Shown: positions 1 to 64,000, counted from the first letter of the stretch. The stretch: 64,000 bases of DNA from an uncultured Bacilli bacterium (GCA_910587725.1 CAJUNG010000001.1:1698-65697); one strand, 5' to 3'. The notes: a model not told the origin generated them from the sequence alone. Translations and numbers: made by a program.

Positions 1-10422: not shown

Positions 10423-10845
10423 ATGAAAATAAATAACAATTGTGCGAGAAAAATCTTATTAGAAGTTGAAAAAATTCCTAATGGAGAAACTTTAACAGTG
10501 GCAAAATTACATGAAAAAATCTCAGAATTTACTATTGAAGATGTACTATTTATAGTAACTTTATTCAATAAAGAACATTATTTAACTGTACTTGATAAAG
10601 TTAGTTATGATGATAATGATGTTTTTAGAGATCACAAAATTAAATGTCTAACTGAAAAGGGTTATAAAACTTTAGATTTAATAAGAAATGGTGATATTTG
10701 GAATTTAATGATGGAAAAAATTAATAACTTTGATGAACTATCTATTTTTACAATTTTTAATATAGCAAATAAAATAATTAATGTTAGACATAATGAATTA
10801 TTTGATTTGCCTAAAGATTTATTAATAGAAAATATAAGATGGTAA
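10423..10845 (+). CDS. hypothetical protein (AT-rich, own promoter)
   Basis: A 140-aa ORF with an AGGAGG RBS and an extended -10 (TGATATAAT) at 10389-10397. No motif recognised. Confidence 0.5.
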   Translation: MKINNNCARKILLEVEKIPNGETLTVAKLHEKISEFTIEDVLFIVTLFNKEHYLTVLDKVSYDDNDVFRDHKIKCLTEKGYKTLDLIRNGDIWNLMMEKINNFDELSIFTIFNIANKIINVRHNELFDLPKDLLIENIRW

Positions 10846-10856
10846 AATTCACACGT

Positions 10857-10924
10857 TCATTGATGTTGTCAATGTACAAGTGTGTTTACTAAATTGACAA
10901 CATTTAGTATTTATGGACTACGAT
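10857..10924 (-). repeat. copy A of a ~66-bp repeated element (internal palindrome TTGTCAAT-N21-ATTGACAA)
   Basis: The reverse complement matches 19203-19268 at about 90% identity, with 48/52 in the core plus matching flanks TCGTAGTY and YATCAAT. Confidence 0.7.
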
Positions 10925-10955
10925 TTTAAAAATAATCGTGGTCCTTTTCTTTTTT
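10916..10955 (+). terminator. putative terminator of the 140-aa ORF
   Basis: Hairpin GGACTACGATT / AATCGTGGTCC (10/11) followed by a T-rich run. Confidence 0.45.
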
Positions 10956-11176
10956 GTCTAATTTATTGTAACCAATCCATCCTTGTTTAATAATAGGCTT
11001 AACACAAGCAAATCTACATATCATTAAGAGTCTTTTTAAAATTTCCTTATCAAACTCTAATTCCTATACTTCCTTCATAACTCATCACTTCCATTCTCAA
11101 ATAACAAAAAAACTAGACGGTACTTCTAGTTAATATTTATTACTCTCGAATAAAAAGTTCGAGTTTCCTATCTATA

Positions 11177-11262
11177 TGGTGCCCGAGGTCGGACTTGAAC
11201 CGACACGGTATTGCTACCAATGGATTTTGAGTCCATCGCGTCTACCATTCCACCACTCGGGC
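11177..11262 (-). tRNA. tRNA-Leu (anticodon CAA), type II with long variable arm
   Basis: The minus-strand read is GCCCGAGTGGTGGAATGGTAGACGCGATGGACTCAAAATCCATT...GGTTCAAGTCCGACCTCGGGCACCA. The anticodon loop is CTCAAAA, giving CAA. It is 86 nt and carries an encoded CCA. Confidence 0.85.
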
Positions 11263-11365
11263 AAGTTACGTATATGATTATACCATAACTTTTTTTGAAT
11301 GAAAACTACTTTTTCATTTTTTCAGCAAAATTTCTCAAAAAAAAATACGAATCTCGTTCGCATTT

Positions 11366-12481
11366 TTAATTCGTTGCCGATTTTCCTAAGGTCAATGTCG
11401 CATTAAATGTTTTATTTCCCCTAATACAAGTGACTTCTACACTATCACCTACTTGATATTGATATAATTCATATTTTAAGTAAGCCACATTATCTACTGA
11501 TTTATCTCCAATTTTCAAGATGACATCACCTTTTTGTAGGCCGGCTTTAGCTGCTGGACTATCTTTTTCCGTTCCTAATATTACTACTCCTGACTCAATT
11601 GAAGAATCAAGTTGAATTCCTTGTCTTAATAATTGATAAGTCTCTGTTGCATTTAACATCGTAACACCAATATAAGGTCTTTCAATTTTTTTCCCATTTT
11701 CTAATTCTTCAACATACTTCATTGCATATTCAATAGGAATCGCAAATCCCATACCCTCAATTTTATCTTCTACTAATTTTAAAGAATTGATTCCAATCAC
11801 TTCTCCATTTGCATTTAATAGAGGTCCTCCGCTATTTCCGGGATTAATTGCTGCATCAATTTGTAATACCTTCATAATCCAATCTTCTGTAGAAGTTACA
11901 CTTACGGATACCATACGATTCTTTCCAGAAAGACTTCCTCTCGTTACTGAACCACGATATTCATATCCCACTGGAGTTCCTACAGTAAATACGGTATCTC
12001 CAACATTTGAATTTTCACTCGTTCCAATCGTTGCTACCTGTGTTACTACACTAGCATCAATCTCTACTACTGCAAGGTCTAAATACTGGTCACTACCGAG
12101 AACACGACCTTCTACTTGATTATCATTAGACATCGTAATCATCAATTTATCATTACCATCAACTACATGGTGATTCGTCATAATATAAGCTTTGTCTCCT
12201 TCTTTTTTATAGACAAAACCACTTCCTGATGAAGCTACTTTACTTCCTTTATAATTCTGAATGGTCACCGTTGCATCATAAATTTTTCCAACCGAAGTCG
12301 CAATCCCTGTTTCATCAAGTTTGATATCATTTGCACATTTGACTACCCCCGTTGTTTCCGTTTTCGTATTCGTCACTATTTGATTAGGCATCTTTCCATC
12401 TAAAATCACATAGTAATTAAACATTCCCCCTAATACAAATACCGCAAATAATCCTAATAAATTTACAAATTTTTCTCTCAT
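11366..12481 (-). CDS. htrA: HtrA/DegP-family trypsin-like serine protease with C-terminal PDZ domain
   Basis: N-terminal TM anchor. Catalytic motifs MTNHHVV (His), D, and GNSGGPLLN (Ser), followed by a PDZ-like C-terminus. Confidence 0.9.
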   Translation of the reverse strand: MREKFVNLLGLFAVFVLGGMFNYYVILDGKMPNQIVTNTKTETTGVVKCANDIKLDETGIATSVGKIYDATVTIQNYKGSKVASSGSGFVYKKEGDKAYIMTNHHVVDGNDKLMITMSNDNQVEGRVLGSDQYLDLAVVEIDASVVTQVATIGTSENSNVGDTVFTVGTPVGYEYRGSVTRGSLSGKNRMVSVSVTSTEDWIMKVLQIDAAINPGNSGGPLLNANGEVIGINSLKLVEDKIEGMGFAIPIEYAMKYVEELENGKKIERPYIGVTMLNATETYQLLRQGIQLDSSIESGVVILGTEKDSPAAKAGLQKGDVILKIGDKSVDNVAYLKYELYQYQVGDSVEVTCIRGNKTFNATLTLGKSATN

Positions 12482-13461
12482 TCTTCCACCTTCTTATTAA
12501 TATTTTTTATCATCATATACTCCTTTGGAAATCCCATTCGATTTAATATTTTCTCTAAGGGAATCGTGTGTAGATTATACTCTAAGTTGTGAATTGCATC
12601 ATCAATTTCAATCATCATATTATTTAAACTTTCATTATCTAACAGTTCCTTTAATACAATAATTAGTGCAAAAATATCATTCGTTCCTTTTTTGTATTCT
12701 CCATCTTCTTTGTCAATTTTTAGTAAGGCATGATAAATCGTTCCCTCGATTTTCTTCTGGGTTCTATTTTCATAGACAATTTCTTCATGCGCACAAAGAT
12801 TTCTGTAGTTCGCAAGTAACGGAAGCGAGGTTTCTAAAAAATTGGACTCTACTTCGAAAATTTCAGCAATCTCCTCTTTGTCTTTCCTTTTTAATATGGT
12901 ATATAATTCTCCAACAATACCAAAAGATAACACTTTTACCATAATCCATAAAGGAATATATCCATAATTATTCATATAGTGGTATGTTGCTGTATGTTGG
13001 TTGGCATTCACTCTTACCTGTCGCTTCATCTTTTTTAAGATATCGTTAACTTGTCTAGACTTTAATGGGTCTGTTGTAAAGTTTGTCGGTTTTAAGTAAT
13101 CGACTTCTTTATATCCATACATTTTCGATAATTGATAAGAAATTATCGATTTCAAATTGTTCTCTACAATTAACAAGTTTTTAAACAAAATCGTTCTTAG
13201 TGTACGGTCAAACAAGAATAAACTATACATTTCTTCAAAGGTTGTACCTGGTAAATATTTTCCTGTTTGAGTATCTATAAACGGATGTCGATATCCACTT
13301 AGAAAGAAATAATTCTCTCTTAATAGAACTTTATTGGCATATTCTTCATCTTCTATTTGAACGCCTTTAAATTTTAGGATTTCTATTTGCTCATGTATTG
13401 TTTTAAATATCTTTTGCATTTTATCACTTTCCTCATCTACACTAAAAATTATAACATACAA
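12478..13461 (-). CDS. Abi_2 (AbiD/AbiD1/AbiF-like) abortive infection protein
   Basis: The N-terminus KIFKTIHEQIEILKFKGVQIEDEEYANKVLLRENYFFLSGYRHPF matches the characteristic Abi_2 N-terminal consensus. Its stop overlaps the htrA start by 4 nt. Confidence 0.7.
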   Translation of the reverse strand: MYVIIFSVDEESDKMQKIFKTIHEQIEILKFKGVQIEDEEYANKVLLRENYFFLSGYRHPFIDTQTGKYLPGTTFEEMYSLFLFDRTLRTILFKNLLIVENNLKSIISYQLSKMYGYKEVDYLKPTNFTTDPLKSRQVNDILKKMKRQVRVNANQHTATYHYMNNYGYIPLWIMVKVLSFGIVGELYTILKRKDKEEIAEIFEVESNFLETSLPLLANYRNLCAHEEIVYENRTQKKIEGTIYHALLKIDKEDGEYKKGTNDIFALIIVLKELLDNESLNNMMIEIDDAIHNLEYNLHTIPLEKILNRMGFPKEYMMIKNINKKVEE

Positions 13462-13749
13462 TTATAAAAAAGATATGAAAAAATTGTGGGAAATTGTGGA
13501 ATGTGTCACAAATCGATTTTCTTAGACTTTCTTTTTCTTTCAATTGTTCTCTTTTCGTTATATTTCGATATATATCGTTCGTATTTCAATCTCTATTTAA
13601 AAGCACAAAGAGAGAAGACTTTACATCTGATGCGTGGGGCGCTTGGGGAAATTTTTAATTCATCAAATTTGTTGAAACTCTCCTTATACTCTTGTTTTTA
13701 CCATGCACAAGATGGATGCTTTTTTGCTTTTTATAAGTTTGCAAAATAA

Positions 13750-13776
13750 TTAGCACTAATTATTGACAAGTGCTAA
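13750..13776 (+). promoter_or_regulatory. CIRCE-like HrcA operator overlapping the htpG promoter
   Basis: TTAGCACTA-N9-AAGTGCTAA, which is 8/9 plus 8/9 to the consensus TTAGCACTC-N9-GAGTGCTAA. It is embedded in TTGACA(13764)-N17-TATGAT. Confidence 0.6.
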
Positions 13777-13820
13777 AACCAGTGCTATGATAAGTACATC
13801 AATTTAAAGGAGATGAGAAA

Positions 13821-15701
13821 ATGGCAAAAAAACAATTTAAAGCCGAATCAAAAAAACTAATGGATTTAATGATTAATTCCATTTATACAAACAAAGAAAT
13901 TTTCTTACGAGAACTAATTTCTAATGCATCTGATGCAATTGATAAATTACACTATCGCTCTTTAACCGACAGTACAATCGAAGTCGATAAAAGCCAATTT
14001 AAAATCACTATCTCGGTTGATAAAGAGGCAAGAACCCTTACGATTTCTGATAATGGTTGCGGTATGAGTCAAGCGGAATTAGAAGAAAACCTAGGAACAA
14101 TTGCGAAGAGTGGGTCTTTTGACTTTAAAAACGAAAATGAACACAAGAAGGATATAGACATTATTGGACAATTTGGGGTAGGATTCTATTCCTCTTTTAT
14201 GGTTGCTCAAAAGGTACAAGTCATTTCTAGAAAGTTTAATGAAGAAAACGCATCTCTTTGGGAAAGCGAAGGGGTTAATGGATATACCTTAGAAAGTACT
14301 GATAAAGAGACTTATGGAACCGATATCATTCTAACCCTAAAAGAAGATACAGAAGAGGAAAACTATGCTAAATATTTAGAAGAATATACCATTCGTGAAC
14401 TAGTCAAGAAATATTCCGATTACATTACTTATCCGATTCAAATGGAAGTAGAAAAGAAAACATTAAAAGAAGGAACAAAAGACGAATATGAAATCGAAAA
14501 GAAAATGGAAACTTTCAATAGTTTAGTTCCACTTTGGAAAAAAGAGAAAAAGAAAATTAAGGATGAAGAGTATCAAACATTCTATAGCGATAAGTTCTTT
14601 GATTACGAAAAGCCATTAAAATGGATGCATGTGGATACTGAAGGAACAATTTCTTATTCTTCTATTCTGTTTATCCCATCTCATGCCCCTTTTGATTATT
14701 ACACTAAGGAATTTGAAAAAGGACTTCAACTTTATTCTAATGGTGTCCTAATTATGGAAAAATGTAGTGATTTATTACCAGACTACTTTAGCTTTGTCAA
14801 AGGTGTCGTCGATAGCTCTGACCTGTCTTTAAATATTTCTAGAGAGACCTTACAACAAGAAAGAAAATTACAAGTGATTGCAAAAAACATCGAATCAAAA
14901 ATTCATAAAGAATTATTAACTATGCAAAAAGAGGCGAGAGAAGATTATATCAAATTCTTCCAAGCATTCGGAAACAATATCAAATTTGGAATTTATAATA
15001 GCTACGGAATGAATAATGAGAAATTACAAGATTTATTGATGTTTGCTTCCTCTCATGATGAAAAATTAACAACACTTGAAGAATACATTTCTAGATTACA
15101 AGACGGACAAGAAAAAATTTACTATGCTTGTGGTGAATCGATTAGTAAAGTTTCTATGCTTCCTCAAGTAGAAGCAGTTAAAGAAAAGGGATATGAAATC
15201 TTATATCTTACAGATTATGTCGATGAATTTACTATTTCTATGTTACATACTTATAAAGATAAACACTTTGTGAATGTTTGTAGCGAAGAAGCAGATTTAG
15301 CTAGTGAAGAAGAAAAAGCAGAATTAAATAAGAAAAATGAAGATTGCAAAGAATTATTCACTTTAATGAAAGAGGCAATTGGTGAAGTAACCGAAGTTCG
15401 ATTTACCAACAAATTAAAAAATCATCCGGTTTGCTTAAGTAGTACTGGTGGCGTATCTGTCGAAATGGAAAAGGTCATCAATGCGATGCCAACAGAAGAA
15501 AAAGTGAAAGCCTCTACAATTTTAGAAATCAACGAAAATCATGAAATTGCGAAAAAAATAGAAACTCTCGCGAAAGAAAATCCGGAGGAATTAAAAAACT
15601 ATAGCAAAATCTTATATGCCCAAGCAAGATTGATTGAAGGACTTCCTATCGAAAATCCAACAGAAATCAGTAATCTAATTTTATCTAGTTTGGCAAAATA
15701 A
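13821..15701 (+). CDS. htpG: molecular chaperone HtpG (Hsp90)
   Basis: The N-terminus KAESKKLMDLMINSIYTNKEIFLRELISNASDAIDKL is the Bergerat ATP-binding fold. Length is 626 aa. Confidence 0.95.
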   Translation: MAKKQFKAESKKLMDLMINSIYTNKEIFLRELISNASDAIDKLHYRSLTDSTIEVDKSQFKITISVDKEARTLTISDNGCGMSQAELEENLGTIAKSGSFDFKNENEHKKDIDIIGQFGVGFYSSFMVAQKVQVISRKFNEENASLWESEGVNGYTLESTDKETYGTDIILTLKEDTEEENYAKYLEEYTIRELVKKYSDYITYPIQMEVEKKTLKEGTKDEYEIEKKMETFNSLVPLWKKEKKKIKDEEYQTFYSDKFFDYEKPLKWMHVDTEGTISYSSILFIPSHAPFDYYTKEFEKGLQLYSNGVLIMEKCSDLLPDYFSFVKGVVDSSDLSLNISRETLQQERKLQVIAKNIESKIHKELLTMQKEAREDYIKFFQAFGNNIKFGIYNSYGMNNEKLQDLLMFASSHDEKLTTLEEYISRLQDGQEKIYYACGESISKVSMLPQVEAVKEKGYEILYLTDYVDEFTISMLHTYKDKHFVNVCSEEADLASEEEKAELNKKNEDCKELFTLMKEAIGEVTEVRFTNKLKNHPVCLSSTGGVSVEMEKVINAMPTEEKVKASTILEINENHEIAKKIETLAKENPEELKNYSKILYAQARLIEGLPIENPTEISNLILSSLAK

Positions 15702-15718
15702 AACATCGTTAGACAAAT

Positions 15719-15767
15719 AAAACTACTAGAAAAAAATAGAAATTCTAGTAGTTTTTTGTTATGATAA
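15719..15767 (+). terminator. rho-independent terminator of htpG
   Basis: Perfect 12-bp stem AAACTACTAGAA / TTCTAGTAGTTT followed by TTTTTG. Confidence 0.7.
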
Positions 15768-15832
15768 GAAAAGAAAAAGAATTTTACTAAACATTATTGA
15801 GAGAAATATAAAAAAGTTAGGAAGGAGAATCT

Positions 15833-16054
15833 ATGAAAACTGTACTCATTTATCTAATTCGTCTTTATCAGAAGATTCCCGGTTTCTGGCACAATTTTTG
15901 CCGATTTACTCCGACCTGTTCTGAATATGCGTTAGTTGCCATCGAAAGATTTGGTGCGTTTCGTGGAAGTATATTAACTATTAAACGAATTTGTAGGTGC
16001 AATCCTTGGGGAGGATACGGATATGACCCTGTACCAGATAAAATCAAGAGATAA
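15833..16054 (+). CDS. yidD: membrane protein insertion efficiency factor YidD
   Basis: RLYQKIPGFWHNFCRFTPTCSEYALVAIERFGAFRGSILTIKRICRCNPWGGYGYDPVP is a near-canonical YidD sequence. Confidence 0.85.
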   Translation: MKTVLIYLIRLYQKIPGFWHNFCRFTPTCSEYALVAIERFGAFRGSILTIKRICRCNPWGGYGYDPVPDKIKR

Positions 16055-16134
16055 AACTTACAGATTTTCTAAGGCATTTTTCCATTTCCATTCTTTTCAA
16101 TTCTTGTTATAATGTTAACTAAAGGAGGATTCCT

Positions 16135-17106
16135 ATGGCAAGTAGTGTTACCCATGCTTATTTTATTTTAGATGTTTATGAAAAACTAGATATTGAAACT
16201 AAACGTTTTTTAGTCGATGAAAAAGATACGATGCGAGTCGCTTCTCAAGGAATGGACCCTTTATTCTTTTATAAGATATGGTATCCCAAAAAGGGAGCAC
16301 GCATTCGAGAATTTGGTGAATTTTTTCATGACCATCATACATTTTTATACTTTGAAAGAATGATTCATTATATTAAATATAATGGCTATGCCCATAACGC
16401 CGAAGTCATGGCTTTTCTTTATGGCGCCTTAAGTCATTATATTTTAGATGCAAATATTCATCCTTTTGTCATCTATCAAACTGGAGTATTTCAAAAGGAA
16501 GACGAAAAAACTTATCGTTATAATATGAAACATGGTGAGTTAGAGTCTATCCTCGATTGCTATCTCATCAGTTTAAGAGAAAGAAAAAAGCCTTGGAAAT
16601 TTTCATCAGCTACCTTCTGTATTCCTAAAACATCGTTTGAAAGTACGTTGAACGAGGTCATTGACTTTACATTCAAAGAAACATTTGACATCAATCATAT
16701 GACAAAATTTTACACTAGAGCACTTGCCGATATGCGTATATTTTATCAAGTTTTTCGACAAGATAAATTTGGATGCAAAAAAAGATTTTATCAAATTGTA
16801 GATAAAATATCACCTCCTGATTTCAGAAGAAAAACTCCGCTTTCTTATCATTATAAGCTAGATACATCTTTATTCAATTTAGCACATAAAACTTGGTATC
16901 ATCCAACAAGTAGAAAAATAAAGGCCAAAACATCGCTTTTAGATATTTACACTTCTAGTCTTTCTGAATGTGTTGCATTAATTAAAAATTTACAAAAATA
17001 TATTTACAATGATGAAGGAAATTTAGAAGAAATTTTAAAAAATGTTTCCTATCTGACAGGAAGAGACACGGAAGAACATTATCCGCTCAAATACTTTTCC
17101 TTTTAA
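16135..17106 (+). CDS. zinc-dependent phospholipase C family-like protein (tentative)
   Basis: N-terminal THAYFxxDV and the internal segment GALSHYILDANIHPF resemble the HYFGDxxxPxHP Zn-ligand region of PLC/alpha-toxin N-domains. The similarity is recalled from memory and not searched. Confidence 0.45.
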   Translation: MASSVTHAYFILDVYEKLDIETKRFLVDEKDTMRVASQGMDPLFFYKIWYPKKGARIREFGEFFHDHHTFLYFERMIHYIKYNGYAHNAEVMAFLYGALSHYILDANIHPFVIYQTGVFQKEDEKTYRYNMKHGELESILDCYLISLRERKKPWKFSSATFCIPKTSFESTLNEVIDFTFKETFDINHMTKFYTRALADMRIFYQVFRQDKFGCKKRFYQIVDKISPPDFRRKTPLSYHYKLDTSLFNLAHKTWYHPTSRKIKAKTSLLDIYTSSLSECVALIKNLQKYIYNDEGNLEEILKNVSYLTGRDTEEHYPLKYFSF

Positions 17107-17158
17107 ATTCTACGTATAATCTCTTTTCTTTAGCTCATTCTATTACTAGGTGATAACT

Positions 17159-18277
17159 ATGTTTTATAAGCATTTAGTAACAACGACAAATGGGCGTAGT
17201 ACGATTTATTTATATTTTAGTGCAAATTATGAAATTTCTGAAGATATGTATATTGTAAAAGATAATCAAGATGTTTTATCTTCGGCAAAAAATTATTTAG
17301 AAAACTTAGAAATTCCTTACAAAGGACGAGATATTTACTTAGTGGTTGAAGATGTCATTGTCGGGAGACTTCAATTAAAAGATTTTTTTAAAAAGCCCAA
17401 ATATATTGAATATATCCGTTATGGGAAGAAAACTCGAGTAGACTTTTTTGACCCAGATACCAATCCAGGTCTAAAATTAATTGATGTAAGACGCAGTAGT
17501 GGAATTTTAGAGGAAATGAAAATCGGAGAATATCTATTTGGTGTCGTTGCCAGAGAAATGCCATTTATCGACCACCCAGAATGTTTAAAAGCCCAAGCCG
17601 TTTTAGCAAGGACTTACCTTCTAAAGGTATTGAAAGAAAAGAAAAAATTACAAGAGTTAAATCAATTCCAACTTTATTTCGATAAAAACTATTTAAAATT
17701 ATTATGGAAAGATAAATTTAAGGAGTATCGGTCCCAAGTAATCGATGCTATTTTAGAAACAAGTAGAGAAGCATTAACCTTTAATCATGAATATATCGAG
17801 TGTTATAGTCACTATCAAAATTTAGGGCGTACAGAAGAGTCCCAAAATATTTTAAAACTTGCTTATCCTTATTTGACTTCTGTTCCTAGTATGGAAAATG
17901 ATACCTCCACTTTTGTAAGATATCGTAAAGTGAGTAATTTATATTTATCAAAATTATTGGATACAAAAATCTATGAAGGAATGCCTGTTAAGATTTTAAA
18001 GAGTTCTAGTGCTTACAATGTTCTTTATATTCAATTTGAAAACAAGGTTTTTGATGGCTTGCTACTCGCTCGTTCTTTAGGTCTTTCTTCGAATTGCTAT
18101 ACCGTTGAAGTAAATAAAGATTATACTACTTTTCTAACCAAAGGTTGTGGCCATGGTCTTGGACTTAGCAAATGTGGAGCAAAAGCAATGGAAGATTCGG
18201 GATATACTTATCAACAAATCTTGATGCATTATTACCCTAATACAAAATTAATCAAAGCTAGTGAAAGTATTCTATAA
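17159..18277 (+). CDS. SpoIID/LytB domain protein (amidase enhancer)
   Basis: YLFGVVAREMPFIDHPECLKAQAVLARTY and C-terminal GCGHGLGLSKCGAKAMEDSGYTYQQIL. ATG at 17159 with an AGGTGA RBS; the listed 17150 GTG lies within that RBS. Confidence 0.8.
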   Translation: MFYKHLVTTTNGRSTIYLYFSANYEISEDMYIVKDNQDVLSSAKNYLENLEIPYKGRDIYLVVEDVIVGRLQLKDFFKKPKYIEYIRYGKKTRVDFFDPDTNPGLKLIDVRRSSGILEEMKIGEYLFGVVAREMPFIDHPECLKAQAVLARTYLLKVLKEKKKLQELNQFQLYFDKNYLKLLWKDKFKEYRSQVIDAILETSREALTFNHEYIECYSHYQNLGRTEESQNILKLAYPYLTSVPSMENDTSTFVRYRKVSNLYLSKLLDTKIYEGMPVKILKSSSAYNVLYIQFENKVFDGLLLARSLGLSSNCYTVEVNKDYTTFLTKGCGHGLGLSKCGAKAMEDSGYTYQQILMHYYPNTKLIKASESIL

Positions 18278-18929
18278 CAGACTTGGTAATCGAGTCTGCT
18301 ATTTTTTTTTGATACTTTTCTGTTTGCATTAAGTATCTCTCATCTGGATTAGTAATAAAACCACATTCGATTAACACTCCTGGTACGGTTGTATTCTTAT
18401 ACATATAAAGGTCCGTCGTGAGTAATTTTCTCGTCGTTTTTAAATCGGTTTTAAAATTCTTCATCAAGATTTCTCCAAAGATTTTATTATTTTTATTAAT
18501 CTTATGATACAAAACTTCTGCTCCTCTATCATTTGAAGAATTCCCCGCATTAATATGTATGGAAAGATAGAGTTCGGCATTATATTTTTTGTACATTAAA
18601 AGTCTTCTATACAAATCGCCTCTTTTTTTTCTAGGGTCCCATTCACTTGATAGGTCTTCATCGCTATCTCTTGTCATATAAACTATAGCACCTTTTTCCA
18701 TAAGAGCATCTCTTAGGACATAGGAAATCTCTAATACAATATCCTTCTCCATTGTCTTCCCCACCATAGCCCCTGGATCACGACCTCCATGGCCAGGGTC
18801 AACAAAGATGACTCTTCCTAAAAGAGGGAGTTCTTCTATCGTTGCATTTACCTTGATAAAAAAGAATGCTCCAATAAAAAGAAGGAGAAGAATAACCGGG
18901 ATTATTTTTTTTGACACATGCATCACCAT
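18258..18929 (-). CDS. N-acetylmuramoyl-L-alanine amidase (Amidase_3, CwlD-like)
   Basis: N-terminal TM, then VIFVDPGHGGRDPGA, an E residue and LYLSIHINAG, which are the Amidase_3 zinc-site motifs. It is convergent with the SpoIID gene and overlaps it by 20 nt. Confidence 0.85.
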   Translation of the reverse strand: MVMHVSKKIIPVILLLLFIGAFFFIKVNATIEELPLLGRVIFVDPGHGGRDPGAMVGKTMEKDIVLEISYVLRDALMEKGAIVYMTRDSDEDLSSEWDPRKKRGDLYRRLLMYKKYNAELYLSIHINAGNSSNDRGAEVLYHKINKNNKIFGEILMKNFKTDLKTTRKLLTTDLYMYKNTTVPGVLIECGFITNPDERYLMQTEKYQKKIADSITKSVIEYFH

Positions 18930-19202
18930 AGTAAATTATATGTCAATGAAAAGTTTTTTTTCAAGTTCTTCTGGGGAAAGCTTTGACTTACTTCACTGAA
19001 ATAGTTTTTTAATCATGATATTGATTATTTCGAACTTTTTATTATTAGTAAATTTTTGGAGAAACAAAAAGGGAAGAGGACTCAAATTAAGGATTTTTAT
19101 GATAACCACTTATATAACGATTCTGATATTTCATTGATTATAAAAGATACATCTAAAGAAAAAGAAATGAATTTTAGAAGAAAAGGACTTGGGTTTTAAC
19201 TC

Positions 19203-19268
19203 GTAGTTCATAAATACTAAATGGTGTCAATTTAGTAAAAACACACTTGCAAATTGACAATATCAATT
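19203..19268 (+). repeat. copy B of the ~66-bp repeated element (see 10857-10924), overlapping the -35 of the downstream promoter
   Basis: TCGTAGTTCATAAATACTAAATGGTGTCAATTTAGTAAAAACACACTTGCAAATTGACAATATCAAT. Confidence 0.7.
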
Positions 19269-19287
19269 TACAGATTATAATGAGTAT
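19253..19287 (+). promoter_or_regulatory. consensus sigma-A-type promoter for the P-loop protein gene
   Basis: TTGACA, a 16-17-nt spacer, then TATAAT, located 8-10 nt upstream of the AGGTGG RBS. Confidence 0.5.
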
Positions 19288-19299
19288 TAGGTGGTTAGA

Positions 19300-19896
19300 A
19301 TGAAAGAATATAAGATTAATATGTTTAAAGATAAAGATGATTATGAAAAAGTTTTAACAGATGATAATGTTGTAAATATTATCGGTACAAAGGGTTCAGG
19401 AAAAACCACTGCTTCATTAAAATATATAAATGATAGTGATTATATAGTTATAAACTGTGATAGATTATTAGGGTTAATCGGGAGTAATGAAGAAGAAGAT
19501 AAAGAACTACCTATAATAAGGAGTATGTTGAAAAATAAATATGGAGTAATCAAAGAAGGAAAAAAATTTATCTATTGCTATAATGATATAGTTGATTATA
19601 TAAAAAAGAAAGATAAAAAAGCTTTAATTGAAGGTAATATAATTCAAGAAATAGAGCCTATCACGCAATTAAAAGGAAAAATTATTATTAAAAGAACTGG
19701 GATTATCAAAAGCTTTATTAGAGCAGTTAAAAGAGACTATTCTAATGAATATTTTATGAATATTGAAATAAAGAAATATGGTAAACTTGGAAAAATAACA
19801 AGACTTTTAAAAATAGCATATAGAAGAAAAAGTATATTTAAAACGAAAAGGGATATAGAAAGAAAAATAAAAGAATTGGCGTCTTTAAAAAATTAA
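19300..19896 (+). CDS. small P-loop NTPase/kinase-like protein (hypothetical)
   Basis: Walker A IIGTKGSGKTT near the N-terminus and a lysine-rich C-terminus; 22-25% GC. ATG at 19300 (track start 19291 is a GTG inside the RBS). Confidence 0.5.
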   Translation: MKEYKINMFKDKDDYEKVLTDDNVVNIIGTKGSGKTTASLKYINDSDYIVINCDRLLGLIGSNEEEDKELPIIRSMLKNKYGVIKEGKKFIYCYNDIVDYIKKKDKKALIEGNIIQEIEPITQLKGKIIIKRTGIIKSFIRAVKRDYSNEYFMNIEIKKYGKLGKITRLLKIAYRRKSIFKTKRDIERKIKELASLKN

Positions 19897-20131
19897 GTGG
19901 TTGTTGAACATCCTTCTCGATGTCAATAATCTTTTGTTTGTAAATAAAATTGACTCTACCTCTAAGCTCAATGAATAATAAGATAAGAGATGGGGAGCTA
20001 ATTTTATAGATTTAAATATCTTGGATACAAATTATCTAAAATCAAATGCGCATCATAACTAATGAATATTTCTCTCATTAGTTTACATCTTTAAATATGC
20101 CTGATATAATTATCACAAGGAGGAAAAAATT

Positions 20132-20329
20132 ATGAGTGATAAAAAAGATAAAATTTTAGATTCAACGTTAATCCCTAGAGAGGAAACATTGATTAATCCA
20201 ACGCAAGCATTTGAGGAGAAAACATTTATACCTTCGATGCCAAATCTTAATCTATTTGAAGAACTTCCTGATGGTTATCAAATAAATGAATTTGGCGAAA
20301 TTGTTAGAGAAAAAGGTAAATCAAGATAA
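20132..20329 (+). CDS. 65-aa acidic small protein (hypothetical)
   Basis: Strong RBS AAGGAGG and an extended -10 (TGATATAAT) at 20099-20107. No TM segment or leader motif. Confidence 0.45.
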   Translation: MSDKKDKILDSTLIPREETLINPTQAFEEKTFIPSMPNLNLFEELPDGYQINEFGEIVREKGKSR

Positions 20330-20680
20330 TAAATTTAAAAATCGCTAAATTCTAAAATCGTTTTGGATTTATGTCAAGTAACCCTTTTAGTAGTCTAAAT
20401 TTTAAGATATTGCTAGGTTGGTAACATAGTTGTTAGATTTTTGATTAGATGTAATGTGCCTTAATATACGATGAATACGTATGTGCCATATTAACTCTCG
20501 ATAATTCAATACGAATCAATTTATCTAACTAAATGTATCTAAAAACTTGGGATAAGTCCACTGAAAATATCTTCGTTCATATAGAACGTAAATGATTTCA
20601 AAATTAAGAGATAATTTCTGTCAAAGGTGCATAATAATCACTTTAAGAGGCGAGCATACAAAAGAGGGGATATACACAAT

Positions 20681-22417
20681 ATGAAGAATAAGAAATATGG
20701 TTTTTTTAATGCATTTAAAGATTTGTTTATGTATGCAAAAGAAAACAGAAAGATGTACATCATAGGATTATTATTTATGGTTATCTTCGTTATCACATCA
20801 ATGCTTTATACGACTAGTTATTCGAACTTAATTGCTAACATCATGAGTTTAAATTTAGATAAAGCATTAAAACTTGCTCTAGTTTGTGGCGTTTTACGTT
20901 TGTTTTCGATTACCTTTTGCCATAATCAATATAGGAAAATAGTAATTCGTTCAGGAGAACAAATATCAGCTACGATTCAAAAAAAAATATATTCAAAGGT
21001 TTTATCTTTATCCATGAGTTCTTTTGAAAATATGAAATCGGGGAAAATCTTCACGACAATAAGAGCAGCCGATAGTGGAATGATGAGTACAATCAGTTCT
21101 TTACTTCAAGAAAGTGCGTATTGTTGTACTTCGATAGTTATGCTTATAGTCATATTCTTTATTGACTATAAGATAGGCTTAGCAGTAACGACGATATCTA
21201 TAATGAGTTTATATTTGTTTAAATTACAGTTAAATAAATCAAAAAAATATCTACATGATGAGTTTGAGCACTCTGATAACTATTCAACACTTATTAATGA
21301 AACGACAAAAGGAATTAGAGAAATTAAGGCTTTAAACTTAAAAGAAATATGCTATGATTTATTTAAGAATGATATAGACAGTTTAAAAGACACGCGAATA
21401 ACACGAAGATTGTTAGGAAAAAATGTGAATACGGCAAAATGGACCATTAGAATTATTGGAGATACTCTAATTATTCTCTATATCATTAATCAGTTAAAAT
21501 GGTCATTAATTTCAGTAGAAACAGCAATGTTACTTATCACATATATGAATAACGTAGTAGATGATGTTTTTCATAGAATAATAGAACATGATTTTGGAAT
21601 TTCTGAATTTACTGCTAATATGGAAAGAATTAAGTCCTTGTTAGAGGATGACAAATTAGAAAAAGAAAAATTTGGCGATACAGAATACAAAGATATTGTA
21701 GGAAATATTGAATTGAAGAATGTAATCTTTTCATATAATAATAGTAATGAAAATCTTCTGAACAAAGTTTCATTTAGAATTGAGAATAAAAAGAAAAATG
21801 CTATAATTGGGATGTCCGGATGTGGGAAGACCACCATTTTTAAACTGCTATTAAGGCAATATGATAACTATCGAGGAGATATATTAATTGACAACCATAA
21901 TGTTAAAGATTTTACAGAAAACAGTTTAAGAAATACAATAACGATTGTTAATCAAGAACCGATGTTATTCAATATGAGCATAAAAGACAATCTTTTGATG
22001 GTCAAAGAAAATGCGACAGATGACGAAATAAAAAAAGCTTGTAAACTTGCCAATATAGATAGCTTTATAGAAAAATTACCAAACAAATATGATGAAATAA
22101 TAGAAGAGAATACGACGAATTTATCCGTCGGTCAAAAACAAAGAATTGCGATTGCAAGAGCAATACTAAAAAATACACCAATTATATTGTTTGATGAGGT
22201 AACTAGTGCCTTAGATGGTAATAGTAAAAAAGCCATCGAAAAAACAATTAATGAACTATCTAAAGAGAAAACCGTTGTGGTTATCGTGCATACATTAGAT
22301 AGTATTGAAGGTTATGATAATATAATTGTTTTAAAAGAAGGCAAAGTATCCGAATGTGGAAATCATGAGCAATTGATTAAACAGAAAGGATTATATTATC
22401 GGATGATTAACCTTTAG
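20681..22417 (+). CDS. ABC transporter, fused permease/ATP-binding protein (exporter type)
   Basis: Six-TM N-terminal half. Walker A GMSGCGKTT, signature LSVGQKQRIAIARA and Walker B ILFDEVTSALD. ATG at 20681 with a GAGGGG RBS. Confidence 0.85.
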   Translation: MKNKKYGFFNAFKDLFMYAKENRKMYIIGLLFMVIFVITSMLYTTSYSNLIANIMSLNLDKALKLALVCGVLRLFSITFCHNQYRKIVIRSGEQISATIQKKIYSKVLSLSMSSFENMKSGKIFTTIRAADSGMMSTISSLLQESAYCCTSIVMLIVIFFIDYKIGLAVTTISIMSLYLFKLQLNKSKKYLHDEFEHSDNYSTLINETTKGIREIKALNLKEICYDLFKNDIDSLKDTRITRRLLGKNVNTAKWTIRIIGDTLIILYIINQLKWSLISVETAMLLITYMNNVVDDVFHRIIEHDFGISEFTANMERIKSLLEDDKLEKEKFGDTEYKDIVGNIELKNVIFSYNNSNENLLNKVSFRIENKKKNAIIGMSGCGKTTIFKLLLRQYDNYRGDILIDNHNVKDFTENSLRNTITIVNQEPMLFNMSIKDNLLMVKENATDDEIKKACKLANIDSFIEKLPNKYDEIIEENTTNLSVGQKQRIAIARAILKNTPIILFDEVTSALDGNSKKAIEKTINELSKEKTVVVIVHTLDSIEGYDNIIVLKEGKVSECGNHEQLIKQKGLYYRMINL

Positions 22418-22675
22418 AACCTTTATTTTAAAGATAAAAAATTGTGAAAGTAAAAGATGATAGGCGTATGAAAGTATATTTTGTATAATGAAGTTGGCAA
22501 TGAAGAAAGTTCGAATAAGAGCTTAGTAACGTTTAATTTAAGAATAACTTTCCTTATAGATGGTCCCTTATGTATGTTTTACATGCTATCAAAAACTTAA
22601 AAAAAGGTGTATAATTAAAGTATCAAGGCTATGAACAAATAGTGATTGATAGATTGGATTGGAGATATAGAAGTG

Positions 22676-23293
22676 ATGAAGAAAGTATTGGTGTATGGAG
22701 ATTCTAATACCTGGGGCGATAATTTTATAACCGGTAAAAGAATTGCTGATGAAAAACAATGGATTAATATTCTAAGAAAAAAATATAACAAAGAATATGC
22801 GTTTTTACAAGAAGGTTTACCTGGCCGTTTAGCTGGAAACGAAGAAGTCGTGAAACAATATAAAAATGGCCGGGATACCTTTATCTCGACATTTAGGACT
22901 AATGCCCCAGTTGATATAGTCATGATTTCTTTGGGAACTAATGATTTACAACTGAAATATAATAAAACAAGTGAAAAAATAATTGATGATTTATTATGGT
23001 ATAAAGAGAAGTTAGAAGAAGCTTTTAATGATGAAGAGGACCGAAAAAAATATTTTAATGATAAAATGCCAAGGATAATATATATCTTACCAATTAATTT
23101 TGACTACCAAGTAAATGCGAGTGAAATCTTTAACCATGAGTGTGAAAGAAAAAGGCAAGAAATAATTAAATATTTTAAAAATAAAAATATGAACATAATC
23201 ATAGCTAATGATATAGACTTATTTGAAGATGGTATCCATTTAAGCCACCAGGGACATGAAGCCATGGCTAAATTGGTAGAAAAGGAATTATAG
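22676..23293 (+). CDS. SGNH/GDSL-family hydrolase (esterase/lipase-like)
   Basis: Block I VLVYGDSNTWG, block III GTND and a C-terminal DGIHLSHQGH (the DxxH catalytic pair). Confidence 0.75.
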   Translation: MKKVLVYGDSNTWGDNFITGKRIADEKQWINILRKKYNKEYAFLQEGLPGRLAGNEEVVKQYKNGRDTFISTFRTNAPVDIVMISLGTNDLQLKYNKTSEKIIDDLLWYKEKLEEAFNDEEDRKKYFNDKMPRIIYILPINFDYQVNASEIFNHECERKRQEIIKYFKNKNMNIIIANDIDLFEDGIHLSHQGHEAMAKLVEKEL

Positions 23294-24102
23294 TGGTGAA
23301 TAAATTAGAAGAATTGAAAAAACTTAGAAATCAAGTGAATTTGATTGTTAAAAATATTGATAATTATCCTAGAAATGAAATTAATGTTTTAGTTTCAAAT
23401 CATAACTGTTTAATGGATATTTTTTACTTACCAATGTCTTTACCAGAAGAAATAGTAAGTTTAGTAAGTGCGCGTTTAGTGTATAAAAATGAGAATAATC
23501 GAAAAGCTATCATCAATAAATATTTATATGCTATGCCTATTGAAGCCCATGGTGGTAGTAAGTATGCTAATATATGTTTAGAGCAAGCAACAAAATTTTT
23601 AGAAAATGGTAAAAGTGTTAATATATTTCCTGAAGGTGCTTATGTTGATGACAAGAAAGTTTTTAGAGGACGTACTGGTGCTAGTAGGATAATTTATAAT
23701 GCTAGAGCTAATGGTATACATGTTAATTTAGTGCCGGTTAGTATTGATGTTTCAAGAAGTGAAGATTTAGATAATTACAGTAAAGTTGGGGATGATGTAG
23801 AAATAAACATTTTGCCACTTATTGACTATGAGGATGCATACTATAATTATAAACATTCCCAAATAAAAGAAGAAATGAATATGTTTTTACATCAACCTAT
23901 TGATGTTGCTATGCAATGCATTGCAAATAGTCTAGGAATATCTTATGATAAAAATTATATAGAATTACGAGCCAAAGGAAATGTAATGTTTGCAGATGGC
24001 TCTGTGATTGATGTCAATACTGCTCAAAATAATGAGTTTATTACTAGGTATAAAAAAGAATTAAATGATAGAACTTTAAGGTTATTAAAGAGTATAAGAT
24101 AA
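23293..24102 (+). CDS. PlsC-family acyltransferase (1-acyl-sn-glycerol-3-phosphate acyltransferase-like)
   Basis: HX4D motif NHNCLMD, FPEGAY (motif III) and RGRTGASR. GTG start overlapping the stop of the GDSL gene. Confidence 0.7.
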   Translation: MVNKLEELKKLRNQVNLIVKNIDNYPRNEINVLVSNHNCLMDIFYLPMSLPEEIVSLVSARLVYKNENNRKAIINKYLYAMPIEAHGGSKYANICLEQATKFLENGKSVNIFPEGAYVDDKKVFRGRTGASRIIYNARANGIHVNLVPVSIDVSRSEDLDNYSKVGDDVEINILPLIDYEDAYYNYKHSQIKEEMNMFLHQPIDVAMQCIANSLGISYDKNYIELRAKGNVMFADGSVIDVNTAQNNEFITRYKKELNDRTLRLLKSIR

Positions 24103-24324
24103 ACAAAAAATATAGATATCCCAAATACCGATGAATCTAAAAAGACTATCAATAAACATTTCTAATTGAACCAATATCGGAAAACTTGTTAGAACAAAAT
24201 TTTTAAGCCGCTAACGCAAGAAAAAAAGAATTGTGGATATTACTAATATCTATACGATGGAAATAAAATTACCTATTGATAGGAATGAACTATTGAATTT
24301 GCTAGATAGAGTTATGGGAGTTCT

Positions 24325-24522
24325 ATGCCAGAAGAATTGACAATAGATTCATTTTATAAAGTGATGATGAATTGTGTATTAGAAAAGAATGAAATGCTCC
24401 ATTTAGAAAGTAAAGCTCAGTATACATCAGATAAATATGAACGACGATTATCTACACTTTCAAACAAGTATTTGGATAGTAAGAAAAAATACTCATTGGA
24501 TAACGCCAGTATGGGAGGTTAA
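24325..24522 (+). CDS. hypothetical small protein
   Basis: A 65-aa ORF with a GGGAG RBS, 1 nt upstream of the next ORF. Confidence 0.4.
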   Translation: MPEELTIDSFYKVMMNCVLEKNEMLHLESKAQYTSDKYERRLSTLSNKYLDSKKKYSLDNASMGG

Positions 24523-24523
24523 T

Positions 24524-24889
24524 ATGAAGAAACAAACATTAGATAGGTACAAAAAAATTGAAGAAGAAGTAAAAAAAGCGACAGCGGATATGGAAGTTAC
24601 CAAAGAAGATGGTCCTTCTTTAGAAAGTATCATTGATAAAATCGTTGAAAGACCAGATGAATTTTATACCAAATTAGCTTATGAATTATCTGTCGAAGAG
24701 AGGGAAACTTTGAAAAGATTAATAGAAAATAGAAGTTGCTATAATTGCACTAATGAAAGTTGCCGTATTGAACATTATGAAAAAATTGGACTAGATGAAT
24801 TGGGAAGACCAAACGGAAGTAACTGTTTAGGTTGGAATAATTCTGAATTAGTTGGAAGACAAAAAATAAAAACAAATGATGTCAAATAA
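24524..24889 (+). CDS. hypothetical protein with C-terminal Cys cluster (CYNCTNESC...C)
   Basis: ATG at 24524 preceded by a GGGAGG RBS. The track's 24437 start lacks an RBS. Confidence 0.5.
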   Translation: MKKQTLDRYKKIEEEVKKATADMEVTKEDGPSLESIIDKIVERPDEFYTKLAYELSVEERETLKRLIENRSCYNCTNESCRIEHYEKIGLDELGRPNGSNCLGWNNSELVGRQKIKTNDVK

Positions 24890-25244
24890 GAAGATTATTC
24901 TATAGTTTGATAAAAAACTCGAGCTTTTAATTTCTGTAAGGTCGAGTTTTAACTTGATTGGGTCTAAATTGGAAATAAAGATGAAATGATTTTATACCAT
25001 TTAAATATTTACATCATGACAAAAGTATTATTATTTGATATATCATAGAGAAGATGATGAAGAAGTACAAACTAACTTTAAATGAAATGGATTCTAGTTA
25101 CTTCCATTTTACACGGAAAGGCAATTTATTTAAAATGAATTGCTCCCTAAGAAAGAAAATCAGTTTGATATATAGAAGAAACAAAAAAAGAGGTTTTAGT
25201 TGGTTTTTGTTTTATGGTATAATTCTTTATAAAGGTGATGTTCG

Positions 25245-25913
25245 ATGAAAAACTATGAAGAAATTTTAAATAATAAGAATTATTTAGCTATTGTTAAGAA
25301 AATTGAAAACACTAAATTTATTACTGACGGAAAGTGGGATTGGGAACACGGATTAGGTCATTATAAAAGGGTTGCTAACTATGTAAAAAGCATTTTATCC
25401 CAATTAGGTGCAGATGATAGAACAATTGAGATAGGAATGATTGCTGCATTACTTCATGATATCGGATTATCTAAAGGAGATAAAATTGATCATGGTTTGG
25501 TAAGTAGTGAGATTTTTAAAAATTATATTAATGAAAAAGATTTCTCTGAAGCTGAATTAATTACATTAGAACAAGCGATTAGAGACCATTCTAAAGGGAA
25601 CAATATTGAGTCTTTAGTTGGTTTAGCATTAGTATTAGGTGATAAATTAGATGTAACCTACCATAGAACAATAAATTCTAGTATTCAAGATAAAACCAAT
25701 AAAGAATTTCAAAAAATTAAAAGCGTTGATATTGAAATTAATGAAACAGACTTGGTTGTTAAGTATTTGACCGATAATCATTTTGACAAAAGTGTCCTTA
25801 AAAATTGGAATAAGACAGTACTAATTCCTATGAAAATAGCCAAATACTTGAATAAAGAGTACAAATTTATGATAAATAATCAATTCGTTGATTGGAAAGA
25901 ATTTATAGATTAA
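25245..25913 (+). CDS. HD-domain phosphohydrolase
   Basis: H...HD signature: GHYKRVANYV ... AALLHDIGL ... IRDHSKG. Confidence 0.75.
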   Translation: MKNYEEILNNKNYLAIVKKIENTKFITDGKWDWEHGLGHYKRVANYVKSILSQLGADDRTIEIGMIAALLHDIGLSKGDKIDHGLVSSEIFKNYINEKDFSEAELITLEQAIRDHSKGNNIESLVGLALVLGDKLDVTYHRTINSSIQDKTNKEFQKIKSVDIEINETDLVVKYLTDNHFDKSVLKNWNKTVLIPMKIAKYLNKEYKFMINNQFVDWKEFID

Positions 25914-26168
25914 AACCTTGTTATAAATAGGTGATAAACTGATGAATGAGAGATTTTATCAGATAAAATAATATACTTAATTAGGATATAGATAAGCTAG
26001 TATCTTGAATTTATAGAAATCAACGTCTAAACAACTAAGCTGTAAACATAATCAGGAGAAATTTCTAAATTTTGTAGATATTTTTTCTTATATTCTAAAA
26101 GCACATATCCATCTTGTTAATTTTAAATCTTAACGAATAATAATGTTTTTGAAAGAAGGAATACAACA

Positions 26169-26786
26169 ATGAAAAGAAAAGCCATCACGATTTCAGAAAA
26201 TGAAGAATTTTTACGACAAATTTCACAAAATGTAGAGTTTAAGGATAAGAATTTAACCAAAGAAATACAAATATTAGAAGAGTATTGTAAAGAAAATTCG
26301 GTTCTTGCTATGGCTGCGGTACAACTTGGAATTCCCAAAAGAATTATCTATGTAAAAAATACAGATTTAGAAAAAATCAATAACGCCAGTAAAGAGGAAT
26401 TAAACAATGATAATGAAGCTAAAGTGCTTATTAATCCAGTAATGATGAAAAGGGAAGGATTAACATCTTATTGGGAATCTTGTGCTAGTTGTCTAGATTA
26501 TTTTGGCCTTGTCAAAAGACCATACAAAATCAAAATCGAGTATTATGATAGAAATTTCCAGAAAAAACAAGAAATTATAGAAGGCTTTCCGGCTACCGTT
26601 TTATCTCATGAAATGGACCACTTAGATGGTATTCTACACATCGATATTGCTGAGAAAATATTAATAAAAAAAGAAGAAGAACGAAGAATGTTTCGAAACC
26701 AAAAGGGAAATGGCTACATCATTTACCAAAGAACAGGAAAATATGAAGATTTGCTAATCGGCTTAGAAAAAGAGCTAAATCAATAG
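26169..26786 (+). CDS. def: peptide deformylase-like protein (divergent, extended C-terminus)
   Basis: Three Def motifs are present: motif 1 AMAAVQLGIPKRI, motif 2 ESCAS (an EGCLS variant) and motif 3 HEMDHLDG. At 205 aa it is longer than typical Def. Confidence 0.65.
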   Translation: MKRKAITISENEEFLRQISQNVEFKDKNLTKEIQILEEYCKENSVLAMAAVQLGIPKRIIYVKNTDLEKINNASKEELNNDNEAKVLINPVMMKREGLTSYWESCASCLDYFGLVKRPYKIKIEYYDRNFQKKQEIIEGFPATVLSHEMDHLDGILHIDIAEKILIKKEEERRMFRNQKGNGYIIYQRTGKYEDLLIGLEKELNQ

Positions 26787-26830
26787 AAAAGAATTCCCGA
26801 ATGAAGAAAAGGAATTCTTTTATTTATCCA

Positions 26831-27559
26831 TTAAGTTTCAAAGACCTTATAAATAATTTCTGGATATCCCGTCATAAAGGCCAGTTTTTGAAAAATTTCT
26901 TGTGATTCTGGCGTAGATTTTTCCCCTAAATAATGATTATAAAGATAAGAAATATAATAATCAGAGGCAATATAGATAATTACTTGCTTATGGTGGGCAA
27001 ACAGCTCTTTGATGATAAGGTCATTTTGGGCACCAGAAATTAGCACATAATAATCTACATCAATAAAATTAAAGTCTCCCGTATCGAGTACAAAACCAAT
27101 GCGTGAAGTAATAATTTCTTCCTTTAAAATCGTAATTAAATTTCTGCTCGTACTGTGGATATTCGTAACGACATTAGGATACAAACTAAGAACTCTTTTT
27201 AACTCTTCGATATAAGAATGCATAGCATTAGTTACATTTTGTATATTCTCATCACTAAGTACACCAGGATTAGAAGGAATTAGATTAATATATAAATCTT
27301 TCTTTACAGGAGTATTGCTTAAATTTTTTAAAATCTCTTCTAAGAGGACTATTTCATATCCTTGCAATTGTCCATAAGTATTCATATTAATCGTATTGAT
27401 TGTAGCAACTCCAGGTAAATTTGTATTAAATACCACAATTTTAAAATCCTTTGTATAGGTCACATTGAAACTAAGGGCATCAATATAATCCTTACTAAGT
27501 CCGTTATAAAAAAAGTCTCGGGTAGTTAAAGTGTTCGTTTTGACCGCTATAATTTTCAA
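26831..27559 (-). CDS. hypothetical protein
   Basis: A 242-aa ORF with no recognised motif. Confidence 0.45.
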   Translation of the reverse strand: MKIIAVKTNTLTTRDFFYNGLSKDYIDALSFNVTYTKDFKIVVFNTNLPGVATINTINMNTYGQLQGYEIVLLEEILKNLSNTPVKKDLYINLIPSNPGVLSDENIQNVTNAMHSYIEELKRVLSLYPNVVTNIHSTSRNLITILKEEIITSRIGFVLDTGDFNFIDVDYYVLISGAQNDLIIKELFAHHKQVIIYIASDYYISYLYNHYLGEKSTPESQEIFQKLAFMTGYPEIIYKVFET

Positions 27560-27694
27560 ATTCTATCACCATTACATTTTATTAGAAAACCATTCCGATT
27601 ATGTTTTAAATATAAAAAAATAAAAGAACAAAGTGACATCCTAGAAAAAATATGATAAACTAAAAAAAGATAAATAAGAAAGAAGGGAATTTAA

Positions 27695-28072
27695 ATGAGA
27701 AAATTAGTATTTAAACGTTGTCGTAAATGTAATACATTAATCCATGTAGTTAGAAATGAAGAGAATGATTCGATTATTTGTTGTGGAGAAGAAATGGAAG
27801 AGGTAGAGTCCAATATAGTGGATGCGGCCATTGAGAAACATCTTCCTACATACGAAAAAGAATCTGGAGATATTTATGTAACTGTTCATCATGTGATGGA
27901 AGAGAATCACTTTATCGAATGGATTTGTCTGGTAACCGAAGAAAAAGAGGAATTTATTTACTTTACGCCAAAACAGAAAGAAGCAAAGTGTAAGTTTATC
28001 GATTGCACGAAGGGAACCTTATATGCTTATTGCAATCAACATGGTCTATGGAAACAAGAAATTAGTGATTAA
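27695..28072 (+). CDS. dfx: desulfoferrodoxin (superoxide reductase, 2Fe type)
   Basis: N-terminal desulforedoxin CxxC...CC (CRKCNT...ICCGEEM). The neelaredoxin centre comprises EKHLP...H, HHVMEENHFIEW and CNQHGLW. Confidence 0.85.
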   Translation: MRKLVFKRCRKCNTLIHVVRNEENDSIICCGEEMEEVESNIVDAAIEKHLPTYEKESGDIYVTVHHVMEENHFIEWICLVTEEKEEFIYFTPKQKEAKCKFIDCTKGTLYAYCNQHGLWKQEISD

Positions 28073-28137
28073 TCACGATAAAATAGAAAAAAGAAGAATC
28101 TTTCCTCTTGTTAACTCTTGAGAAAAGTTCTTCTTTT

Positions 28138-28500
28138 TTAATCGGAAATTTTTTTTGCCCCAACAAGATTTGCATCACATAAAAAGCAAACCTTGGATTT
28201 CTTAGATACTATTGCTCCACAATGAGGACATTTTACATAACCGATTTCCTCTATCAAATCCCCATCCTCCTTTTCATGACTTTCATGGTCACGTTCCATT
28301 TTTTTATAACTCGCAATCTTCTCCTTAGTATAATAAGAATTATTTTGCTTTCTCATCCCAGGGTCATCATAATGAGATTGTACTTCACGATATTTAGAAG
28401 CTCGTTCAATATTTGTCTTCCTTTCTTCAGCTTTATCTTTTGCTTTTAAAATAATAATAATTATCGCAATAATAAATACTAAACTAACCAAAATAATCAA
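28138..28500 (-). CDS. hypothetical membrane protein with C-terminal zinc ribbon
   Basis: N-terminal TM and CPHCG...CFLCD at the C-terminus. Confidence 0.45.
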   Translation of the reverse strand: MIILVSLVFIIAIIIIILKAKDKAEERKTNIERASKYREVQSHYDDPGMRKQNNSYYTKEKIASYKKMERDHESHEKEDGDLIEEIGYVKCPHCGAIVSKKSKVCFLCDANLVGAKKISD

Positions 28501-28564
28501 CTCCTACTTTCATCATATCACGAATCCAAAAAAAATAAAACACAAAACTGTGTTCTATTTAATA

Positions 28565-28753
28565 TTATGCGGCGATGGCAAGTTTTTCGTCTTTTCTTAG
28601 TGTACGAATTTCTCTTGCGCTAAGTCTTACTTTAGTACCGTCTTCTAAACGAATAACTTGTAAATTAACACCTTGTTTTTTACGAGTTGCATTTAAAGCA
28701 TGACTTCTTTTATTTCCGAATAAAGGTTTTTTAGCACTTACTTTTACTGCCAT
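28565..28753 (-). CDS. rpmB: 50S ribosomal protein L28
   Basis: A 62-aa basic protein: MAVKVSAKKPLFGNKRSHALNATRKKQGVNLQ... Confidence 0.8.
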   Translation of the reverse strand: MAVKVSAKKPLFGNKRSHALNATRKKQGVNLQVIRLEDGTKVRLSAREIRTLRKDEKLAIAA

Positions 28754-28891
28754 AATATTGACCTCCTTTTTTATTAGGTATTTGTTCCTTGCCCATATAA
28801 TTTACCATAATTTTCTTAAGAAGTCAAACAATTTTTATAGAAAGTTCAAAAAAAATATGCTAAAATGAAAGAAGAAAAGGAGGAATGGAAA

Positions 28892-31852
28892 ATGCTTGCA
28901 CCACTTTATGTACAAACGGTCTATTCGCTACTTTCTAGCTTAATTGCAATAGATGAGTACATAGAATATGCCAAAAATGCCCATCTTTCCTCACTTGTAA
29001 TTTGTGATAACCAAATGTTTGGTACGATGCCATTCATAAAAAAATGTCAAGAAAATGGGATTTGTCCGATTATCGGGTTAGAAATAAAAATGGAAAACCA
29101 TATCGTTTTAGCTTATGCCAAAAATGGACAAGGATACACCTCTTTAATCAAATTATCAACCATTCAGTCAGAAAAAGAAGTAACTAAAGAAAATCTATTA
29201 GAAAATCGAAATGGATTAATTCTAATTCCTCTCGATGATATTGAACTCTATCAAGAATTAAAGGAAACAGGAGAAAATGACCTTTATTTCGGAATGACGA
29301 AAAAATTAGAAGAATCAGTACTAGAAAAAATAGGAACCAAACGAATTGATATCAAAAAAATCAATTATCTAAAAAAAAGAGATAAAGAATACCTTCTTTA
29401 CTTGAAACTAATTAAAGAGGGAAAAACTTTACAGGGGATAAAAGAAGAAAAAAACTTAAGTGAAGAAGAATTGACCTATTGCGTCGAGGATAAAGATATA
29501 CTTGTAGAAGAGGATATTTCTTTAAAAAATCATGAAGAAATCCTATTCTCTTGCCATTTAGATTTACCTAAGGGTGAAAATCTTCTGCCGATTTATCCGA
29601 CAGAAAATCCTCATGAATACTTGACTACACTAAGTAAAAAAGGTCTATCTAAACGACTAGGGGGAGTGATTCCGGAAATTTATGAAAAAAGACTAGCCTA
29701 TGAATTAGCAACAATTGAACGGATGGGATTTTCTAATTATTTTCTAGTTGTATACGATTATATTCGCTATGCTAAGATAAATGGGATTTTAGTAGGCCCT
29801 GGTCGTGGAAGTGCTGTTGGGAGTTTAACTGCTTTTTGTCTAGGGATTACCGATATTGACCCAATTAAATACGACCTTTTATTTGAACGTTTTTTAAATC
29901 CAGAAAGAATTACCATGCCCGATATTGATACCGATTTTCCGGATATCTATCGTGACCAAGTCATCGATTATGTCAAAGAAAAATATGGAGAGAATCGAGT
30001 TTGTGGAATTGTGACCTTTGGTACTCTTGCCGCGAAACAAGCGATTCGTGATGTCTCTCGTATTTTAAATATTCCTACCTTTAAGGTCGATGCTATTACC
30101 AAAAGAATTCCTACCGTGACCAAATGGAAATTAAAAGATTTCTATGAACAAGATACAATATTAAAAGAGATGATTGATGAGGATAAAGACTTAGTAATGA
30201 TGTACAAAATTGCGAGCCGAATTGAAGGCTTTCCAAGGCATACCTCATCCCATGCCTCAGGAATCGTGATGAGCCGGATAGACTTAAATGAAGTAATTCC
30301 CCTAACAAGAAATGAAGATTTATATTTAACTGGATATACGATGGAGTATTTAGAAGAGTTAGGACTTTTAAAAATGGATTTTTTAGGACTTAAAAACTTA
30401 ACTACCATTATGAACATTATGAAAAATATTGAAGAAGGAGAGGGGAAAAAAATTTCCTTTCAGGCAATTCCTCTAGAGGATGAGATAACGATGAAATTGT
30501 TTCAAAAAGCAGATACGACGGGGATTTTTCAGTTTGAAAGTGCAGGAATGCGTGCCTTTTTAAGAAATTTACATCCAAATACCTTTGAAGATATTTTCTC
30601 TGCTATTGCACTTTTTCGACCGGGACCTGCTTCTAATATCGATGCTTTTATTCGCAGAAAAGAAGGACAAGAAGAAGTCACCTATTTGGATAAATCGCTA
30701 GAGCCAATTTTAAAAAACACCTATGGAATTATCGTATATCAAGAACAAATTATGCAAGTATCTCAAGTGTTTGCCGGATATACTCTAGGGGAAGCAGATA
30801 TCCTAAGACGCGCCATGAGTAAGAAAAAACAAGAGATTTTACAAAAAGAAGAAGCAAGATTTTTAAAACGAAGTATCGAAAGAGGACATAGTCAAGAAGT
30901 AAGCAAAGAAGTTTACGATTTGATTTTAAACTTTGCCAATTATGGATTTAACCGTTCTCACTCGGTTGCTTATTCCATCATTGCCTTCAAAATGGCTTTT
31001 CTAAAGGCAAGATTTCCCAAATATTTTTATGCAAGCCTTTTAACTAGTGTCATTGGTGTAGAGGCAAAAACGAGAGAATACATTCAAGAAATTAGAGGAA
31101 AAGGAATTGCGATTTTAAAACCAGATATCAATATGAGTGAAGAATATTATAAAACGGAAGAGGCAGGGATTCGTTTTCCTTTATCGAGCATTAAAAATAT
31201 AGGTGTTGCTTCTTGTAAAGATATCATTGAAAAAAGAAAAGATGGACCTTATCAAGATATTTTTGACTTTTTAAGCCGAATTACACCAAGGATTATTAAT
31301 AAAAAAGTATTAGAGTCCTTAATTGATGCCGATTGCTTTCAAAACTTTGGCTATAACCATCAAACCTTATATAAAAATTTAGATGCCCTAATGAACTACG
31401 CCTCATTAACCAAAGAATTAGAAGAGGAATTCGTATTAAAACCGGAAATCGTGGTAGAAGAGGAATTTGAAAAAGAAATTTTACTTGCCAAAGAAAAAGA
31501 ATTATTTGGTCTTTACTTAACCCATCATCCCGTAACCGAATATAAAGCAAAAGAAAATAATCAAATTTCGTTAGAAGCAATTGCCACTTTCTTTAATCAA
31601 AAGATTACCATTTTAGTTCTTGTAGAAAAAGTGAAAAAAGTCATGACAAAAAAACAAGAAGAGATGGCATTTGTCAGTGTATCCGATGAAAGTGATACTT
31701 TAGAAGTCATTGTATTTCCTAAATTATTAAGAGAAAAACCATTAAGGGTAGGAAATATCATCAAAGTATATGGAAGAATTGAAAAAAGATATGATAGTTA
31801 CCAAATTCTTGCAGATACGATAGAAATATTAAATGAAAAATCAAAAAAATAA
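28892..31852 (+). CDS. dnaE: DNA polymerase III alpha subunit DnaE (short Firmicutes type)
   Basis: PHP domain plus the pol-III alpha core (GRGSAVGSLTAFCLGITDIDPIKYDLLFERFLNPERITMPDIDTDF). ATG at 28892 with an AAAGGAGG RBS; the track start 28865 is also possible. Confidence 0.9.
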   Translation: MLAPLYVQTVYSLLSSLIAIDEYIEYAKNAHLSSLVICDNQMFGTMPFIKKCQENGICPIIGLEIKMENHIVLAYAKNGQGYTSLIKLSTIQSEKEVTKENLLENRNGLILIPLDDIELYQELKETGENDLYFGMTKKLEESVLEKIGTKRIDIKKINYLKKRDKEYLLYLKLIKEGKTLQGIKEEKNLSEEELTYCVEDKDILVEEDISLKNHEEILFSCHLDLPKGENLLPIYPTENPHEYLTTLSKKGLSKRLGGVIPEIYEKRLAYELATIERMGFSNYFLVVYDYIRYAKINGILVGPGRGSAVGSLTAFCLGITDIDPIKYDLLFERFLNPERITMPDIDTDFPDIYRDQVIDYVKEKYGENRVCGIVTFGTLAAKQAIRDVSRILNIPTFKVDAITKRIPTVTKWKLKDFYEQDTILKEMIDEDKDLVMMYKIASRIEGFPRHTSSHASGIVMSRIDLNEVIPLTRNEDLYLTGYTMEYLEELGLLKMDFLGLKNLTTIMNIMKNIEEGEGKKISFQAIPLEDEITMKLFQKADTTGIFQFESAGMRAFLRNLHPNTFEDIFSAIALFRPGPASNIDAFIRRKEGQEEVTYLDKSLEPILKNTYGIIVYQEQIMQVSQVFAGYTLGEADILRRAMSKKKQEILQKEEARFLKRSIERGHSQEVSKEVYDLILNFANYGFNRSHSVAYSIIAFKMAFLKARFPKYFYASLLTSVIGVEAKTREYIQEIRGKGIAILKPDINMSEEYYKTEEAGIRFPLSSIKNIGVASCKDIIEKRKDGPYQDIFDFLSRITPRIINKKVLESLIDADCFQNFGYNHQTLYKNLDALMNYASLTKELEEEFVLKPEIVVEEEFEKEILLAKEKELFGLYLTHHPVTEYKAKENNQISLEAIATFFNQKITILVLVEKVKKVMTKKQEEMAFVSVSDESDTLEVIVFPKLLREKPLRVGNIIKVYGRIEKRYDSYQILADTIEILNEKSKK

Positions 31853-31903
31853 GGAAATATTGAAAGCAGTATGTTATACTAATAAAAAGAATGGAGGGAG
31901 TTT

Positions 31904-32716
31904 ATGAAAATCACATTTTTACAAAATAATGATTTACTCATCTGGAGTTTACTTTACGGTTCATCCATTTCCATTAAGGTGCATACCCTAAAGCAAAAAT
32001 TATGGGTAACTTATAAAAAAGAATACCAAACAATGAAGAAAGATAAAGATGAAATTTTAAAAGATGTGAAAAATTTTATTCCCGATGATAATACATTATA
32101 TGATTTGTTGCAAGATACAAAAGTGTTTGAACGATTATCGAAAGATACAGAAAAGCATCGAATCAAGTTAATCAAGAGTTGGGATACCTATAAAAAAGAC
32201 ATCAATCGGGAACTGAACAAAATATTGAAAATTTCTCTTCCTGATTTAAAAGTCATTACTTTGCATCCCGCAATGGACCAAATGTTATCTTCTGAAAATA
32301 TTCCTAATATTGGTTGGGGAAAAAAGAAAGATTTAGAAAATCCATTATTGACGATTCTATCCATCATTTCTACAGCATACTTACAAACTTTATCGATAGA
32401 GGAAGAGGAAAAGAAAAAAATTGCCCTCGCCATTTTAGAACTTGCCATCAAAGATGAATGTTATATAAGAATTACCGGGCAAAAAGCAGGTTGTGAAAAT
32501 CGAGAATTGATGGTGATGAAACAAAAAATTTATCCTTACTTTTTAATGTACTTAGGGTATAGTTTAGAAGAAGTAGAAACAATGGTAAGAGGGCGAATTC
32601 CTTCATTAAATAATGATAATTTAAAGGAGTTCACCATTGTAGAATTTATTGATTACATGACAGATTTAATCAATGAAAGTAGAGAAATAAAAAGGGAAAC
32701 GGTAGAAATATTATAA
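31904..32716 (+). CDS. hypothetical protein between dnaE and polC
   Basis: A 270-aa ORF with no motif recognised. The true start is possibly internal. Confidence 0.4.
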   Translation: MKITFLQNNDLLIWSLLYGSSISIKVHTLKQKLWVTYKKEYQTMKKDKDEILKDVKNFIPDDNTLYDLLQDTKVFERLSKDTEKHRIKLIKSWDTYKKDINRELNKILKISLPDLKVITLHPAMDQMLSSENIPNIGWGKKKDLENPLLTILSIISTAYLQTLSIEEEEKKKIALAILELAIKDECYIRITGQKAGCENRELMVMKQKIYPYFLMYLGYSLEEVETMVRGRIPSLNNDNLKEFTIVEFIDYMTDLINESREIKRETVEIL

Positions 32717-32759
32717 GTAAATAAAACAGGAAATAAATACAAAAGGTCGGGTGGTTTTT

Positions 32760-35700
32760 ATGGAAAAAATAGAAATTCTTTTCAAGCAAATGCAATTAGA
32801 AGAGAAAGAGCAAATGCGTTTTTCTTCATTGCAGTTAGAAGAAGTAGAAGTCGATGTCAAAAATGAAATGTGGAATTTCAAACTAACCAATCACCAGATT
32901 CTTCCTTTTCAAGATTATTTGTTCTTTAAAGAAAAACTAGAGTCTGCCTTTCAAAAGATTAAAGAGGTATCCTTTGAACTAAGAGTAAGCGAAGAAATTA
33001 ATCATGAAACTTTAAAAGAATATTATGACTACTTTTTAGAAAGAATTAAAGAATCTTGGCCTTTAGCAGGTAATTTTAGCGACTCTTTCACATTATTCGA
33101 AGGAAAATCAGGAATCGAAGTAGAAAATTTTGCCGAAAAAAGGCAGGCAGAAGAATTGCTAAGAAAACTTCAACCGTATCTTTTTTCTGTAGGGTTAAAA
33201 ACGCCATTAGAAATTGTAGTAAATGAAGAAAAAAGAGATAAGATTAAAGAAGAACTAGAAGAGGAAATCAAAAAAGTAGAATCTATTGAAGCTACCCGTA
33301 TCGAAGAAAAAAAGGAGACGAAAGTAGAAATCCCTTCGGCGAAATATCCAAAGGGAAATGGTGGATTTCGAAGAAAAGAATCCCCTTTAGAAGAAGGAAG
33401 TATTCTAGGTAGAATCATTAATGATACGGCGATGCAAATTAAAAATATTGTCGGAGAAGAAAACGATATTACGATTGAAGGTTATGTTTTCGGTACAGAA
33501 TACTTTGAATCAAGTAAAAGTGATTTTAAAATTATCACCCTGAAAGTAACGGATTATTCGGATAGCATCTATGTGAAAGTATTTACCAAAAACGAAGAGG
33601 ATTATAAGCGATTAGTAAAGTCTTTAAAACCGGGAGGATGGTTTAAAATCAGAGGATATTCCAAAATGGACCACTATGCCGGAGATGAACTTGTATTAAA
33701 TGCTAGGGATATCAATGCAGTGTTAAAAGAACAAGAAAAACGAGAAGATAATTGTGAGAAAAAACGAGTAGAGCTACATGCACATACCAAAATGAGTCAA
33801 ATGGATGGCGTAATGAATGAAGAGGAGTATATCAAACAAGCCATTGCTTTTGGACATAAAGGGGCAGCAATCACTGACCATAATGGATGCCAGGCCTTTC
33901 CTCATGTATTTAACTATGTAAGAGGATACAACAAAGGGAAATCAGAAGAAGAGAAATTTACGGCAATTTATGGAACCGAGCTTACGATGATTGATGATAC
34001 CGTCGATATTATCATTCGTGGAACGGATGATTCTCTATTAGATTCTACTTATGTAGTATTTGACTTTGAAACCACAGGATTTAATGCCGGTGGAGAAGAC
34101 TCAATTATTGAAATTGGTGCGGTCAAAATGCAAGGAGGAGAAATCCTAGAAACTTATGATGAGTTAATTGACCCAGGACGTCCACTACCTCCAAAAATTA
34201 CGGAAATTACCAATATTACTGATGAAATGTTAAAAGGAAAAGATAACGAAGAAAATGCGATAAAGCGTTTTATTGCTTGGTTTAAGGACTATCCAATGGT
34301 TGCCCATAATGCGAAGTTTGATTGTTCTTTCTTAGAAATGGCATATCAAAAGTATAATTTAGGAACATTTGAAAATCCCGTTTTAGATACACTAGAATTA
34401 TCTAGGACGATGGATACTTCCTATGGTCGTCACAGCCTTTCAGCACTAGTGAAAAGATACAATGTAGAATTTGATGAAGACGCACATCACCGTGCAGATT
34501 ATGATGCCAAAGGTACCGCCCTTGTTTTATTTAAGATGCTAAAGAAATTAAACGACAATAACTATGAAACTTTAAACGATTTACAAAAGCTAGTATCTAA
34601 AGATGAAATTCATAAATTTGGTACTAGTTACCATATTAATGTCTTAGCCAAAAATCAGACAGGATTAAAAAATATGTTCAAAATGATTTCTCTTGCCAAT
34701 ACAAAATATCTATATAAGACTCCAAGGATTTTAAGAAGTGAAGTCGATAGATTAAGAGAGGGATTATTCATTGGAAGTAGTTGCTATGAAAGTGAAGTGT
34801 TCCATCAAGCAAGAACAAAATCGGAAGAGGAATTAACGAATACGATTAACTTTTATGACTACGTTGAGGTTCAACCACCAGAGGTATATGACCACTTAGT
34901 ACAAAGTGGGGACTTTCAGTCAAAAAATGAACTTTTAGAGAATATAAAAAAGATAGTAGATACGACGATTAGTGCCGGAAAATTAATTGTAGCAACAGGG
35001 GATGTTCATCATTTAAATGAGGAAGACAAAATTTATCGTGAAATCATTATCAATCAAAAGGTTCCTGGTGGAGGAAGACATCCTTTGAATCGAAAAAATA
35101 TTACGAATATTCCTTCTCAACACTTTAGAACAACGGATGAAATGCTTAGAGATTTTTCCTTTTTAGGAGAGGAGACTGCAAATTTAATCGTTGTTGAAAA
35201 TACCGAAAAAATTAGAAAGCAGATAGAAGATATCGAAGTAATTATCGATACTGGAGGAATTCCTTTCTCTCCAAAGATTGATAAAAGTGTAGAAACGGTA
35301 ACAGAACTTGTCTTTGGAAAAGCATCCTCTCTATACGGAGACCCACTTCCGTTCAACATCGAAGAAAGAATTTCCAAAGAGCTTTATGGTGATGGGGTAT
35401 TAGAAGCCATCTCATCGGCAATCAAGGAAGAATTAAAAGAAAATGATGAAAATTTAGAGAAAGAAATATTTTCGCGACTACATCAAACTTTACTTGCAGG
35501 ATTTGATGCGGTAAAGGAGGTAATAAAAAAACATCTTATAAAAACCGAGGAAGAATTTTCTGGATTAGAGGAAAAAGAACAAGAGAAGAAAATCAAGAAA
35601 AAGCTTGGTGGCGTCATTGGTGGGGGATTCGATGTGATTTATTTGATTGCCCAAAAACTAGTAAAACATTCGAATGATGATGGTTATTTGGTAGGGTCTC

Positions 35701-37406
35701 GTGGTTCTGTTGGGTCAAGCTTTGTTGCTACGATGATGGGAATTACTGAGGTAAATCCACTTCCTGCACATTATCTTTGTCGAAATCCTGATTGTAAATA
35801 TTCAGAGTTTGCGGAAGAAAATGGAGAAGCTTATGGAAAAGAGTATTCTAGTGGTTATGATTTACCGAATAAAGCCTGTCCAAAATGTGGTAGGCCTTTA
35901 GGAAAAGAAGGACAGGATATGCCGTTTGCAACCTTCCTTGGATTCAATGCAGATAAGGTTCCCGATATTGATTTAAACTTTTCTGGAGATTATCAATGGA
36001 AAGCCCATGAGTATACAAAAGTATTGTTCGGTGTTGATAATGTCTATCGTGCAGGAACGATAGGAACCGTTGCCGATAAAACTGCATTTGGGTTTACTAG
36101 AGGTTATTTCGAGAATAAGGGAATCGAAAATGTGAGAACTGCCGAAATTGAGCGACTTGCTATCGGTTGTACAGGGGTTAAAAGAACAACGGGACAACAT
36201 CCTGGAGGAATTGTTGTTATTCCTGGATATATGGATGTATTTGATTTTACTCCTTTTCAATTTCCCGCAGATGATAACACTTCTCTTTGGAGAACGACAC
36301 ACTTTGATTATCATGCAATCGATCAAGATGTGTTAAAACTAGATATACTAGGACACGATGATCCGACGGTGCTTCGAATGCTTCAGGATTTAAGTGGAAT
36401 TGATGTAACAACACTTCCTTTTGATGATGAGCTAGTGATGGGATTACTGAGTTCACCAAAAAGTTTAGGAGTGACGGAAGAACAAATTAAATGTCCGACA
36501 GGAACCTTAGGAATTCCCGAGCTAGGAACTAAGTTTGTAATTAACATGTTAGTGGAGACACGGCCAAAAACGTTTGGAGAATTGGTTAAAATTTCCGGAC
36601 TTTCTCATGGTACGGATGTATGGGCAGGAAATGCTAGTGAACTAATTGCCAATAATATTTGTCCGTTCAAAGAAGTTATTGGATGTCGTGATGATATTAT
36701 GGTAAATTTAATGAATTGGGGAATGAAACCAATTCGTGCATTTAAGATTATGGAGCATGTAAGAAAAGGAAAAGCAACAAAAGACCCAGAAACGTGGGCA
36801 GGTATGGTAGAAGAGATGAAGGCAGCAAATGTTCCCGATTGGTATATCGAATCTTGTAGAAAAATTAAATACATGTTCCCTAAAGCTCATGCTTGTGCTT
36901 ATGTTATGTCGGCACTTCGTATTGCCTGGTTTAAAGTACATAAACCAATTTATTATTATGCTGCATTCTTTTCTGTTCGGATTAGTGATTTTGATATTGA
37001 GACAATGGTCAAAGGGTATGATGCGATAAAGAAGAAACTAGAGGATTTAGAATTAAAAGGATATGATGTGTCGAATAAAGAAGCAAATATTATCGAAACT
37101 TTAAAGATTGCTTTAGAAGCAACGGCTAGAGGAATTCGCTTTATGAATGTCGATGTGGAAAAAAGTGATGCTAAAAACTTCTTATTAGCTGGTGATGAAT
37201 ATACTTTAATTCCGCCATTTAGAACAATCGATGGATTAGGGGATACAGTTGCCGCTAATATTGTCGAAGAACGACAGAAAAAAACGTTTATCAGTATTGA
37301 TGATTTACAAAAACGCGGAAAGATTTCGGCAACATTAATCGATAAGATGCGTCTTATGGGGATTTTAGAAAACTTACCGGAATCTAACCAAATGACCTTA
37401 TTTTAG
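32760..37406 (+). CDS. polC: PolC-type DNA polymerase III (with 3'-5' exonuclease domain)
   Basis: Exo motif VVFDFETTGF within the DnaQ-like domain, a PHP domain, zinc finger CxxC...CPKCG, and the pol-III alpha core. Confidence 0.95.
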   Translation: MEKIEILFKQMQLEEKEQMRFSSLQLEEVEVDVKNEMWNFKLTNHQILPFQDYLFFKEKLESAFQKIKEVSFELRVSEEINHETLKEYYDYFLERIKESWPLAGNFSDSFTLFEGKSGIEVENFAEKRQAEELLRKLQPYLFSVGLKTPLEIVVNEEKRDKIKEELEEEIKKVESIEATRIEEKKETKVEIPSAKYPKGNGGFRRKESPLEEGSILGRIINDTAMQIKNIVGEENDITIEGYVFGTEYFESSKSDFKIITLKVTDYSDSIYVKVFTKNEEDYKRLVKSLKPGGWFKIRGYSKMDHYAGDELVLNARDINAVLKEQEKREDNCEKKRVELHAHTKMSQMDGVMNEEEYIKQAIAFGHKGAAITDHNGCQAFPHVFNYVRGYNKGKSEEEKFTAIYGTELTMIDDTVDIIIRGTDDSLLDSTYVVFDFETTGFNAGGEDSIIEIGAVKMQGGEILETYDELIDPGRPLPPKITEITNITDEMLKGKDNEENAIKRFIAWFKDYPMVAHNAKFDCSFLEMAYQKYNLGTFENPVLDTLELSRTMDTSYGRHSLSALVKRYNVEFDEDAHHRADYDAKGTALVLFKMLKKLNDNNYETLNDLQKLVSKDEIHKFGTSYHINVLAKNQTGLKNMFKMISLANTKYLYKTPRILRSEVDRLREGLFIGSSCYESEVFHQARTKSEEELTNTINFYDYVEVQPPEVYDHLVQSGDFQSKNELLENIKKIVDTTISAGKLIVATGDVHHLNEEDKIYREIIINQKVPGGGRHPLNRKNITNIPSQHFRTTDEMLRDFSFLGEETANLIVVENTEKIRKQIEDIEVIIDTGGIPFSPKIDKSVETVTELVFGKASSLYGDPLPFNIEERISKELYGDGVLEAISSAIKEELKENDENLEKEIFSRLHQTLLAGFDAVKEVIKKHLIKTEEEFSGLEEKEQEKKIKKKLGGVIGGGFDVIYLIAQKLVKHSNDDGYLVGSRGSVGSSFVATMMGITEVNPLPAHYLCRNPDCKYSEFAEENGEAYGKEYSSGYDLPNKACPKCGRPLGKEGQDMPFATFLGFNADKVPDIDLNFSGDYQWKAHEYTKVLFGVDNVYRAGTIGTVADKTAFGFTRGYFENKGIENVRTAEIERLAIGCTGVKRTTGQHPGGIVVIPGYMDVFDFTPFQFPADDNTSLWRTTHFDYHAIDQDVLKLDILGHDDPTVLRMLQDLSGIDVTTLPFDDELVMGLLSSPKSLGVTEEQIKCPTGTLGIPELGTKFVINMLVETRPKTFGELVKISGLSHGTDVWAGNASELIANNICPFKEVIGCRDDIMVNLMNWGMKPIRAFKIMEHVRKGKATKDPETWAGMVEEMKAANVPDWYIESCRKIKYMFPKAHACAYVMSALRIAWFKVHKPIYYYAAFFSVRISDFDIETMVKGYDAIKKKLEDLELKGYDVSNKEANIIETLKIALEATARGIRFMNVDVEKSDAKNFLLAGDEYTLIPPFRTIDGLGDTVAANIVEERQKKTFISIDDLQKRGKISATLIDKMRLMGILENLPESNQMTLF

Positions 37407-37408
37407 AA

Positions 37409-37433
37409 GCTACAAAATTGTGGCTTTTTTTGA
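37409..37433 (+). terminator. rho-independent terminator after polC
   Basis: Hairpin AGCTACA / TGTGGCT with one G-U pair, followed by T7. Confidence 0.55.
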
Positions 37434-37474
37434 TAAAATTTATGTTTTTGGATATGCTATTAAAGGTGATAGAA

Positions 37475-38416
37475 TTGAAAATTCGATTGGGATATGCCTG
37501 TATTAGCAGGACACTTGAAAATATAACTTCGTCACATAGCTATACTTATACAAGATTTAAAGAAGAGGAAAATTATGAAAAATTAGACCAAATCATTCGT
37601 AAAAATTTTGAGGATTTAGAAAAATTAATCGAGTACAATCATAAGAATGAAATTCATTTTTTTAGAATGAGTCCTAAAGTGATTCCGCTTGCGACAAAGG
37701 TTGAAGTGGATTTTGAGTATATAGCGCCTTATAGGGAAATGATGGAAAATATTGGAGGGAAAATAAAGCAATATAAAATGCGTGTTGATTTGCATCCGGA
37801 TCAGTTTTGTGTTCTAAATAGCGTCAAACAAGATGTGATAGAAAGTACGATGAGAATTTTACATTATAATTATGAATTACTAGATAGTTTAAAAATCCAA
37901 GATAAGGTAATCATATTACATGTGGGTGGTAATGCATTTGGTAAAGATAAGTCTTTAAGTAGGTTTGCCAATCAATTTATGAAATTACCAAAGGAAGTGA
38001 GAGATGCCATTGTGGTGGAGAATGATGATAAAATTTTTAATATTATAGATTGTTTAGATTTAAGTAAGAAGATTGGGGCGCCAGTTGTGCTAGATTATCA
38101 TCATTATAGATGCAATCGGGGAGATATAGAGCTAGAAAATTATATAGACCAGATTTTTGATACTTGGCAGGGAAGGGTTCCAAAGGTTCATTTTTCTTCT
38201 CCGAAAAATGCAACAAAAAAGGATTTTAGGAGTCATCATGAATATATTGACGTTGATGAATTTATTGATTTTATTGAAATGATGAAGAAAAAGAATCGAG
38301 ATTTTGATATTATGATTGAAGCAAAAGCAAAGGATGAGGCATTGTTTCGCCTGGTAAGATTGTTGAAATGGAAGACAGATTATCGGTTTATTGATGGTAC
38401 TACTTTTACTGTATAA
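37475..38416 (+). CDS. uvsE: UV damage endonuclease UvsE (UVDE)
   Basis: MKIRLGYACIS... matches the conserved UvdE N-terminus. A TTG at 37475 has an AAAGGTGA RBS; the alternative ATG at 37454 has none. The track start 37418 lies inside the terminator. Confidence 0.75.
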   Translation: MKIRLGYACISRTLENITSSHSYTYTRFKEEENYEKLDQIIRKNFEDLEKLIEYNHKNEIHFFRMSPKVIPLATKVEVDFEYIAPYREMMENIGGKIKQYKMRVDLHPDQFCVLNSVKQDVIESTMRILHYNYELLDSLKIQDKVIILHVGGNAFGKDKSLSRFANQFMKLPKEVRDAIVVENDDKIFNIIDCLDLSKKIGAPVVLDYHHYRCNRGDIELENYIDQIFDTWQGRVPKVHFSSPKNATKKDFRSHHEYIDVDEFIDFIEMMKKKNRDFDIMIEAKAKDEALFRLVRLLKWKTDYRFIDGTTFTV

Positions 38417-38508
38417 ATGAGAGGTTTTTCAAAAAAAGTGCTTGACTTTATATGGGTTTTGCTGTAATATTATAAGTACGTGAATGGGGAATACTCATTT
38501 ACATCCTT

Positions 38509-38600
38509 GGAGACATACTCAAGTTGGCTGAAGAGGCGCCCCTGCTAAGGGTGTAGGTTGGGTAACTGACGCGAGGGTTCAAATCCCTCTGTCTCCGCCA
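38509..38600 (+). tRNA. tRNA-Ser (anticodon GCT), type II
   Basis: GGAGACATACTCAAGTTGGCTGAAGAGGCGCCCCTGCTAAGGGTG...GGTTCAAATCCCTCTGTCTCCGCCA. It is 92 nt with a long variable arm. Confidence 0.85.
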
Positions 38601-38720
38601 TATGGATTTGAACCAGTAAAACTCCAAATTAAAAAAAAATTCAAAATATACTTGACTTTAGCAAAATTTAAGTATAAAATATTATCTGTACTCATGTTTA
38701 GAGTAAATAAAAATTATATG

Positions 38721-38794
38721 CGGACGTAGTTTAATGGTAGAACCTCAGCCTTCCAAGCTGACTACGTGGGTCCGATTCCCATCGTCCGCTCCAA
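38721..38794 (+). tRNA. tRNA-Gly (anticodon TCC)
   Basis: GCGGACGTAGTTTAATGGTAGAACCTCAGCCTTCCAAGCTGACTACGTGGGTCCGATTCCCATCGTCCGCTCCA. The anticodon loop is CTTCCAA. Confidence 0.85.
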
Positions 38795-38803
38795 TAGTTA
38801 GTT

Positions 38804-38836
38804 AACCCTTGTTTATCAAGGGTTTTAATTTTTTTA
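38804..38836 (+). terminator. terminator after the tRNA-Ser/Gly cluster
   Basis: AACCCTTG-TTTATC-CAAGGGTT followed by a T-run. Confidence 0.5.
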
Positions 38837-38860
38837 GGTACTATTTAGGTACTGTTTTTT

Positions 38861-40012
38861 TTATAGATTGTCTAACAAGTCTACTATTTCATCTTGAATG
38901 GTTGGGAAAAGATGCAAATAAACTTTTTGCATCACAGGAATACTATGACCCATACGCTCACTCATCATCAGAAAGAATCTTGTTGTATCTATTTTAGTGT
39001 TTTTTCCTCGGCTTGCCTTAACATATTCATTAATTAATAAAGATACATGAGAGTGTCTAAACTCGTGCATAGTGATTCTAGGAATACCAGATAGTGCAAA
39101 AGCAGTATCCTTAGCACGGTCTATACTCACATTAGGCAAATACATAGTATTCCCGAAAACATACCAATCTTCACTAAAATCGTGATACTGTGAAATTAGT
39201 TTTTTGTATTCTAAAAGTTTATCATAAAGCAATGAACTCATTTTGATATTTCTATTTAATGAATTTTTTGTATTATTAACAACGACATCTTCCTTAGTCA
39301 TACCTTTTATTTTTGAATAGAGTGTTTTATTGATATGTATAACTTTCTCAGTAAAATCAATATCCGTCCATTTTAAAGCAACGATTTCACCTTTTCTACA
39401 CCCTGTATAGTACGCAAAATAGAAAAACATTTTCCACATATCACCCTCAACACAATCAATGAATTTATTGAATTGTTCCAAAGTAATATATCTCAATTTC
39501 TCACTATCGGCAACAACTTCATCTTGCTTTCTTTGAAATCTTCCTGCACGCTTTAATAGATTTTCAGGAATTCCATAATTGGCAATTGCAAAATCAAGGA
39601 TTCCAGATAACGTAACATATAGCTTGTTACAATATTCCAAACTATATCCTTTTTTTTCAATTTCTTCCTTCCAATTATTTAAGACATTGATAGTTATCTC
39701 ATCTATCATAAATGTTTCTAGATATGGTTTAACATGATTATTATAATCCCTAACACGGGTATCATAAGTTGATGCCTTTTTATTTTTTCTTAAGTTTTCA
39801 AGGTAATCGTTAGCAACTAAAATAAATGGTTTTTTTAATGGATTATCCCTTTTCAGAAGAAATAACGCTTCTGCTTCTTTTGCTTCTTGCTTAGTTGCGT
39901 ATTTCTTTGACTTATATTCTTTTGACTTACCGTTGAAGTCTTTTTTATAAGTTTTAAAGTACCATTTTCTCCCGTCTTTCGTTTGATTTTTTTCATCTTT
40001 ATAAATCGCCAT
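38861..40012 (-). CDS. int: tyrosine-type site-specific integrase (phage integrase)
   Basis: C-terminal catalytic R...HxxR...Y region (ITMHEFRHSHVSLL ... GHSIPVMQKVYLHL), with an N-terminal SAM-like domain. Confidence 0.9.
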   Translation of the reverse strand: MAIYKDEKNQTKDGRKWYFKTYKKDFNGKSKEYKSKKYATKQEAKEAEALFLLKRDNPLKKPFILVANDYLENLRKNKKASTYDTRVRDYNNHVKPYLETFMIDEITINVLNNWKEEIEKKGYSLEYCNKLYVTLSGILDFAIANYGIPENLLKRAGRFQRKQDEVVADSEKLRYITLEQFNKFIDCVEGDMWKMFFYFAYYTGCRKGEIVALKWTDIDFTEKVIHINKTLYSKIKGMTKEDVVVNNTKNSLNRNIKMSSLLYDKLLEYKKLISQYHDFSEDWYVFGNTMYLPNVSIDRAKDTAFALSGIPRITMHEFRHSHVSLLINEYVKASRGKNTKIDTTRFFLMMSERMGHSIPVMQKVYLHLFPTIQDEIVDLLDNL

Positions 40013-40065
40013 AAAATTTACTCTCCTTATTGACTTTATAGTCTAAAATTTTGTATAATGAGAGT

Positions 40066-40146
40066 ACAGAAAAAGAATTGTCTGGCTGACATTTTAATTT
40101 CTGTACCCTTATGGGTTGACTCGTGTTCCAGCACGGGTCTTTTTTA
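40066..40146 (+). ncRNA. candidate prophage small RNA (promoter + two hairpins + U-tract), antisense to flanking genes
   Basis: TTGACT(40030)-N18-TGTATAAT(40052-40059). A 9-bp hairpin GTACAGAAA...TTTCTGTAC, then a terminator hairpin CTCGTG-TTCCAG-CACGGG followed by T6 at 40140-40145. No ORF is present. Confidence 0.35.
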
Positions 40147-40267
40147 TCGTTTCCATATATATAAAATCTCCTTTTATATTGTATTTTGTAATAAAATACG
40201 CTATAATGATTATGCGGAGATGTGAAAATCTGCAAATATTTATCTCGTGTGTCGGCACGGGATTTTT

Positions 40268-40825
40268 TTAATCTAATTGAAATTGTAAAGTATAGTTATC
40301 GCTCAAAAGATTATTATAATAACGTAATCTTAAATTACTGTCTCCTTTTTTCTGCTCCCATACTAGTACACCCTCAATTTTTCCGCCAGCATCTAAGTCT
40401 CCGCTTCCAAGCGTTTTATCGTCATCTGCTGTAATAGAACCCCAGGCATCCTCAACACCATCTGCATTAACCATTTGCCAATCCAAAGCATTATATGATA
40501 TTTTATCGCTAGAATTATTTTCAATTTTTATTGTAACTTTTACATATTCATAACCTTCTTTTGGTTTAAAGTATTCATTAGTTCCTTGAGTTTTGTCAAC
40601 TTTAAGAATAGAATAATTTACATTTTCGTAAGTTGCTACTTCATTTTGTGTAAAATCTTTCTTTCTCGCTTCTTCTTCTTTTTGACTTACCACGGCACCA
40701 ATAATTAAAACTACAATGATTGCTAGAATAATCCACTTCACAATTCCAGGTTGTTTTTTTCTACAGTTAGGGCATACCTTTGCTTTAGAATCAATTTCTG
40801 ATTGGCAATACTTGCACTTCTTCAT
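40268..40825 (-). CDS. zinc-ribbon/TM/DUF4352-like extracellular domain protein (prophage lysogeny-region membrane protein)
   Basis: CKYCQ...CPNC ribbon, a TM helix, then a ~120-aa beta-rich domain. This architecture is common next to integrases. Confidence 0.5.
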   Translation of the reverse strand: MKKCKYCQSEIDSKAKVCPNCRKKQPGIVKWIILAIIVVLIIGAVVSQKEEEARKKDFTQNEVATYENVNYSILKVDKTQGTNEYFKPKEGYEYVKVTIKIENNSSDKISYNALDWQMVNADGVEDAWGSITADDDKTLGSGDLDAGGKIEGVLVWEQKKGDSNLRLRYYNNLLSDNYTLQFQLD

Positions 40826-40930
40826 TTTTTACACCTCCTTTACTACTATTTTTTTATATTAAAAGTACAATTATATAGGTACTTTTAACCAAAAATATCA
40901 TTATTACAAATAATTATCGAAAATTGGTAA

Positions 40931-41299
40931 TTATTTGGTTATATAATGAATTAGAGATATGTTTTTGTCGAGGCGTATCTCATTTTTTAATGCTTGAATA
41001 TATTTGTCTGCAAAATCTTCTGTAGATTCAATATAAAATTCTAGAATTTCTTTTGGAATATCACTATTTTGTTTCAACTCATCAAGTTGCTCCAGTTCCA
41101 TATGAGCAAATTCATGAAGAATAGTTTCTTTTGTTTTTTCATCAGACAAAAATTTATTAATCACAATAAAGTTAGCATCGCAATGCTTAAATATAAGTCC
41201 ATTAACTCTTTTCGGCAACTCCTTGTAAATAATCGTGGCGTTATTCCTCCTTAAATATTCATCTTGTGATATTTCTCCAGATAACAAATTGATTAACAC
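40931..41299 (-). CDS. ImmA/IrrE-family metallopeptidase
   Basis: HEXXH motif ILHEFAHMELEQ, in the typical position downstream of an XRE repressor. Confidence 0.7.
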   Translation of the reverse strand: MLINLLSGEISQDEYLRRNNATIIYKELPKRVNGLIFKHCDANFIVINKFLSDEKTKETILHEFAHMELEQLDELKQNSDIPKEILEFYIESTEDFADKYIQALKNEIRLDKNISLIHYITK

Positions 41300-41383
41300 A
41301 ATATCAACTCCTTTACTATAATTCTTTTTTTATTAATCAATTATATGTAAAAGTACGGATACTGCTTGTACTTATACCATTTT

Positions 41384-41794
41384 TTATTTTGAATTTTCGT
41401 CATATTCTTTTATTATTGCGTTAATCACATTTAACACTGCTTTTTTTTCATCGTCATTAAGTTGTTTTGCTCTGGAAGAAAGAAGATAATCTAATTCATT
41501 GTAAGAGTATTCATCTTTAGTTAAATCAGTACCAGTTAAATCAGCTACGGATACATTTAAAACTTCTGAGACATCAATTATGTTATCGAGCGAAGGTGAT
41601 ATTTCTTCATTCTCCCATCTGGCAATCGTAGTTTGATTTACACCAGCCATTTCACCAAGCCTATTTTGTGATAGATTTTTACATTCTCTTAAATATTTTA
41701 AATTTTTACTAAAAATACTCACATTCTCCCTCCTTTCAATTTTATAATAGCATAAAAACATTAAAAAAACAATATTTTTTCTGCTTTTTTGCAT
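41384..41794 (-). CDS. XRE-family HTH repressor (CI-like)
   Basis: HTH segment LSQNRLGEMAGVNQTTIARWENEE. The true start is probably internal to the listed ORF. Confidence 0.75.
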   Translation of the reverse strand: MQKSRKNIVFLMFLCYYKIERRENVSIFSKNLKYLRECKNLSQNRLGEMAGVNQTTIARWENEEISPSLDNIIDVSEVLNVSVADLTGTDLTKDEYSYNELDYLLSSRAKQLNDDEKKAVLNVINAIIKEYDENSK

Positions 41795-41802
41795 TTTAGG
41801 TA

Positions 41803-41831
41803 TTGACTTCTGCGAAAAAGCATTGTATTAT
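41803..41831 (+). promoter_or_regulatory. promoter for the cro-like gene in the divergent switch region
   Basis: TTGACT-N17-TATTAT, then an AAGGAGG RBS. Confidence 0.5.
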
Positions 41832-41852
41832 TGAGTCGTAAGGAGGTAAAGT

Positions 41853-42119
41853 ATGAAAGAAACATTTAAAGAACTGGTGTCAAGTGAACTTCGCGGACTG
41901 AGAGCAAAATATAACTATAAGCAAAAAGAAGTTGCTGAAAAAGCAGATGTCGATATAATGACTATAGTCCGTTACGAAAATAATAGTACATCAATGCAAT
42001 TAGATATGCTAGAGAAAATCATTTCTGTTTATGGGTTAAGTTTGGCAAATTTTTTTAATATAATATCTGCAAATATGCAGAAAAAGAAAGAAAGCCAAGT
42101 TCCAGAAAAAGAAGAATAG
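41853..42119 (+). CDS. XRE-family HTH protein (Cro-like)
   Basis: HTH segment YKQKEVAEKADVDIMTIVRYENN. Confidence 0.7.
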   Translation: MKETFKELVSSELRGLRAKYNYKQKEVAEKADVDIMTIVRYENNSTSMQLDMLEKIISVYGLSLANFFNIISANMQKKKESQVPEKEE

Positions 42120-42299
42120 GAGAAAGTATGAAAGAGATAGATAATCTAGAAGAATATTTGTCAGAATTATCAAATTACTTTGAAAGCATTGAAGAAAGTT
42201 TAGAAAAGACAATGATACTATCAAAAATCAATGAACTGGTATTTTGGTTACAGATGTATCAAGATAAAGAAAAACAAGTCGATTAGACTTGTAAAAGAA

Positions 42300-42434
42300 T
42301 TATTTCTTTTTAGGGGCACGTTGCGATAAAGCAGAACCGGCAGCAGTCTTAGAATTTTTAGATGTACGTCCATCTCTCAAAACCTTAGATGCAGCTTTAG
42401 CAGCCTTAGCACTAGTGCGGCGTTGTTGAGCCAA
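42300..42434 (-). CDS. small basic Ala/Lys-rich protein (hypothetical; TTG start)
   Basis: AQQRRTSAKAAKAASKVLRDGRTSKNSKTAAGSALSQRAPKKK, with a GGAGGTG RBS 6 nt upstream of the TTG. Confidence 0.35.
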   Translation of the reverse strand: MAQQRRTSAKAAKAASKVLRDGRTSKNSKTAAGSALSQRAPKKK

Positions 42435-42513
42435 AATAACACCTCCTTTCAATTTAACTATTGTAATGAGGTATAGAAGAAAAATCAATAAAATTTATAG
42501 GAGTGATAAAAAT

Positions 42514-42744
42514 ATGGAAAAAAAGTGTCAGCCAGACATAAAAAAAACGAAAGAAGAAGTGCTGAATCAATTATATGTATCAGCCTACGACTTACAAGTA
42601 ATATTTCCAACAATGGGATATGAAAGTGCATTAGATTACATTAAGCAAATTCGAAAAAAGATGGAAAACAAAAATTTATTTGTACCGCAAGGAAAAACAA
42701 AACTAGCGTTACTAAGTATCATCAAAAAAGATTGCGGATTTTAA
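42514..42744 (+). CDS. hypothetical prophage early protein
   Basis: ATG at 42514 with a TAGGAGTGA RBS. Confidence 0.4.
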   Translation: MEKKCQPDIKKTKEEVLNQLYVSAYDLQVIFPTMGYESALDYIKQIRKKMENKNLFVPQGKTKLALLSIIKKDCGF

Positions 42745-42987
42745 AGGAGGTGATGAAAAATGAAGAAAAGAATGGGATTAAAGCCGGAGTGGAAATTTAC
42801 TTTATTTTATTTCTTGTCATTTATTTTAGGATTTATCTCAGGAAAAATAAGTTAGGAGGAATCATTAAGATGAGTTTAAGGCAAAAAGAAAAGAGAACTA
42901 AAGCTTGCAGGCAAAAAAGTTCCCTTTGGAAAAATTCCGCTTATATTCTAACATGAAAATACAGATTTGTCAAATTTGGAGGACAGA

Positions 42988-43737
42988 ATGAAAAAGGAAA
43001 CGTTTATTTTAAATACCGACTTAGATGAAAAAACGCAGTCTTTAACGGACGAAGAAGTAGGTCAGGTATTTAGAAAAATACTAAAGTATGTAAAAGAAGA
43101 AACTGTCCCGAAACTTACAGATAAATTAGAAATTGTCTTCGAATTTATAAAGGTAGATATCGACAAAAATATTAAGAAATATAAAGAAACTTGTGAGAAA
43201 AGAAGACAAGCTATAAATAATCGTTGGGATAGTAAAGAAGATACAAAAGATACAAATGTATACAATTGTACAGACACTATAAAAAACGACTATGATAATG
43301 AAATTCATAATCATACTCATATACATAATCATTTAGATTTAGAAGAAAAAAAAGATAATAGGGGTATGGGGGAAGAAGAGAAAAAGGAAACCTTTAATGG
43401 TACTGTAAAAGCCAGTAAGCACAAATATGGAGAATATAACAACGTGCTACTGAAAGATGAAGAATTACAGGCATTAAAAGAAGCTTATTCTAATTATCAA
43501 GAACTGATAGATTTTTTAAGCGAGTATATCGAACGAAAAGGATACAAAGCTAAGTCGCACTATCTATGTATCAAAAAATGGGTAGTAGATGCGGTTAAAG
43601 AAGAAAATCTAAAAAAACAGAAGACTCAAAAACAGGAAAAACCAACAGAATGGTTCAACGAGAAAATTGCAGAGGAAAAAATGACAGAAGAAGAACAAGC
43701 AGAAGCAGAAAAAATTTTAAAAGAGTTAGGAGAATAA
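42988..43737 (+). CDS. hypothetical prophage protein (charged, His-rich insert)
   Basis: ATG at 42988 with a GGAGGA RBS. Confidence 0.45.
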   Translation: MKKETFILNTDLDEKTQSLTDEEVGQVFRKILKYVKEETVPKLTDKLEIVFEFIKVDIDKNIKKYKETCEKRRQAINNRWDSKEDTKDTNVYNCTDTIKNDYDNEIHNHTHIHNHLDLEEKKDNRGMGEEEKKETFNGTVKASKHKYGEYNNVLLKDEELQALKEAYSNYQELIDFLSEYIERKGYKAKSHYLCIKKWVVDAVKEENLKKQKTQKQEKPTEWFNEKIAEEKMTEEEQAEAEKILKELGE

Positions 43738-43740
43738 AAA

Positions 43741-43944
43741 ATGATTAAAACAAATAATGAAGAAATAAATAAATTAATAAAAGATGCGAAGTGGATAACT
43801 GTTTCAACTGATAAAGGATGTTACGTTGAAAATTTAAAAGAAGACATTGAAATTTTAGAGGTTGAAGACGAAGAAGAAAAAACTAAAAAAGAAATAAAGA
43901 AAATGTTTAATGAGATAATTGAAAAAATTTTAGGAGACGAATAA
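43741..43944 (+). CDS. hypothetical small prophage protein
   Basis: A 67-aa ORF tightly packed between flanking genes. Confidence 0.4.
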   Translation: MIKTNNEEINKLIKDAKWITVSTDKGCYVENLKEDIEILEVEDEEEKTKKEIKKMFNEIIEKILGDE

Positions 43945-45848
43945 TGAAGAAGATATCAATTGGAAATATTAAAATCAAAAATTTCAAGGGAATGTTGGAA
44001 AAAGAATTGGCGTTCGCAGATGCCAAAAACATCATCGAAGGGGAAAACGGAATCGGCAAAACTACAATTTTGGATGCAATTACTTGGTGCTTGTTTGGAA
44101 AAAATTTTGTAGGTGAAAAACTGTTTAAAATTAAGCCAATCATTGATGGTGAAGAAAAGAAAGATTTAACAACCAAGGTGGAAATAACGCTAAACGACAA
44201 GTTAATCGAAAGAATTTGGGAAAATGATATAACGACGATTAAGGTTGATGGAGTAAAATTTGGAAGTCGCGAATTTTCAGAATATTTAAGAGACAGTTTT
44301 AATATTACAGAAGAAGAATTTAAAGCATTATCTAACACAAATTATATACCGAATCTACATTGGAAAGATTTAAGGAGTTTGATTCTAGGACTTGTCGGTG
44401 AAATTACAAATGAGGAAGTTTATGAAAAAGGAAATTTTGATTTAATTAAAGAAAAAATTGATTCAGTAGGAGTAGAAAAGACAGCGGAAAATATTTCGGA
44501 AACTAAAACACATCTAACAAACGAAATTAAGAAAATTCATGGAAATATTGACCAAAAAACAAAAGATATTCAAGAACTAGTTGTTGATGAAAAAGAACAA
44601 AAACAACTTGAAAAACAAAAAGAAAAACTAAAAAAAGATATCGAAAATTACAATTTATTAGCCCAAGAAAAAGCACAACAAGAAAAGAATACAATTACAT
44701 TAAACAATTTGAAAAATGATTTAGAACGTACAGTAAAAGATATAGAACGATTAGAAGAACTTAAGAGTGGTTGTCAAAAAACATATAATGAGTCAAATGT
44801 GGATGCATCCATCGTTAAAGACAATAAAATGAGGGATTTGAACAATAAAATCAGTCAAAAAGAAATGGATATTTCGCTATTAGACCAAGAAAAAACAACT
44901 TTAATGATTCAACGAGAAGAATTAAAGAAAAGGTATGATGAAGAACTTGCAAGAGAACCTAGAATCGAAAATGATAGGTGCTCGGCCTGTGGACAATCAT
45001 TACCACAAGAAAAGATTAATGAAGTATTGGCTAATTTAAAAGCACAACAAGTAGAAAATGCTAATGGATATGTGCGTCAGGCAAAGGTAAAAAAAGAGCG
45101 GCTAGACGAAATTGAGATTTTAATTAGTACATATAAGTCTGACATTGCAAAGCTTAAAAATCAAATTGAAGAAGTCAAAAACGAAAGTATTGACTCTAGC
45201 AAAGAAAGTGATATTCAAGTTACTATGAAAGTTAAAATAGCAGAGGCTAATCGTGATATTGAGTTAAGAACAAAGGATAAATTTGAATTAGAAGAGACTA
45301 TCAAATTTAGAGAATGCGAAATTGCTAATCAAAAGCCAATAGAACTAGAAGGCAATATTACTGCAATGCAAATTCAATTAGAGGAGATTACAAGAAAATT
45401 AGCGGTATCAGATACTTTAACTATTTTTAAGGACCAACTAAAAAAGCTTGAAGAAGAACTTCAGAATTTACTAAGTCAAAAAGAACTATTAAATGAAAAA
45501 GAGCAGCAACTAGTGGCATTTAATAACACTCGTGCAGAGATGTTAAGAGAACGTGTAAGACACAATTTTAAATTGGCAGACTTTATCACACAAGAAACAA
45601 CAAAAGACGGGAAGTTAATTGAAACGTTCAAACTTGCGGTAGATGGAATCGAATATAATGCTTTAAATACTGGTATGAAAATTTTAGTGGCACTGGATTT
45701 AATTGACAACATTCAACGATTGAAAAATAAAAGACTTCCAATTTTAATTGATGGGCTAGGAGAATTAACAAGACTTCCGGAAATGGAAACACAAGTTATC
45801 GGTTGTCGTGCCAAATTTCAAGTTAATAAAAAAATGGAAGTGGTATAA
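43944..45848 (+). CDS. SMC/SbcC/RecF-like AAA ATPase with long coiled coil
   Basis: N-terminal IKIKNFKGM...IIEGENGIGKTTILDAITWCLFGK (Walker A in an SMC_N-type head), a long heptad-rich middle, CSACGQ (zinc-hook-like) and a C-terminal LPILIDGLGE (Walker B/D-loop-like). Confidence 0.65.
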   Translation: MKKISIGNIKIKNFKGMLEKELAFADAKNIIEGENGIGKTTILDAITWCLFGKNFVGEKLFKIKPIIDGEEKKDLTTKVEITLNDKLIERIWENDITTIKVDGVKFGSREFSEYLRDSFNITEEEFKALSNTNYIPNLHWKDLRSLILGLVGEITNEEVYEKGNFDLIKEKIDSVGVEKTAENISETKTHLTNEIKKIHGNIDQKTKDIQELVVDEKEQKQLEKQKEKLKKDIENYNLLAQEKAQQEKNTITLNNLKNDLERTVKDIERLEELKSGCQKTYNESNVDASIVKDNKMRDLNNKISQKEMDISLLDQEKTTLMIQREELKKRYDEELAREPRIENDRCSACGQSLPQEKINEVLANLKAQQVENANGYVRQAKVKKERLDEIEILISTYKSDIAKLKNQIEEVKNESIDSSKESDIQVTMKVKIAEANRDIELRTKDKFELEETIKFRECEIANQKPIELEGNITAMQIQLEEITRKLAVSDTLTIFKDQLKKLEEELQNLLSQKELLNEKEQQLVAFNNTRAEMLRERVRHNFKLADFITQETTKDGKLIETFKLAVDGIEYNALNTGMKILVALDLIDNIQRLKNKRLPILIDGLGELTRLPEMETQVIGCRAKFQVNKKMEVV

Positions 45849-45850
45849 AA

Positions 45851-46108
45851 ATGAATCGTCATATAGATGAATTAGGAAGAATTGTGATTCCAAAAGAGAT
45901 AAGGAAAGTTTTAAAAATTAATCCAGATGACTTGATAAATATTATTGTAGAAAATAATAAAATTATTTTAAGCAAAAAAGAAAATACAATAGTTGAAAGA
46001 TATAAAGAAAAAATATCGTTTTTAGAAAACAAAAAAACTGTAACAGATTTTGAAATAGGACAAATGAAAGCCTATAAAGAAATTTTAATGGATTTGGAGA
46101 TGAATTAA
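45851..46108 (+). CDS. AbrB/MazE/SpoVT-fold DNA-binding protein
   Basis: N-terminal swapped-hairpin motif LGRIVIPKEIRKVLKI. Confidence 0.5.
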   Translation: MNRHIDELGRIVIPKEIRKVLKINPDDLINIIVENNKIILSKKENTIVERYKEKISFLENKKTVTDFEIGQMKAYKEILMDLEMN

Positions 46109-46984
46109 ATGAAAGAACAAAAACAAGAGCTTACAAAGAAAGAGGAGGAAAAACTTGCCTTTCAAAGAAATTTTAGTGATAGCGTAATGAATAGCATTAC
46201 CAAATATTGCGAAGAAGGAAGACTTAGGCTTCCAAAAGGATACAGCGCAGAAAATGCTTTAAAATCAGCGTGGCTGATTGTTCAGAAAACTGTAGATAAG
46301 GAAAATAAGCCAGCACTTGCGGTTTGCACCCCTAATAGCGTAGCAAATGCACTGCTTGAAATGGCTATTATGGGGCTTAATCCTGCAAAAAGTCAATGCT
46401 ACTTTATTGTATATGGTAAAGAACTAACAATGACACCTTCTTATTTTGGAAAAATTACTGCATTGAAAAGAATTGAAGGAATAGAAGATATCAACGCACA
46501 AGTAATATATGAAGGCGATGAAATTGAATATAACATTAACTCAGATGGTAGTATTTCAAATATAAAACATTACCAGGAATTCCAAAATATTAAAGAGGAT
46601 AAAATTATTGGTGGTTACTGCGTTATTAAATACAAAGGAGAAGAATACGCAACAATTGCAACTTATGAACAAATTAAAGAAGCGTGGTCGATGTCAAAAA
46701 TGTCTAAAGATAAAAAGACATTCAAAAGTGAGTTTGTTAAACGAACAATGATAAATAAATCTATTAAGTGGTTTGTCAATACAAGGAATGACGACGATTT
46801 ACTAATCGAGACAATTCAAGAAAATGAAACCAGACACTATGATTATGATAATGCAGAAATTGATGAGTTCCCACCAATTCAAGAAGTGAAGGTTGATGAA
46901 CTACCACATGATGAAGTAAAAGAGGCAATTGTGGAAGAAGTCAAGGAAGAAAATAATGCTATTGAAGTCGATAAGTTCGAGTAG
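46109..46984 (+). CDS. recT: RecT-family single-strand annealing recombinase
   Basis: ALKSAWLIVQKTVDKENKPALAVCTPNSVANALLEMAIMGLNPAKSQCYFIVYG is the RecT core. Confidence 0.7.
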   Translation: MKEQKQELTKKEEEKLAFQRNFSDSVMNSITKYCEEGRLRLPKGYSAENALKSAWLIVQKTVDKENKPALAVCTPNSVANALLEMAIMGLNPAKSQCYFIVYGKELTMTPSYFGKITALKRIEGIEDINAQVIYEGDEIEYNINSDGSISNIKHYQEFQNIKEDKIIGGYCVIKYKGEEYATIATYEQIKEAWSMSKMSKDKKTFKSEFVKRTMINKSIKWFVNTRNDDDLLIETIQENETRHYDYDNAEIDEFPPIQEVKVDELPHDEVKEAIVEEVKEENNAIEVDKFE

Positions 46985-47729
46985 CAAGGGGAATATTCAC
47001 ATATTAGAGAATGAAGACACTAGTCTTCTTCTTGATTGTGGAATACCTTTTGAGCGAATTAAAAATATTTTGAATAAGCAGAGGATAGATGCTGTGCTTA
47101 TAACTCATGAACACGGAGACCACATTAATGGTTGTGAAAGCCTAGCCCAAAACAAGAATATTTGCTTTTATTCAACTAGAAAAACATTAGAGAAGGTAAA
47201 TATACCAAACTTCATGAAAAAAGCTATAGAACCATTCAAAACTCATCTAATAGGCTCATTCAAAATAGTGCCATTTGAAGTAAAGCATGATGCAGTTCAC
47301 CCAATTAATTACTTAATTAAGGATAATTTTTCTGGAACACAACTTCTTTATATTACAGATACAGGTTATATCGACAATTTGATTTTTAAGGATATTGATT
47401 ATTTTCTAATTGAATGTAACTTTGACGAGGAATGGTACAAAAAAGATGATTTAACGGATAGTGAGAGATTTAAAGCAAGAAGACTTTTAAGCTGGAATGG
47501 GCACTTATCGATTCAAAAGACAATTAGAGTATTAGAAAAAACAGTCAATATTAACACTAAGAAAATTATTCTATGCCATATTTCAAGCGGTTTTAAAAAC
47601 TATTTAGAGTTTCAGGAAAAAATACAACAAAAATTTCCAAGTCAAAAGGTTGTTGCTTTAAAACAAGGAATATTTGAGGATAGGAAGATAGAACTTCTTG
47701 ATAAAAAGGAAGTGTTGGACTTTGAATAA
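46929..47729 (+). CDS. MBL-fold metallo-hydrolase (putative phage recombination nuclease partner)
   Basis: HxHxDH motif ITHEHGDHING. The true start is probably near 46980. Confidence 0.65.
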   Translation: MWKKSRKKIMLLKSISSSSKGNIHILENEDTSLLLDCGIPFERIKNILNKQRIDAVLITHEHGDHINGCESLAQNKNICFYSTRKTLEKVNIPNFMKKAIEPFKTHLIGSFKIVPFEVKHDAVHPINYLIKDNFSGTQLLYITDTGYIDNLIFKDIDYFLIECNFDEEWYKKDDLTDSERFKARRLLSWNGHLSIQKTIRVLEKTVNINTKKIILCHISSGFKNYLEFQEKIQQKFPSQKVVALKQGIFEDRKIELLDKKEVLDFE

Positions 47730-48048
47730 TAACATAGAGGAACTAGGACTATTTAAAGAAGATTTAGAGCAATATCAATTCATCCTGGATAATTACGAAA
47801 GCCTATCTTCAGAAGATGGAAAAACCGCCTATGATTTAGCAAAAATGTGTATGATTCAGGCAGACAGATGGAATGAGATAGCTTTTAATGCTAGTAAAAT
47901 CGGTAAAGAATATTCGATATCTAAAACAGACCTTTACAACTGGGCATATCACAAATATAGAATTCTAATGACAGCACATGAATTTTGTAGAGTAGTGTAT
48001 CGTCAATGCAATGAGGATTTACGAAATTCATTTAGAATGGAAACTTAA
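47698..48048 (+). CDS. hypothetical prophage protein
   Basis: A 116-aa ORF. Confidence 0.4.
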   Translation: MIKRKCWTLNNNIEELGLFKEDLEQYQFILDNYESLSSEDGKTAYDLAKMCMIQADRWNEIAFNASKIGKEYSISKTDLYNWAYHKYRILMTAHEFCRVVYRQCNEDLRNSFRMET

Positions 48049-48055
48049 AAAGGAG

Positions 48056-48460
48056 ATGAATCAGGTGTTCAATTCAGTTAAAGAAAAACTTGGGACAACC
48101 AGTAAAGTAGTCTATCGTGACGAGAATGATTTTATTAAAAAAATGCGTAGTTTAAGAACCTATTGTCCCATAGCATATAAAGATTTACTTTTCAATGTAA
48201 ATATACAAGATTTTCAATCTGTGAAGGATGGAATATATGAATATGAATTAAAAACGTCTAAAGAATTTCGATTTGTTTATGGGCAAATAAAAGTGGTTTA
48301 TTCTGTAACTAATGGAGTTGTGATTATTGAGAATTTGCAACCTGCACAATTCTTGCTAGATGGATATCTCAATATGTTAGATACATATAAGGGACTACCA
48401 TATAGGCATAGTAAAGATAAATTTAAAATTAATATGTTAGAAAAAACAAAGAAAGTATAA
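48056..48460 (+). CDS. hypothetical prophage protein (weak RelE/Gp49-like beta-core resemblance)
   Basis: FRFVYGQIKVVYSVTNGVVIIENL is reminiscent of the RelE/ParE-fold core. This is speculative. Confidence 0.35.
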   Translation: MNQVFNSVKEKLGTTSKVVYRDENDFIKKMRSLRTYCPIAYKDLLFNVNIQDFQSVKDGIYEYELKTSKEFRFVYGQIKVVYSVTNGVVIIENLQPAQFLLDGYLNMLDTYKGLPYRHSKDKFKINMLEKTKKV

Positions 48461-48599
48461 AGTGCAATTTAAAAGTCGCTATTTTCATACAAAGCACCCC
48501 TTTCAAATTACTAGTAGAAAAAGGACAAGTTTGGGCAAAATACTTAATCGGTGCCGTAGCGACGAGTTTAGTCCTTTTTCAAAATATATGGAGGAAATA

Positions 48600-48821
48600 A
48601 TGAAAGTAAAAATATTAAATAGTAGTAATCCTAAAATAAAAAAATATATCGGTGAAGTTAGAAATTACTTTAAAATGGGCGGATGTGCTTGCCTAGAAGA
48701 TTTAAAAGAACCTGGATATGGTATTCAAACAAGTAGAATTATTGACGAGAAGAAAGAAGGAAATATCATAACTATAAAGACTAAGAATTCTACTTACGAA
48801 TTAGAAATAATAAAGGAATAA
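48600..48821 (+). CDS. hypothetical prophage protein
   Basis: ATG at 48600 with a TGGAGG RBS. Confidence 0.4.
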   Translation: MKVKILNSSNPKIKKYIGEVRNYFKMGGCACLEDLKEPGYGIQTSRIIDEKKEGNIITIKTKNSTYELEIIKE

Positions 48822-48823
48822 TC

Positions 48824-49111
48824 ATGCTAGATGATTTAATAAAAGAACTAGAAAGTATATCACCAAAAGACGAAGTTATCACAATCAAAAGAAAAGACTT
48901 ACCAGACTTTTGTATTAAGATGGTAAAACTGGTGAAAGGCATATACAAGGATGAAAAGATGCCATACGAAAAAATGTACCAAGCAAATATAAAGTTGGTC
49001 GATGAAGTCAAGACAATGAAACAGGATATTAAGAAATTGCTAGATTATATAAAAGGTAATGTTGATTTAGAAGAACAAGTAGAAATGATTAAGAAAGTTT
49101 ATAAAAAATGA
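48824..49111 (+). CDS. hypothetical prophage protein
   Basis: A 95-aa ORF. Confidence 0.4.
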   Translation: MLDDLIKELESISPKDEVITIKRKDLPDFCIKMVKLVKGIYKDEKMPYEKMYQANIKLVDEVKTMKQDIKKLLDYIKGNVDLEEQVEMIKKVYKK

Positions 49112-49121
49112 GGTATAGAAC

Positions 49122-49364
49122 ATGATTGAAAAAAATGATGTAATACAATTTACAGAAAACCACGAATGGTGTGGTTGCTTGGGCATCGTTGAAGAAACAA
49201 AAATATGCAGAAGTGAAAGATTAGACTATGATACAAGATACATGATTGGTGTACCTATACCAAAACAGGGAACAGCTTTTATATATGTTATGGAAAGTGA
49301 AAAAGCTATAGAAAAAATAGGAAAAGCTGTACTAGCAATGAAAGATGGTGAAGATGATGAATAA
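49122..49364 (+). CDS. hypothetical prophage protein
   Basis: An 80-aa ORF. Confidence 0.4.
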   Translation: MIEKNDVIQFTENHEWCGCLGIVEETKICRSERLDYDTRYMIGVPIPKQGTAFIYVMESEKAIEKIGKAVLAMKDGEDDE

Positions 49365-58897: not shown

Positions 58898-59791
58898 ATG
58901 GCCAAATTAAATTATGCGACTGAATACAGTCAGGCATTAGCCCAAGCATATCCATATACACTATATTTTGGTGCACTATGGACTGCCGTCAAAGAAGACG
59001 TTAAATTCTTAAATAGTAATACGATTCAATTACCAAGTTTAAAAGTGAAAGGACGTAAAAATGGTAATCGTGATACCATTGGAACTTTCGGAAGAAACTT
59101 CGATAATGAGTTAGAGCCAAAGACTCTTAAAAATCATAGAACCTGGGATACATTAGTACATCCACGTGATATTGACGAAACAAATAAAGTAGCATCAATT
59201 CAAAATATCACAAAGACAATGAACGAAGAGCAAAAATTTCCTGAAATGGACGCAGAAGCAATTAATGCAGTATATTCATTAAAAAATGAAATTGAAACAA
59301 TTGAAGCAAAAGCAAAAGGGTATATTACTGCTCAAAACGTATTAACTGAATTTGATGCCTTAATGGATAAAATGGACGAAAAAAGAGTACCTGCATCAGG
59401 ACGAATTCTTTATGTTGATACCTATACAAAAACTCTTATCGATACTGCTAAAGATGTAGTTCGTACTAGTGGTAATAAAGTATTAGGACGTACAGTATCT
59501 CGTATCGATGAGGTTGAAATTGTATCTGTTCCAACTACTCTTATGAAGACAGCCTTTACATTCAAAGAAGATGACGGATTTGAAGTATCCGCAGAGGCCA
59601 AAGATGTAAAAATGATGTTAGTACACTTAAGTGCTATTATTCCAGCAATTTCATATGAATTTGCTCAATTAGAAAGTCCAAGTGCACTTTCACAAGGTAA
59701 ATATGTATACTTTGAGGAATCTTTCGAAGATATGTTTATCTACAATAAAAAACACGATGCTATTCAGTTTTTAGTTGAAGAAACTGCTTAA
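58898..59791 (+). CDS. phage major capsid protein
   Basis: A 297-aa protein following the scaffold gene with strong expression signals (GGAAGG RBS). The assignment rests on position and size only; no motif or search was available. Confidence 0.75.
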   Translation: MAKLNYATEYSQALAQAYPYTLYFGALWTAVKEDVKFLNSNTIQLPSLKVKGRKNGNRDTIGTFGRNFDNELEPKTLKNHRTWDTLVHPRDIDETNKVASIQNITKTMNEEQKFPEMDAEAINAVYSLKNEIETIEAKAKGYITAQNVLTEFDALMDKMDEKRVPASGRILYVDTYTKTLIDTAKDVVRTSGNKVLGRTVSRIDEVEIVSVPTTLMKTAFTFKEDDGFEVSAEAKDVKMMLVHLSAIIPAISYEFAQLESPSALSQGKYVYFEESFEDMFIYNKKHDAIQFLVEETA

Positions 59792-59961
59792 TGGCAAAAT
59801 TCAAGCATAAAAGTGGAGGAATTTGCGAAGTTTTAACTCAAAGTAATATTGAGGCACTTCGCAAGAATCCACAGTATAAAGAAATGATTGATAAGAAAGA
59901 AAAAACTAAAACTGAAGAAAACAAACCAATAGAAGAGCAATCTTCTGAAGAAAATAAATAA
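59791..59961 (+). CDS. 56-aa acidic small protein after the capsid gene (hypothetical)
   Basis: An ATG overlapping the capsid TAA with an AGTGGAGGAA RBS. It is below the ORF-track size cutoff and was found by reading the sequence directly. Confidence 0.3.
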   Translation: MAKFKHKSGGICEVLTQSNIEALRKNPQYKEMIDKKEKTKTEENKPIEEQSSEENK

Positions 59962-59978
59962 TCACGGAGGTGATTACT

Positions 59979-60359
59979 ATGAAGTATTACGTTGATTTTA
60001 ACTTTTATTCAAAAACATATCATGGAAGTTTGGGAGAAAAAGAGTTTGAAACAAAGTTAGATGAAGCGCAAGAAAAAATTGATGAAGTTACCTTTAATAG
60101 AATTGTAGGAGTTGGATTTAATAAATTAACTCCATTTCAACAAGAAAAAATAAAGAAAGCACTTTGTTATCAAATTGACTACATTGTTGAAAATGGAAAT
60201 GAGGATTCTGACGATGTATCAGGTTATAGTGTTTTAGATATTTCAGTTACTGTAAATAGTACTGATAGGAATGAAGCGAGAAAGCTACATATATCATCAA
60301 TGGGATATTCTCTATTGAAAAAAACAGGATTAACCAATAGGAGTTTTAGATGGCATTAA
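59979..60359 (+). CDS. putative head-tail connector protein
   Basis: Position and size only; GGAGGTG RBS. Confidence 0.45.
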   Translation: MKYYVDFNFYSKTYHGSLGEKEFETKLDEAQEKIDEVTFNRIVGVGFNKLTPFQQEKIKKALCYQIDYIVENGNEDSDDVSGYSVLDISVTVNSTDRNEARKLHISSMGYSLLKKTGLTNRSFRWH

Positions 60360-60697
60360 GAATAAAAAAACTTCGATTCCCAAAAGAACTCGCTAATATA
60401 GAATATTCTTTGTTACTGGAAGAAATAGGAGTATCAGAAGAAGGAAGTCCGATTGCAGGAATTGAGAAAACTGGAAAGTGTATTTTTTCAGAAAAATCCA
60501 AAAGAATTGTTACGGAAGACGGAAAAGAAATAACTTTGTTTGGGAAAGTAGCAATTGAAGGTGATGTTGCTCCTTCATTAAAAACTGTTGCGAGTGGTAC
60601 CATCATTTTGAATGGACAAAAATATGAGATATATTCAGGATACAGACCTAGAAATCCAGATGGAAGTATTTTTTGCACAGAATTTGAGGTAATGTGA
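60350..60697 (+). CDS. putative head closure / head-tail adaptor protein
   Basis: Overlapping small ORF in connector module; position-based. Confidence 0.4.
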   Translation: MALRIKKLRFPKELANIEYSLLLEEIGVSEEGSPIAGIEKTGKCIFSEKSKRIVTEDGKEITLFGKVAIEGDVAPSLKTVASGTIILNGQKYEIYSGYRPRNPDGSIFCTEFEVM

Positions 60698-61068
60698 TGA
60701 ATGTTACTGGTAAGGTAAATAGAACACATTTGAATCAAATGCAAAGTATATTTCAAAAAGCACAGATTAGAGCAGTGGATGGTATTAAAACAGATGTACA
60801 AGATTCACATACCATGCCATTTGATACAGGAGCATTACAAAACAACAGTATGAATGTAGATGTCTCTAAAGTAGGTAGTGGAAAAGTGGTTTTAGTGCAT
60901 TCTGGATTACCATATCCAAGAAGATTGTATTTCCATCCTGAATATAACTTTAGACAAGATCACAACTCTAAAGCAGGTGGAATGTGGTTTCAACCGTATA
61001 TTGATGGTAATAAGAAAAAAATGCCACAGCTTTATTTCACTAAATTTGTAAAGGAGTACATGAGATGA
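60694..61068 (+). CDS. putative HK97 gp10-like head-tail joining protein
   Basis: Position-based assignment with a 4-nt overlap. Confidence 0.4.
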   Translation: MMNVTGKVNRTHLNQMQSIFQKAQIRAVDGIKTDVQDSHTMPFDTGALQNNSMNVDVSKVGSGKVVLVHSGLPYPRRLYFHPEYNFRQDHNSKAGGMWFQPYIDGNKKKMPQLYFTKFVKEYMR

Positions 61069-61454
61069 CATTGAAACAAATAAAGGATGCTTTTAAAGAA
61101 ACATTCGCCTGGAAAGATGCTATATCAATTGGGAAAATAGATAAAAATGCTGAAAAAGCAATTTGTTTTTATCCTAGCAAAAGAGATAGTGGATTTCAAG
61201 GGACTATTGGTGGTAACAAGAATAAACATTATGATATGAAAAAAGTTACAATTCTATTAAGATACGCTCAAAATCAAGATGAAGCAGAAATAATGGCACA
61301 AAAAGTATATGACTTTTTATTAGAAAGGTCATTTTTTATTGAAGAAAAAAGGGTATTTACAATAATGAAATGTGACGAGCCTATATGGCTCGGAACCGAT
61401 GATAAAAATGTGTATGAATATTCTTTTGAATTAGATTTTTACAAAGAAAGGTAG
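61065..61454 (+). CDS. putative tail completion protein
   Basis: Position-based assignment with a 4-nt overlap. Confidence 0.4.
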   Translation: MTLKQIKDAFKETFAWKDAISIGKIDKNAEKAICFYPSKRDSGFQGTIGGNKNKHYDMKKVTILLRYAQNQDEAEIMAQKVYDFLLERSFFIEEKRVFTIMKCDEPIWLGTDDKNVYEYSFELDFYKER

Positions 61455-61462
61455 GAGATAAT

Positions 61463-61924
61463 ATGGCTACATTTACAACTGGAGTAATGCCAGTATATGA
61501 TTTAGACTTCGCTATTGGTACAAAAGGGGAAACATCTGCTGAAAACGATATGAAAAGTATTGCTGATATGGAGAATTTTTCCATGAGTATTACTAGTGAT
61601 TCACAGGAATGGTATCCAATGGATGCCAAAGGGTGGAGACGCCTTTTAGTAACGGCTAAGGCAATTACAATTTCACTATCTGGTAAACGTAATTATGGAG
61701 ATGATGGAAATGATTATGTTGCCAGTTTAGCATTAAAAAATGGGAGAAGTTGTTGTTCTAAGTTAAAGTTGACTTTCCCCAATGAAGACACATTAGAGAT
61801 GAAGTGTGTTCTAAAAGTTACTAACTGGGTTGGTGGGGCATCAACTGATGTTCAACCATTAGAATTTGATTTGGAAAGTGATGGGGAACCAATATTCACA
61901 GAACATACGATAACTACAGGATAG
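61463..61924 (+). CDS. putative major tail protein
   Basis: A 153-aa protein immediately upstream of the chaperone and TMP genes, with a GGAG RBS. Confidence 0.5.
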   Translation: MATFTTGVMPVYDLDFAIGTKGETSAENDMKSIADMENFSMSITSDSQEWYPMDAKGWRRLLVTAKAITISLSGKRNYGDDGNDYVASLALKNGRSCCSKLKLTFPNEDTLEMKCVLKVTNWVGGASTDVQPLEFDLESDGEPIFTEHTITTG

Positions 61925-61989
61925 TAAGAAATGGAGCAGATTAAATTCTGCTCCTAATTTTATAAATAATTAGAAAGAAGGTTTTATAT

Positions 61990-62307
61990 ATGAGAATTAT
62001 TGATACTGGAGACAAAATTTTGACTGGGGATAACCATCCACAATTAAAAATAGGAGAAACCTGTTATATTGTTGATGATAGAAAAAGTGTACTAGATAAA
62101 ATTACGGAAGTACAATCAAGTACCGAATTATCACAAAGTGAAAAAGAAAAGAAAATTTTTGAATTGGCTTTTGGTATAGAAAAGGCGAAAGAAATTTTAG
62201 ATAAGGATTTAACAGTAGAAGGATATATTAATTTAACTTATTATACTATGGCGGCGATTACCGGAAAAACATACGAAGAAATAAAGGAACAATCCGAAAA
62301 AAACTAG
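61990..62307 (+). CDS. tail assembly chaperone (gpG-like)
   Basis: A 105-aa acidic protein directly upstream of the TMP. It ends ...SEKN with a slippery A_AAA_AAC at 62298-62304. Confidence 0.6.
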   Translation: MRIIDTGDKILTGDNHPQLKIGETCYIVDDRKSVLDKITEVQSSTELSQSEKEKKIFELAFGIEKAKEILDKDLTVEGYINLTYYTMAAITGKTYEEIKEQSEKN

Positions 62308-62663
62308 CAAGCCCAGAGAGTTTTTACGATGAAAGCTTTGACTGGGATGCAATAGTTAGTTCCTTTGCGCAACAATATGGAATACGTCTTCACAAAGAAT
62401 ACGAAGAGATTTCAACACAAGAATATTATCAAATGTTAACAACATTGAATGGAGACACTGCGTTGGGAAATTTAATTCGTATTCGCTCTGAAAATGACCC
62501 TAAAAGAATTCAGGAAATGACAAAAGAGGAAAAAGAAGTTCGAAGTAAATGGACTAATTTTAAAATGAAACAGAAATCAAAACTAAGTGATGTAGAAAAG
62601 AAAAAACAAACAGAATACTTCCATCAAATTATAAAATCAATGTTCGGAGGTGGTAATAGGTAA
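61990..62663 (+). CDS. tail assembly chaperone G-T fusion via programmed -1 ribosomal frameshift (slip at 62298-62304)
   Basis: The -1 frame is open from 62232 to 62663, overlapping the G 3' end. Heptamer A AAA AAC lies in register X XXY YYZ, immediately before the G stop. The extension continues as ...LASPESFYDESFDW...MLTTLNGDTALGNL... Confidence 0.5.
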
Positions 62664-64000
62664 TAATGGAGTTGCAGGTACTGTATATTTCAATACAGCC
62701 TTTGATACGAAATCGTATGATAAAAATGTAAAAAATACACTATCTAAAACCACAAATGCGTTTTCAAATACGTTCGGCAAAATAGGAAAGATTATAGCAA
62801 TAGGACTTTCCATTAAGGCCATAACGGGTTTTACAAAATCATGTATTGAGTTAGGTTCTGATTTGGCGGAAGTACAAAATGTCGTTGATGTAGTATTTCC
62901 AAACATTAATTCACAAGTCAATAATTTTGCAAAAAACGCAATAGACCAATTTGGACTATCAGAACTTGCTACAAAAAAATACATAGGTACTTTTGGTGCT
63001 ATGTCTAAATCCTTTGGATTTTCAGAGCAAGCGGCCTATGAAATGTCTAAAACAGTAACTGGATTAGTAGGAGATGTATCGTCATTTTACAATATCAGCC
63101 AGGATTTAGCTTATACAAAATTAAAATCAGTTTGGACTGGTGAAACAGAAACACTTAAGGACCTTGGAATTGTTATGACACAAACTGCCTTAAATGAGTA
63201 TGCCTTAAGAAATGGTTTTTCCAAGACTATAGATAAAATGACAGAAACGGAAAAAGTAAGTTTACGTTATGCTTTTGTACAAAACCAATTGGCATCTGCG
63301 ACTGGTGATTTTGCAAGAACAAGTGATGGATGGGCAAATCAAGTTCGAGTTTTAGGACTAAGATTCGACCAATTAAAAGCGAGTTTAGGACAAGGATTCA
63401 TAAATCTTTTCACACCTATTGTAAAAGTTCTTAATATAGTCATTTCAAAACTACAAGTGTTTGCAGATATATTTAGTAAAGTAACTTCTGCAATTTTTGG
63501 AAAACAACAACAAGCAATTTCAAATACTGCATCGCAATATAACGAAATGGGCGCTAGTGCGATTAAGTCGGCAGATGATGTTTCTAAAGCTTCTAAAAAA
63601 GCTCAAAAGGCAGTAATGGGTTATGATAGACTGAACATCTTATCCAATACGAAAACTTCTTCTGATAGTGGCACTACAGGTGGAGGAAACATTAGTACAA
63701 GCATGCCTACTATATCAACACCAGAAATAAGCGATACAATCAGCCCACAAATGCAGAAGATAGTAGATAAAATACTTTCGTACATTGAACCGCTAAAAAA
63801 TATAAGTTTCGATAACTTGTTGAACTCCTTAAGTGGACTAAAAGATAGTTTGGGTAAGTTTGGAAAAACCGTGTTTTCAGGACTTGAATGGTTATATTTT
63901 AATATTTTAGTACCACTAGCAAAATGGACTATAGAGGATGTATTACCGAAATTTATAGACATACTTTCGGGCGCCTTTAAAGTGTTAAATCCAGTGTTAG
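62650..64000 (+). CDS. tail tape measure protein (N-terminal part; continues beyond window)
   Basis: A long open frame to the window end, with helical and Gly/Ser-rich segments (GVAGTVYFNTAFDTKSYDKNVKN...). The start is uncertain: an in-frame GTG at 62650 overlaps a GGAGG, and the ATG at 62666 is out of frame. Confidence 0.7.
   Translation, partial: MVIGNNGVAGTVYFNTAFDTKSYDKNVKNTLSKTTNAFSNTFGKIGKIIAIGLSIKAITGFTKSCIELGSDLAEVQNVVDVVFPNINSQVNNFAKNAIDQFGLSELATKKYIGTFGAMSKSFGFSEQAAYEMSKTVTGLVGDVSSFYNISQDLAYTKLKSVWTGETETLKDLGIVMTQTALNEYALRNGFSKTIDKMTETEKVSLRYAFVQNQLASATGDFARTSDGWANQVRVLGLRFDQLKASLGQGFINLFTPIVKVLNIVISKLQVFADIFSKVTSAIFGKQQQAISNTASQYNEMGASAIKSADDVSKASKKAQKAVMGYDRLNILSNTKTSSDSGTTGGGNISTSMPTISTPEISDTISPQMQKIVDKILSYIEPLKNISFDNLLNSLSGLKDSLGKFGKTVFSGLEWLYFNILVPLAKWTIEDVLPKFIDILSGAFKVLNPVL

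Follow-up and report, generated by a model that had tools for sequence, protein, structure and literature searches.

Results

Features of the locus

The window, which is the whole 64,000-nt stretch of DNA analysed, carries two inverted copies of a short repeat, copy A and copy B, on either side of 8.3 kb that hold tRNA-Leu, htrA, AbiD, htpG and cell-wall genes. Copy A sits inside an 895-bp mini-element (window 10287-11181) at tRNA-Leu(CAA), followed by parts of a second element:

11177-11262, minus: tRNA-Leu(CAA), the integration target (ARAGORN; Rfam tRNA, 57 bits)
11181 to 11177, minus: attL core CACCA, the last five bases of tRNA-Leu(CAA) (left-junction alignment, in which element homology begins at CACCA)
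10974-11181, minus: left end of mini-element A, ~208 nt (95.7% to L007 2336-2543, 89.6% to L042)
10946-10967, minus: last relaxase (mob) codons, ...KKEKDHDYF-stop (BLAST, L042 5630-5747 to window 10967-10848)
10915-10944, plus: hairpin 1, an 11-bp stem, then TTTTCTTTTT (terminator scan, DNA fold, covariation)
10850-10909, plus: predicted oriT copy A, nick strand (alignments, DNA fold, comparison with pMV158; PMC3105389, PMC5863519)
10887-10909, plus: hairpin 2, copy A
between 10884 and 10885, plus: predicted nick GTGTG/TT, copy A
10850-10884, plus: IR3-like hairpin CACAC...GTGTG, copy A
10423-10845, plus (antisense to the element backbone): cargo gene, 140-aa DUF2513 protein (Pfam PF10711, E = 2.4e-10)
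10287-10371, minus: right end of mini-element A, conserved 85-nt segment (exact 31-nt match, right-end alignment, BLAST)
10291 to 10287, minus: attR core CACCA, mini-element A
10099-10286, minus: divergent 'type-2' left end of a second tandem element, starting from the attR CACCA of mini-element A (81-83% to L011 682-854 and L020 710-797)
9985-10098, minus: fragment X, a relaxase 3' coding remnant, inverted copy of 18981-19090 (repeat search, alignment)

The left end, in which the pattern CACCAGATTGATAGGAAACTCGAAC was found at 11157-11181 with 2 mismatches, corresponds to the stretch that forms the non-coding leader ahead of the recombinase gene in full elements. In mini-element A the mob tail (...EEKDYDYF-stop at the C-termini of family relaxases) is fused straight to this left end, with a ~3.3-kb internal deletion. 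The DUF2513 gene lies between the oriT and the right end, the position of cargo in family loci, and hairpin 1 appears to be a terminator-like structure on the nick strand that ends DUF2513 transcription. The right end closes with a mimic of a tRNA 3' end, ...GAGTTGTTGTACTTCTCTCTCTCGGGCACCA. As in a CIME, the integration and transfer genes of mini-element A are gone and attL and attR are kept with both CACCA cores; with both ends and a complete predicted oriT, it could still move if recombinase and relaxase were provided in trans. Of the second tandem element, fragment X stops at the terminator of a 301-aa gene, and in L011 the type-2 left end precedes sequence that matches the recombinase portion of the backbone.

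Copy B is the distal part of another element, with a relaxase tail, an oriT, P-loop cargo and a decayed right end:

18981-19199, plus: fragment X' and relaxase 3' coding remnant of relic B (...DNHLYNDSDISLIIKDTSKEKEM..., frameshifted; BLAST 84-86% to family mob 3' ends of L007 and L020; translation compared with family C-termini)
19185-19209, plus: decayed hairpin 1 of relic B (alignment; in the fold the stem is mostly gone)
19215-19277, minus: predicted oriT copy B, with the minus strand as nick strand (alignment, fold, covariance model)
19215-19237: hairpin 2, copy B
complement of 19246-19242: GTGTG, copy B
between the complements of 19242 and 19241: predicted nick, copy B
19247-19277: inner inverted repeat, copy B, 10-bp stem
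19254-19281, plus: hybrid promoter TTGACA-16-TATAAT, 12/12 matches (promoter scan)
19300-19896, plus: cargo gene of relic B, 198-aa P-loop protein (weak nSTAND3/AAA Pfam matches)
19900-19927, plus: decayed right end of relic B (GTTGTTGAACATCCTTCTCG...), CACCA core gone (motif shared with family right ends)

The nick region and the inner repeat of copy B are intact and its outer CACAC/GTGTG stem is gone; without this stem and hairpin 1, copy B may be inactive. The P-loop gene, which was called at the same coordinates in GCA_950096875.1, lies between the oriT and the right-end remnant. The right ends of L009, L028, L057 and L059 read GTTGTTGAACGTCC, with CACCA ~13 nt further on (CATCA in L057).

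The original prediction of a repeat present twice in inverted orientation held up, as the pair 10859-10951/19178-19267 is ~88% identical in its core. A repeat search of the window recovered inverted arms of 51 nt (10880-10930 and 19194-19244; 90%) and of 29 nt (10859-10887 and 19239-19267; 90%), which are offset by a 2-nt indel. Direct local alignment of 10951-10859 with 19178-19267 gave 78 identities in 95 columns (82%), with ~53/60 (88%), counted by hand from this alignment, in the 66-bp core that had been marked originally. Two sub-patterns of 26-31 nt each matched exactly the copy A and copy B sites, with 0/100 shuffles doing so, and an unfiltered covariance model found two sites only in the window, at 128 and 76 bits (copy B being the latter); no third copy was present in the window, the next-best match scoring 18.6 bits (E = 0.57). 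The internal palindrome had been described with a 21-nt spacer; this is the spacing in copy B, whose left half-site is GTGTCAAT, and copy A has 19 nt. The similarity does exceed a shared operator half-site, as had been argued, and it outruns the marked core to take in the hairpin and the last relaxase-gene codons. Each copy also adjoins an accessory gene, DUF2513 cargo at copy A and P-loop cargo at copy B. A second inverted pair (~9985-10098 versus 18981-19090; repeat search, alignment) is part of the same relics.

The element family and its backbone

A family scan with the 21-nt core, using one genome per species, returned 52 loci, ~49 of which are true. In ~50 MAG species the same module, ~110 nt long, stands right after the stop codon of a MobV relaxase gene: in 14 loci its distance from the stop codon of the 412-418-aa ORF is 0-20 nt, and ~20 more loci have a truncated ORF in front of it. 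Matches of this ORF to Pfam Mob_Pre (E = 3.7e-30), to the NCBIfam MobV equivalog (112 bits; cut-off 100) and to PDB 4LVI (MobM; E = 2.7e-16), whose KHN and HxDE..PHxH motifs line up with it, identify it as a MobV relaxase. The relaxase gene is preceded and overlapped by a gene for a 613-aa large serine recombinase with Resolvase, Recombinase and Zn_ribbon_recom domains. These two ORFs are the only ones in a ~3.6-kb backbone, which has no mating-pore genes and starts from the CACCA with which tRNA or tmRNA genes end; the relics in the window have lost both.

The backbone is followed by variable cargo and then by an 85-nt segment imitating the 3' end of a tRNA, so that a full element runs in the order ~208-nt left end, recombinase, MobV, hairpin, oriT, 1-3 cargo genes and 85-nt right end stopping at CACCA. 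The CACCA core is shared by both host junctions (left- and right-junction alignments; window 11177-11181 and 10287-10291), and the targets, the CACCA 3' ends of at least eight tRNA species and of tmRNA, are left undisrupted. The cargo observed includes aminoacyl-tRNA synthetase-like genes, an AAC-APH-type aminoglycoside resistance gene, ABC transporters and NTPases. Mini-elements with independent deletions (L016, L031, L051, L059, L061, L069, L083 and L105) retain the left end, the oriT core, cargo and the right end. Among 61 metagenome loci there was no circular contig and none with terminal repeats; right-end/left-end junctions were present, on contigs resembling tandem arrays. No DNA match to the backbone was found in PLSDB plasmids.

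The conserved module as a predicted origin of transfer

The 66-bp copies are most probably the oriT module of a widespread small integrative mobilizable element, present here as gene-poor relics. The layout of the module is CACACGTTCATTGA-TTATG-TCAATGTAC-AA-GTGTG/TTTACTAAAT, and its most invariant part is CAAGTGTG-TTTACTAAAT, including bases that lie outside the search pattern. Folded as single-stranded DNA, the intact L042 module gave z = -7.9 and copy A z = -4.9. Hairpin 3 shows compensatory changes at three pairs in the module alignment. An independent set, found via the left end, has two-sided changes at 24 of its 32 pairs; pairing is kept in 90.9% of cells, as against 70.7% in shuffles, and all ten pairs of hairpin 1 (10/10) covary. 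Members of alignment A1 were collected by their hairpin 2, which leaves this helix no freedom to vary there; alignment A3 was fitted to the covariance model. The backbone offered no alternative oriT candidate: its recombinase and mob ORFs overlap, and no rival GTGTG-type hairpin was seen in the left end (left-junction alignment).

The oriT of pMV158, the MOBV1 prototype with the relaxase MobM, was compared through its published 42-mer and reads GCACACACTTTATGAATATAAAGTATAGTGTG/TTATACTTTA (PMC3105389); it overlaps the two mob promoters and contains IR3, with a 12-bp stem, a 4-nt loop, a 3-nt right-arm bulge and the nick at its 3' end, and IR2, which straddles the nick (PMC5863519). The family module shares with it the relaxase family (PDB 4LVI match, NCBIfam MobV), a hairpin with a CACAC...GTGTG base and a right-arm bulge, and the sequence GTGTG/TT(A)TACT at the nick (a predicted one in the family module), with the GTGTG/TT motif at the 3' end of the hairpin. 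A second inverted repeat crosses the nick in both systems (TGTCAAT/ATTGACA in the family module); in copy A the palindrome originally noticed, TTGTCAAT/ATTGACAA, straddles the predicted nick as IR2 does. Both sites adjoin mob, with mob on the 3' (leading) side of the nick. However, the family site lies downstream of mob with the nick motif antisense, whereas that of pMV158 lies upstream on the coding strand; the family module has no conserved promoter, the sequence of its inner stem bears no relation to that of pMV158, the bases on the 3' side of the nick make a hairpin of their own, and the carrier is an integrated element instead of a rolling-circle plasmid. Direct identity covers ~12 nt round the nick and the CACAC base, and the remainder of the likeness is one of architecture alone. 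Among plasmid relaxases, the closest MobV (50% identity) belongs to a Clostridium baratii plasmid, in which ATTGACA-N8-TGTCAAT followed by ...AAAGTGTA stands upstream of mobV.

Nicking, the crossover point and mobility are predicted here from sequence comparison. The recombinase would integrate and excise the element through a crossover within CACCA, and the relaxase would bind the inverted repeats of oriT and nick the antisense strand of its own gene, at AAGTGTG/TTTAC; in ...TCAATGTACAAGTGTGTTTACTAAAT, the predicted MobV cut falls between G and T. A helper conjugative element would then export the nicked DNA. Hairpin 1 seems to act as a transcription terminator, which would give part of the conserved block a transcriptional role.

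Alternative explanations

Three consecutive hairpins with compensatory changes could also suggest an RNA element that regulates expression of the relaxase or the cargo. It might belong to the relaxase mRNA, as a structured 3' UTR or a terminator region, or else be a small antisense transcript whose end lies at hairpin 1. The terminator scan does report hairpin 1 and its T-run as an intrinsic terminator of the antisense strand, and mini-elements swap hairpin 1 for other hairpin-plus-T-run sequences. We nevertheless regard such an element as improbable: no Rfam match was obtained and the window yields four tRNAs only, the top conservation falls on the unpaired AAGTGTG-TTT between the hairpins and not on the stems, the block matches a proven DNA site of the same protein family, and it is kept in mini-elements that have lost mob, its would-be target. 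Because the cargo side is variable, there is also no conserved promoter from which an antisense RNA could be launched. A portable promoter or operator cassette with a dedicated regulator, the reading favoured by the original prediction, is very unlikely, even though copy B does supply the -35 of a consensus promoter as predicted: its TTGACA-16-TATAAT is perfect and lies 19 nt upstream of the P-loop gene, the oriT of pMV158 overlaps promoters as well, and cargo genes lie mostly downstream of the module in the same orientation. Across the family, however, a weak -10 at 16-18 nt occurs in only 4 of 30 distinct flanks, under the 17% background, and TTGACA is not conserved, many members having TGACAT, TTGGCA or TTGCCA instead. 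The hexamer of copy A has no -10 and faces the 3' end of an opposing gene, and several cargo modules open with their own hairpin and promoter-like sequence. In copy B the -35 comes from the arm of the oriT inverted repeat and the -10 from diverged sequence that replaces the GTGTG arm. This promoter is a local accident and no family feature; the likeliest binding protein would be the MobV relaxase instead of a dedicated transcription regulator.

As improbable as the RNA element is the reading that the serine recombinase or the relaxase uses the module as a recombination site or an accessory site (Pre/RSA-type, cargo-swapping) in place of a transfer origin. Such a site would suit the sharp end of conservation at the outer base of hairpin 3, where variable cargo starts, the first description of MobV proteins as plasmid recombination enzymes (hence the Pfam name Mob_Pre) and the need for the oriT region in NBU1 excision (PMC5704250). 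Yet the element joins the chromosome at the CACCA cores, at a distance of 0.5-4.5 kb to one side and 3.5 kb to the other, and the predicted nick is 35 nt within the conserved block, not at the cargo boundary. As RSA-type recombination is normally a side activity of oriT, this explanation largely overlaps with an origin of transfer. Finally, a single composite element with the two copies as its inverted ends is extremely unlikely, and so is a chance resemblance on either side of the 8.3 kb. Their inverted arrangement around tRNA-Leu, htrA, AbiD, htpG and the cell-wall genes would suit a composite element, but the genes inside are housekeeping genes, each copy belongs to an element context of its own, whose ends and cargo lie outside the bracket, and no family locus has two modules flanking a segment, there being one match per locus. 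The two copies are instead separate relics that face each other, and chance is excluded by the shuffles (0/100) and the ~49 true family loci.

Discussion

The class of element to which the oriT module appears to belong is already known, and the targeting of tRNA ends and the position of oriT look new. Tn4451/Tn4453 of clostridia (TnpX and the Mob/Pre protein TnpZ) and IME_Class_6 of streptococci are small integrative mobilizable elements (PMC5704250, PMC5357655). Like the family described here, they have a large serine recombinase and a MobV relaxase as their only mobility genes and short direct end repeats. Tn4451, however, integrates with low specificity at sites with a 2-bp core, whereas the family sits at tRNA/tmRNA CACCA ends; other such serine-recombinase elements integrate inside protein genes and disrupt them, in contrast to the undisrupted targets of the family, whose other end, unlike in the Tn4451 class, carries the tRNA-3'-end mimic. 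The RSA/oriT site of Tn4451 is upstream of tnpZ.

Mini-element A also resembles CIMEs and the products of tandem accretion (PMC5704250), in that the recombinase and relaxase are missing, the att ends are kept and a second element abuts attR. In contrast to CIMEs, the family mini-elements also keep oriT, so that trans factors would be needed for both excision and transfer, and the described tRNA-gene cases use tyrosine integrases. The suggestion of a copied cassette or MITE-like repeat family pointed in the right direction, but the 66 bp are an internal module of a 3.6-kb-plus element and not themselves an element. Short non-autonomous derivatives, several copies per genome and a need for trans-acting enzymes are shared with MITEs. 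Unlike MITEs, the family lacks terminal inverted repeats and the target-site duplication of DDE transposases, its two ends are unrelated (leader versus tRNA mimic), and the 66-bp repeat is internal and not terminal. We rejected a MITE, given the unrelated ends and the assignment of the inverted copies to two different relics.

It is possible, if somewhat short of an even chance, that the family represents an undescribed gene-cassette shuttle: a serine-recombinase/MobV element that inserts at the near-universal C72-A73-CCA terminus found in many tRNA genes and in tmRNA, rebuilds a pseudo-tRNA end that lets elements stack in tandem, carries 1-3 cargo genes and has its oriT after the relaxase gene on the antisense strand. 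With oriT in this unusual position and orientation, transfer would carry away the strand that serves as template for the mobility genes. The two predicted oriTs of the window stand face to face, 8.3 kb apart; should both remain nickable, any mobilization of the chromosome would have this segment as its leading DNA.

Results

The inverted repeat and a family of related loci

A repeat search of the window returned two inverted pairs, 10880-10930 with 19194-19244 and 10859-10887 with 19239-19267, each 90% complementary and offset from one another by a 2-nt indel, and thus placed both copies of the ~66-bp repeat where the original prediction had them (copy A, 10857-10924; copy B, 19203-19268). A direct alignment carried the homology further, matching 10951-10859 to 19178-19267 with identity in 78 of 95 columns, and 26-31-nt sub-patterns matched the two copies only in the window, with 0 matches in shuffles. 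The palindrome described within each copy has the proposed 21-nt spacer in copy B but a 19-nt spacer in copy A. No third copy was detected in the 64 kb by a covariance model run with filters off (128 and 76 bits for the two copies; next hit 18.6 bits, E = 0.57), and an Rfam search of the window returned tRNAs only, with no match at the repeat. As set out below, the repeat most likely represents the relic transfer origin of a mobile element, an explanation of an ordinary kind.

When one genome per species was scanned with the 21-nt core ACTAAATNNTGTCAATTTAGT, 52 loci were recovered, most of them in MAGs labelled as uncultured Bacilli or Tenericutes. Three (L024, L027 and L043) share the core only and resemble chance matches; the remaining loci share a ~110-nt block of three hairpins, beyond the last of which the similarity ends abruptly. 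The family that carries this block occurs in ~50 MAG species, mostly with uncultured Bacilli or Tenericutes labels, and also in metagenome contigs, several with a human gut label.

Hairpins of the conserved block
Hairpin 1: GGACTACGATT-N8-AATCGTAGTCC
Hairpin 2: ACTAAAT-N7-ATTTAGT
Hairpin 3, imperfect: CACACTTGTACATTGA-CATAA-TCAATGAACGTGTG

The block starts at the stop codon of an ORF with the C-terminus ...EEKDYD(Y/I)F; 14 loci have it at 412-418 aa and ~20 others in truncated form. This ORF is a predicted MobV relaxase, as it matches Pfam Mob_Pre (E = 3.7e-30), exceeds the cut-off of the NCBIfam MobV equivalog and resembles MobM of pMV158 (PDB 4LVI; E = 2.7e-16) with aligned histidine motifs. 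Upstream of it, an overlapping ORF encodes a large serine recombinase (613 aa) that contains Resolvase, Recombinase and zinc-ribbon domains.

Element ends, targets and cargo

Pairwise comparison of the loci delimited a backbone of ~3.6 kb (for example, 2142-5745 of L042 in relaxase-gene orientation), the left boundary of which is CACCA, the final five bases of a tRNA or tmRNA gene. Behind the hairpin block follows a variable cargo of 0.5-4.5 kb, usually one to three genes in the same orientation, and beyond it a conserved 85-nt segment with the terminus ...GAGTTGTTGTACTTCTCTCTCTCGGGCACCA, which resembles the T-arm and acceptor 3' strand of a tRNA. Between the family loci L007 and L049, 96.6% identity persists to the terminus of this segment.

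Element termini that would meet in a circular joint
Right end: ...CTCTCGGGCACCA
Left end, start: GATTGATAGGAAAC...

Among all loci fetched, the left ends adjoin tRNA-Thr(GGT), Thr(CGT), Leu(CAA), Leu(GAG), Arg(CCT), Arg(CCG), Phe and Ile as well as five tmRNA genes; in 22 cases the neighbour is the pseudo-tRNA end of a resident element, in tandem, or no recognisable tRNA. Because the left ends abut so many tRNA and tmRNA genes, the family appears to integrate at C72-A73-C-C-A, a site that the far end of the element is predicted to recreate. From this anatomy, the serine recombinase would perform the integration, with crossover within CACCA. A left-junction scan with GGCACCA (the last seven bases of the tRNA or right end) plus the left-end start yielded 61 loci, among which no contig had the terminal repeats of an excised circle.

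The family cargo is cassette-like and diverse (regions after the block in L018, L052, L012/L046, L033, L010, L003 and L042). It includes GluRS-like and GlyRS-like aminoacyl-tRNA synthetase genes, a bifunctional acetyltransferase-phosphotransferase of the aminoglycoside-resistance type, ABC transporters, an HSDR_N/STAND NTPase, a DnaJ-domain protein and a WYL-HTH regulator. Four loci also share a breakpoint in the serine recombinase gene, immediately before GACACATTCC (L013 ~71, L025 ~66, L041 ~3338 and L047 ~52, in relaxase-gene orientation), directly preceded by ...ggta in three of the four (L013, L041 and L047). Since the leftward sequence differs from the full-length gene, these loci apparently lack the catalytic resolvase domain; the shared breakpoint could mark a clonal deletion lineage or a second recombination site.

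The block as a predicted origin of transfer

We considered several functions for the block. Its structured, abruptly ending form behind a ~415-aa gene prompted the reading as a TnpB omega-RNA or an IS200-605 right end, which was rejected because that gene encodes the predicted MobV relaxase. The true right end of the element is excluded by the conserved 85-nt end past the cargo and by the 96.6% identity of L049 and L007 that reaches it, and an integrase att site by host junctions that lie at CACCA cores elsewhere. From its sequence, the block is most likely an origin of transfer (oriT).

The published pMV158 oriT reads GCACACACTTTATGAATATAAAGTATAGTGTG/TTATACTTTA (PMC3105389); IR3 forms a hairpin (12-bp stem, 4-nt loop, 3-nt right-arm bulge) with the nick at its 3' end, and IR2 straddles the nick (PMC5863519). 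Antisense to the relaxase gene, the family block reads CACACGTTCATTGA-TTATG-TCAATGTAC-AA-GTGTG/TTTACTAAAT-TGACACC-ATTTAGTA, and the predicted nick strand is CACACGTTCATTGATTATGTCAATGTACAAGTGTGTTTACTAAATTGACACC, with a predicted cut between GTGTG and TTT. The two sites share an identical CACAC...GTGTG base, the right-arm bulge, GTGTG/TT(A)TACT at the nick (predicted in the family) and a repeat across the nick. In the family this repeat is TGTCAAT...ATTGACA, which is the palindrome of the original prediction. Unlike in pMV158, the family site lies behind the relaxase gene and its predicted nick motif is on the antisense strand.

Conservation is consistent with this assignment. Within the alignment, invariance peaks at CAAGTGTG-TTTACTAAAT, where it also covers bases beyond the search pattern, and the inner stem of the large hairpin shows compensatory changes, for example GTTCATTGA/TCAATGTAC versus GCATAATGA/TCATTATGC. 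A second set of loci, recovered through the left end only, holds more distant versions that keep CACAC, AGTGTG/TT and the pairing; in their alignment, which was fitted to the model, both sides change in 24 of 32 pairs, and pairing holds in 90.9% of cells versus 70.7% in shuffles. Single-strand folds scored z = -7.9 (L042) and -4.9 (copy A) against shuffles. With the recombinase and relaxase ORFs overlapping and no GTGTG-type motif seen in the left end, the backbone offers no other non-coding oriT candidate. Independently deleted mini-elements retain the left end, block, cargo and right end, and this retention of the block is as expected of a cis-acting transfer site. The nearest plasmid relaxase, at 50% identity, is that of a Clostridium baratii plasmid (L116, NZ_CP124311.1), which carries ATTGACA-N8-TGTCAAT followed by ...AAAGTGTA ~200 nt upstream of mobV. 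L116 also carries a TTTACTAAATT...AATTTAGTAAA palindrome (features at 2052-2087 and 2813-2850), and its motifs recall, in the canonical upstream position, the block's hairpin 2 and inner repeat.

Hairpin 1, which has a T-run on the antisense strand, was called as an intrinsic terminator. Distant members have other hairpins with T-runs in its place, and in the second, model-fitted set covariation extends to all ten of its pairs; it is taken to be a terminator that protects the backbone from cargo-side transcription.

Decayed elements in the window

The tRNA-Leu(CAA) gene of the window carries a stack of decayed mobile elements, and another relic holds copy B.

Element features in the window
11262-11177, minus strand: tRNA-Leu(CAA)
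11181-10974, minus: left end of mini-element A, 95.7% identical to L007
10967-10848, minus: last relaxase codons, hairpin 1 and complete predicted oriT (copy A), joined directly to the left end
10423-10845, plus: DUF2513 gene, opposite to mini-element A
10371-10287, minus: right end of mini-element A, 85 nt, ending in CACCA
10286-10099, minus: divergent left end directly after attR of A, similar to L011 and L020
10098-9985, minus: relaxase-tail fragment following the divergent left end
From ~18981, plus: relaxase tail of relic B
Plus: hairpin 1 of relic B, decayed
Copy B: predicted oriT of relic B, with hairpin 2, nick region and 10-bp inner repeat intact and outer stem lost
19300-19896, plus: P-loop gene of relic B
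19900-19927, plus: right end of relic B, decayed

Mini-element A is 895 bp long after an internal deletion of ~3.3 kb, and L016 and L051 are derivatives of the same kind. Its DUF2513 gene is terminated by hairpin 1, according to the terminator call. By analogy with the minimal pMV158 site, which consists of IR1 plus 8 nt (PMC5863519), copy B may still be a relaxase substrate.

The AT-rich orphan genes for the DUF2513 and P-loop proteins are cargo of these decayed elements. Neither they nor a 65-aa ORF had a PADLOC match or, by tblastn, a homologue in any fetched locus. The only window cargo query with tblastn matches there was an ABC transporter downstream of relic B (20627-22417, plus strand; its matches include one of 31.5% identity over 558 aa, to the cargo ABC transporter of L010), which could be cargo of a further decayed element; no element end sequences were found around it. 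Upstream of the relics lies a 1780-aa ORF (3720-9062, plus strand), whose 1778-aa counterpart in GCA_950096875.1 has Peptidase_M60, fn3 and F5/F8 type C Pfam matches and a weak dockerin match.

The predicted oriTs A and B face each other, each from a different relic, and bracket 8.3 kb with housekeeping genes and one AbiD gene. The latter (12478-13461, minus strand) lies between htrA and htpG (Pfam Abi_2, E = 3e-43; PADLOC AbiD, E = 8e-58). A second inverted pair, 9985-10098 and 18981-19090, consists of relaxase-tail remnants that are ~85% identical with a 10-nt indel; the left copy partly forms the terminator (9972-9992) of a gene for a 301-aa protein. This pair suggests either the trace of a ~9-kb inversion or two partial copies of one deleted element. 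Judged from the sequence, a hypothetical inversion of 10099-18980 would put the divergent left end directly before copy B, and the result would be a tandem of two mini-elements at tRNA-Leu, by analogy with L020. A metagenome scan with the 301-aa protein found no close relatives.

The prediction that copy B supplies the -35 of a consensus promoter was borne out by a perfect match (TTGACA-16-TATAAT, 19254-19281). This -35 of the P-loop promoter is an arm of the inner oriT repeat, and the -10 occupies the site of the lost GTGTG arm. A copied promoter cassette, which had also been suggested, is not a feature of the family: a weak -10 or better occurs in only 4 of 30 distinct family flanks, with a background of 17%, and TTGACA itself varies. 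Therefore, the promoter is a local hybrid and not a function of the block; the strong promoter of the P-loop gene is built from a putative relaxase-binding repeat.

Discussion

Mobilizable integrated elements that combine a serine recombinase with MobV are known from Tn4451 and a streptococcal class, and decayed elements that keep their ends, as well as tandem accretion, have been described before (PMC5704250; PMC5357655). These reviews assign tRNA 3' ends to tyrosine integrases and describe serine-recombinase elements as inserting within genes or with little target specificity (PMC5704250; PMC5357655). For the present family, the CCA end of many different tRNA genes and of tmRNA is the apparent target of a serine recombinase. 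Our literature search found no paper describing this family, although such absence is not proof of novelty. In DNA searches of PLSDB plasmids, the backbone had no match, and the only match of the block was weak (39 bits, E = 0.9), fell within a Vibrio transporter gene and is taken as chance.

In summary, an unexplained repeat in the window has become a concrete element map, and the block marks a wider family of small mobilizable elements with properties that are somewhat unexpected and can be tested. Should the family be active, it would serve as a compact carrier of single-gene cargo, an aminoglycoside resistance gene included, and would offer an easily testable oriT and att system.
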